This document shows positions 1-36,133 of a DNA stretch of 36,133 nt, piece after piece. The notes beneath the pieces were generated by a model, which worked only from the letters and a program-made list of their open reading frames with translations, did not search any database and had not been told where the DNA came from. How positions within the stretch are numbered: the stretch's first letter is position 1; every line of letters begins with the position of its first letter. Position numbers and translations under genes: made by a program. The stretch lies in UHGV virus genome UHGV-1536779, one strand, 5' to 3'. This DNA comes from a virus.

Positions 1-21
1 TATTTATTAGTGCAAATAAAA

Positions 22-1389
22 TCAATATCCTAAAAAATTTATTTTCAAATTTCCATCTGGATAAACCACAATATTTTTAATCACTTGCCGCCATAAAGAA
101 CTTTTTTCCGAAATAGTTAGCTGTTTATATCCATCTCTAAATTCAGCAGTAGAGTAGTTATGCAGTGAGTTCAAATCAATTTTAGCAATTTTATTATCTC
201 TTTCAGGTATTAAAAGTGCTTCTAATTCTTCTCTGTCTTTTTTATATTCCTCTAATGTTATAACCTCATTTAGATAAGCTTTTTTTAGTCTATCTATTTT
301 CTTTTTTATTTTATCGTTAGTATTCTTAGTTTTTTTTACTTCGGGTTCTTGTTGCATTTTTACAGACAGCTCTTCTGCTTGTTTTTCAATATTTTCCAGA
401 AGGAAATTTTCTAGTGTAGTTTCATATATACCTTTTTTATTACTACATTTTTTTACGTTATTACGGTTTTTGGTGCATCTATATAAATGTCTTTCATTCG
501 GGTTTGTCGTACCGTCTTTGCGTACATATCGGCTAATAACCGCCGTGGCGGAATAATTACAACCACATTCACTACAAACTAACAATCCAGTAAACATATA
601 GTCGCGTTTTTTATTCATACGAATATTTTTTGAAAGTTGTAATTGTACCCTTTCGAATACGTCACGATCAATAATAGGTTCACAAAAATTTTTATTATCT
701 CGTAATTCACCAATGTATTTTCTATTAGTAAGCATTTGCCGAACGCTTTGATAATCTCTTGTCATGCTGAAATGATTTTCTAAATGTCTAACGGTGGCAC
801 GCATGCTACCAGTTTCTAAATAGTACTGGAAAATTTCTTTTACTATTTCAGCTTTTTCATTTGGAACAAGATGTTTGTCTTTGATTTCGTAGCCAAGGGG
901 AACTTTTCCACTAACGACTTCACCTTTTCGTATTTTGTTATCAAAAACAGCACGTATTCTTTCAGAAGTCATCTGTGCTTCAAGCTCAGCAAAACCCATT
1001 GATTGATTTACAAATGAACGGCCCATTGCTGTTTCTGTGTTAAAGAAAGGTTGTGTAACGGCTAACCAAGTAACATTGTTTTTGTCTAGTATTTCTTGAA
1101 TATTTAAATAATGACGTAAATTTCTAAACCATCTATCTAATTTTGTAAATAAGATCGTATCGATTCTTCCTTTTTTAACATCATCCAATAATTTTTGAAA
1201 TTCATCACGATATAGTTTCTGACCTGAAATGCCATCATCTATATAAGTTTTGAATACTCTCATATTTCCTTGTTGTCTTACGTATTCATTTAAAGTGTAT
1301 TGTTGTTCATCCAAACTATCACCATGTTTAGCTTGTTGATCTGTAGACACACGTATGTATAACGCTACTTGTTTTATTTCATTTGCCAT
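22..1389 (-). CDS. int: Large serine recombinase (phage integrase)
   Basis: 455 aa. N-terminal resolvase-type catalytic domain with the catalytic-Ser motif ALYIRVSTDQQ. Recombinase domain, then a C-terminal Cys cluster (CSECGC...CTKNRNNVKKC) and a coiled-coil, as in phiC31/A118-type large serine integrases. Confidence 0.9.
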   Translation of the reverse strand: MANEIKQVALYIRVSTDQQAKHGDSLDEQQYTLNEYVRQQGNMRVFKTYIDDGISGQKLYRDEFQKLLDDVKKGRIDTILFTKLDRWFRNLRHYLNIQEILDKNNVTWLAVTQPFFNTETAMGRSFVNQSMGFAELEAQMTSERIRAVFDNKIRKGEVVSGKVPLGYEIKDKHLVPNEKAEIVKEIFQYYLETGSMRATVRHLENHFSMTRDYQSVRQMLTNRKYIGELRDNKNFCEPIIDRDVFERVQLQLSKNIRMNKKRDYMFTGLLVCSECGCNYSATAVISRYVRKDGTTNPNERHLYRCTKNRNNVKKCSNKKGIYETTLENFLLENIEKQAEELSVKMQQEPEVKKTKNTNDKIKKKIDRLKKAYLNEVITLEEYKKDREELEALLIPERDNKIAKIDLNSLHNYSTAEFRDGYKQLTISEKSSLWRQVIKNIVVYPDGNLKINFLGY

Positions 1390-1414
1390 TGTTTCACCTC
1401 ATTATTTTTGGTAA

Positions 1415-1440
1415 AATAGGCGTAACAAAATAAGCCTATT
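1415..1440. promoter_or_regulatory. Inverted repeat AATAGGC-N12-GCCTATT in the int upstream region
   Basis: Perfect 7-bp arms read directly from the sequence. Lies between the int start (1389) and the lipoprotein stop. Possible int regulatory site or hairpin. Confidence 0.3.
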
Positions 1441-1454
1441 TTGGTTCTATTTTT

Positions 1455-1494
1455 AACGCACAACTTCTTGGTCGGAGGGTGCGTTATTTTTTTA
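1455..1494 (+). terminator. Plus-strand-oriented hairpin plus T-tract (AACGCAC-N17-GTGCGTT-A-TTTTTTT)
   Basis: 7-bp stem followed by a 7-T run on the + strand only. Located between two minus-strand genes. The loop is long, so the structure is weak. Confidence 0.3.
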
Positions 1495-1498
1495 TAGA

Positions 1499-1930
1499 TT
1501 ATTGATCGCTCTTTAATGGTATTTCCATAGTTTTTGTTTTATCTAATGGGCTATATAAATAAAGAACAGTATATTTCGATTCGTCTTTTTTTGAATAAAT
1601 AAGCGAAAAATCATAAATTTTGTCTTGAAAAGTGAATTTTCCTCCACCATTCATAACATTCTTGTATACTTCACCAGTATCGGCGTTAATTTCATCAGGA
1701 AACTGGTTAACTTTGATGCTAGATAAATCAATTTTAAAATTATCAATTGCATAGTTTTTAGTTATTTGTTTTTCAGCGATGGTTGCAAACTCAGCTTTCG
1801 CATGACTATCTGTTTCAACTATACTATTATTAGTCTTGTCATAATCAACCTTAGTTACTTCAGAATCAGTACACGCAGCTAATGAAATAATACTAATAAC
1901 CACTAATCCTAACATTGCTATTTTTTTCAT
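1499..1930 (-). CDS. Lipoprotein; Ltp-like superinfection-exclusion candidate
   Basis: Signal peptide plus lipobox (MKKIAMLGLVVISIISLA-AC). Start taken at the second ATG (1930), preceded by GAGGA. The position between int and ImmA/repressor mirrors the Ltp lipoprotein of S. thermophilus TP-J34. Confidence 0.6.
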   Translation of the reverse strand: MKKIAMLGLVVISIISLAACTDSEVTKVDYDKTNNSIVETDSHAKAEFATIAEKQITKNYAIDNFKIDLSSIKVNQFPDEINADTGEVYKNVMNGGGKFTFQDKIYDFSLIYSKKDESKYTVLYLYSPLDKTKTMEIPLKSDQ

Positions 1931-1993
1931 TTTTAAATTAATCCTCATTTCTGTTATAATATTTTTATCAGCAAATCTCGAAATGAGGTATAA

Positions 1994-2024
1994 GTCCGTG
2001 TTGTCGCACGGGCTTTTTTATTTT
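1994..2024 (+). terminator. Intrinsic terminator hairpin (GTCCGTG-TTGTCG-CACGGGC) followed by TTTTTTATTTT
   Basis: GC-rich 7-bp stem, 6-nt loop and a T-run on the + strand. It overlaps the stop codon of the minus-strand ImmA gene. There is an A-tract on the other side, so it may be bidirectional. Confidence 0.5.
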
Positions 2025-2362
2025 AGATAAGTTTCTTGCCCCATTTTTAAATTATAATGTGTAATTACGTTAGAATAATTAAACTGACCATCGTTTTTTT
2101 CAATCAAACATTCGAACATATAATGTTCAGCTTCTGCTTCCATTTTTGATCTAAAAATAGGGATGTTGTATAGTGCCATCAAATCAGCATGATCTTTCAC
2201 GTGCTTAAATTCATGATAAATTGCTTCTTCTTGTTCTTCAGTAGATAAATTTTGATTAACAAAAATCACACCATGTTCTGATTCGAAGCAAGCTTTTTTG
2301 TGTAATGTAGTAAAGACCAACTCCACATTATATTCTTCAACCAACTCTTTGATACTTTTCAT
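2018..2362 (-). CDS. immA: ImmA/IrrE-family zinc metallopeptidase (repressor-cleaving anti-repressor protease)
   Basis: HEXXH motif (YHEFKHV). Approximately 115 aa. Immediately downstream of, and co-oriented with, an XRE repressor, the classical ImmR-ImmA arrangement. ATG chosen at 2362 (MKSIKEL) with an AAAGG RBS. Confidence 0.75.
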   Translation of the reverse strand: MKSIKELVEEYNVELVFTTLHKKACFESEHGVIFVNQNLSTEEQEEAIYHEFKHVKDHADLMALYNIPIFRSKMEAEAEHYMFECLIEKNDGQFNYSNVITHYNLKMGQETYLK

Positions 2363-2379
2363 ATAGCACAACCTTTAAA

Positions 2380-2712
2380 TTATTTTCCGAATCTTCCTTT
2401 CAAGTAAGCACGAATAACTTCTCTGTCATGATCATCAAGTGGTTCACCATCAAAGCTCATGACGTTATCTAGTACATCGTCTAAATCATCAGTTTTTTTT
2501 TCGACAAAAGGTTCTGGATTATCAACTATTCCTAAAATATAATCAGTGGAAATATTTAAATATTTAGCAACTTTAGTCAAATTTTCACCGCCAGGAGTTT
2601 TTTTCTTCCATCCATATAATACATTTTGACTAATTCCAACTCGATTTTCTAACTCATTAATGGAAATACCTCTACGGTCTGTAATTTTTTTTATTCTATC
2701 AAATGCTGTCAT
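2380..2712 (-). CDS. XRE-family HTH repressor (cI-like / ImmR-like)
   Basis: N-terminal HTH (ISINELENRVGISQNVLYGW). Approximately 110 aa. Divergent from a cro-like gene across an operator-containing intergenic region. Confidence 0.8.
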   Translation of the reverse strand: MTAFDRIKKITDRRGISINELENRVGISQNVLYGWKKKTPGGENLTKVAKYLNISTDYILGIVDNPEPFVEKKTDDLDDVLDNVMSFDGEPLDDHDREVIRAYLKGRFGK

Positions 2713-2778
2713 ATCAAAGCTCCTTAAAGCTTTACAGACCTATTTTTATTCTAAAGATTAATTTTTTGTCGAAAACGG

Positions 2779-2807
2779 TTGACTTTTAAACTTTAGAATA
2801 ATATACT
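2779..2807 (+). promoter_or_regulatory. Rightward sigma-A-type promoter TTGACT-17-TATACT (candidate early lytic / cro promoter)
   Basis: Near-consensus -35 and -10 hexamers with 17-bp spacing, read directly. Flanked by the 10-bp inverted repeat TATTCTAAAG (2747-2756) / CTTTAGAATA (2791-2800). Confidence 0.55.
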
Positions 2808-2816
2808 ATGTCCGTA

Positions 2817-2832
2817 AGCTAATTTATTAGCT
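2817..2832. promoter_or_regulatory. Operator-like palindrome AGCTAAT-TT-ATTAGCT
   Basis: 16-bp dyad with 7-bp arms just downstream of the rightward promoter. Shares the half-site TTAGCTAA with the palindrome at 2978. Confidence 0.5.
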
Positions 2833-2936
2833 AATAAGTTCTCAAATAAAACCAATAAATAAAATGTAAAAATCGTTGGGGAACGGTAATAGTGTTTATT
2901 TACTAGTCTTTAAAAGGCTTATTTAACTATGATTAC

Positions 2937-2965
2937 ATTTTAATCTATAGGTTAAAATGTGTCAA
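2937..2965 (-). promoter_or_regulatory. Leftward sigma-A-type promoter TTGACA-17-TAAAAT (candidate repressor-maintenance promoter)
   Basis: Minus strand reads TTGACA, then 17 nt, then TAAAAT. Fires toward the repressor at 2712. Arranged face to face with the rightward promoter at 2779. Confidence 0.55.
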
Positions 2966-2977
2966 CAGGTTTTATTA

Positions 2978-2999
2978 AATTAGCTAATTTTTTAGCTTA
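2978..2999. promoter_or_regulatory. Perfect 12-bp palindrome AATTAGCTAATT plus an adjacent TTAGCT half-site
   Basis: Read directly from the sequence. Same half-site as the operator at 2817. Sits just upstream of the leftward promoter's -35 element and about 35 bp before cro. Confidence 0.5.
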
Positions 3000-3032
3000 C
3001 AAATTAAAAATAAAAGGGAGTGAGTAATAAAT

Positions 3033-3209
3033 ATGTCACAAGACTTAGCGATTGATGTTAGAGCAGCTCTAATTCGTGCAGGCAAAAACCAATCTTGGTT
3101 AGCAAAACAACTGGGGATTTCAAGCCCTTACTTGTCAGATATTCTTCATGGTCGTAGACGTTCAGAAGAGCAAGTTCAGAAAATCAAAAAAATCTTAAAT
3201 ATCAAGTGA
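3033..3209 (+). CDS. Cro-like small HTH regulator (58 aa), not in the supplied ORF track
   Basis: ATG at 3033 preceded by AAGGGAG. Translates to MSQDLAIDVRAALIRAGKNQSWLAKQLGISSPYLSDILHGRRRSEEQVQKIKKILNIK, which carries an HTH (QSWLAKQLGIS). Divergent from the repressor. Confidence 0.7.
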   Translation: MSQDLAIDVRAALIRAGKNQSWLAKQLGISSPYLSDILHGRRRSEEQVQKIKKILNIK

Positions 3210-3219
3210 GGTGAATAAA

Positions 3220-3363
3220 ATGGCAGATCAAGTAAATATTGATTTATTAGGTCAAGCATATTGTAACGTTATGACACGTAAAACAGGCATCACGCATACG
3301 TACACTATTAAAGGAAAGGACGATAAAAAACAAAATGAAAAAAATGTACAGAAACCTAAATAG
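3220..3363 (+). CDS. Small hypothetical protein (47 aa)
   Basis: ATG 6 nt after GAGGTGA. Translates to MADQVNIDLLGQAYCNVMTRKTGITHTYTIKGKDDKKQNEKNVQKPK. Overlaps the next ORF in another frame. Confidence 0.3.
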   Translation: MADQVNIDLLGQAYCNVMTRKTGITHTYTIKGKDDKKQNEKNVQKPK

Positions 3364-3556
3364 GTTAACCTATGGATTATATATATTCGGAGTGGGTTTA
3401 TTAATCGGCACTAAAGCAGACGGAAAGATTTTACTGATTTATGCACTGGTGTTGATGACTTATAACCTTGTCATTGAATTATGTTCATTTAATAGTTGGA
3501 TCGCCGATAACGCTGGTGAACATTACAAGAGGAAACAGAATCGCGAGGTGAAGTAA
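3335..3556 (+). CDS. Small membrane protein (two predicted TM helices)
   Basis: 73 aa with two hydrophobic helices (GLYIFGVGLLIG and ILLIYALVLMTYNLVI). Weak RBS. Start is ambiguous. Confidence 0.4.
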   Translation: MKKMYRNLNRLTYGLYIFGVGLLIGTKADGKILLIYALVLMTYNLVIELCSFNSWIADNAGEHYKRKQNREVK

Positions 3557-3973
3557 ATGAATGTATTCGACGTAATAGGAATAGTCGCAATTCCATTAGC
3601 TATCTTGTGTTTTCATAATTGGGTAATTAGTGAACGATTAAGTGAAGCTGAAAACCGAATAAATAGTTTAACCATTCAACAAATGAACTCACGACCAACA
3701 TTTCAAGATAGTAGGACAGGAGCTGTTTTACCAACTCGACAACAAGCTATACCACCACATATGAAAACTAAGACTAAATCGGTTTTGAATGAACATGAAA
3801 CTGAAATGGTTAAAGAAGTAGTACTAGAAAAAATCGATGTATTGAAGAATAATTTGCAATTTATGCAATCTAATCAACGTAAACACAATAGCGTTTATAC
3901 ATTAAATCAGCTTGAAAGACAATTGACTCTGTATGAAAGAATTTACAAAAAGATGTCTGATGATGAGGAATGA
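3557..3973 (+). CDS. Hypothetical early protein with N-terminal TM helix and coiled-coil
   Basis: 138 aa. AGGTGA RBS. N-terminal hydrophobic segment IGIVAIPLAILCF. Confidence 0.6.
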   Translation: MNVFDVIGIVAIPLAILCFHNWVISERLSEAENRINSLTIQQMNSRPTFQDSRTGAVLPTRQQAIPPHMKTKTKSVLNEHETEMVKEVVLEKIDVLKNNLQFMQSNQRKHNSVYTLNQLERQLTLYERIYKKMSDDEE

Positions 3974-4050
3974 AAAGATGGAACAACAAATAAAGACCCA
4001 CTTCGACGGCCATCAAAGTAGGTCAATTACAAATATCAAATTCAAGGAGA

Positions 4051-4359
4051 GTGTACCACATGAATAGAAAAATTGAAAGAATGATTATTGAACTTGAGAA
4101 AGAATGTAAGGCACAAAATGTTGAACTTCTTCTATGTGCCGCAAATTTTGAAACAGACCAAGGAAGTACTGCGTTTTGTGGTTCAGTTATCGGGTTAGCT
4201 ATACTCTTGCAAAAATTATTAGGTGATCTAAAAGAGCAATTAAGCATAAGCGAATCTTGTGATTGCCCAGAATACGTAGCAGAAAGAGCCGAAGATGCTG
4301 CAAATGAAAAATCTATGGATGAATTACTAACTGCATTTTTACGGGGTGACCTGCAATGA
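4051..4359 (+). CDS. Hypothetical acidic early protein
   Basis: 102 aa. AAGGAG RBS. No recognisable motif. Confidence 0.55.
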   Translation: MYHMNRKIERMIIELEKECKAQNVELLLCAANFETDQGSTAFCGSVIGLAILLQKLLGDLKEQLSISESCDCPEYVAERAEDAANEKSMDELLTAFLRGDLQ

Positions 4360-4580
4360 TTGAAGTAAGAGGTTTGAGTGATGATGTTTACGAATTAATG
4401 TTAGCGAATGCTCAAAATAGAATTATTCAATCAATTCGAACTGCAGCAGCAAATGGTAATACAAGTTGCGTGGTGAATAGTAAAGGTCTTACATCAACGT
4501 TTTTATCTCAATTAGAAACAGAAGGATTTGATCACGTTGAACTTGAAGAAAACAAAACCAAAATATTCTGGGAGTGGTGA
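4356..4580 (+). CDS. Hypothetical early protein
   Basis: 74 aa. ATGA overlap coupling with the upstream gene. Confidence 0.5.
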   Translation: MIEVRGLSDDVYELMLANAQNRIIQSIRTAAANGNTSCVVNSKGLTSTFLSQLETEGFDHVELEENKTKIFWEW

Positions 4581-4582
4581 AA

Positions 4583-4690
4583 ATGCCTGAATTTGATTCA
4601 TTAGGAGCTAGACAAGAGCCGCCAGAAGAAAAAGAAGCATTAGAGCCAACATGGGAATATGACGAAGAAGAGGAGAATGACAATGAGTAA
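4583..4690 (+). CDS. Small highly acidic peptide (35 aa)
   Basis: GGAGTGGTGA RBS. Translates to MPEFDSLGARQEPPEEKEALEPTWEYDEEEENDNE. Stop codon overlaps the recT start. Confidence 0.3.
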   Translation: MPEFDSLGARQEPPEEKEALEPTWEYDEEEENDNE

Positions 4691-5654
4691 CGATTTAACA
4701 CAAATGACACAACGCTCTTTAGATGAACAAGTCATCGGAAATTTAAATAGATTGCAAGAGCAAGGATTAGAAATGCCGCCAGGCTATAGTCCACAGAATG
4801 CTTTGAAAAGTGCTTTCTTTGAACTAACCAACAATTCAGGAGGGAACCTTCTTCAGTTGGCAGCTAACAATCCAGAAACTAAAACATCTATTTCTAACGC
4901 CTTGCTTGATATGGTCATTCAAGGATTATCACCTGCGAAGAAACAATGCTATTTCATTAAATATGGAAATAAGGTCCAGCTTATGCGCTCATATTTCGGA
5001 ACCATGGCTGTATTAGATCGAGTAACAGGAGGGGCAGATATCACGCCTGTTGTAGTAAGAGAAGGCGATGTATTTGAAATTGCTATGGACGGCCCCGACT
5101 TAGTTGTTGCTAAACATGAAACATCCTTCGAAAACCTAGACAACGACATCAAGGCTGCTTATGTGGTCATTAAACTATCGAATGGTAAAGAAGTAACAAC
5201 CGTCATGACAAAGAAACAAATTGATAAATCATGGAGTAAAGCAAAAACAAAAAATGTTCAAAACGATTTCCCAGAAGAAATGGCAAAAAGAACAGTCATC
5301 AATCGAGCTGCTAAATATTTAATTAACACTAGTAACGATAATGATTTATTTGTGCAAGCTGCTAAAGACACGCTCGAAAATGAATTCGAACGAAAAGATG
5401 TGACACCAGAGCGAGAAGAACAAACAGCGGTACTCGAAGAAAAAATATTTACCAACAATAAAAAAGTTATTGAGCAAGAAAACGATATTGAACAAGCCAA
5501 ACCAATTGAAAAAGATGATTTAACGAAAGTGGCGGACCAAATTTTAGAAGAACCAGTTCAGGAAACTTTAGATGTGATGGCTGGTTATGAAACCAATCAG
5601 AAAGAGAGTGAAGCTGATGTCTCAACGATTGAAGAAGACGATTATCCTTTCTGA
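4683..5654 (+). CDS. recT: RecT-family single-strand annealing protein
   Basis: RecT-like core, including the MAKRTVINRAAKYL segment. Start taken at the ATG at 4683 after GAGGAG; alternative in-frame starts exist at 4659 and 4677. Paired with a downstream exonuclease. Confidence 0.8.
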   Translation: MSNDLTQMTQRSLDEQVIGNLNRLQEQGLEMPPGYSPQNALKSAFFELTNNSGGNLLQLAANNPETKTSISNALLDMVIQGLSPAKKQCYFIKYGNKVQLMRSYFGTMAVLDRVTGGADITPVVVREGDVFEIAMDGPDLVVAKHETSFENLDNDIKAAYVVIKLSNGKEVTTVMTKKQIDKSWSKAKTKNVQNDFPEEMAKRTVINRAAKYLINTSNDNDLFVQAAKDTLENEFERKDVTPEREEQTAVLEEKIFTNNKKVIEQENDIEQAKPIEKDDLTKVADQILEEPVQETLDVMAGYETNQKESEADVSTIEEDDYPF

Positions 5655-6432
5655 CGAAAATTATTATTCAACTGAAGCCGACTTGCATTATATGTCGGTT
5701 AGTCAATATAAAAAATTTCTAGAATGTGAAGCTGCAGCTCTTGCCAAGTTAAAAGGTGAATGGACACCAGAGAGTGATCCAAAAGCATTACTTGTTGGTA
5801 ATTATGTTCATTCCTACTTTGAATCACCAGAAATTCATGAAGCATTCAAAGAAGAAAACAAAAGCAAAATGTTTTCTTCAAGAAAACCGTTTGGCCTACT
5901 GAAAGATTTCCAAATTGCGGAGCAGATGATTGAAAGATTAAAACAAGAAGAAGCCTTTTTAAATATTTATCAAGGTGAAAAAGAAGTGATCGTCACAGGT
6001 GAAATTGGCGGTGCAATGTGGAAAGGGAAAATCGATTGTTTAAATTTAGAAGAAAAGTATTTTGTAGACATCAAAACAACCAAAGATATGCATGAGAAGA
6101 AATGGGATGAACGTTTAAACAGAAAAGCAAACTTCATTGAACGCTTCGGTTACGTGTTACAAATGGCAGTTTATTGTGAACTGCTTCGCCAACAATATGA
6201 CAAAAATTTTCTTCCTCTCATTGCAGCCGTTTCGAAACAAACACCTAGTGAAGCAAAACTAATCACTATTAGCGAAGAAAAAATGATTTACGAATTAGAA
6301 GAATTAAAAGAAAACATCGAGCATGTTGTGCGAGTGAAAAAAGGCGAAGAAGAACCAATCAGTTGTGGAACTTGTGAATATTGTAGAGGACACAACAAAA
6401 TTACAAATTTTACCAGTATGGACGATTTATAA
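5617..6432 (+). CDS. YqaJ/lambda-Exo-like PD-(D/E)XK exonuclease with C-terminal Cys4 cluster
   Basis: D...E-K motif region (VDIKTTKD) and a C-terminal CGTCEYCRGH cluster. Classical RecT partner. The ORF opens at 5587, but 5617 has the better RBS. Confidence 0.7.
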   Translation: MSQRLKKTIILSDENYYSTEADLHYMSVSQYKKFLECEAAALAKLKGEWTPESDPKALLVGNYVHSYFESPEIHEAFKEENKSKMFSSRKPFGLLKDFQIAEQMIERLKQEEAFLNIYQGEKEVIVTGEIGGAMWKGKIDCLNLEEKYFVDIKTTKDMHEKKWDERLNRKANFIERFGYVLQMAVYCELLRQQYDKNFLPLIAAVSKQTPSEAKLITISEEKMIYELEELKENIEHVVRVKKGEEEPISCGTCEYCRGHNKITNFTSMDDL

Positions 6433-6447
6433 AAGGAGGCGAGCAGG

Positions 6448-7236
6448 TTGGCCATTGGAGGTTGGATAAAACTTTATAGGACCATTCAAGATCACTGGAT
6501 TTGGGAAAATCCTCAATACCTTAAATGGTGGCTTGATTTAATATTCATGGCCAATCACCAAGACAGAAAGATTCTTTTTGATGGAGAGTTAAAAACGGTG
6601 AAAGTCGGAGAAAGAATTACATCCGAAAAAAAACTTTCTGAAAGGTGGGAAGTAAGCCGAAACACCGTCAGAAAATTTTTAGATTTGCTTGTTAAAGATG
6701 ACATGATTGAATTAAGCAGAAGTAGACAAAACGGGACATGGTACAAAGTCAGTAACTACGCAGAATATCAAAGCTTTTCTGAAATGAAAAAACAACGAAC
6801 TGAACAACGAAGTGAACAACAAGCTGCACATCAAACTGAACAACGAACTGAACATAAACAAGAACCTAAAGAACCTAAGAACCTAAGAAGTAATAATAAT
6901 AACAATAAAGGGTCGTCCATTCGTTCAATTTGGGAAAATAACGGATTTGGATTGATGTCGTCTAAAACTATGACCGATTTTGATTATTGGATTTCTGATT
7001 TTGAAAAAATCGGAGCTAGTCAAAAAGATGCTGAACAATTAATTGTTAAAGCTATTGAAATTGCTATTGATGCAAACGCAAGAAACTATAACTATATCAA
7101 TGCCATATTGAAAGATTGGGAACAAAGAGGGTTCAAATCTGTTGATGATCGAGAAGCGGCAAGGAAGCAAAAGAAAACGATCAAGCAACAGAAATCAAAT
7201 ACAGGTCATTCGGATTACGATGATCTTGGATTTTAG
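6448..7236 (+). CDS. Replisome organizer: phage replication-initiation N-terminal domain plus DnaD-like C-terminal domain
   Basis: TTG start 7 nt after AAAGGAGG. C-terminal segment NYNYINAILKDWEQRGF matches the DnaD-type YxxxIxxxW motif. Contains a low-complexity Q/E/R/T repeat and an N5 run encoded by DNA repeats. Confidence 0.65.
   Translation: MAIGGWIKLYRTIQDHWIWENPQYLKWWLDLIFMANHQDRKILFDGELKTVKVGERITSEKKLSERWEVSRNTVRKFLDLLVKDDMIELSRSRQNGTWYKVSNYAEYQSFSEMKKQRTEQRSEQQAAHQTEQRTEHKQEPKEPKNLRSNNNNNKGSSIRSIWENNGFGLMSSKTMTDFDYWISDFEKIGASQKDAEQLIVKAIEIAIDANARNYNYINAILKDWEQRGFKSVDDREAARKQKKTIKQQKSNTGHSDYDDLGF
6791..6890 (+). repeat. Iteron-like direct repeats inside the replisome-organizer gene (CTGAACAACGAA x2 plus a variant; GAACCTAA x3)
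   Basis: Read directly from the sequence. Candidate phage replication origin embedded in the initiator gene, as in lambda O. Confidence 0.4.
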
Positions 7237-7247
7237 GAAGTGAAAGA

Positions 7248-8087
7248 ATGCAGTCAGCATCAGATGGATTTTCAAAAATGATTAAAACGTTGCTTTATAT
7301 TACACCTGATCCATGTCCAGAGTGCGGAGGAAATCTTTATGCTTGGCGTGCAAAAAACAAAGATGGGTCCGATAGGTGTCCGCCAACTTGCATGGAATGT
7401 GGCTATAAAGCACGCAAAAAAGCAGAAGACCTTGAAACAGAGAAAATGTTTAACGATAGTTTGAAAGCCAGAGCGATTAATTACTTGAAGTACAGCTCTC
7501 TTTATACCGACAAAAATTTAATTAATTGTCGCTTTAAAACTTACAAAACAGTAGACACAGAAACCAAGCTTGCTTTTGAAATTGCTAAACGAGCTACAAC
7601 TGAAATTCTTTTGAATAAACCAATTCATATGATTCTTTCAGGCAAAAGCGGTGTTGGTAAAAGTCATTTGGCTATGTCAACTGCTTGGGAAGTGTTGGAG
7701 AAATCAAACTATGATAAACGCTGCTTATTTATTAGTTATGCGGAACTCTTAGAACAGCTAAAATTTGCGATGAAAGATGAACAAGTCAGAAAGACAATAA
7801 CAGGAACCTTAATGGCAGAGATTAAAAGCGCTGATTTAGTTGTTTTGGACGACTTAGGGGCCGAGTTAGGCGTTAAAGGGAATGACAGTACCAACTTTAA
7901 TAATGACACCTTAAATCGCATTGTAGAAGCTCGGCAGAATAAAGCAACAGTATTTACAACGAACTTAACAGGTAAAGAAATGAGCCAAGCTTATGGGGAG
8001 AGAATCCTTTCTCGCATCATGAGTAATTCACAAGGTTTTGTGATGAAAATTGAGGGAACATCGGATAAGCGAGTATCAGGTATCTAA
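7248..8087 (+). CDS. DnaC/IstB-like AAA+ helicase loader with N-terminal Cys4 zinc finger
   Basis: Walker A (GKSGVGKSHLA) and Walker B (LVVLDDLGAE). N-terminal CPECGG...CPPTCMECG. Confidence 0.75.
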   Translation: MQSASDGFSKMIKTLLYITPDPCPECGGNLYAWRAKNKDGSDRCPPTCMECGYKARKKAEDLETEKMFNDSLKARAINYLKYSSLYTDKNLINCRFKTYKTVDTETKLAFEIAKRATTEILLNKPIHMILSGKSGVGKSHLAMSTAWEVLEKSNYDKRCLFISYAELLEQLKFAMKDEQVRKTITGTLMAEIKSADLVVLDDLGAELGVKGNDSTNFNNDTLNRIVEARQNKATVFTTNLTGKEMSQAYGERILSRIMSNSQGFVMKIEGTSDKRVSGI

Positions 8088-8226
8088 AATGTTATTTTTA
8101 GCGAATATATTCAGCGTAGGGAAGTTTTACAATCAAGCGAATATAAATAGATGTAAAGAAAGAAAAACGGCTTAAAACGCATTTTAAAGCCTTAAAAATA
8201 AATCGATAGAAAGGGGCTAAATAAGA

Positions 8227-8394
8227 ATGAAGTGTGTTAGATGTCAAGATCAGCGTGTGATTTGGGGCAAAGACAGATTTAATTATGCAACACCTATTCC
8301 ATGTCCAGGATGCAACAAAGATGGAAAAGCAGTTCGAGCGGAAACCGCAACCAAGGAAAGGGAGTTAAAACAATGCAATCACCAACAGCCCTGA
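8227..8394 (+). CDS. Small Zn-ribbon protein (55 aa), not in the ORF track
   Basis: AAAGGGG RBS. Translates to MKCVRCQDQRVIWGKDRFNYATPIPCPGCNKDGKAV..., with CxxC...CPGC. Confidence 0.35.
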   Translation: MKCVRCQDQRVIWGKDRFNYATPIPCPGCNKDGKAVRAETATKERELKQCNHQQP

Positions 8395-8837
8395 ATAAGC
8401 GAGGAAATAAAGTCACACTTGATGGATATATATTTGACTCGGAAAAAGAAGCAAAGTTTTATCAGCGATTTGTCAAAACGTGTGGTCTGCCTTTTGAAGT
8501 ACACCCAAGATTTATAATGCACGAGAAGTGCGAAATACCAGGAGGGAACATTTCGAGCATTGCCTATTCACCAGATTTTATCATCAAGGATCACGATGGC
8601 AATTGGCTACATGTGATCGATATAAAAAATAGTTTTGGTGCCTATGGCATTGATCAATCAAATAAGCTTAGATTTAGACTGTTTGCCATGAAATATGGTC
8701 ATCCAGTCGAGGCGGTTGTTATTAGGTCAAATGATTTTAAAGTCATTACACAAGGCGTAACTAAGCCGCTTAATGAGAAAAAACCATTCATCACAAATAA
8801 TTTTAATTATCACTGGCGACAAGCCACAAACTACTAG
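8373..8837 (+). CDS. DUF1064-family PD-(D/E)XK nuclease (putative Holliday-junction resolvase)
   Basis: Start at the ATG after GGAAAGGGAG. The pattern KVTLDGYIFDSEKEAKFYQ ... SPDFII ... HVIDIK ... KLRFRLFAMKY matches the DUF1064 family of staphylococcal phages as recalled from memory. The 8301 start in the ORF track has no RBS. Confidence 0.55.
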   Translation: MQSPTALNKRGNKVTLDGYIFDSEKEAKFYQRFVKTCGLPFEVHPRFIMHEKCEIPGGNISSIAYSPDFIIKDHDGNWLHVIDIKNSFGAYGIDQSNKLRFRLFAMKYGHPVEAVVIRSNDFKVITQGVTKPLNEKKPFITNNFNYHWRQATNY

Positions 8838-8848
8838 GAGGTTTTACC

Positions 8849-9454
8849 ATGACAAAACAAGTAAATTTCAGACCAGAAGTAAAGAAAGTGACATCTAAAT
8901 CAAACGGAAATATCGAAGTGCTATTAGTGGTTAGCAACGCTTCATTAAAAGGGAAATATGAGAGTTTAAACGAATTTTTAGGCAAAACAGTATCAACAAC
9001 CATCGAACCAGAAACAGTAGAATACAAGATACCAGTTAACAAACAGACCAATAAACCAAATGTCGAATACGTTGTAAATAACGACGGAACAGTTGAAGTT
9101 CTAAAAGAGGAACAAACTTCTTTAGAAATGGGCGATGATGTGCAAGAAGTCGAAGAAGTTGCTGTGCAAGTATCGAAAGAAACTATTGACGAATTCATCA
9201 AGAAGGCAACGACTATCGAATGGCCAGAATCAGTAACAATCAACGTTCGTGGCGTGTTGCATCGAATCGATGAAGGGGAAGCGCTAGAAGAAATTGCAGC
9301 TGATCATGATGTTTCAGTTGATAATCTAATCAATCAAGTAGAAATCGCACGCCAACATTTTGCACCGTTTGCAGATTCTTGGAGCAAAAACAAAGAGAAC
9401 ATCATTTTCCCTGAAAAGACAGTTGAAGATGATGAAGAAGAAATCGAAGAATAA
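8849..9454 (+). CDS. Hypothetical acidic protein
   Basis: 201 aa. Strong GGAGG RBS. D/E-rich C-terminus. Confidence 0.6.
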   Translation: MTKQVNFRPEVKKVTSKSNGNIEVLLVVSNASLKGKYESLNEFLGKTVSTTIEPETVEYKIPVNKQTNKPNVEYVVNNDGTVEVLKEEQTSLEMGDDVQEVEEVAVQVSKETIDEFIKKATTIEWPESVTINVRGVLHRIDEGEALEEIAADHDVSVDNLINQVEIARQHFAPFADSWSKNKENIIFPEKTVEDDEEEIEE

Positions 9455-9469
9455 TCTCGTAGAAAGTGA

Positions 9470-9676
9470 GTGTTCATTTTGCTTGAGATTTATTATACGC
9501 CAACATCCGCAATAATTGCGGATGCATTGGCTAAAACATATGAGGTCGTTTCTTTAGACAAAGCTAGAAATATTGCCAAGAAATTTAAGGCTAGTTTAAA
9601 GCAGAAAACTGACCTTTATGTGATTGAGGGAATTTTGATTGATGCTGGTTATAAAAAAGAGCCAGTGAATTTGTGA
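9470..9676 (+). CDS. Hypothetical protein
   Basis: 68 aa. GTG start. Confidence 0.45.
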   Translation: MFILLEIYYTPTSAIIADALAKTYEVVSLDKARNIAKKFKASLKQKTDLYVIEGILIDAGYKKEPVNL

Positions 9677-10473
9677 GGAAGGAGTGGAGGTTTGGTCGAC
9701 CACAAAGAATTCTTTACTCCTTTGAAATTATGATAGTATGGGCACTATTTGATAGTGGGAACGGGTGTTATAAACGTTCTGCACAAAAGTTTGAAGATAT
9801 AGAAATATACAGCATAGGTTTGGATATTGAAAACAAGAATGACCATTTTATTCATCTGAATTTAGCGGACTATTCTTATATGTTTAATGATAATAAATTA
9901 TTCAAAGTTTTAGACAAATTACCTAAGCCAGATTTAATCATTGCAAGCCCACCGTGCGAAAGCTGGTCAGTAGCTAGTGCAATGAAAAATGGTAATGCTT
10001 GTTGGAAAAGAGAAGATGTAACAGATAATTTATTTGCACCACAGATATTACCAAGCCCGTTTACTATAAGAACCACAAAAGATTACGAAGATACTAATTA
10101 TGTTTATGAACGACAATTTTTAAAAAGAGTGAATGGTGAGTTAACGGTTTTTAATACTATAAAAATTATAAAAAAGTACCAACCCAGATATTTCATTATT
10201 GAGAACCCGGCTAATGGTAAAATTTGGGAATATATTGAAGATGTCTTGAATTTTAAACTACCATTTAAAAATTTAACCAGGTATAACAATTATGATTATC
10301 CATTACAGAAGCCCACGAAATTTGCCAGTAATATTCATTTGGGATTGAAAAATAAAGTTATTAAACAAGAAATTGCCTGGGGCAATTTTTCCAAAAGCTA
10401 TAATGAACGATCAAATATTCCAGAAAAATTAGTCGATGACATATTTAAAAAAGTTTTAGAGAAAAATAAATAG
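9673..10473 (+). CDS. DNA cytosine-5 methyltransferase-like protein (compact, orphan)
   Basis: C5-MTase motif I-like (LFDSGNG), motif IV (DLIIASPPCESWSVA, containing the PC dipeptide) and motif VI-like (FIIENPANG). Only about 250-266 aa, so the target-recognition region is very short. No restriction partner is present. Confidence 0.55.
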   Translation: MRKEWRFGRPQRILYSFEIMIVWALFDSGNGCYKRSAQKFEDIEIYSIGLDIENKNDHFIHLNLADYSYMFNDNKLFKVLDKLPKPDLIIASPPCESWSVASAMKNGNACWKREDVTDNLFAPQILPSPFTIRTTKDYEDTNYVYERQFLKRVNGELTVFNTIKIIKKYQPRYFIIENPANGKIWEYIEDVLNFKLPFKNLTRYNNYDYPLQKPTKFASNIHLGLKNKVIKQEIAWGNFSKSYNERSNIPEKLVDDIFKKVLEKNK

Positions 10474-10489
10474 AAAGGAGTGGGAGATT

Positions 10490-10512
10490 TGCGGCCGCAT
10501 AAAAAGCTTTTT
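10490..10512. repeat. Adjacent perfect palindromes TGCGGCCGCA (contains the GC-only octamer GCGGCCGC) and AAAAAGCTTTTT
   Basis: Read directly from the sequence. An 8-bp all-GC palindrome is very unexpected in this AT-rich DNA. Lies between the C5-MTase-like gene and the next ORF. Confidence 0.5.
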
Positions 10513-10526
10513 GCTCCTTTGGAATT

Positions 10527-11180
10527 ATGAAATTAACAACAGAAAAAATAAATGAACTGCTAGGTGTTGATGATGCCTACAAAGCGCCAGAAGCGCTCAT
10601 GAATATATTACTAAGTCGCGATAAACGAGAAATCGTGTTTAACAAATTTTTAGAAATAGAAAAAGATTTAACTTTCGATTGGTTTCACGAATATTTTCAA
10701 GACGAACATGCTGATCGGAAAGTTAAGAAGCAAGATTTTACGCCAAATTCAATTGGGGAAGTGATTGCAAAAATCGTAGGACCTGGAAGTGGATTGACAC
10801 ATGAAGTAGCTTCTGGGACAGGTGGAATGATCATACAAAAATGGCGAGCAGACAGACTATCTATTGGTTTTTTTGAATATAAACCATCAATGACTTTTTA
10901 CGATTTAGAGGAGTTATCTGATAGAACCATTCCGTTCCTGCTGTTCAATCTTGCTATTCGTGGAATGAACGCCACCGTAGTCCACGGTGATTCCCTAGAC
11001 AGAAAAATAAAACAGATTTACTTTTTACAAAATTCAAAAGATGATTCGTTGGCTTTTAGCGATGTAAATGTTATGCCGCACAGCGATGTGGTCACAAGAG
11101 AGTTTCAAGTCAGAGAATGGCTGGAAGAAGCTATTAATCACATTGAAAGTCCCAGCGTGTTAGGAGGAGAAAACGAATGA
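10527..11180 (+). CDS. N6-adenine-MTase-like (HsdM-type N-terminal / SAM-binding) domain protein lacking the NPPF/Y catalytic motif
   Basis: FTPNSIGEVIAKIV resembles the HsdM FxTP motif. EVASGTGGM resembles the AdoMet motif I (DPACGSGG). TVVHGDSL resembles the HsdM GDTL block. No N-P-P-F/Y/W follows before the stop at 217 aa. Confidence 0.45.
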   Translation: MKLTTEKINELLGVDDAYKAPEALMNILLSRDKREIVFNKFLEIEKDLTFDWFHEYFQDEHADRKVKKQDFTPNSIGEVIAKIVGPGSGLTHEVASGTGGMIIQKWRADRLSIGFFEYKPSMTFYDLEELSDRTIPFLLFNLAIRGMNATVVHGDSLDRKIKQIYFLQNSKDDSLAFSDVNVMPHSDVVTREFQVREWLEEAINHIESPSVLGGENE

Positions 11181-12121
11181 CAAAACGTCCCAGACTTTTT
11201 GCTGGCTATTTTTTAGAATGGATTGAAACTTACAAAGTCGGCGCAATTAGAGATATCTCAGTTAGTAAATATTATATAGCCCACAAACACCTTACTGAAA
11301 TTTGCCCTGATTTAACGATAGATAAATTAGATAGAAAGGCTTATCAAAGTATTCTTAATGAATACGCTCTGACACATGAGCGGCAGACAACAATGGATTT
11401 CCATCACCAAATTGGCAGCTGTGTAAGAGATATGTATCACGAAGGACTAATTAAACGTGATCCAACCTACAAAGCGATTATCAAAGGAATACCGCCGAGA
11501 CCAAAAAAGAAAAAATTCCTGCAAAAAGGCGAACTACAAAAGCTGTTGAGATCACTAGAACTTGGCGAAGGGATAAATATGGATTGGTTCATTTTACTGG
11601 TTGCAAAAACAGGAATGCGCTTTGCGGAAGCCATTGCGTTAACACCAGCTGATTTTGATTGGACCAGAAATACCGTCAGCATTAATAAAACATTGAACTA
11701 CAAAAATTCTACAATGTTTTTTCAGGATACGAAAAACAAAAGTTCTGTTAGAACAATAAGCATTGATTGGCAGATAGTTGGTCAGTTTAAACCGCTCATT
11801 GAAAATTTACCTCAAGATGAATTGATTTTTGTAAATCGAGATGAAAAGACAGGCAAATATAAACGAATTTTCAATTCAACATACAATTCCCACCTGATCA
11901 GAAAATGCAAAGAATCAGGAATCACTGTCATCACAATGCACGGACTTAGACATACACATGCAAGTATTTTACTCGCTGACGGGGTGTCAACTCATAGCAT
12001 AGCTAAACGTCTAGGTCATTCAAGCGTGACTACTACTCAAGAAACATACATGCATATCATTGATGAATTGCAGAGTAAAGATGATGAAAAGATTCTTGGT
12101 GCATTGATGCAACTTTCCTAG
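11177..12121 (+). CDS. Tyrosine recombinase (phage-integrase family), complete
   Basis: N-terminal SAM-like domain. Catalytic region with Arg box (KTGMRFAEA), HGLRHTHAS (HxxR) and catalytic Tyr (TQETYMHI). ATGA overlap with the upstream ORF. Strong AGGAGGAG RBS. Confidence 0.85.
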   Translation: MTKRPRLFAGYFLEWIETYKVGAIRDISVSKYYIAHKHLTEICPDLTIDKLDRKAYQSILNEYALTHERQTTMDFHHQIGSCVRDMYHEGLIKRDPTYKAIIKGIPPRPKKKKFLQKGELQKLLRSLELGEGINMDWFILLVAKTGMRFAEAIALTPADFDWTRNTVSINKTLNYKNSTMFFQDTKNKSSVRTISIDWQIVGQFKPLIENLPQDELIFVNRDEKTGKYKRIFNSTYNSHLIRKCKESGITVITMHGLRHTHASILLADGVSTHSIAKRLGHSSVTTTQETYMHIIDELQSKDDEKILGALMQLS

Positions 12122-12133
12122 TGTGGTGATTTC

Positions 12134-12703
12134 ATGTATAGAAAATGGACAGAAGACGAACTAGTGTATTTAGAGTATTTCGTTTTTGAAAACGACACTC
12201 AGCTAATTGAAGCTTCTAAGTACTTGGACAGAAGCATCAATGCGATTAGAAAAAAATTGTGCAAAATGCGAAAAGAAGATGATTTTAGATGCTACATGCA
12301 CCGTCTATGGTCTGAAAAAGAGGATGAGTTCTTAAAAAAGCACTATCTATCTATGAAAAATAAGCATATAGCTGATAGGTTAAATCGTACAGTTGGAGCT
12401 GTTGAGTTTAGGGCTAAAAAATTAGGGCTGACAAAGCACAAGAAGATTAAAGAGCTAGATACAGAAATCCGACGTTTGATTGACGAAGATTACTACCTCA
12501 GCCAAATATGCACAAAATTAAACATTAAGATGTCGTCTCTAATCGCACATTGCCAACGTGAAAAAATCCCCTATAAAAAAATGCCTAGGACCGAATATAA
12601 AAATTATGGGAACCACATCTGGAATGTGCAAGATAAAGTGAGATTTCAAGAATATTTAAGTAAACAAGAATCGAAAGCGAGTGAAGAAGATGTCTCTAAC
12701 TGA
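12134..12703 (+). CDS. Myb/SANT-like triple-repeat putative DNA-binding protein
   Basis: Three roughly 40-aa repeats of the W-(S/T)-E-x-E-D-x-x-L ... (I/L)A-x-x-L-x-R-(S/T) type (WTEDELVYL..., WSEKEDEFL..., LDTEIRRLI...). GTGGTGA RBS. Confidence 0.45.
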   Translation: MYRKWTEDELVYLEYFVFENDTQLIEASKYLDRSINAIRKKLCKMRKEDDFRCYMHRLWSEKEDEFLKKHYLSMKNKHIADRLNRTVGAVEFRAKKLGLTKHKKIKELDTEIRRLIDEDYYLSQICTKLNIKMSSLIAHCQREKIPYKKMPRTEYKNYGNHIWNVQDKVRFQEYLSKQESKASEEDVSN

Positions 12704-12781
12704 AGAACTAAAAAAATTCATGAAGGAGTTTAAGCGAAGTAGCAAATGTCAAAGTATCAGAGATGTTGATCAGGAGGAATA

Positions 12782-13024
12782 GTGATGTTCAAATGTGTAG
12801 CTGTAGTAAATGATTCGACAGGTGAATTTGCATATATACTAAGCGACTATATTTCGAGATTCCCATCAAAGGTTCCTGTATATGCCAAAAATATTGAACT
12901 TATGCAACGATATGGAGAACTTTACAATAACGAGTTATATAAAGTGGAAACGTGCGATGGTTTTTACCATATCGTAAGCTCAGAAAAATATTCGTTTATT
13001 TTCGATGAACAGGAGGAAGCATAA
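12782..13024 (+). CDS. Hypothetical protein
   Basis: 80 aa. GGAGG RBS. Confidence 0.5.
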   Translation: MMFKCVAVVNDSTGEFAYILSDYISRFPSKVPVYAKNIELMQRYGELYNNELYKVETCDGFYHIVSSEKYSFIFDEQEEA

Positions 13025-13114
13025 TGGGAGAAATTGCAGAAATAACGTACATTACAGATTATGCCCAACAAGATGGTTATGTCGTCTTAGGAATTAAGTG
13101 AAAGTAGGTAACTA

Positions 13115-13582
13115 ATGAAAACTGATTTAACCAGACAAGCTGAGAAATGCTTGTGGCACTACACCAACAAAATGGGAGTATTCGGCTGTTTTGAGGTAAC
13201 CATTGGTTGGTTTGGGAAGGAAAGAGTCGACTTCATGACTTATTCTACTGACAACACCATTAGATGCTATGAAATTAAAGTTTCAATGGCAGACTTGAAA
13301 AGTTCTGCAAAGCAAACATTCTTAGGAGATTACAACTATTTAGTAGTCACTAACGAGTTGTGGGAAAAGATTCAAACCAATCCAGATTTAAAATTAAAAT
13401 ATCACAACCAAGGTATTCTAGTTTTTTCTGAACTAAGTCATAATTTAGGCATCACAAGTGTTAAAAAAGCGAAAAAGCAAAATGTAGCATTAGGAACACG
13501 AGCGACAGTTTTAGAAAGTATGGTGCGATCTTTGAATCGAGAAGTTGAGAAATTTTACAAGATAAATCCTTTTTGGGGATAA
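13115..13582 (+). CDS. MmcB-like PD-(D/E)XK nuclease-fold protein
   Basis: ERVDFMTY ... IRCYEIKVSMADLKS ... GDYNYLVV fits the D-x(n)-E-x-K plus YxY pattern of the MmcB/DUF1052-type fold. Assignment is from memory. Confidence 0.4.
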   Translation: MKTDLTRQAEKCLWHYTNKMGVFGCFEVTIGWFGKERVDFMTYSTDNTIRCYEIKVSMADLKSSAKQTFLGDYNYLVVTNELWEKIQTNPDLKLKYHNQGILVFSELSHNLGITSVKKAKKQNVALGTRATVLESMVRSLNREVEKFYKINPFWG

Positions 13583-13660
13583 AAAATAAAAAGCCGGATT
13601 CCTCCGACTGTAATCAATATTCTGGACACGAATATTATACCACAATGGGGGAATCAAAGG

Positions 13661-14128
13661 ATGGTACTTTTTGACGTAAAGAAATATGAAACACCAGATG
13701 CAAAGGATGTAGACATGGAACAAACTAAACATAACGTCAGTGTGTTCCTATCTGCCTATCTTGCTGCTAGATGTCGTGTTGGCCAGCCGAGGGAACCAAA
13801 AGTAACAGCTTCATTCTCTTTGGTTCCACCATCAACGGCCAATAACGTTTTCGAAGCCGAACAAATGTTAATCCAGAAAGAAGAAGCACAAGAAGAGTTT
13901 GATTACCTTCACAAGCTTTTTGTTAGAGGTTATTCTGCGATCCAACATCCGCACAAGCCAGATGTAACCGAGCGAAGAAAAAGAATCTTCTATGATCGAT
14001 ACATCAACGGCAATCCAATCTATCTAGCAGCGCAACGAAACTGTATCAGTGAGGAATCAGTGAAACAAGAATCTAACATGATCATTGTTCAATTTGCTTC
14101 AGCACTAGAACTGGTTGCTTTTAAGTAG
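13661..14128 (+). CDS. ArpU-family phage late-gene transcriptional regulator
   Basis: About 150 aa. C-terminal sigma-70 region-4-like segment (ERRKRIFYDRYINGNPIYLAAQRNCISEESV). Canonical position immediately upstream of the packaging genes. Confidence 0.55.
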   Translation: MVLFDVKKYETPDAKDVDMEQTKHNVSVFLSAYLAARCRVGQPREPKVTASFSLVPPSTANNVFEAEQMLIQKEEAQEEFDYLHKLFVRGYSAIQHPHKPDVTERRKRIFYDRYINGNPIYLAAQRNCISEESVKQESNMIIVQFASALELVAFK

Positions 14129-14348
14129 CCATTTATTACACTTTTTATACCTCTTTTATACACTTTATCTACACTTCATATACCTTCTAAACGAGTTATT
14201 ATGATAGTGTCAAAAAAATAAGAAATGCGACACACTTACACAAATACATTAACGGAACGATTGCCTACTTATTTTTTTGATTTGAGATTACAAGGAAGTA
14301 AAAAAAATCTACTTTCTTCGTTTAGTCACTTGTGATCTCATTTAGATT

Positions 14349-14425
14349 CTCTCGCAAACCACCAATTATAAAACTAAAGAAGTGAGGTGAATTTCCTCTC
14401 TCTTTTTTCTACAGGTTTGCGAGAG
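14349..14425 (+). promoter_or_regulatory. Perfect 12-bp inverted repeat CTCTCGCAAACC / GGTTTGCGAGAG with a 53-nt spacer, abutting the tRNA 5' end
   Basis: Read directly from the sequence. Could form a long-range stem-loop in a tRNA precursor, or a protein-binding dyad. The upstream AT-rich tract also carries TACACT/TATACC direct repeats (14138-14190). Confidence 0.4.
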
Positions 14426-14429
14426 TTAA

Positions 14430-14502
14430 TGGAGCATAGCTTAATCGGTAGAGCAGCGGTCTCCAAAACCGTTGGTATAGGTTCGAATCCTATTGTTCCA
14501 GT
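14430..14502 (+). tRNA. tRNA-Trp (anticodon CCA), phage-encoded
   Basis: Hand-folded cloverleaf. Acceptor TGGAGCA / TGTTCCA with one G-U pair. D-arm GCTT-AATCGGTA-GAGC. Anticodon stem GCGGT / ACCGT. Anticodon loop CTCCAAA, giving anticodon CCA. T-arm ATAGG-TTCGAAT-CCTAT. Closely parallels the B. subtilis tRNA-Trp layout as recalled. Confidence 0.8.
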
Positions 14503-14580
14503 AAGTGGCATAAGCTGCTTAAATAAAATAGATCGTCAATAAATGTTCGGACAAACAAATTGGCGCTACTACCTTTCACG

Positions 14581-14614
14581 AGGACTGCATTTATATGCAG
14601 TCCTTTTTGTTTTA
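14581..14614 (+). terminator. Intrinsic terminator (AGGACTGCA-TTTATA-TGCAGTCCT followed by TTTTTGTTTT)
   Basis: Perfect 9-bp stem followed by a T-tract, downstream of the tRNA-Trp. Confidence 0.8.
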
Positions 14615-14653
14615 AGTGTAGTAGAGTTTTCATTTTGAAAGGGGAAATGTCAA

Positions 14654-14941
14654 ATGGCAAAAGCAAAGAAAGAAGAAGTGCAGGAAACAAAGGCTGCTAA
14701 AAAGAAACCAGCAGTTAAAGAAGTTGAGCAACCTGACGATGTGGAAGTAACTGAAGAACCTGTTGAAGCCAATGAAATTACAACAGGGACTATTAAAGTT
14801 GGTGACCTAACAATTAGTAATGAAGGTATTAAATACGAATCTACTAATGATGAAGCACCACAACCAATTGAACGCCAAACACCATTTGGGGTTGAGGTGT
14901 GGGATCCTATCGAAAAGCGCACCGTGTTGAAAGATGCCTAA
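14654..14941 (+). CDS. Hypothetical Lys-rich / acidic protein
   Basis: 95 aa. GAAAGGGG RBS. First gene of the late operon. Confidence 0.55.
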   Translation: MAKAKKEEVQETKAAKKKPAVKEVEQPDDVEVTEEPVEANEITTGTIKVGDLTISNEGIKYESTNDEAPQPIERQTPFGVEVWDPIEKRTVLKDA

Positions 14942-15317
14942 ATATTGCCGCCAAGAAGGTTGCCGTACTCTATTAGAAAAGGGTAGCTACTGCGACGAGC
15001 ATAAGCGAAAGAAGCGAGTGGCCAAACGTTATTACTCGAAGAACAAATCATTCTACAAATCTGATGAATGGAAAAGTGTTGCTGATGCTGTCCGCTTTCG
15101 TGATAGGTATAAATGTACGATTTGTCATAAACCTGTGTTTGGGCGTGATAGTCAAGTGGATCATATCAAACCAATTTGGTTGAATCCAAATTTAAGATTA
15201 GACATGAACAACTTACGTTTGGTTTGTGCTACTTGTCATCCAAAAGTTGAATATCGTCCGCAAACGCAAAAAGAAATTGAAATGAAAAAAAATTATAATC
15301 CCGCAGATTATTTTTAA
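14934..15317 (+). CDS. HNH endonuclease (terminase-associated, cos-cleavage accessory)
   Basis: Cys clusters (CRQEGC...CDEH; CTICHK) and an H-N-H core (DHIKP ... NLRLVCATCH). Adjacent to TerS/TerL, as in HK97-like cos phages. Confidence 0.8.
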   Translation: MPKYCRQEGCRTLLEKGSYCDEHKRKKRVAKRYYSKNKSFYKSDEWKSVADAVRFRDRYKCTICHKPVFGRDSQVDHIKPIWLNPNLRLDMNNLRLVCATCHPKVEYRPQTQKEIEMKKNYNPADYF

Positions 15318-15414
15318 GCCCCCCTCTGAAATTAATTTAAAATTTTTTTCATGGGGATAGGGTAGGGGGACCTCTTTAGACACCTCCAGAGCATTTTCAA
15401 AAAAAGAAAGGGGG
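15318..15414 (+). other. Candidate cos region: G/C-run-rich intergenic between the HNH and TerS genes
   Basis: Contains GCCCCCCTCTG, GGGGATAGGGTAGGGGGACCTC and AAAGGGGGG in otherwise AT-rich DNA. HNH + TerL architecture implies cos-type packaging. Confidence 0.35.
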
Positions 15415-15420
15415 GTGAAA

Positions 15421-15879
15421 ATGGCTGGACGTAAAAGTAAGAAACAAAAAATACTAGATGAAGCCTTAGAACATAAGGACTTTGAGCGAAAACGTATCAT
15501 AGAAATATTAAAATCATTAGGAAAGTTCACGCCTGCTTTGAACCCCTTGATTGAAATGTATCTGGATGCGTGTGAAGTCTATCATATCAAGTATTTAGAG
15601 TGGAAAGACAGTGGTTTTAAATCCACAAAAGTTCACACAAATAAAAACGGTTCAAGAAACGAAATTAAGCATCCTTTGGCTCAACAAGTGGAAGTGTGGA
15701 GTGAGAAGAAAACCAAGCTATTAAACCAACTCGGTCTTGATATGAAAAGCGGTGGCCTTGATTATGTTGATCCTTTAGCAAGTGAAAATGCTAAGAAAAA
15801 AGAAGAAGCTAAAAAAGATGAACCACAAACAAATAATCGTTTGGTTGAATTTAGAAAGATGCGTGGTGGTCAATCATGA
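15421..15879 (+). CDS. terS: Terminase small subunit (P27 family)
   Basis: Starts MAGRKSKKQKILDEALEH. Roughly 150 aa, immediately upstream of terL with an ATGA overlap. ATG at 15421 after AAAGGGGGG. Confidence 0.7.
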   Translation: MAGRKSKKQKILDEALEHKDFERKRIIEILKSLGKFTPALNPLIEMYLDACEVYHIKYLEWKDSGFKSTKVHTNKNGSRNEIKHPLAQQVEVWSEKKTKLLNQLGLDMKSGGLDYVDPLASENAKKKEEAKKDEPQTNNRLVEFRKMRGGQS

Positions 15880-17609
15880 TTGATATGACTGTCAATTATG
15901 CTGATAAATTTGCCAAATCGGTTCGCAGGAACAAAGAACTTTATCCTAAATCAATCCATTTAGCAGTTAAACGATATAACAAGTGGAAGAAACGGAAAGA
16001 TATTTTCTTTGATCTGGAAAAAGCAAATTTGATGCTAAGTTTTACCGAATCATTTTATAAACATTCAACTGGTGAATGGTCGGGGCAACCGCTCGAATTA
16101 GAAGATTGGCAGAAGTTTTACTTCTCAAACATTTATGGTTGGCAAAAATGGTCTGATAAGTGGCAACGAAATGTTCGTGTTATTCGTAAATCATACCTGC
16201 AGGTGCCAAAGAAAAACGGTAAGTCTTTAATGGAAGGCGCGCCAATTTTATATGGAATGTATGGAGAAGGTGTGAAGGGCGCCCAATTTTACTGCCTAGC
16301 CGCTGATTTTGACCAAGCGCAAAATGTTGCCAATCCTTTAGCAACCGTTATTGAAAACGATAATGATTTACTTGATGGTACACGTGTTTATCGGAAAGAA
16401 AAGAAAGTAACGACTATCAGTTACGCTTTCTTTGAAGATGATTTCAAATATCAAAACAATTTGCGTGTGTTATCTAAGCGTGAAAAAGTCGATGGTAAAA
16501 ATACTTATATTGTTGTTGCCGATGAAGTTCACGAGTGGGAGGACACGTCGAGATATGATGGTTTGAAATCAGGACAAGCTGCACAACCAGAACCATTATT
16601 TTTAGTTTGTTCTACTGCTGGTAAAAACAGTGGGGCCTTAGGTGTTCAAATTTATCAAGATAGTAAACATATTCTTGAAGAAGATAATGACGATGACTGG
16701 TTCATTATGATTTATGAACCAAATAAAGGTTACAACTGGGAAGATGAAAAAGTTTGGGAAATGGTCAATCCGAATTTATATGTGTCGTTTGATATTACTT
16801 TCTTACGTGGAGAATTTAAGGATGCGTTACGAAATCCATTCAGGAAAGCAGAATTTTTATCCAAGCACTTAAATGTGTTTGTCAACTATGCCGAAAATTA
16901 TTTTGATAAAGAACAAATTGATAATTGCTTGGTAGATGATTTAGGAGATATTACAGGCGAACAAGTCACTATCGGTATTGATTTATCCAGAACAACTGAC
17001 TTGACATGTGTATCAATTAATATTCCAACCTTTAATGATGAAGGCGAAAGCATTATAAAAATAAAACAAATGTATTTTGTACCAACGCATAATATTGAAG
17101 AAAAAGAAAAATTAAGAAATGTTCCTTATCAATATTATGCAGAACAAGGTTTTGTAACGCTTTGTGAGGGTCGTACTGTTGATTATGATCTTGTCTATAA
17201 CTATGTCATTGACATGTACAACAAATACGAATTAGACATTATTCAAATCAATTATGATCCAGCTATGTCTGAAAAGTTAGTGGAACGTTTTGAAATGGAA
17301 GGATTCAATACGGCCGAAGTAGGTCAATATCCATCAGTAATGAATGAAATGCTAGATGATTTTGAAATACTAGTAGATAACGGACGAGTTCAAACTGACA
17401 ATCCGTTATTTATTTTTTGTACCAACAATACAACAGTTGTAACGAATATACAAAGTCAAAAAGCGCCCAGCAAAAGAAAGTCACCAGAACATATTGATGG
17501 TTTTGTGGCTTTTTTAATTGGTCATAAAGATTCAATGGATTTAATGGTGGAAGTTGGAAGCGAAGAAGAATATGAGGATTATATTAAACAGCTTTACAAC
17601 AGAAAATAA
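15876..17609 (+). CDS. terL: Terminase large subunit
   Basis: 577 aa. N-terminal ATPase region (VPKKNGKS Walker A-like; VVADEVHEW Walker B-like) and a C-terminal nuclease region. Confidence 0.85.
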   Translation: MIDMTVNYADKFAKSVRRNKELYPKSIHLAVKRYNKWKKRKDIFFDLEKANLMLSFTESFYKHSTGEWSGQPLELEDWQKFYFSNIYGWQKWSDKWQRNVRVIRKSYLQVPKKNGKSLMEGAPILYGMYGEGVKGAQFYCLAADFDQAQNVANPLATVIENDNDLLDGTRVYRKEKKVTTISYAFFEDDFKYQNNLRVLSKREKVDGKNTYIVVADEVHEWEDTSRYDGLKSGQAAQPEPLFLVCSTAGKNSGALGVQIYQDSKHILEEDNDDDWFIMIYEPNKGYNWEDEKVWEMVNPNLYVSFDITFLRGEFKDALRNPFRKAEFLSKHLNVFVNYAENYFDKEQIDNCLVDDLGDITGEQVTIGIDLSRTTDLTCVSINIPTFNDEGESIIKIKQMYFVPTHNIEEKEKLRNVPYQYYAEQGFVTLCEGRTVDYDLVYNYVIDMYNKYELDIIQINYDPAMSEKLVERFEMEGFNTAEVGQYPSVMNEMLDDFEILVDNGRVQTDNPLFIFCTNNTTVVTNIQSQKAPSKRKSPEHIDGFVAFLIGHKDSMDLMVEVGSEEEYEDYIKQLYNRK

Positions 17610-17627
17610 CTGAAAGGAGGTGGGAAT

Positions 17628-18797
17628 TTGGGAATTAGATCATGGTTCAATCAAAGATTTCGTATGTCGAGTAAGAAAAAAGTATTAGGTAGTTCAATAC
17701 TTGCGAATCAATTTGTCTTGGGTGACGAAAATATTTTATCTTCTAGCGACGTTTATCACTATCTTTTAGCAATTTCCAATATGTTTGCTTGTGGATCGTG
17801 GACAATCGAAAAAGAAGATGGAAAAGACATTAAAGGAGCCAAGGAACTGCAGAGTTTGAAACATCCAAATGGTTATTTAACCGACTTTGAATTTAAACGT
17901 TTGCTTGTAAATGTCTATTTGTTACAAGGAGAAGTATTTGTGGTGAAAGATGGGAAACAGCTTCACATCATGAAAGGAATTACACCAGAAATATCAGAAG
18001 AAGGTATCAAACAATTTAAATATGACGGCCATACGCTTTATCAAAATGAAGTTCGCCAAATTAAAAATATTGGATTATCGAATAATTATGGCAATGGACT
18101 GATTGATTTAGCTAGAGATACTTTAGAAGGTGTTATGAATGCTGAAAAAGCTTTGACAGAAAAGTATAAAAAAGGTGGCTTGCTGGCTTATTTACTGAAA
18201 TTAGATACTCATTTGTCACCAAAAAACGCAATGCAAAATGCAATGCTTGATGCCATTCAAGGACAGCTAGAAGAAATTCCAGACGAAGGAAAGACCGTTA
18301 TTATTCCATTGTCAAAAGGTTACGCCATCGAAGGATTCGAAAGTCCTGTTCAAGACGATAAAATTCTTTCGTATTTAAATGTCTATAAACCAGAACTTGC
18401 AAAGTTTTTAGGTTTTGATCCTGACGCATACAATCAATTATTAAAAGTTGATTTAGAGAAAGCAGCGATTTATTTAAAAGCATTCGTTGTTGATCCGATT
18501 GTTCAGAATGTCTGTGAACATTTAACAGAACTATATTTTGGACCAGAATCAACAAATCGTATTTCTTTAACAATTGATATTAAAAAGTATTTAACAATGT
18601 CACAAAAAATCACAAATACGCAAGGTTTAGTTCGTACTATGGTTTATACACCTGATGATGCACGCGTGGATTTAGGTGCCGAACGATTAAATACAGAAGA
18701 ATCAACCAAGCTCTATGCATCGAAAGATTTGATTGGGCTAGATGAACTAACCGAGCTTAACAAGTCTAAAATGGAAGAAGGTGATTCAACTGGATAA
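17628..18797 (+). CDS. Portal protein (HK97 family)
   Basis: 389 aa. Positioned right after terL. TTG start 7 nt after AAAGGAGG. Confidence 0.8.
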   Translation: MGIRSWFNQRFRMSSKKKVLGSSILANQFVLGDENILSSSDVYHYLLAISNMFACGSWTIEKEDGKDIKGAKELQSLKHPNGYLTDFEFKRLLVNVYLLQGEVFVVKDGKQLHIMKGITPEISEEGIKQFKYDGHTLYQNEVRQIKNIGLSNNYGNGLIDLARDTLEGVMNAEKALTEKYKKGGLLAYLLKLDTHLSPKNAMQNAMLDAIQGQLEEIPDEGKTVIIPLSKGYAIEGFESPVQDDKILSYLNVYKPELAKFLGFDPDAYNQLLKVDLEKAAIYLKAFVVDPIVQNVCEHLTELYFGPESTNRISLTIDIKKYLTMSQKITNTQGLVRTMVYTPDDARVDLGAERLNTEESTKLYASKDLIGLDELTELNKSKMEEGDSTG

Positions 18798-19365
18798 GTT
18801 GGAAATTAGAAGTTTTGATATTAAAAACATGACGACGCGTTCCCTAGATGATGGCAGTGAATCAACTGTAGTTGAGGGGTACGCGTCTGTTTTTAACTCA
18901 CGTACGAACATAGATGGTTGGTATGATGAAGAGATTGCACCTGGTGCATTTTCCGAATCTCTCGCAAAAAACAAAGATGTTCGTTGTCTATTCAATCATG
19001 ATTGGAATTACGTGTTAGGCCGTAAAAGTGCTAATACATTAATTCTTGAAGAAGATTCAAGAGGGTTGCATTTTGAGGTTACATTGCCGAACACCACATT
19101 TGCGAACGATTTGAAAGAATCAATGTCGCGTGGTGACATTAACCAATGTAGTTTTGGTTTCTGGGTGACTGCACAAGAGGAGGACTATTCTGGTGATGTT
19201 CCACTGATTAGAATCACAAATGTTGATTTGTGGGAAGTATCCATTGTTCCTTTGCCAGCATATGATGACACAGAAGCTGCATTGAGAAGTAAGTTCCAAG
19301 AAAAAAATATTGAAACAATTAAATTAAGAAATAAAATTTTAAAAACGATTGGAGAATATAAATAA
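18781..19365 (+). CDS. Prohead protease (HK97 family, S78/U35)
   Basis: The VEGYASVFNS ... block is typical of HK97 prohead proteases. Lies between the portal and capsid genes. Confidence 0.8.
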   Translation: MIQLDKLEIRSFDIKNMTTRSLDDGSESTVVEGYASVFNSRTNIDGWYDEEIAPGAFSESLAKNKDVRCLFNHDWNYVLGRKSANTLILEEDSRGLHFEVTLPNTTFANDLKESMSRGDINQCSFGFWVTAQEEDYSGDVPLIRITNVDLWEVSIVPLPAYDDTEAALRSKFQEKNIETIKLRNKILKTIGEYK

Positions 19366-20696
19366 TGAAAATGCGTAAAATTTTAGAAAAACGAGCTGCT
19401 AAATTAAAAGCAAAATTAGCTTCAATGGAAGAACGTGCAAAAAGTGAAACTTTAACACGTGATGAATTAAGTGATATTGAATCACAAGTGGAAGAAGTCA
19501 CAGCAGAATTAGACGAAATCAACGATGCGATCGCAGAATTGCCTGAAGAAGATGTAACAGAATTAGGTGATGCTGTAGACGACTTAGGCGCAGCTGCTGA
19601 TGAAATTGTTGAAGAAGTAGACGGAAAAGGCACTGAAGAAGATGATTCAGAACCAGCTGACGATAAAGAACGCAGCCGTGTTTTAGATATTATCGGGAAA
19701 GGTATTTCAAGTCGGGGAGAAGAAAAAGTGAAAAAATTAACTCAACGTAGCGCGTTCTTACGCTATTTGGCTGGTCGAATTACACCTAATCAAGCTCGTT
19801 CATTTGGTGTTGGTTTTAACAACGGTAAAGTATTGGTACCACAAGAATTAAGTAAAGAGATTATTTCATACCTACAAGAAGAAAATCCTTTGCGTAAATT
19901 TGCAAGTGTTCATCAAACTAAAGGAACTCAAGGTTTCCCAGTACAAGTAAAACAAGCCGAAGCAAATACAGTTACTAGTGAACGTGATGAAAATAATTTA
20001 ATTCCATTTACTGACATTGAATTTGATGATGTTTACTTAAACCCAATCGAATTTGATGCAATTATTAAAGTCACGAAGAAATTAACGCATATGTCAGACT
20101 TTGACATTGAAGCTATCGTGTTAGATGAACTAAAGAAAGCGTACTTGCGTAAAGAAACATTCTGGTATTTTTCAAGTCCTGATAACAAAGGAGCATTAGC
20201 TAAAAAAGCTGTAGCCTTTACTGGTAAAGGAGACAATGATTATTTAAAAGTTGTTCAATTAAAAAATGCTTTACCGACTGCTATGCGTTCAGGCGCTCGC
20301 TTTATGATCAATCGTGCAGCACAAACGTTGTTGGAATCCATGCTAGATAGCACTGGAAATCCGATTCTTAAAGATGCTGGGAATGATGATTTTGATTACA
20401 AGTTATTTACTTATCCAGTAGAAGTTACAGACTACGCAGATAAATACAATGAAACTACGAAGAAATTCGATCCAACAGTACCAGTGATCTATTTCGGTAA
20501 TTTCTCTTATTTCCACATTCAAGATGTTATTGGTTCATTGGAAATTGAAAAATTAACTGAACTATTTGCGCGTGAAAATAAAGTCGGGTTTAAAATTTAT
20601 CATTTAAACGATGGTCAATTAATTTATGGGCCGTTTGAAACACCTGTTTATAGCTTAGACTTAAGTACAACCCCAGCACCTAATCCAGGTGAATAA
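19365..20696 (+). CDS. Major capsid protein (HK97 fold) with N-terminal coiled-coil scaffolding (delta) domain
   Basis: 443 aa. N-terminal about 100 aa is a charged coiled-coil. Immediately follows the prohead protease. Confidence 0.8.
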   Translation: MKMRKILEKRAAKLKAKLASMEERAKSETLTRDELSDIESQVEEVTAELDEINDAIAELPEEDVTELGDAVDDLGAAADEIVEEVDGKGTEEDDSEPADDKERSRVLDIIGKGISSRGEEKVKKLTQRSAFLRYLAGRITPNQARSFGVGFNNGKVLVPQELSKEIISYLQEENPLRKFASVHQTKGTQGFPVQVKQAEANTVTSERDENNLIPFTDIEFDDVYLNPIEFDAIIKVTKKLTHMSDFDIEAIVLDELKKAYLRKETFWYFSSPDNKGALAKKAVAFTGKGDNDYLKVVQLKNALPTAMRSGARFMINRAAQTLLESMLDSTGNPILKDAGNDDFDYKLFTYPVEVTDYADKYNETTKKFDPTVPVIYFGNFSYFHIQDVIGSLEIEKLTELFARENKVGFKIYHLNDGQLIYGPFETPVYSLDLSTTPAPNPGE

Positions 20697-20698
20697 TT

Positions 20699-20986
20699 AT
20701 GGAAATTAATCTAGAAGGTTTTAAATCTCATTTACAATTTGAGGAAGGCATGGATGATGGCATGCTTGAATTTTATTTGGATATGGGTAAGAAATATGCA
20801 AAAAGGGCAACTGATGATGAAAATTCGTCAGTTGCCTATTATATTGCATCCATTTTTTGGCTGTATAAAGTGCCAGAAACTGAAATGGAGAATGCCTTTA
20901 ATGCTTTAACGCCATTGATTTTAAGTGAAGGGCTGGTGGTAGACGATGCCAAAAGTAACGCTAAACAGAATGAAATGGAAAGCTGA
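20699..20986 (+). CDS. Head-tail connector protein (gp6-like)
   Basis: 95 aa. Position and size. The YIASIFWLY motif is typical of the Phage_connect_1 family. Confidence 0.55.
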   Translation: MEINLEGFKSHLQFEEGMDDGMLEFYLDMGKKYAKRATDDENSSVAYYIASIFWLYKVPETEMENAFNALTPLILSEGLVVDDAKSNAKQNEMES

Positions 20987-21272
20987 ACTTTGTAAACAAG
21001 TTCCTGGTTTAGATAACAATGATAGACCAGCGATTATACATGAAAAAATTCGAGATATTTTTTATGTTGAGTTAGGTATTACCTCGCAAGAAAAATATTT
21101 ATCAAAACAAGCGAAAATTGATGTTGTGAGAAGAATTAGAGTTCGTTTCGATAAATCTATCACGGAAACAATAAATACGCTTAGAATCGATTCTGTGACC
21201 TATAAAATCACTCGTATTTATACAGATATGGATAAACGAGAAATGGAGTTGAGTTTGGCTTATGTCGATTAG
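20946..21272 (+). CDS. Head closure / head-tail adaptor protein (putative)
   Basis: About 100 aa. Position in the connector cluster. Confidence 0.45.
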   Translation: MPKVTLNRMKWKAELCKQVPGLDNNDRPAIIHEKIRDIFYVELGITSQEKYLSKQAKIDVVRRIRVRFDKSITETINTLRIDSVTYKITRIYTDMDKREMELSLAYVD

Positions 21273-21600
21273 TTTTGAAAAATTAAGGGCAACACTAAAA
21301 ACAGTAGGTGTACCTGTGACACGTGACAAAGCGGAAAAAGGAACAGACTATCCATATATCGTGTATTCCAATGTTAGCAAAGGTAAAAAGATGGCTTCCT
21401 CTAAAGTTCATAGGCGATTGCCATATTATCAAATTTCTTTCTTTACAACAGGTACCGAAAAAGATTTGACGGATTTAGAAAATGCGTTGGAAAACGCTGG
21501 TATTCCTTATGCTGATTTTGTAGGTATTCAGGGTGATGAAAACGATGATACAGTGACGAATTTTTATACGTATGTGAGGTGTATAGAAGATGGCCAATAA
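21262..21600 (+). CDS. Head-tail joining protein (putative)
   Basis: 112 aa. Position in the connector cluster. Confidence 0.4.
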   Translation: MSISFEKLRATLKTVGVPVTRDKAEKGTDYPYIVYSNVSKGKKMASSKVHRRLPYYQISFFTTGTEKDLTDLENALENAGIPYADFVGIQGDENDDTVTNFYTYVRCIEDGQ

Positions 21601-21952
21601 TAATGGATTTGCAGATATGGCAGACTATTTGGGAACTCTTGCACAGGTAGATCCTACAAAATTGTCTTTAGAATCATTAACAGATGCTGCAAGTTTTTTT
21701 GTAGAGCAGTTACTACCTCAAATACCTAGATCGCTCTTAAAGAAAAAGCATATGGCTGATCAAGTAAAAGTTGTTATAGAAGAGGATAGAGTTCAAGTGG
21801 TTTTTGAAGAAACTGCATATTATTGGCGGTTTGCTGAAAACGGTTCTGTTAACCAAAAAGCCCAGCATTTTGCTAGTGGTACGTTTGAACAAAATAAAGA
21901 TCAGATTGAAAAAATCATGACACAACAAATATTAGATTTATGGGAAGGATGA
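21590..21952 (+). CDS. HK97 gp10-like tail-completion / neck protein (putative)
   Basis: 120 aa. Position directly before the major tail gene. Confidence 0.45.
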   Translation: MANNNGFADMADYLGTLAQVDPTKLSLESLTDAASFFVEQLLPQIPRSLLKKKHMADQVKVVIEEDRVQVVFEETAYYWRFAENGSVNQKAQHFASGTFEQNKDQIEKIMTQQILDLWEG

Positions 21953-22596
21953 GTAATTTGGGAAAACAAGATGTGTATTATTTTGAAGGATTAGATGACA
22001 TCTTAATTGCCATGATGGCAACGCCTGATGAAGTTGGGGTGGCACCAACTTATAGCGAAGTAATTAGACTGGCTATTGCAACAAAACTTGCCATTAAGGG
22101 AAATGGCTCAGCGCTAGTTAAATGGGCATCAAGTAAAATGTTTCGCCGTGTAAGTCGCGAGACAGAACACGAGATTGGATTGGATCATGTGGGGATTCCT
22201 ATTGAAGTAATGGACGAGATAAAAGGTTTGCTTGCAGAAGCAGGCGTTACGTTTGGAAAAAATACGGCACGTGAATTTCCTTACTTTGCATTTGGATTCA
22301 TTGGAAATATTGAAGGCGGAGGAAAAAAAGCAGTTTGGTATCCAAAAACACAATTATCCAATGTCATTGATGAAGAATATGCAACTGCAGAAGATGACAC
22401 AAAAATTGACGATGTAACTGCTAATTTTGTTGCTAACGGTTTGAAGTATAACAACGTTATGTATGCAAGTTTCGATTCTAACCGATTAAGTGCAAAACCA
22501 GGGGACTTTGAAAAATTCATTGCACAACCTATTTACGATGAAGAACAATGGAAAAAATTAGTAACTCCATCAACGCCAGGGGGTGGCGGTGAATAA
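21940..22596 (+). CDS. Major tail protein
   Basis: 218 aa. Position before the chaperone and tape-measure genes. Typical size. Confidence 0.65.
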   Translation: MGRMSNLGKQDVYYFEGLDDILIAMMATPDEVGVAPTYSEVIRLAIATKLAIKGNGSALVKWASSKMFRRVSRETEHEIGLDHVGIPIEVMDEIKGLLAEAGVTFGKNTAREFPYFAFGFIGNIEGGGKKAVWYPKTQLSNVIDEEYATAEDDTKIDDVTANFVANGLKYNNVMYASFDSNRLSAKPGDFEKFIAQPIYDEEQWKKLVTPSTPGGGGE

Positions 22597-23051
22597 TGGC
22601 AAAGTTAGCTGATTATGGGATTGTCGTTTCAGACACACCAACTGTCACAATTAAAGGTCATCAGTTCCCAATCTTGTTAACCATGGAAACCATGGAGCAT
22701 ATTGCGGATATTTATGATGACGACTATTCAAAATTTGAAGAAGATATGAATGCAATGCTAAACAAGAGCGGTGGACGTATCTCTTCAAAAGATTTATCTG
22801 CTTCAGATTTAAAAATCATGCGTGCTTTAATTTATGGCATGTTAAAAACTGGCGGATTAGACGAAACACCAGAAACAATTTTTAAATTCTTAGGAATGAA
22901 TTCTACGATTGTTGAAGTTTATGGGGCCTGCATGGAGGTATTCACAGAACAGAATTTTCAAGTTGATGATGTAAAAAAATCCAAGAAGCCACAAGATTAT
23001 CAAACTCCGCAACAAAAGAAAAACAAAAAGAAAAAACACAAACGGAAGTAG
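22596..23051 (+). CDS. Tail assembly chaperone (gpG-like)
   Basis: 151 aa acidic protein with a K-rich tail. Immediately upstream of the tape measure gene. No downstream frameshift-extension ORF is evident. Confidence 0.5.
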   Translation: MAKLADYGIVVSDTPTVTIKGHQFPILLTMETMEHIADIYDDDYSKFEEDMNAMLNKSGGRISSKDLSASDLKIMRALIYGMLKTGGLDETPETIFKFLGMNSTIVEVYGACMEVFTEQNFQVDDVKKSKKPQDYQTPQQKKNKKKKHKRK

Positions 23052-23080
23052 GAACGCCCTGGGCTTTTTACTTATACGTC

Positions 23081-23119
23081 GCCCTTACTCTTTTAGGATG
23101 GAGTGAGGGTTTCTTTTTG
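23081..23119 (+). terminator. Hairpin (GCCCTTACTC-N10-GAGTGAGGGT) plus T-tract, intra-operonic attenuator
   Basis: 9 of 10 bp stem followed by TTCTTTTTG, between the chaperone and tape-measure genes. Confidence 0.4.
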
Positions 23120-23242
23120 AAATCAACACCGAACTTGTGGCTTAAGTCATACATACAGTGGTTAACGAGTAATACGGAGTTTGAACCACCTGCAAGTGTG
23201 ACTATGGATAAAAGTCCTTGGTGGTAGGAAAGGAGCGCTAAC

Positions 23243-25546
23243 GTGTCAAAGAAAGAATCTGATGTTGTCTTAAATTTTAAGACAAACGGAGAAGTCAATT
23301 ATTCTCGAACAATCAAAGATATCAACAAAGAAATGAACTTAGCGGCTACCGAGTACAAAAACCAGGTATCCGCTATGGATAAAGATGCAACACAAACAGA
23401 AAAATTAACGGCAACTAAGAAAAAGCTTGAAAAGCAATTATCTTTAGCTGAACAAAGAACCAAATTATTACGTGAGGAATACGAAAAATCAGTTAAAGAA
23501 ACTGGGGAGTATTCAGAGCAATCACAAAAGCTTTACAAACGCTTGTTGGAATCAGAAACAGGTGAAAATAAATTACGATCTGCATTAGAAAGTACCAACG
23601 AAGCCTTGAAAGAACAAGGCGACTTGTCTGTTAAGACTGCCGAGAAGCTAGCTAAAATTGAAAAAGCTGGGGACAAAATGAAATCTGTCGGTAAGAAGAT
23701 GACTGTTGGTTTAACAGCACCGATCATGGGAATTGGCGCCGCTTCTATTGCTGCGTTTAAAGAATTAGATGACAGTTTGGACAGTATCACAACTGCCACT
23801 GGTGCTACAGGAGAGCAACTAGAATCATTGCAAGACAGCTTTAAAACAGTAGCTGGCCAAATTCCAACAGATATGGAAAATATATCAACTGGGATTGGTG
23901 AAGTGAATACACAATTTGGCTTAATGGATAAGCAATTAGAAGATACCACAGGACGAATGCTTAAGTTTTCAGAAATTAATGGATCAGATGTTTCTCAATC
24001 AACTATCAATGCCAAAAAATCAATGGACCTTTTTAGGCTATCTATTGAGGACTTGCCAATGATTTTGGATTCAGTATCTAAAACTAGCCAAGATACTGGA
24101 GTAGGGGTAGACCAGTTATTTGATGCAGTAAATAAAGGAGCACCCCAACTCAAAGCGATGGGACTTGGTTTTTCTGAATCAACTACATTAATAGGTCAAA
24201 TGGAAAAAGCTGGTATAGATTCTGCAGGAACGCTTGGGTATTTAGCGAAAGCTAGTGTCGTCTATGCAAAGGATAACAAAACTATGCAGGATGGATTAAG
24301 CGGGACAATTGAATCTATTAAAGGTGCAACAACTGAACAAGAAAAACTTACTATTGCAAGCGAAGTATTCGGAACTAAAGCTGCATCAAAAATGGTAGAA
24401 GCAATTGATAGTGGTGCATTGTCAATGGATGGATTAGCAGACTCAGCTAAAAATGCAGCTGGCACTGTAGATCAAACATTTAACGATATTCTCGATCCAA
24501 TCGACCAAGCGAAAATTGCACAGAATCAATTTAAAATTGCAATGGGGGAACTTGGTGAGCAAGTACAAATAGCGCTTCTTCCTGCTTTTGAAGCAGCAAG
24601 TAATGCGATTCAAAAGGTTTCAACGTGGTTTAGTGGACTGACCGACAATCAAAAGCAAACAATCATTACCATTGCAGGTGTAGTCGCTGCTATTGGACCA
24701 GTCTTGGTGGTTTTAGGAACACTTGCTAGTTCCATTAGTAGTTTGATTCCAGTTATTGCCTTTATTGCTTCACCTATTGGAATTGTGATTGCTGCATTAG
24801 CTGCTTTTGTTGCTGGGATTGTGATTGCTTACAACAAAGTAGGCTGGTTTAGAGATTTTATCAATATGTCATTTAATGTGATCAAAGACATAGTAGTTGG
24901 TGTGTTTAAAGTTTTAGCAGATACAACAAAGTCTACTTTTGATTTCATCACAGGATTTATTGGCGGCGCTATGGATGGTGCTGTAAAAATCATTAGTGAT
25001 TACGTCAACGCGATTACAAGAATTTTTGGCGGCATCATAGATTTCGTTACAGGAGTGTTTACAGGTGATTGGTCAAGAGCGTGGCAAGGTATTGTTGATA
25101 TTTTCGGCGGTATTTTTGAAGGAATTACTGCAGTAGCCAAAGCACCAATTAACGCTATGATTACTCTAATTAATGGTTTTTTAGGTGGTTTAAACAATAT
25201 CAAAATACCAAAATGGGTACCTGGCGTTGGTGGCAAAGGATTTAGCATTGCGAAAATTCCATATCTTGCTGAAGGCGGTCATATGATTAATGGACAAGCA
25301 ATCGTTGGTGAAGCTGGCCCTGAATTATTAACAGCAAAAAATGGCAAGACTACAGTCACGCCACTTTCACAAGAAGAAAAAGCTCGCGGGATTGGTGGTG
25401 CCTTGAAAGACGGAAAAACTATTGAACAACATGTTCATATTGGACAAGTGGATGCAAATAATCCAAGCGAGTTAGATCGGATGAATCGCAAACTATATAA
25501 AGCAAGTGCGCAAGCTTTCTATGACTTAGGAGGTGTGCCAACATGA
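23243..25546 (+). CDS. Tape measure protein
   Basis: 767 aa. GTG start after AAAGGAG. N-terminal coiled-coils. Central hydrophobic TM-like block (VVAAIGPVLVVLGTL...). G-rich C-terminal region. Confidence 0.85.
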   Translation: MSKKESDVVLNFKTNGEVNYSRTIKDINKEMNLAATEYKNQVSAMDKDATQTEKLTATKKKLEKQLSLAEQRTKLLREEYEKSVKETGEYSEQSQKLYKRLLESETGENKLRSALESTNEALKEQGDLSVKTAEKLAKIEKAGDKMKSVGKKMTVGLTAPIMGIGAASIAAFKELDDSLDSITTATGATGEQLESLQDSFKTVAGQIPTDMENISTGIGEVNTQFGLMDKQLEDTTGRMLKFSEINGSDVSQSTINAKKSMDLFRLSIEDLPMILDSVSKTSQDTGVGVDQLFDAVNKGAPQLKAMGLGFSESTTLIGQMEKAGIDSAGTLGYLAKASVVYAKDNKTMQDGLSGTIESIKGATTEQEKLTIASEVFGTKAASKMVEAIDSGALSMDGLADSAKNAAGTVDQTFNDILDPIDQAKIAQNQFKIAMGELGEQVQIALLPAFEAASNAIQKVSTWFSGLTDNQKQTIITIAGVVAAIGPVLVVLGTLASSISSLIPVIAFIASPIGIVIAALAAFVAGIVIAYNKVGWFRDFINMSFNVIKDIVVGVFKVLADTTKSTFDFITGFIGGAMDGAVKIISDYVNAITRIFGGIIDFVTGVFTGDWSRAWQGIVDIFGGIFEGITAVAKAPINAMITLINGFLGGLNNIKIPKWVPGVGGKGFSIAKIPYLAEGGHMINGQAIVGEAGPELLTAKNGKTTVTPLSQEEKARGIGGALKDGKTIEQHVHIGQVDANNPSELDRMNRKLYKASAQAFYDLGGVPT

Positions 25547-26256
25547 TTTTTATGAATCGTGATGAACCTAATTTCATTTGGAAAGGTTTGAATGCGGTTC
25601 GTGATATGGGATGTATCATCGAAAATGAACTACCAGACATTTTACCAAACAAGCGATATGATACGTATTCCATAGTTGGTAGAAGTGGTGAATTTAATGA
25701 AACATTCAACGACTATGAACCTTTTGATTATGAAATTGAAGATGTAACTATTCCTTATGAGAACTTAAAAGAAGTCAAGCGTTGGTTAACTGGTAAAAGC
25801 AAGCTTATCACTCATAATGACGAGGACAAATATTTAGATGCTATTTGTGCAATAAGCAAGCCAATCTCATTCAAAAATGAATGGGGTGTTTTTTATACCT
25901 TTAACATTGAATTTAGATGTCAACCGTTCAAGAGAAAAGTCAATGAACAACCTGTACTAATTAAAACGAAAGCAGTTGAAATCACTGATCATGGCGATGA
26001 AACAGCATTTCCTTATATCGAGATTGATTCAAAAGGCGGCGATATTACGCTAAGTATTGGCAGTAATTCACTAACGATTTTACGTACACAAACAGGAATC
26101 GTCACTATTGATAACGAAAAAGGGAAAGTGATACAAGAAGGGCTACCATTGTTTACTCGTGGTAGTTGGATAAAAACGAATCCTGGTCAAAATACATTAA
26201 ATATATCAGGAAATTTCACAGAAGCTAAGTTTTGGAATAGGAGCGCGTATTTATGA
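25543..26256 (+). CDS. Distal tail protein (Dit)
   Basis: 237 aa directly downstream of the tape measure gene. Siphovirus tail-component pattern. Confidence 0.7.
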   Translation: MIFMNRDEPNFIWKGLNAVRDMGCIIENELPDILPNKRYDTYSIVGRSGEFNETFNDYEPFDYEIEDVTIPYENLKEVKRWLTGKSKLITHNDEDKYLDAICAISKPISFKNEWGVFYTFNIEFRCQPFKRKVNEQPVLIKTKAVEITDHGDETAFPYIEIDSKGGDITLSIGSNSLTILRTQTGIVTIDNEKGKVIQEGLPLFTRGSWIKTNPGQNTLNISGNFTEAKFWNRSAYL

Positions 26257-29048
26257 AACAAAATTTTATTTATGCATATACGGCTATTCCTGAAAATTTA
26301 AATGATAACGGAATGGCTTTGCCAGATTGGCAAGATTTACCAGAAATTAACCGTGTGTTAAATGGTGCGTATCGATTCTATGGTAACTATGCAAGAGATG
26401 GCCAATATCGCTCGTACTTAAAAAAAGGAAACTTTTTAAAGGCACAAGTTGAAGATGGATCGTATCAATATTTTGAGATTTACAATATTAAAAAAAATCT
26501 GCAGTCAGTTTCAGTGACAGCAAGACACATTGGTTTTATGGCAAATAAGAATTTCATTATTAATTCATTCACTGCTAACGGAAATGGCACGCAAATCATG
26601 AACAATTTAAAGGTTGCATTAACGTTTAAGCAACGGTTTAATTATTTGTCGAATGTCGGTACTACACATCAGTTTACGGCGAAACAAGTTGGCCCAATTG
26701 ATGCAATCATTGGTTCTAACAATGGTAACCAAAATTTAACAGGTGTTACTGGTGGAGAATTAGAGATGGATAACTTTAATTTGAAATTGGTTAAACAAAT
26801 TGGAACGGATAATGGCTTTAGAATTGATTTTGGGGTTAATTTGGAAGCTATAGATGAGGACTACGACGACGAATCGATTATAAACAGTCTCTTTCTTATC
26901 GGTGGCGTACCAGACAATGATTATGACCAAGATAAAGAGCCAATTACGTACGGTTTTTTAGAAATTGCTGGTGTAAATGATAGTAATCGACGAATCGGAA
27001 AACGTGAAAACTCGGAATGTAAGACGACTGATGAGCTAAAAAAATGGGGCCAATCATTGTTTGATAAGGATCGTATTCATGAACCGAAAGTTACGCATAC
27101 TATTAGCATGGTAGCATTAGAACACACATTGGAGTATGAAGATATTTACGAAGAGCTTTCTTCTTTGCATTTCGGCGATGTAGCGCATGTCAGAGCAAAG
27201 GAAGTTGATATTGAAGTAACAGAACGAATGGTTGAATATACTTGGTTCCCAACTTTAGGCAAATTCAAAGATATTGTTTTGGGAAATGATTTATCACTCT
27301 ACACCTCAACTGCAAATAATCAAACCCAAGAATTGAAACGGAAAATCGACAATAGAACGGAAACATTAGTACAAAATGTTTTAAATGCAACGGCATGGAT
27401 CACTGGAAATAGTGGTGGGCATGTCGTTTTTCGTCCAGAAAAGGCACCGTCTGAAATTCTTATCATGGATACAAATAAAGTTGCAACTGCAAAACGTGTG
27501 TGGCGTTGGAATTTAAACGGTTTAGGTTATTCCGACAATGGCGTTAATGGGCCTTTTGGAATTGCTATGACATCTAAAGGTGAAATAGTGGCTAACTTTA
27601 TTAAAGTAGGGATTATTGACGTTAATGTTTTACAAACAAGTTTCAATAAAGCAACTGGAGATGTACTTAAACTAGTATCTGGTGCTTTACAAATTTGGAA
27701 TGAAAAGACAAAAATCATGGAATTGACCAAAAAAGGTATGGAGTTCTGGAATGGCAATAGTCATGTTGGCACAATGGGAACAAAAGGGAATCCTTTTCCT
27801 GAATTAAACGATGTTAACGGAAATCCAGTCGTTACAGATGGCAAAGCATTGTTACTAGTAGGCGATAGTTCTTATAACACAATTGGATTATCTAACGAAA
27901 AAAATACAGGACTTGTCTTATCTGGTAAAAATCAGTTTCATTTGGGAAATCATTTTTATTTTATTGGTAAAGATGGTACTCCTTCAACGATATATGCAGA
28001 TAAAATGTTTTTACAAGGTAAAGAAGTTATCCCTGGTCAAAATGGTGGTGGTGGTTCTGGGGCTGGTACAGGTGGTTATCCACCAGAAGTTACAAGTGAT
28101 GCAGATAAATTTGCTTGGGACTTATGGAGTTACCTTTTAGCTAACGGATACAGTAAAGCAGCTGCTGCAGGTATTCTCGGAAATGTTCAAGGTGAAGTTG
28201 GCCCAAGTATGAACCCAGATACCGAACAAATAGGTGGGCCAGCTTACGGATGGGTTCAATGGGATGGTTCAGCGTATCCATTGGTAGGCGCCCCAACTTG
28301 GAATGGTCGAGAATACGTACAACGCTTAATCGCGGCAGCGGGTATCAAACAAGACTACAGGACGTCATTAGCCCAAGCACAATTAATTAATTGGTGTATG
28401 TTTAACGGACAATGGTCAGGCCAGGTTAATCCGTTAACAGTTGATGAATTTAAAGTTGTTAGCTCACCTAAAACAGCGGCATATGCGTTTGAATTAAACT
28501 TTGAACGACCAGCGGCAGCTCATCCTGAAAGACAAACCTATGCGCAAACGTGGTATGACAAATTTAAAGATTTGAAAGCTTCTACTGCGACAGGAAAAGC
28601 TGGGATAGAGCATTTAGAGACCTTAATGGGGAAATGGTTAGGTAATGGCCAATGTTACGCAGTTCCAGCCGAATATTCTGGTTTTATGGGTGGCTGTGGT
28701 TTAGGTGCAGGTACAATTTATGGATTGTCACATGTAATTGGTGATACATCAGCAGCTGCAGACATTGGCGAAGCGTATGATTGGAATGCGGTTGGCTGGA
28801 AAGTAATCTCAAACCCTACGTATAAAGATTTAGTCGTAGGAGCTATCGTCAATATTAGACGAAGTGGACAATGGGGATCAGGTTGGACAGTAGACCCAAC
28901 ATACGGTCACACGGGCGTGATTTATGGCTTAGATAACGGACGTATCCAAACCATAGAACAGAATGCAGAGCAAGGTCAAATTGTCGCAAAATATGACCGT
29001 CTTTATTTTGACGGTTCTATCCAATCAATAGTAATACCACCAAAATAA
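26253..29048 (+). CDS. Tail-associated lysin (Tal): prophage-tail endopeptidase N-domain, lysozyme-like domain and C-terminal CHAP domain
   Basis: 931 aa. GILGNVQGEVG ... GWVQW resembles the phage tail lysozyme fold. The C-terminus carries CHAP catalytic Cys (NGQCYAVPAEYSG) and His (YGHTGVIYG). Confidence 0.8.
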   Translation: MKQNFIYAYTAIPENLNDNGMALPDWQDLPEINRVLNGAYRFYGNYARDGQYRSYLKKGNFLKAQVEDGSYQYFEIYNIKKNLQSVSVTARHIGFMANKNFIINSFTANGNGTQIMNNLKVALTFKQRFNYLSNVGTTHQFTAKQVGPIDAIIGSNNGNQNLTGVTGGELEMDNFNLKLVKQIGTDNGFRIDFGVNLEAIDEDYDDESIINSLFLIGGVPDNDYDQDKEPITYGFLEIAGVNDSNRRIGKRENSECKTTDELKKWGQSLFDKDRIHEPKVTHTISMVALEHTLEYEDIYEELSSLHFGDVAHVRAKEVDIEVTERMVEYTWFPTLGKFKDIVLGNDLSLYTSTANNQTQELKRKIDNRTETLVQNVLNATAWITGNSGGHVVFRPEKAPSEILIMDTNKVATAKRVWRWNLNGLGYSDNGVNGPFGIAMTSKGEIVANFIKVGIIDVNVLQTSFNKATGDVLKLVSGALQIWNEKTKIMELTKKGMEFWNGNSHVGTMGTKGNPFPELNDVNGNPVVTDGKALLLVGDSSYNTIGLSNEKNTGLVLSGKNQFHLGNHFYFIGKDGTPSTIYADKMFLQGKEVIPGQNGGGGSGAGTGGYPPEVTSDADKFAWDLWSYLLANGYSKAAAAGILGNVQGEVGPSMNPDTEQIGGPAYGWVQWDGSAYPLVGAPTWNGREYVQRLIAAAGIKQDYRTSLAQAQLINWCMFNGQWSGQVNPLTVDEFKVVSSPKTAAYAFELNFERPAAAHPERQTYAQTWYDKFKDLKASTATGKAGIEHLETLMGKWLGNGQCYAVPAEYSGFMGGCGLGAGTIYGLSHVIGDTSAAADIGEAYDWNAVGWKVISNPTYKDLVVGAIVNIRRSGQWGSGWTVDPTYGHTGVIYGLDNGRIQTIEQNAEQGQIVAKYDRLYFDGSIQSIVIPPK

Positions 29049-29065
29049 CGAAAGGAGGCTTTTTT

Positions 29066-29971
29066 ATGGTTAAATGGCAAGCAACACTAAGCACTACGGA
29101 GCCATACAATTACATTGGTATTCAAAATGTACGGCAAGGGAACCGAAATACCGAGGTTTTAGAAGCTGTATTAGTTGAAAATGCTTTGCCACTTGATTTA
29201 ACAGGTTGCGAAGTATTTTTTGAATCAGTTATTGATAAAAAGTATCCGATTCAACGAGCAGCAAAAATTGTGAATGCCAAAAAAGGGATTATCCAGTATA
29301 CCTTTGATGAATATTCTATGCAGTCATTGCACAGACAGGAAGCATATTTCAGTATTCATAAAGGCGACAATCTAATTGGCTCAACGCAGAACTTTTCTTA
29401 CTTTGTTGTGAATGCTGCTTCTAAAACAGAAGGTGAAATGGGTTCGTATTGGCAATCAATAGAAGATTTGATAGCTGATATGACCGCTTTTATCAATGAA
29501 AATAAAGGCGATTTCACAGCATGGATGAACGCTAGAAAAGAAGAGTTTGAGGAATGGCGCAAAAATCAACAAGATACATTTAAAGCTTGGCGAAACGGCC
29601 AAGAAACAGATTATCTAATGTGGTTCGAATCAATCAAAGATATTTTAAAAACTGTTGATCCAGGCGGCACAATGTTAGCCGAATTAATGGATGCACGTGT
29701 AGACATACAAGGAGTGCGCCACAATTCACTTTCAGAGCGTTTATTGGCTGATATGAATTATTTGTATCAGAGATTAGAGGAACGCTTATTTACACTAAAA
29801 CATGGCAATGTAAGTACACTGGAAATTCTTCAAGATGATTCATTTTCAATCAATCATCAAGTGAAAGTAATCGGTAGTGTTAACCGTCCGATGAAAGATG
29901 GCGCATTGATTATTGCTACAATTGATGATGAAAAACAAAACACGTTTAGAATTGAGGGTGTTAGTAAATGA
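29066..29971 (+). CDS. Baseplate upper protein (BppU-like N-domain) / receptor-binding protein shoulder
   Basis: 301 aa. N-terminal MVKWQATLSTTEPYNYIGIQNVRQG ... LDLTGCEVFF fits the BppU N-domain pattern. Position after Tal. Confidence 0.55.
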   Translation: MVKWQATLSTTEPYNYIGIQNVRQGNRNTEVLEAVLVENALPLDLTGCEVFFESVIDKKYPIQRAAKIVNAKKGIIQYTFDEYSMQSLHRQEAYFSIHKGDNLIGSTQNFSYFVVNAASKTEGEMGSYWQSIEDLIADMTAFINENKGDFTAWMNARKEEFEEWRKNQQDTFKAWRNGQETDYLMWFESIKDILKTVDPGGTMLAELMDARVDIQGVRHNSLSERLLADMNYLYQRLEERLFTLKHGNVSTLEILQDDSFSINHQVKVIGSVNRPMKDGALIIATIDDEKQNTFRIEGVSK

Positions 29972-30285
29972 TTGAATCAAAAAGAATGATGGAAACAGAT
30001 GAAAAAGGCGTTAAGCGTCAGTTTTTTCCGATGACACACGTATCAGCAATCATTGGATTATCAGAAATAATGGGCGGGCAATCGATGGTTTCATCTGTTA
30101 ACGGAAGATCAGGTCCAGTAATTATTACACGTGCAGATTTAGATTTACCTAAAGATGGTGTGATGATATCTCAAGAAGAATATTCAAAAATCACACAAAT
30201 CATCGCAGATTATGAAGCAGGTAAACTAGGTGGTTCTAGTGTGGAATTTGAAAAAGTAAAAGGAGATGAAGAATCAAATGCCTGA
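29968..30285 (+). CDS. Small tail-fibre module protein (paralog A)
   Basis: 105 aa. Contains VSSVNGRSGPVIITRADLDLPKDG, shared with the next ORF. Confidence 0.5.
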   Translation: MIESKRMMETDEKGVKRQFFPMTHVSAIIGLSEIMGGQSMVSSVNGRSGPVIITRADLDLPKDGVMISQEEYSKITQIIADYEAGKLGGSSVEFEKVKGDEESNA

Positions 30286-30595
30286 TTTATATGTAGTTAA
30301 AAAAGACGGCGTAGCTATTGATGTACAAACTAGTACAACTGGTGTTGTTGGATTAAATGAATTTGTAGATGCAAAACTTGGTGATGCTGGAGCAGGTACT
30401 GTTTCATCTGTAAATGGTCATACAGGCGAAGTTATATTGAATGCTGCTGACGTAAAAGCATTGCCTGACACTACTGTTATTCCAACAATACCAAGTAATG
30501 CTACTGCTGAAAAAGACGGTTTAATGTCTAAAACGGATAAAGCGAAACTGGATGCATTGCCAGTTTTCACATTTGAAAAGGTGGGTGAAGTTTAA
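30278..30595 (+). CDS. Small tail-fibre module protein (paralog B)
   Basis: Start at MPDLYVV (30278; GGAG lies upstream). Contains VSSVNGHTGEVILNAADVKALPDT. Confidence 0.5.
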   Translation: MPDLYVVKKDGVAIDVQTSTTGVVGLNEFVDAKLGDAGAGTVSSVNGHTGEVILNAADVKALPDTTVIPTIPSNATAEKDGLMSKTDKAKLDALPVFTFEKVGEV

Positions 30596-31083
30596 TGGAT
30601 ATTGTTCAATTAATGGAAAACAATGAGCCAAAAGCAATGGCAACTGTGGTAGAAGCTGTCGATGGATTAAAAAACTATCCAACTAAAGCAGATGCCGACA
30701 AATCATATCAAAAGATTATTCAAGGATCACCGCTATGGACCGGTGTGTGGTATGGTGGAGCTTCCGGAAGTGGCACAACACCATCAAAGCCACTGTCGCA
30801 GTGCCAAAATGGTTGGATTTTGCAATGGCAGGAAATGAGTTCAACAGGACAAGCCAATGACGCAGTTTTTCAATTCCAGTACGTGCCAAAAAATCACATC
30901 TCTAATAGCGGGAGTGGTGGAACTGTGTTTAATTTAAACGCGTATAATGGCAAAAATCCTCAAACAAAATATTTGTATATAAAAGATGCAAAAATCACTG
31001 GTCATGATTTAAATGCACCTGACGGTACAGCTGCTGGATCGGGGAATAAAATGTATATTTTGACAAAAATTTTCGAATATTAG
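30595..31083 (+). CDS. Putative receptor-binding head-domain protein
   Basis: 162 aa. TAATG overlap with the upstream gene. G/S-rich segments. Distal position in the baseplate cluster. Confidence 0.45.
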   Translation: MDIVQLMENNEPKAMATVVEAVDGLKNYPTKADADKSYQKIIQGSPLWTGVWYGGASGSGTTPSKPLSQCQNGWILQWQEMSSTGQANDAVFQFQYVPKNHISNSGSGGTVFNLNAYNGKNPQTKYLYIKDAKITGHDLNAPDGTAAGSGNKMYILTKIFEY

Positions 31084-31093
31084 GAGGGGTAAA

Positions 31094-31414
31094 ATGAAAA
31101 TATGGATTGATAATGTAAAAGGGTTTTTGCAAGGTTATTCACTAGTAGAACAACCGAAAACAATTGAAGTTGAAGTAAATGAAGATTTTTCTGACTTCTT
31201 CAATTATCGATGGGATGGAACGAGTTTAATTTACGATCCTGACAACGTCCCAGAACCTGCCCCAACACCACCAACGGAATTGGAACTTTTACAAAAACAG
31301 AATGCTGAACTAATGAAGCAAGTTTCTCAGCAAAATCAAGTTATTCAACAAACTCAAAGAATGACTGGTGAATTGATGAAACAAGTAGCTGAACTTACGA
31401 AAGGGGCGGAATAA
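31094..31414 (+). CDS. Hypothetical tail/baseplate-associated protein with C-terminal coiled-coil
   Basis: 106 aa. GGAGGGG RBS. ELELLQKQNAELMKQ coiled-coil. Confidence 0.5.
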   Translation: MKIWIDNVKGFLQGYSLVEQPKTIEVEVNEDFSDFFNYRWDGTSLIYDPDNVPEPAPTPPTELELLQKQNAELMKQVSQQNQVIQQTQRMTGELMKQVAELTKGAE

Positions 31415-31415
31415 G

Positions 31416-31571
31416 ATGAAAACGAATGTTTTTCCAGGTTTCGATAATATTAAACAGTTGTATGATTGGAATTGTTATACAAAACAGGATTTAGTTGATT
31501 ACGTGAATATGAATTGTTTAACCGAAGAAGAATACACAAAAATTTGTGGGGAACCGTTTAGCGAAAGCTAG
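31416..31571 (+). CDS. XkdX-family small phage protein (51 aa), not in the ORF track
   Basis: Translates to MKTNVFPGFDNIKQLYDWNCYTKQDLVDYVNMNCLTEEEYTKICGEPFSES. Matches the XkdX pattern (W..Y.K.D...V..G.IT.EEY..ITGE). Confidence 0.5.
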   Translation: MKTNVFPGFDNIKQLYDWNCYTKQDLVDYVNMNCLTEEEYTKICGEPFSES

Positions 31572-31604
31572 ACGGTTTTATTGTAAGTAGAAAGTAGGTG
31601 CAGG

Positions 31605-31826
31605 ATGAACTTAACACTAGAACAATGGTTAGCGCTGATTACATTTTTAGGCGGAATTATCTTCGCATTAATGAAATTCTATCATGTCTTTTCTCAATTA
31701 GAAGATAGCATGAAAGAACTAAAACAGGCTGTTGACCGATTAAATAACCATGAAGTGCGTATTAGTCGATTGGAAGAACAAAATAAAACCCTCTTTCGAG
31801 GAATTGGAGGAAATAAAAATGATTGA
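31605..31826 (+). CDS. Small membrane protein with coiled-coil (holin-associated / XhlA-like candidate)
   Basis: 73 aa. N-terminal TM (WLALITFLGGIIFALM), then a coiled-coil. Immediately upstream of and overlapping the holin. Confidence 0.4.
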   Translation: MNLTLEQWLALITFLGGIIFALMKFYHVFSQLEDSMKELKQAVDRLNNHEVRISRLEEQNKTLFRGIGGNKND

Positions 31827-32055
31827 TTGGAAATCAAGAATAAAAAACAAACAATTCTGGTTGTCTCTTATTCCTGCAGTTTTGTTACTTATTCAAGTAG
31901 TTGCAGTTCCTTTTGGGTATAAATTTCAAATTGATGTGATTAATCAGCAACTGCTAGATGTTGTCAATGCAGTGTTTGTTGTATTAACTATTTTAGGAAT
32001 TGTGACAGACCATACAACGCCTGGTTTATCAGATAAAAAGGAGACAAATAAATGA
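31819..32055 (+). CDS. Holin, phiLC3 family
   Basis: Start at [28 protein letters not shown]... (GGAGG 8 nt upstream). Two TM segments and the [11 protein letters not shown] tail match the phiLC3-type holin pattern. ATGA overlap with the lysin. Confidence 0.65.
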
Positions 32056-33290
32056 AAAAGAAAATTTTAGCAGGAGCGTTAATCGCTCTATTTTTTATGC
32101 CTTTAAATGTATTTGCTGCAAAGGGTGATCAAGGCGTTGATTTGTCTATTTGGAATGGATATCAAGCAACATTTGGTTATTCACATGATAAATTCTCAAT
32201 TTCACAAATTGGTGGGCAAAATAACTATGGAATTTATGATCAAGTTACTTATTCTAGTCAAGTAGCTAGTACGATTGCTCAAGGTAAACGAGCACATACG
32301 TATGTATGGTGGCAAAATGTCCTTACCTACGAAAATGCAAAGCAAGTATTAGATTATTTTTTACCTAAAGTTCAAACACCAAAGGGATCAATTGTCGCCT
32401 TAGATGCGGAAGACGGCGTTCAATCGACGGATGTAACGCTATGGGCGTTAGACTATATCAAAGAGGCTGGATATACACCGATGCTTTACGGATACAAAGG
32501 GTATCTTACTTCAGCTTATGATCTATCACGAATTGCAAAGAAGTATCAATTATGGATGGCAGAATATCCAGATTATGAAGTGACACCTTATCCAAATTAC
32601 AATTATTTTCCTTCATTTGAAAATATCGGTATTTTTCAGTTCACGTCAACCTACGTTGCAGGAGGGCTAGATGGTAACGTTGATTTAACAGGTATTACTG
32701 ATAATGGTTATACAAAAAATAACCAACCAGAAACAAACACACCAGCTATTGAAGAAGGTAAAGAAGTTGAAAAAACACCTACTTCTGCAGTAAAAGTCGG
32801 TGACACGGTCAAAGTGAAATTTAATGTTGATGCTTGGGCAACTGGTGAAGCTATTCCAGATTGGGTAAAAGGAAACAGCTACAAAGTGCAAGAAGTAACT
32901 GGAAGCAGAGTATTGCTAGAAGGTATCTTGTCATGGATTAGCAAAGGCGATATTGAATTGTTGCCAGATGCTACAACTGTTCCCAATAAGCAACCAGAAG
33001 CAACACACGTGGTTCAATATGGCGAAACATTATCGAGCATTGCGTACCAATACGGAACAGATTATCAAACGTTGGCGGCATTAAATGGATTGGCTAATCC
33101 AAATCTTATTTATCCTGGTCAAGTTTTGAAAGTCAATGGATCAGCAGTAAGCAACGTTTATACAGTTCTATACGGTGATAATTTATCAAGTATTGCAGCC
33201 AAACTCGGCACTACTTATCAAGCCTTAGCTGCATTAAACGGATTAGCAAATCCTAACCTGATTTATCCTGGTCAAACATTGAATTATTAA
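32052..33290 (+). CDS. Endolysin: Sec signal peptide, GH25 muramidase and two LysM repeats
   Basis: N-terminal [25 protein letters not shown] signal peptide. GH25-like GVDLSIWNG. Two C-terminal LysM repeats ([39 protein letters not shown] and a second copy). Confidence 0.85.
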
Positions 33291-33296
33291 AAACAG

Positions 33297-33331
33297 CCCC
33301 TCTTAAATGAGGGGGAATACATAGATTTTTT
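33297..33331 (+). terminator. Weak hairpin CCCCTC-TTAAAT-GAGGGG with a distal T-run
   Basis: 6-bp GC stem after the lysin stop. The T6 run lies about 11 nt downstream. Confidence 0.3.
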
Positions 33332-33415
33332 AAGAAGCTTGCAATTACTGATAAATAATTTTACACTAATAATATGTAGAATAAATAAATTATATTTTGA
33401 AAGTGGGGAAGCGTA

Positions 33416-34000
33416 TTGAAAAAAACAATATTAGTTATGGGATTGGCATTAATTTTATTTACAGGGTGTGGCCAGAAAAAGGTTGAATCAGAGAAAAGTA
33501 GTTCGTCGTATTCTGTAACCTCGCAAAGCAAACAGCAAGAGCTTAGTTCATCAAAATCAAGTGATAAGTTATCTAGCAGTATGACTTCCAGTGATAAAAA
33601 TAGTAGTGTATCAACGAGTTCAATGGAAGATTCATCTGTGAGTGTTGATTCAGGAAAATCTTTAGATACTGATGCCATTACTAAAGGAGATTTTAGTTCA
33701 TTAGTGGGGACATGGGAAAATAGCGAAGGTAAACGATTGGACATTAAGAGTGATGGGACTGTTAATGAAAATATGAAAGTAGAAATTGATACAATAGGTC
33801 AATCCGATACTAGTATTCCAACCGTATCAGTACAACCCAAAAAACCTGCTGCTGGTGGTTTTCTTTTATTCCTATTTGAAAAAGATGTAGAAAACCCTAA
33901 AGGGGACAATTCAGATGTATCAAAAGATAGAATTGTTGGATCGCAAAATAGTATAGGACCTTTTCAGTCTGATGCATACTATTATCGAGTATCTATATAA
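33416..34000 (+). CDS. Ser-rich surface lipoprotein (moron)
   Basis: TTG start 7 nt after GGGGAAG. MKKTILVMGLALILFTG-C lipobox. Long S/K/D low-complexity linker. Followed by its own strong terminator. Confidence 0.65.
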   Translation: MKKTILVMGLALILFTGCGQKKVESEKSSSSYSVTSQSKQQELSSSKSSDKLSSSMTSSDKNSSVSTSSMEDSSVSVDSGKSLDTDAITKGDFSSLVGTWENSEGKRLDIKSDGTVNENMKVEIDTIGQSDTSIPTVSVQPKKPAAGGFLLFLFEKDVENPKGDNSDVSKDRIVGSQNSIGPFQSDAYYYRVSI

Positions 34001-34007
34001 ATTTAAG

Positions 34008-34032
34008 TTGCCTTAGTCAAGGCAATTTGTTT
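34008..34032 (+). terminator. Intrinsic terminator TTGCCTT-AGTC-AAGGCAA followed by TTTGTTT
   Basis: Perfect 7-bp stem, tetraloop and T-tract. Confidence 0.75.
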
Positions 34033-34042
34033 CAATAATGTG

Positions 34043-34051
34043 TGGTATAGT
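34043..34051 (+). promoter_or_regulatory. Extended -10 element TGgTATAGT upstream of the STAS-GHKL cassette
   Basis: The TGn-TATAGT motif is read directly. No good -35 element, as is usual for extended -10 promoters. Confidence 0.35.
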
Positions 34052-34104
34052 CCAGAACTTTAAGTATATAATAGAGATAATTAAAGTAAAGTTGAGGTAA
34101 AAAA

Positions 34105-35010
34105 TTGGAGAGAGTAATCGAGATACCTGGTCAGTTTACCCAAAATACAATTGATTCAGTATTGGAAAATGTAATTAGACCAGATTTAACCCCTGTAAGT
34201 AAAAAAATTAAATTTGACCTTAGAAATATTAGTTTTATTGATCCGTGTGGTATGACTGCACTATATAATATTTGTTTATGGCTGCAAAAAACAGAAGAGG
34301 TAGATGCTTCATTCATACTTAATCCCAAAGAATCGGTACCTAAATATAATGAAAAACCCATGATGTATTTAGTAGACTGTGGTTTTTTTACAGAGTTTTT
34401 TGGGAATAATGAAATTTATAAAGTGCCTCATCGTAGGAATACAACGCTACCAGTTAGAACATTAAAATCAGAAGAGAGTTACAGTTGGAAGGAAAGTACA
34501 TTAAAACCGTGGATACAGAGATGTACAGGCAGATATTGTGAATATAGTAATATACAAACTGCTATAGATGAAATATTTAATAATATTTCAGATCATTCAA
34601 GTCAAAAAATTGGATGTGTATTTGCACAGTTCTTTCCAAAATGGAATAAAATAATCATATCAATATCTGATTTTGGAATTGGTATTCCCACCTCGTTAAG
34701 ATCATTATTTCCAGATAAAAGCGATGCTGAACTATTAGAAATCTCTTGTAAAGAAGGTGTTTCTACGCGGTCTAGTCCTAGAAACAGAGGGGCTGGATTG
34801 ACTAATATTATAAGAAGTTTAACAAATTCAAGTATAGGTACTGTTCATATTCAATCTAATTATGGTATTATAGAAATAGAAGATAAGAAAATAGCTAAGT
34901 TAGAAACTAGCACTAGTTTTTACCCAGGTACGTTGTTTTGCATAGAGCTATTTTTAGATAACGAAAGTCTTTATGATTTTGATGAAGAGGAGGAGTTTAC
35001 ATGGTTTTAA
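34105..35010 (+). CDS. Fusion protein: N-terminal STAS-like (anti-sigma-antagonist-like) domain plus C-terminal GHKL ATPase / RsbW-SpoIIAB-like serine-kinase domain
   Basis: TTG start 6 nt after GAGGT. N-terminal KFDLRNISFIDPCGMTALYNICLWL resembles the STAS core. The C-terminus carries Bergerat-fold motifs: N-box (IDEIFNNISDHS), G1 (ISISDFGIGIP) and G2 (NRGAGLTNI). Confidence 0.55.
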   Translation: MERVIEIPGQFTQNTIDSVLENVIRPDLTPVSKKIKFDLRNISFIDPCGMTALYNICLWLQKTEEVDASFILNPKESVPKYNEKPMMYLVDCGFFTEFFGNNEIYKVPHRRNTTLPVRTLKSEESYSWKESTLKPWIQRCTGRYCEYSNIQTAIDEIFNNISDHSSQKIGCVFAQFFPKWNKIIISISDFGIGIPTSLRSLFPDKSDAELLEISCKEGVSTRSSPRNRGAGLTNIIRSLTNSSIGTVHIQSNYGIIEIEDKKIAKLETSTSFYPGTLFCIELFLDNESLYDFDEEEEFTWF

Positions 35011-35327
35011 TTAAAATTGATGACATTTTAAATAGCCATTATACCAATGATGACGGTGAAAAGTTATACGAGATAATTATTTCCCATTTTTCTAAGAATC
35101 AAAGTGTTGAACTTTCTTTTGAAAATATAGATTCTGTAAATACATCATTTGTTAATTCGGCTTTTATAAAGTTACTAGACTTGTATAGTTTTGAAATGAT
35201 TAGAACCAATTTAACATTTGTAAATACAAATAGACAAATAAATAACTTGATAAGAAATAGATTTAAATTTGAAGTTGCAAAAAAGATGACCAATAGTATG
35301 CATACGCAAATGAAAGTATTTGCGTAA
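35001..35327 (+). CDS. Small STAS-like protein (DUF4325-like), partner of the GHKL fusion
   Basis: 108 aa. GGAGGAG RBS. Overlaps the upstream stop codon. SVELSFENIDSVNTSFVNSAFIKLLDL resembles the STAS / DUF4325 core (family assignment from memory). Confidence 0.5.
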   Translation: MVLIKIDDILNSHYTNDDGEKLYEIIISHFSKNQSVELSFENIDSVNTSFVNSAFIKLLDLYSFEMIRTNLTFVNTNRQINNLIRNRFKFEVAKKMTNSMHTQMKVFA

Positions 35328-35331
35328 AAAG

Positions 35332-35368
35332 AGGCTCGGTTCACTACTGGATCGGGCTTCTTTTTATT
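35332..35368 (+). terminator. Hairpin AGGCTCGGT-N10-ATCGGGCTT followed by TTTTTATTT
   Basis: 9-bp stem including 3 G-U pairs, then a T-tract, after the cassette stop codon. Confidence 0.4.
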
Positions 35369-35371
35369 TCA

Positions 35372-35445
35372 GGACCATTAGCTCAGTTGGTTAGAGCAAA
35401 CGGCTCATAACCGTTCGGTCACAGGTTCGAGTCCTGTATGGTCCA
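35372..35445 (+). tRNA. tRNA with CAU anticodon: elongator tRNA-Met, or more likely a tRNA-Ile2 (lysidine) type
   Basis: Hand-folded 74-nt cloverleaf: GGACCAT-TA-GCTC-AGTTGGTTA-GAGC-A-AACGG-CTCATAA-CCGTT-CGGTC-ACAGG-TTCGAGT-CCTGT-ATGGTCC-A. No three consecutive G-C pairs in the anticodon stem, so not an initiator. C4/C5 in the acceptor stem and the CTCATAA loop resemble the Bacillus tRNA-Ile2 as recalled. Confidence 0.8.
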
Positions 35446-35452
35446 TAGTTAA

Positions 35453-35492
35453 ACACCTACCTCTTTTCTTATGAGAGATAGGTGTTTTTTTG
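35453..35492 (+). terminator. Strong intrinsic terminator (ACACCTACCTC-N11-GAGATAGGTGT followed by TTTTTTTGTT)
   Basis: 10 of 11 bp stem followed by T7. Confidence 0.8.
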
Positions 35493-35555
35493 TTATGTTA
35501 ATATTTTTTTGTTGAAAAATAGAACAAACGTTCGTATAATATTTCTGATAGGAGA

Positions 35556-36050
35556 GTGTATCAGATGGTGAGACGAACTAAAAAAGAGTTTAAACCTTAC
35601 AACGATTATGTTGACAGGCCATTCGAATTAAAGTGGCCCACAGCTTTTCCATTGGGTGAATTAACAGAAGCAATTAAAAACACAGACGAATACCACGCTC
35701 GAAACATCAAGCGATTACCCCAACAATCCCAACAGCAAATAGAATATTTTTTAGATCGCTCTATTAAGCAAAATAAGGTACTAGAAATTCAGCTGAACTC
35801 ATTAGATGAATATGATCGTGTAAAACCACATGTTTTTGGTGTTTTCCGTGGGATGGCAGAATTTGACGTCGTGTTGATTGGAGAAAATGAAGTAGATTTT
35901 TACGATATAAGACATATCCAGATTCATAATTTCACGAAATGGAGTGAAGAATATGTGATAGAAGAAAATCCATTCGAGGAAGAACAAGAACACTGCGAAA
36001 CGATAGATGAATTTGTGGACGAATATTTCAATGATGAGTGGATAGAATAA
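35556..36050 (+). CDS. Hypothetical protein, weakly YolD-like
   Basis: 164 aa. GAGAG RBS. Segments FELKWPTAF and VFGVFRGMAEFDVVLIGE ... IRHIQI faintly resemble YolD-like proteins. No umuC partner is present. Confidence 0.3.
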   Translation: MYQMVRRTKKEFKPYNDYVDRPFELKWPTAFPLGELTEAIKNTDEYHARNIKRLPQQSQQQIEYFLDRSIKQNKVLEIQLNSLDEYDRVKPHVFGVFRGMAEFDVVLIGENEVDFYDIRHIQIHNFTKWSEEYVIEENPFEEEQEHCETIDEFVDEYFNDEWIE

Positions 36051-36063
36051 TTAAAAACGCAAA

Positions 36064-36104
36064 AGCTCTGCTTCTCAGTTACGGGAAGTAGAGCTTTTTT
36101 GTTT
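36064..36104 (+). terminator. Strong intrinsic terminator (AGCTCTGCTTC-N10-GAAGTAGAGCT followed by TTTTTTGTTT)
   Basis: 11-bp stem with one G-U pair, followed by T6. Confidence 0.8.
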
Positions 36105-36133
36105 GCACTAAAATATATCATCCATCTGGTTAG

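Follow-up and report, generated by a model that had tools for sequence, protein, structure and literature searches.

The window, by which we mean the whole stretch of DNA analysed here, comprises 36,133 nucleotides (UHGV virus genome UHGV-1536779), and its source is a temperate phage of E. faecalis with a serine integrase. The locus under study holds three genes on the plus strand. The first (10527–11180) encodes a short HsdM-type methyltransferase (MTase)-like protein of 217 aa, which corresponds to the N-terminal half of an N6-MTase and has no NPPY motif; the second (11177–12121) encodes a 314-aa tyrosine recombinase of the EfiA family; and the third (12134–12703) encodes a 189-aa DNA-binding partner with three helix-turn-helix (HTH), Myb-like repeats. 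These ORFs have the coordinates originally predicted, the recombinase start overlaps the stop codon of the MTase-like gene in an ATGA, and a 12-nt gap separates the recombinase stop from the start of the third ORF. Strong ribosome binding sites had been claimed for all three genes; this was borne out for the recombinase (AGGAGG), but the site of the third gene is moderate (GGTGA) and the MTase-like ORF has no clear Shine-Dalgarno (SD) sequence. The serine integrase expected at the prophage edge is a 455-aa serine recombinase encoded at 22–1389 on the minus strand. No terminator interrupts the early operon, with which the trio is co-directional and in which it has neither a promoter nor a terminator of its own. 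The part of the locus that behaves as a mobile unit (10527–12692, plus strand) is a 2,166-bp block common to two other prophages, L091 and L092. Outside this shared block lies, as context, a compact C5-cytosine MTase-like gene (9673–10473, plus strand; 266 aa; partial match to Pfam DNA_methylase; phrog_2882), and in other phages (R9.1, L084 and L091/L092) the trio frequently has a C5 MTase beside it. Existing annotation pipelines label genes of the trio 'integrase' and 'DNA methyltransferase'.

The recombinase matched Pfam Phage_integrase (PF00589) above the cut-off (E = 9.5e-25), placing it in the tyrosine recombinase superfamily, and the catalytic set predicted for it is complete (R148, H255/R258, H281 and Y291); these residues and K171 are invariant in 11 phage homologues. 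It has a core-binding and a catalytic domain and no arm-binding domain. Its nearest cellular relatives, at 50–59% identity, are EfiA-type invertases located between inverted hsdS genes in Type I restriction-modification (R-M) invertons, with 58.5% identity to an E. faecalis inverton enzyme (L009) and 53% to a Listeria inverton enzyme. The former equals the published efiA in length (930 nt) and locus layout, EfiA standing for the clade-4 invertases of Type I R-M epigenetic invertons (Huang et al., 2020; PMC7672463). The phage enzyme shares with this family full-length identity, a two-domain build of about 310 aa, the catalytic residues and an overlapping host range (Enterococcus, Listeria and lactobacilli), and hsdS/hsdM loci hold about 50 of its 66 genomic relatives. 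In the tree, however, the phage recombinases branch off separately at the base, next to one of the inverton clades, with a lysogeny integrase placed far away, and the phage copy usually has a truncated HsdM-like gene linked to it. True lysogeny integrases are at most 39% identical to the recombinase and about 380 aa long as against 314 aa; the recombinase gene lies in the early lytic operon while the serine integrase occupies the edge, and the role of lysogeny integrase is filled by the serine recombinase at 22–1389. A two-domain recombinase lacking an arm-binding domain also recalls Cre and XerC/D/S/A, and weak matches to Xer and integron-integrase models were obtained, but with NCBIfam scores of 41–72 bits against cut-offs of 220–335 (e.g., 44 vs. 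330) these fall far below the family thresholds. Sequence comparison thus gives good support for placing the protein, a simple tyrosine recombinase, in the EfiA invertase family. In a domain-wise comparison of conservation, however, 38 of the 140 positions conserved among invertons are systematically different in the phage clade. Basic residues are among them (R98Y, K193T), and the specificity of the phage recombinase may therefore differ from that of the inverton enzymes.

The MTase-like ORF had been described as catalytically incomplete, and comparison with the Pfam N6_Mtase profile agreed, the match being limited to positions 9–120 of 311, in the N-terminal half. The protein is built of a helical N-domain (about 68 aa) that is specific to phages, a SAM-binding first Rossmann half and a family-specific tail. 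It shares with HsdM motif X (QDFTP, aa 69–73), motif I (SGTGG, aa 96–100) and the GDSL region (aa 154–157), but has no HsdM_N domain, no NPPY, no second half of the fold and no C-terminal, HsdS-binding region. An active N6-adenine MTase has motif IV, (N/D)PP(Y/F), and a second Rossmann half, both of which are missing here; a Type I M2S1 complex would need the C-terminal half, and the phage encodes no HsdS. PADLOC classed the ORF as a Type I MTase (E = 1e-10), and phrog_1071 matched it over its full length (E = 6e-100). The AF2 model (pLDDT 87) is a compact, confident fold that contains only beta1–beta3 plus a family-specific cap, and its best fold matches are Type I M subunits. The protein is 62% identical to aa 1–156 of a full-length phage MTase found in a close relative, L078, and its alignment with full-length relatives stops before NPPYS. 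The L078-type enzyme is itself 46% identical to an inverton HsdM over 355 aa, with the likeness greatest in the C-terminal half, through the NLNIPRYVDT motif to the protein end, and PADLOC also classes it as a Type I MTase. In L080 the methylase is present as two halves, of 175 aa and 260 aa. The short family comprises 690 clusters, all of about 200–245 aa and with their own conserved C-terminal tail, and 41 of its members keep the SAM motifs X, I, II and III, with QDFTP, GxG, EE and HGD invariant. Its gene occurs in about 200 phage records that contain no recombinase, which indicates a function independent of the recombinase, and its pN/pS in the trio is 0.03–0.07. There is good support for the view that the short protein represents the N-terminal, non-catalytic half of an HsdM-type phage methylase, and its gene belongs to an independent conserved family, being neither debris nor a broken methylase.

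The third protein had been labelled a Myb/SANT-like triple-repeat protein. Its AF2 model does contain three three-helix bundles, plus a long C-terminal helix, but a Myb assignment was not significant: Pfam returned no Myb match for the window protein (the best hit, Sigma70_r4_2, was below the cut-off), one homologue gave only 'faint' Myb Pfam matches, and in the fold search the Myb/Reb1/Cdc5 matches all had E > 0.1. The label remains plausible. The protein is assigned to phrog_323, and a word-based search recovered only 10 relatives. Homologues adjoin the recombinase in B025, B054, R9.1, L067, L078, L081, L083, L084 and L087, and the gene is almost always the neighbour of a phage-type recombinase, whereas the invertons have no such gene.

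Comparison of phage genomes showed how the three genes travel. By blastn, the window shares 2,166 bp at 97.6% identity with L091 and L092, whose backbones are those of two otherwise unrelated E. faecalis prophages; against L091 the junctions fall at the ATG of the MTase-like gene and about 10 nt before the stop codon of the third gene. About 20 near-identical copies of the cassette are present in IMG/VR contigs, and the trio recurs in phages of Listeria, Lacticaseibacillus and other Bacilli. In IMG/VR the gene for the HsdM N-terminal half adjoins the recombinase gene in 17 of 33 de-replicated recombinase clusters, and with the MTase-like, recombinase and HTH genes written as M, R and H the orders M-R-H, R-H-M, H-M-R, R-M and M-R were seen there, with H-R-M in L067. 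The linkage asked about in the original prediction therefore holds across many phages in several orders, and it can be loosened: B054 and L087 carry the recombinase and HTH genes without any MTase-like gene, and the near-identical phages R9.1 and BH1 differ by the presence or absence of the cassette as a clean 1.55-kb indel. Neither in this pair nor between the window and L091 do the cassette edges carry att-like repeats; instead, SD sequences or start codons mark the junctions. The suggestion of a small element nested in the phage is thus half right, as a discrete cassette does move between backbones but its edges lack the repeats of an integrating element. Purifying selection is strong in all three genes (pN/pS ≤0.10; 0.02–0.09 for the recombinase and 0.06–0.10 for the HTH protein), and together with the linkage in many phages and the uninterrupted early operon this upholds the view of a functional operon rather than debris. 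It is well supported that the trio is a conserved accessory cassette of temperate phages of Bacilli that is expressed from the early lytic operon. Two leads were set aside in this survey: an apparent inversion in Listeria phage P9 (MZ361825) was discounted since all CDSs of that record abut without gaps, and the 'viral' contigs L114 and L131, examined as candidate phage-borne invertons, hold complete hsdR-hsdM-hsdS loci near contig ends and hence are not a phage module.

We then considered the DNA on which the recombinase might act. Chromosomal inverton loci contain 153 copies of a 17-nt motif, TGGGAACWGYGTAAGTT, which hardly varies at synonymous positions; relative to the recombinase gene it is in plus orientation upstream (106:3) and in minus orientation downstream (44:3). 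It is identical to IR2 of Efa4125I, which was mapped experimentally (PMC7672463). The inverton crossover motif TGGGAACAGTGTAAG has no match in the window at up to three mismatches, and against the 153 chromosomal instances it is absent from 187 kb of phage loci. Neither the window nor any phage locus that bears the trio contains hsdS-like sequence, so the EfiA-type layout with flanking hsdS genes is absent, and the phage encodes no HsdR either. A detached catalytic half, proposed to lie elsewhere, is not in this prophage: tblastn for the MTase C-terminal half or hsdS gave only matches with E ≥ 1 in the window, and [ND]PP[YFW] is absent from the MTase-like protein and from all six reading frames of the window. 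The search for recombination sites in the prophage likewise yielded only short, imperfect repeat pairs at chance level, inverted or direct, the longest inverted repeat having 37 nt with 76% complementarity, and no inverted repeats bound tail or MTase segments as in shufflons or Rci/Gin/Cin-like invertible segments. One pair just past the cassette (12745–12765 and 20088–20108; 21 nt, 81%) was rejected, as it is not conserved and would invert head genes. Around the cassettes of 11 phages no palindromic core motif of the Cre/Xer type recurred and there was no dif- or lox-like site, and a search for conserved DNA motifs across 26 diverse cassettes found coding motifs and A-rich sequence only. Of the idea of a recombinase-driven phase-variable or shufflon-type modification module, the part that survives is that the recombinase belongs to an hsdS-inverting family; without an invertible segment, hsdS, crossover motif or catalytic half, the cassette does not amount to a self-contained phase-variable module.

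In pathogens, among them E. faecalis, L. monocytogenes and streptococci, Type I R-M systems that are phase-variable are regarded both as a form of defence by bet-hedging and as epigenetic switches. It is well supported by homology that two of the cassette proteins were drawn from the same gene pool as the Type I R-M 'epigenetic invertons', and this kinship with hsdS-shuffling machinery suggests that phages may tamper with the Type I R-M defence of their hosts. The kind of job done by the cellular relatives of the phage enzyme, inversion of hsdS segments to switch methylation specificity, falls in the S. pneumoniae SpnD39III (cod/ivr) locus to PsrA/CreX, a tyrosine recombinase from a different invertase clade (clade 1 in PMC7672463). 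Literature searches yielded nothing relevant on phage-borne EfiA-like recombinases, on B025 gp43 or on a phage HsdM using host HsdS. Ocr, ArdA, the T3 SAM lyase and phage orphan methyltransferases are early accessory phage genes targeting Type I restriction; the cassette, beside a C5 MTase, occupies the same genomic niche but is not known to resemble those proteins in sequence or fold, and any anti-restriction role of it is putative.

On this basis it is quite possible, if short of probable, that the cassette is an early-expressed accessory module acting on the host Type I R-M system. The recombinase, catalytically intact by its residues, would perform site-specific recombination on a substrate outside the phage, with the HTH protein probably serving as its targeting or architectural partner. 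The most plausible substrate would be a host EfiA-type hsdS inverton, whose inverted repeats TGGGAACAGTGTAAG are recombined by the closest relatives of the enzyme, and infection or induction could then reshuffle or perturb host Type I specificity. In one strain, E. devriesei DSM 22802, an inverton (L014) was seen together with the phage trio (L076). The HsdM-derived partner may engage the same host machinery: the L078-type full-length MTase retains the C-terminal half for HsdS binding and could use host HsdS to methylate phage DNA, and the short version, which keeps the SAM-binding residues but is incapable of methyl transfer, would serve as a subunit that binds or interferes without catalysis. 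Phase-variable Type I restriction would thereby be countered or manipulated. Several points weigh against this model. Recognition of host inverton sites by the phage recombinase is deduced from homology, and the divergence of the phage clade described above may mean another specificity. Chromosomal invertases need no HTH partner, so the obligate pairing in phages could point to another kind of reaction. In the short protein the part that should bind HsdS is missing; its gene also occurs in phages with no recombinase, and B054 and L087 have the recombinase but no MTase-like gene. An incoming genome would gain no protection from hsdS genes reshuffled after it has entered, and only progeny or lysogens could profit. 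A more specific version seems to us rather doubtful, namely that temperate phages infecting Enterococcus, Listeria and lactobacilli own a dedicated counter-defence cassette in which an EfiA-type invertase and a Myb-like guide would flip host hsdS in trans during lytic growth, the HsdM-derived protein would methylate with host HsdS (full-length form) or poison or sequester the host complex (short form), and progeny or lysogens would thereby escape population-level phase-variable restriction.

Other explanations draw on the same observations. The discrete unit in unrelated backbones, the clean R9.1/BH1 indel and the variable gene order of an accessory element would suit a selfish, moron-type cassette whose recombinase and HTH protein mainly move it between phage genomes, with the invertase likeness reflecting shared ancestry only. 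We consider this unlikely, since the edges lack att-like direct or inverted repeats and show the SD/start-codon junctions of ordinary phage mosaicism, no conserved cassette-borne site emerged among the 26 cassettes, insertion positions vary among phages, and the MTase-like gene is also under strong purifying selection. A role in phage genome maintenance, as a Cre/Xer-like resolvase acting with the HTH protein as accessory factor on a phage site for multimers or for replication or recombination intermediates, is similarly improbable. A simple recombinase without an arm-binding domain and neighbours involved in replication and recombination (RusA, RecU, RecT and DnaD/DnaC) fit such a role, but the cassette is dispensable between near-identical phages, window and cassettes hold no conserved site or inverted-repeat pair, the Xer models score far below their cut-offs, and concatemer packaging needs no resolution. 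The original idea of a recombinase co-opted for dimer resolution or host-range switching drew neither support nor contradiction from the analysis.

Defence islands are frequent in prophages, and the R-M-related content and moron-like mobility of the cassette would agree with a superinfection-exclusion module or a regulator with a DNA-binding or regulatory role in the lysogen rather than in counter-defence. Its position within the early lytic operon, co-directional and with no promoter or terminator of its own, speaks against that, as do the absence of PADLOC matches for the recombinase and HTH protein and the invariant catalytic residues, which argue for real recombination chemistry, and we regard this reading as quite unlikely. 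We think it very unlikely that the trio is the decayed remnant of a complete phage-borne phase-variable M-S-invertase system with no coherent function now. The MTase-like gene and the recombinase both have inverton homologues, hsdS is absent and the related phage L008 has M and a half-size S, yet pN/pS is at most 0.10 in all three genes, the trio is kept across genera and gene orders, and decay products would be nowhere near as widespread and uniform as the short family is. The least credible explanation, to which we give almost no credence, is that an inserted integrase gene split a full-length MTase gene. The scenario named beforehand as refuting, an intact MTase with no recombinase, does exist: Enterococcus phage 1_EfsPF36 has at the same locus a 438-aa NPPY-containing MTase with the same first ~73 residues. 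The short form, however, is an independent family with its own C-terminal tail, so this enzyme does not mean disruption, and that conserved tail, the compact confident fold, the hundreds of phages that have the short form without a recombinase, the lack of a C-terminal half downstream and the combination of full-length MTase and recombinase in L078 effectively refute a split gene.

Regardless of mechanism, a widespread, selectively maintained phage gene trio is now defined, and the short protein that hundreds of dairy and clinical phages encode under the label 'methyltransferase' cannot have that activity. The 15–17-bp EfiA repeat provides a directly testable candidate substrate for the recombinase. 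If the module does act on the host Type I R-M system, a phage-encoded switching enzyme with an HsdM-derived partner could drive or subvert the host specificity switch from outside. Phages would then have a counter-defence of a new type, and a further, new cause would be at hand for methylome and phenotype switching in lysogens.

The window comes from a temperate siphophage, or a prophage, of Enterococcus faecalis and carries a serine recombinase of 455 aa on the minus strand (22-1389). The three ORFs under study were found with the predicted coordinates and sizes, i.e., a short MTase-like ORF of 217 aa (10527-11180), a tyrosine recombinase of 314 aa (11177-12121) and an HTH ORF of 189 aa (12134-12703); the recombinase ATG overlaps the MTase-like stop codon (ATGA), and the third ORF begins 12 nt past the recombinase stop. 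All catalytic residues of the recombinase are present (R148, H255/R258, H281 and Y291), and the MTase-like ORF carries QDFTP, SGTGG and GDSL and is missing the (N/D)PP(Y/F/W) motif. The feature was confirmed overall, but of the strong ribosome-binding sites predicted for all three genes only that of the recombinase (AGGAGG) stood, the MTase-like ORF being without a clear SD sequence. Between 8.0 and 14.1 kb no plus-strand terminator was found inside the early operon. Just upstream of the cassette lies a compact C5-cytosine MTase-like ORF of 266 aa (9673-10473, plus strand), matched by Pfam DNA_methylase over a short stretch only and by phrog_2882 end to end; with the ORF at 10527-11180 it makes two adjoining, unusually small methylase-like genes, and the Enterococcus phage 1_EfsPF36 has a near-identical copy of it (L008 4732-5475). 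A NotI palindrome, GCGGCCGC (10493-10500), lies in the 53-nt intergenic gap that precedes the short ORF; it is unusual for a genome of ~35% GC and falls just to the left of the shared cassette. Elsewhere in the window, a tRNA-Trp (CCA; 14430-14501) is located between the ArpU-like activator and packaging genes, and a tRNA-Met (CAT; 35372-35445) near the right end. Five tandem 12-nt units (ACAACGAACTGA-like; 6792-6866), within ORF 6448-7236 of the replication region, may represent iterons, an origin or a peptide repeat. Direct repeats that overlap at a spacing of 11 nt (TTTTATAC[CA]C...; 14142-14178) follow directly on the ArpU-like activator gene and may be elements of a late promoter or for activator binding; and two 119-nt direct repeats with 74% identity and a spacing of 153 (33012-33283), within ORF 32052-33290, are probably repeated cell-wall-binding modules of a lysin.

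Matches to the window recombinase at <=39% identity were typical lysogeny integrases, about 380 aa long, and its close relatives fell into two groups. One consists of phage copies at 49-64% identity (Listeria phages B025, gp43, and B054, gp64; Lacticaseibacillus R9.1; many prophages), and the other of recombinases located between oppositely oriented hsdS genes and adjoining hsdM, among them those of loci L009 (E. faecalis, 58.5%) and L010 (Listeria, 53%); the label 'phage' on these two loci is wrong, both being clearly chromosomal. A scan restricted to a single genome for each species found hsdS/hsdM neighbours at about 50 of 66 recombinase relatives (50-56% identity), spread over Firmicutes, Veillonella, Bifidobacterium, Moraxella and Mycoplasma. 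Such loci have been described as 'epigenetic invertons' (Huang et al., 2020; PMC7672463), and the L009 recombinase fits efiA (930 nt) by length and locus layout. In an NJ tree the phage recombinases branched basally, next to a single inverton clade, from which they differ at 38 of 140 inverton-conserved positions, and the lysogeny integrase lay far from both. A literature search found nothing on phage-borne EfiA-like recombinases. Three database records could mislead analyses of gene context, being artefacts of annotation or assembly: OR846613.1 and OR846726.1 (Enterococcus/Listeria 'phage', UNVERIFIED_ORG) are chromosomal contigs with Type I R-M invertons, and in the Listeria phage P9 record (MZ361825.1) all CDSs abut without intergenic gaps in an implausible gene order.

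The chromosomal hsdS loci contained 153 instances (<=2 mismatches) of a 17-nt motif, TGGGAACWGYGTAAGTT, that is near-invariant, including at synonymous positions, and is oriented relative to the recombinase (plus upstream, 106:3; minus downstream, 44:3). This motif coincides with IR2, the inversion boundary mapped by experiment for Efa4125I (5'-TGGGAACAGTGTAAG-3'; PMC7672463). Across loci L009-L074 each hsdS gene has two copies, one where each TRD begins, and the motif's synonymous-site conservation crosses phyla (Firmicutes, Actinobacteria, Negativicutes, Proteobacteria and Mycoplasma), a picture that fits a crossover site universal among EfiA-clade invertases. At <=3 mismatches the motif was absent both from the window and from 187 kb of phage loci. 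Neither hsdS, significant inverted repeats nor a detached catalytic half was found in the 36-kb window, which has no (N/D)PP(Y/F/W) in any frame, and across phages no palindromic core site and no conserved cassette-borne DNA motif recurs. The original prediction, as one possibility, of a recombinase-driven phase-variable or shufflon-type modification module with its second half elsewhere pointed in the right direction, but no phage-borne substrate was found.

The short MTase-like ORF is a family of its own and not a fragment. Pfam N6_Mtase matched it only over profile positions 9-120 of 311, phrog_1071 (profile length 223) end to end (E=6e-100), and PADLOC labelled it a Type I MTase. A tblastn search detected the gene in 212 phage records, 111 of them from Lactococcus and 59 from Streptococcus, the rest from Lactobacillus, Listeria, Staphylococcus and others; r1t, ul36 and virulent 936-group phages are among them, and in nearly all it is a stand-alone gene of about 210-240 aa. 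The protein database held 690 clusters at E<=1e-10, the best 120 of which are every one 198-245 aa long. A C-terminal tail peculiar to the family and common to its members, YFxQN..DD.L.FS..NVMP[HR]S..EF..W.E..H[IV]ES, stands in place of the NPPY-containing half of full-length relatives; SAM-motif residues are unchanged across 41 members, and pN/pS within E. faecalis is 0.03-0.07. The confident AlphaFold model (pLDDT 87, pTM 0.86) has a helical N-domain, a beta1-alpha-beta2-alpha-beta3 unit and a cap made of a hairpin and a helix; its top fold matches are Type I M subunits, with partial alignment only, and, unlike Type I HsdM, the window protein is without the expected HsdS-binding part.

Related phages carry full-length or split methylases at the same locus. 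That of contig L078, whose flanking backbone matches the window at 88-95%, holds a 411-aa methylase, an overlapping recombinase and an HTH gene, in this order. Over its residues 1-156 this methylase shares 62% identity with the window's short protein. It also shows 46% identity over 355 aa with HsdM of an E. faecalis hsdS inverton, highest in the C-terminal half, through the NLNIPRYVDT motif to the protein end; a ~68-aa phage-specific domain replaces the long HsdM_N. In 1_EfsPF36 (L008 5529-7282) the locus carries a self-contained Type I-like methylase, i.e., a 438-aa NPPYS protein without HsdM_N, its first ~73 residues the same as those of the window's short protein, followed by a 146-aa, single-TRD half HsdS; no recombinase is present. 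In contig L080 (5963-7265) the recombinase precedes a methylase split just ahead of NPPYS into ORFs of 175 and 260 aa; the second is preceded by an AAGGAG SD of its own, and its GTG start overlaps the stop of the first (GTGAGTGA). By these signals the split, present in seven contigs, looks like a true enzyme of two subunits and not a frameshift error, and its position, together with the second ORF's own SD and start, suggests an N-terminal half that is autonomous by nature.

Window segment 10527-12692 is shared at 97.6% with two prophages of one E. faecalis genome that differ in replication and packaging modules, and its flanks are unrelated between the window and those prophages; about 20 near-identical cassette copies are present in IMG/VR. 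Those two prophages, of E. faecalis LR962676.1 (L091 and L092, at 188 kb and 2.50 Mb), have in common a 4,986-bp block (C5 MTase, trio, three small ORFs and DUF1642) at 99.84% identity, which, within one genome, indicates recent exchange between co-resident prophages. Phage R9.1 equals BH1 plus a 1.55-kb recombinase and HTH insertion with SD sequences at its bounds; no att-like repeats were found at cassette edges. After de-replication, IMG/VR yielded 33 recombinase clusters, 17 with an adjacent HsdM-N-half gene and no hsdS, in the orders M-R-H, R-H-M, H-M-R, R-M and M-R (M, MTase-like; R, recombinase; H, HTH; two with full-length M); the other 16 had an HTH partner only (2), were of the hsdS type (7) or had no recognised neighbour (7). 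The order is H-R-M in L067, and B054 and L087 are missing the MTase-like gene. Since linkage survives this shuffling of gene order, it argues for functional coupling of the trio. For the recombinase and HTH genes, pN/pS is 0.02-0.10. The HTH protein, modelled as three three-helix bundles and a long helix, gave suggestive Myb-type matches only and, as a difference from the invertons, has no counterpart there.

A mechanism, still unproven, can be proposed from these comparisons, in which the intact recombinase and its HTH partner would act on a site outside the phage. Against such action in trans stand the 38 inverton-conserved positions at which the phage recombinases differ, the HTH partner foreign to invertons, and a short protein that is without the expected HsdS-binding part and usually has no recombinase nearby; trio and inverton were co-resident in one genome only, that of E. 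devriesei. With its anatomy, homologies, conservation, selection and mobility observed, along with the absence of a phage-borne substrate, the feature is a mobile cassette of early phage genes into which an inverton-type recombinase and an HsdM derivative have been repackaged. For the proposed action in trans, the host's EfiA-type hsdS repeats would be the most plausible target of the recombinase and HTH partner, and the HsdM-derived partner would engage the host Type I machinery.

Follow-up and report, generated by a model that had tools for sequence, protein, structure and literature searches.

A VapK/VapS-like STAS-GHKL kinase gene and STAS-partner gene carried without an effector gene in the cargo region of an Enterococcus prophage

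An Enterococcus prophage (UHGV virus genome UHGV-1536779) is the host of a two-gene cassette, located just 3′ of the lysis genes, whose products are homologous to the kinase VapK and its STAS partner VapS. The first gene (K; positions 34105-35010, + strand) encodes a 301-aa protein made of a STAS domain and a GHKL domain of the Ser/Thr-kinase type. The second (S; 35001-35327, + strand) encodes a 108-aa DUF4325/STAS-like, VapS-like protein, and the two genes overlap by 10 nt. Positions refer to the window, the whole 36,133-nt stretch of DNA that was analysed. With moderate confidence, we read K/S as a kinase-substrate phospho-switch of the VapK/VapS (CapK/CapS) type that travels as prophage cargo and forms part of a distinct two-gene branch without an effector gene.

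The cassette lies in AT-rich cargo between the endolysin gene and a phage-borne tRNA-Met gene, with a hairpin terminator on either side. The upstream hairpin (34004-34029, + strand) has an 11-bp stem, a 4-nt loop and UUUGUUU behind it. It was identified by folding (-11.4 kcal/mol, z -3.2) as well as by a terminator scan, and is a weak intrinsic terminator. It closes the gene of an independent cargo neighbour, a 194-aa lipoprotein (33416-34000, + strand; DUF6287, lipobox LFTGC), and insulates the cassette. The terminator scan calls the same hairpin on the - strand too. The downstream hairpin (35324-35367, + strand; 20-bp stem with an A-tract on one side and a U-tract on the other) is a strong, bidirectional intrinsic terminator (-25.4 kcal/mol, z -8.6 by folding), and it ends the cassette 4 nt ahead of the tRNA-Met gene (35372-35445, + strand), which forms the right border of the cargo slot. 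A candidate extended -10 element, TGgTATAGT (34043-34051, + strand), was read off the sequence and received no call in a consensus promoter scan; a second TATAAT is present at 34067-34072, and a good -35 is absent. The pair may be expressed as an insulated unit. Thus, the two-gene cassette that the preliminary description had proposed is real, as are its 10-nt overlap and both terminator hairpins. Its location had to be amended in part. The post-lysin site is indeed a variable cargo slot (phiFL4A is empty there, and EFC-1 has a TIR protein), but the cassette is near the prophage end and not at it, because the downstream tRNA-Met is phage DNA, common to phages phiFL4A, EFC-1, AE4_2 and IME197 at 97-99% identity.

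K begins directly with strand beta-1 (residues 3-6) of a STAS sensor domain (residues 1-110), which is followed by the GHKL domain (residues 111-285) and by a disordered acidic tail (residues 286-301) containing DFDEEEEFTWF, whose C-terminal motif, EE-Phi-x-W, is conserved and clade-specific. The description of K as a fusion of STAS and GHKL whose ATP site is intact proved accurate: the N-box Asn (N159/N160, codons 34579-34584), G1 (DFGIGIP) and G2 (GAGL) are near-invariant in 97 clade representatives, with N160, D189, G191 and G193 kept in 97/97, G229 in 95/97 and G231 in 96/97. N160 aligns with N160 of VapK. By structure comparison, the closest solved folds are SpoIIAB, RsbW and UsfX, and the partner-switch ancestry suggested earlier is borne out because SpoIIAB and RsbW are among them. 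A domain search gave no HTH match in K, PADLOC returned only a GHKL-level match to the DrmA model and no known defence system, and NCBIfam assigned no family to K or S. The Pfam search proposed in the preliminary description found DUF4325 in S and no HisKA in K, which scored under the HATPase_c threshold. The chance that K is a fragment of a sensor histidine kinase lying beside an unrelated small ORF is practically nil. A weak phmmer match to histidine-kinase CA domains (E 0.03) and the label “sensor histidine kinase” given to homologues by some sources point that way, but K has no match to HisKA/DHp, a STAS fold instead precedes the CA domain, and K homologues are full length and always coupled to S. 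An ordinary histidine kinase fragment, against which the preliminary description had weighed its own reading, is thus ruled out.

The small protein is the STAS-like partner it had been taken for: DUF4325, the sole domain found in S, is matched with a Pfam E of 6e-14. Of 112 homologues, 95 have Ser and 17 have Thr at position 48 of S, so that Ser/Thr is present in 112/112. In the prophage protein this residue, T48 (codon 35142-35144), caps the N-terminus of helix alpha-2 and is the predicted phospho-acceptor. Invariance of the catalytic and acceptor residues suggests that the two-gene branch is functional. Residues 93-108 of S make up a 16-residue tail that is not conserved even among enterococcal relatives, and most family members end 4-8 residues past the VapS-aligned region. 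Foldseek comparison of the S model with a PDB copy older than the 9Z7O release gave weak STAS matches, none of them significant, and PADLOC returned nothing for S. K and S match phrog_3364 (E 3e-55) and phrog_9989 (E 8e-27), respectively, over their full lengths; PHROGs thus already lists the pair among phage genes, although both families bear the label “unknown function”.

The earlier statement that no characterised system has this exact architecture is outdated, since Chambers et al. (EMBO J 2026; PMC13373217) have characterised VapK (STAS-GHKL) together with VapS (STAS). They belong to VapKSC, a VapK-VapS-VapC anti-phage toxin-antitoxin operon of Escherichia sp. E4736 (PDB 9Z7O) that senses DNA damage and protects against a phage, while CapK-CapS are regulators of immune operons (PDB 9Z71-9Z73) (PMC13373217). 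In VapK/CapK, ssDNA activates the kinase, which then modifies its STAS partner on a conserved Ser/Thr, and phosphorylation frees VapS from the VapC toxin and CapS from DNA (PMC13373217). In both published cases the kinase is only the sensor, while the output is held by the STAS protein and encoded next door (PMC13373217). Comparison of K with VapK gave an hhalign probability of 99.2% (E 2e-19, 239 columns) and a BLASTP E of 1e-13 across the GHKL domain, with 23-28% identity; S matched chain A of the VapS crystal structure 9Z7O with a profile E of 1.6e-12 and a phmmer E of 1.3e-4. Literature searches brought up no description of a two-gene phage version; their only traces were an unannotated pair in Francisella phage KIRK and a remark from 2017 that DUF4325 genes are coupled to one VapC subgroup.

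The two-gene form is widespread and spans several phyla, with 96 dereplicated clades at 75% identity in the sample analysed and, at 50% identity, ~339 clusters; its hosts are found among Firmicutes (enterococci and streptococci), many Proteobacteria and Saccharibacteria. No PIN protein was found by Pfam scans of 45 + 10 + 10 same-strand downstream ORFs. The only trace came from locus L146, where a 99-aa, coiled-coil-like ORF gave a sub-threshold PIN_10 match (E 0.008), which was dismissed. It could be argued from the lack of a PIN gene here, and from the tRNA gene that follows directly, that the cassette is a decayed, functionless vapKSC remnant that has lost vapC. This is highly improbable: the two-gene form is the rule in the 96 clades and their ~339 clusters, 0 of the ~55 downstream ORFs tested is a PIN, neither the catalytic nor the acceptor residues vary, and the tail carries a clade-specific motif.

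When 1,478 neighbour ORFs within 4 kb were clustered, no family occurred in >10/96 clades, and thus no conserved third gene emerged. The top neighbour families were integrases, holins, lysins, and YolD-like and LexA-DBD proteins. In agreement with the preliminary description, neither a sigma factor nor a PP2C phosphatase was present in the cargo region of the window or among recurrent neighbours, within the top 25 families listed; likewise, a trans partner (PIN or sigma factor) in the whole window was not among the 25 families listed. The survey of homologue neighbourhoods that it had called for led to prophage ends and the ends of R-M operons, with no recurring sigma factor plus PP2C among the families listed. 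These findings bear on whether K/S could be a classical partner-switch that controls or hijacks a sigma factor of the sigma-B or sigma-F type. In its favour, the GHKL fold of K is nearest to anti-sigma kinases and S is like anti-sigma antagonists in size and acceptor position, but K is specifically related to VapK and, unlike anti-sigma kinases, has a STAS sensor domain in addition. Moreover, to our knowledge, enterococci and streptococci, which carry the pair, have no sigma-B and no RsbVW. We therefore consider this explanation very unlikely, and hijacking of sigma-B, which the preliminary description had raised, is unlikely given that the carriers are enterococci, streptococci and many Proteobacteria.

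The absence of a third gene in 96 clades also means that the module is self-contained, which is compatible with K being the effector itself. As a toxin-antitoxin or abortive-infection device of this kind, active or S-free K would phosphorylate or sequester essential host or phage proteins, with S as pseudo-substrate, antitoxin or phosphate buffer. The closest solved relatives of K (SpoIIAB, RsbW, UsfX) bind and silence a third protein, the conserved clade-specific C-terminal motif of K resembles a docking motif, and degenerate loci mostly combine a frameshifted K with an intact S (L061, L080, L081, L086). However, this asymmetry is expected from K being 3x as long as S, the cases are too few, and the kinase of the two characterised relatives is a sensor only, with the output on the STAS protein. 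We regard an effector role for K as possible but unlikely.

K/S is strongly phage-borne: it follows prophage lysins, as seen in 73 IMG/VR contigs and in phages LYGO9 and KIRK, and is also carried by JX01 and vB_E188. Together with its position adjoining the lysis cassette, the ssDNA-generating RecT/exonuclease module that the prophage itself encodes, and the YolD-like and LexA-DBD genes that recur nearby in Bacillus prophages, this would fit a device serving the phage, either as a counter-defence decoy against host alarms of the CapKS/VapKSC type or as a DNA-damage input to prophage induction or to the timing of lysis. However, chromosomal type I R-M operons of mitis-group streptococci also have the pair at their 3′ end, and islands with Fic and HigB-like modules carry it too; these are settings of host defence. 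Furthermore, terminators insulate the pair from the late operon, and it has no link to repressor or antirepressor genes. A phage-serving device is, in our judgement, improbable.

The role of K/S is most likely that of a DNA-damage or infection alarm given to the host by a prophage or R-M island. The defence role suggested in the preliminary description is plausible, given that VapKSC, which is homologous to K/S, confers protection against a phage and in view of the prophage-end and R-M contexts. The more specific form of this role, abortive infection, is without direct support, since K/S comes without the toxin responsible for the lethality of VapKSC. For the favoured VapK/VapS-type switch, homology predicts an ssDNA trigger and phosphorylation of S at T48. 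The STAS and GHKL domains of K would form a groove that senses ssDNA, with F44 (codon 34234-34236) stacking on the DNA, and the ssDNA would come from DNA damage or from phage replication and recombination. The STAS domain of K would itself be no phospho-acceptor, as its helix cap reads FIDPCG with Pro at the cap position. Activated K would phosphorylate S on T48; unphosphorylated S would hold a partner and phospho-S would let it go, as in VapS/VapC and CapS/DNA. Since no clade has a conserved third gene, the partner would have to be K or else a conserved protein of the host or phage whose gene lies elsewhere. Both the nature of the output and the role of the K tail are matters of speculation; EE-Phi-x-W-COOH could be an autoinhibitor that mimics ssDNA in the groove or a docking motif for the partner.

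Several observations weigh against the VapK/VapS-type reading. In the published systems the logic depends on an output, either VapC or a wHTH domain, which this cassette does not encode; nor does S have a conserved counterpart of the VapS C-terminal helix. Identity to VapK is low, K falls short of the HATPase_c threshold, and the F44 column, aromatic in 84/97 clade representatives, is non-aromatic in 13/97. In the source paper, the ssDNA groove of the VapK/CapK kinases was itself derived from AlphaFold 3 modelling (PMC13373217).

Taken further, K/S might be a self-contained, phage-spread ssDNA alarm with no dedicated toxin, in which either phospho-switching of S or the K tail acts directly on a universally conserved host machine. 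We offer this idea tentatively and give it a low probability. Candidate machines would be the SSB-interaction network/replisome, RNA polymerase, or a co-resident R-M enzyme (restriction alleviation or activation), and the acidic tail of K recalls the C-terminal tips of SSB, T7 gp2.5 and T4 gp32. If true, the pair would represent a new class of prophage switch, effector-less and serving immunity or the control of lysogeny, and this would explain how the same pair works from Firmicutes to Proteobacteria and Saccharibacteria. CapKS and VapKSC established that ssDNA can be converted into an immune signal by a GHKL kinase together with a STAS protein (PMC13373217); the window reveals a sizeable sister branch that is always without an output gene and occupies the moron slot and the ends of type I R-M operons. 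If this branch is functional, a testable question is what a phospho-STAS switch controls when it travels alone. The answer may point to a conserved target in the host at which phage-borne signals are directed, to a coupling of restriction with the sensing of DNA damage, or to a new defence that prophages confer on enterococci and streptococci of clinical relevance. Two PHROG families, phrog_3364 and phrog_9989, gain an annotation.

Among known systems, SpoIIAB-SpoIIAA and RsbW-RsbV differ from K/S in that the kinase lacks the fused STAS sensor domain of K and in that SpoIIAB and RsbW are anti-sigma factors encoded with a sigma factor and a PP2C phosphatase, neither of which was found near K/S among the families listed. 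Similar to CapK-CapS, in which CapK phosphorylates CapS upon ssDNA, K/S pairs a GHKL kinase bearing a STAS domain with a STAS partner, and both systems are often directly downstream of R-M systems, as at the mitis-group streptococcal loci of K/S. In contrast to CapK, K has no extra N-terminal HTH domain, and in contrast to CapS, whose wHTH domain represses the adjacent downstream immune operon, S has no DNA-binding domain and is followed by a terminator and a tRNA gene rather than an operon; a search of the PDB with the S profile gave no CapS match. Unlike VapKSC, K/S is mostly prophage cargo and has no PIN/VapC gene after S, either here or in the 96 related clades. S is without a conserved equivalent of the C-terminal helix of VapS (residues 94-116), which reaches and blocks the VapC active site, and K ends in the conserved acidic motif where VapK ends ...YYRLTSELG. 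Like VapK, K is a STAS domain fused N-terminally to GHKL with neither HTH nor DHp/His domain, and it keeps the catalytic Asn of VapK/CapK (equivalent to CapK N218) and the G1/G2 motifs. Its F44 aligns with VapK F54, the counterpart of CapK W68 in the proposed ssDNA groove. As in VapS, the S gene is immediately downstream of the kinase gene, and T48 of S aligns with the VapS acceptor, S48.

The window is a temperate siphophage of Enterococcus faecalis type. The gene order starts with a large serine recombinase (22-1389, minus strand) and passes RecT, a PD-(D/E)XK exonuclease and DnaD/DnaC-like replication genes before it reaches the genes for terminase, portal, capsid and tail; XkdX and a holin lie between these and a GH25-LysM endolysin (32052-33290), and a tRNA-Trp gene is found inside the prophage (14430-14501, plus strand). 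Beyond the lysin, the STAS-GHKL protein K (301 aa, TTG start, 34105-35010) and its STAS-like partner S (108 aa, 35001-35327) are encoded on the plus strand by ORFs that overlap by 10 nt, each preceded by a good Shine-Dalgarno sequence. Folding upheld both of the intrinsic terminators that the preliminary description had placed around the pair: the hairpin at 34004-34029 has an energy of −11.4 kcal/mol (z −3.2), and that at 35324-35367, flanked by an A-tract and a U-tract, −25.4 kcal/mol (z −8.6). The proposed extended -10 promoter stood only in part; TGgTATAGT is readable at 34043-34051, yet it lacks a -35 and went uncalled in a promoter scan. K plus S has a GC content of 29.6%, lower than that of the structural genes (36.7%) and of the window as a whole (35.5%).

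The cassette is prophage cargo. In phage phiFL4A only ~58 bp separate the lysin from the same tRNA-Met segment that follows S here (gene at 35372-35445, plus strand), and in phage EFC-1 the order is lysin, tRNA-Met, TIR-domain protein, integrase; thus, in this group of phages the stretch between lysin and att serves as a slot for variable cargo. The TIR-annotated gene of EFC-1 (locus L161, KJ608188.1 37404-38246) suggests that these phages use the slot as a hotspot for defence genes. Because the tRNA-Met segment is common to four virion genomes (phiFL4A, EFC-1, AE4_2 and IME197) with 97–99% identity, it is phage-borne and not the host attachment target, and the cassette, with phage DNA beyond it, lies near the prophage end but not at it. 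A 99%-identical IMG/VR prophage call terminates exactly at the S stop codon. Between the lysin and K, another independent cargo gene encodes a 194-aa DUF6287 lipoprotein (33416-34000, plus strand, phrog_10008) with a signal peptide, lipobox LFTGC and a Ser-rich linker, a candidate surface or superinfection-exclusion protein. After tRNA-Met, an acidic 164-aa ORF (35556-36050, plus strand) lies between a promoter close to consensus (TTGAAA-17-TATAAT, 11/12) and a terminator of its own (36061-36098), the whole unit spanning 35512-36098; a family search matched none, and its sole match is an ‘UNVERIFIED’ partial IME_EF3 record (84% identity).

HMM searches placed S in DUF4325, the “STAS-like” family (E 6e-14), while K scored weakly in Pfam (HATPase_c E 1.4e-4, below threshold; STAS E 0.065); in PHROGs, K is phrog_3364 and S is phrog_9989, both listed as function unknown. 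The ATP-binding motifs of K, originally described as intact, and its catalytic motifs are essentially invariant across 97 dereplicated homologues: N160, H164, D189, G191 and G193 are each present in all 97, E156 and G231 in 96, and G229 in 95. The reading of K as a histidine-kinase fragment is refuted, and we give it virtually no credence. The STAS domain of K reads FIDPCG at the site of the phospho-serine in SpoIIAA-type proteins and is therefore a sensor domain, not a substrate. Among 112 distinct S homologues, position 48 is Ser in 95 and Thr in 17, and the residues that follow are similarly constrained (S49 in 105, F50 in 112, N52 in 111). In the S model, which is confident (pLDDT 88, pTM 0.77) but for which Foldseek found weak STAS-like matches only, T48 caps the N-terminus of helix alpha-2, where the acceptor canonically sits. 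As a separate observation, K residues 150-286 (34552-34962) match positions 140-274 of the 1750-position PADLOC DrmA (DISARM) model with an E of 1e-8, better than the Pfam HATPase_c score, implying that some DrmA proteins may carry a related N-terminal GHKL module.

Loci carrying K relatives were fetched from genomes (78) and from IMG/VR (73), with extra contigs for an identical protein and a B. subtilis-group homologue. K-S pairing is obligate: in 139 of 158 loci the start of S overlaps K by 4–12 nt, and the others are contig ends or frameshifted K genes. Within 4 kb of K, integrases, holins and lysins were the commonest families across 96 K clades (dereplication at 75% identity). Phage lysins make up about one third of the 83 distinct upstream neighbours (Peptidase_M15_4, 8; Amidase_2, 6; GH25, 4; Glucosaminidase, 3; VanY, 3; Amidase_3, 2; CHAP, 2; Amidase_5, 1), and K lies ≤3.5 kb from a contig end in 61 of 73 viral contigs. 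S. agalactiae phage LYGO9 and prophages of the B. subtilis group repeat the order lysin, K, S, attP/integrase, and Francisella phage KIRK has a 293-aa protein paired with a 112-aa DUF4325 protein adjoining the integrase. In Bacillus-type prophages (L004-L008, L081, L130, L133, L144), YolD-like proteins (6 clades) lie a few kb from K/S, along with small proteins consisting only of a LexA DNA-binding domain (5 clades) and a small WYL-like ORF (6 clades), all linked to DNA-damage biology.

Defence islands are the second context. K/S sits ~20 nt 3′ of hsdS in eight mitis-group streptococcal loci (loci grouped with this arrangement: L009-L016, L061, L070); in S. mitis SK578 (L011 1077-8106), a complete operon of hsdR, hsdM and hsdS leads into K and S, beyond which lie Xre-Fic, a pyrimidine-dimer glycosylase and a Gp49/HigB-like gene. 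In single loci, restriction genes of type ISP and XcyI lie upstream of K. Damage-dependent control of restriction is a possible role for K/S behind hsdS. A phage-serving role, in counter-defence or the timing of induction, would match the phage location, but is at odds both with this restriction-modification context and with the insulation of the cassette from the late operon, and we regard it as improbable. Still less likely is a classical sigma-factor partner-switch or the sigma-B hijack raised at the outset: no sigma-factor or PP2C gene recurs near K/S among the top 25 families listed, and enterococci and streptococci are not known to have sigma-B.

The preliminary description knew of no characterised system with this architecture, but VapK/VapS (Chambers et al., EMBO J 2026, PMC13373217) has it exactly. 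The one solved structure matched by S is 9Z7O, deposited as “Escherichia VapS” (E 1.3e-4 with the single sequence; 1.6e-12 over the whole STAS domain with a 71-sequence profile). Against a VapK sequence reconstructed from the AlphaFold 3 file of that paper, the K family aligned with an hhalign probability of 99.2% (E 2e-19, K25-280/VapK35-284). K N160 aligns to VapK N160, S T48 to VapS S48, and K F44, a position occupied by an aromatic residue in 84 of 97 clade representatives, to VapK F54, the proposed ssDNA-stacking residue. Since K aligns to VapK and S to VapS, the architecture is of an experimentally characterised kind, and the cassette is less novel than initially thought; the original observation is confirmed and its interpretation supported in part.

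VapK is a STAS-GHKL relative of CapK, an ssDNA-activated HTH-STAS-GHKL protein that phosphorylates CapS (STAS-wHTH) on a conserved serine, releasing CapS from DNA and de-repressing immune operons; the proposed substrate of VapK is VapS, a STAS domain with a C-terminal helix, whose phosphorylation would free the PIN toxin VapC (PMC13373217). VapKSC gives E. coli resistance to phage Bas42, lost with VapK F54A, VapS S48A or VapC D28A (PMC13373217). By homology, K would be a sensor kinase and S its substrate, a kinase-substrate switch that we hold to be slightly favoured overall. The nucleic acid that would bind between the STAS and GHKL domains of K, at F44, is most probably ssDNA arising from damage or during phage replication and recombination; K would then phosphorylate S at T48, and phosphorylated S would change partner. 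Within this scheme, phosphorylation of S by K is quite probable, ssDNA as the trigger is an even call, and a host-protective role is plausible though somewhat doubtful. A toxin-antitoxin or abortive-infection pair with the kinase as toxin would suit the self-contained design and the anti-sigma ancestry of K/S, but is contrary to the behaviour of both characterised relatives, making it unlikely.

In contrast to VapKSC, with its vapC effector gene, the K/S clade has no linked effector gene. In 77 loci the gene after S lies on the other strand, and same-strand genes there are of many kinds (Xre-type HTH, YolD-like, integrase, terminase, CheW, glyoxalase and others), with no PIN protein among ~55 same-strand downstream ORFs. 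Clustering of all ORFs within 4 kb showed no conserved third gene: even the most frequent family reached at most 10 of the 96 K clades. S-family proteins stop a few residues past the VapS-aligned part, with no conserved counterpart of the VapC-blocking C-terminal helix. The two-gene form is too widespread and too well conserved for K/S to be a decayed vapKSC remnant, a reading that seems very remote; at 50% identity and E ≤ 1e-30, the clade has 339 representatives in a set of 1.84 billion proteins. As the kinase-substrate module travels alone between very different hosts, it should act either on K itself or on a host or phage protein that is broadly conserved. Two individual loci differ: in Paenibacillus ferrarius (L050 8377-8703) a second, 109-aa DUF4325 paralogue lies 199 nt downstream of S, and in a Candidatus Ozemobacteraceae MAG (L054 7897-10080) the K homologue is directly followed by a 727-aa fusion of S-type DUF4325, HATPase_c_3 (MORC-like GHKL), coiled coil and a NucS_C-type endonuclease domain. 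Judged by its domains, this fusion looks like a K-controlled nuclease effector in one protein and indicates that S-type STAS domains can gate nuclease effectors.

K residues 286-301 (34960-35007) form an acidic, predicted disordered C-terminus ending in EE-Φ-x-W, a tail found in 83 of 96 K clades (W300 in 92 of 97 representatives); Escherichia VapK ends in YYRLTSELG and lacks it. This tail resembles the acidic-aromatic tips of the ssDNA-binding proteins SSB, gp2.5 and gp32 and, by that analogy, is a candidate ssDNA-mimicking autoinhibitor or docking motif. The output of the effector-less pair is a testable question. The published survey retained only vapC-containing loci, and effector-less pairs are not discussed there (PMC13373217). 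The position of K/S behind streptococcal hsdS parallels that of capKS, 88 of 443 pairs of which lie just downstream of restriction-modification systems (PMC13373217). Measured against these systems, K/S is a variant not described before: it lacks an effector, is borne mainly by phages and has a signature tail of its own.
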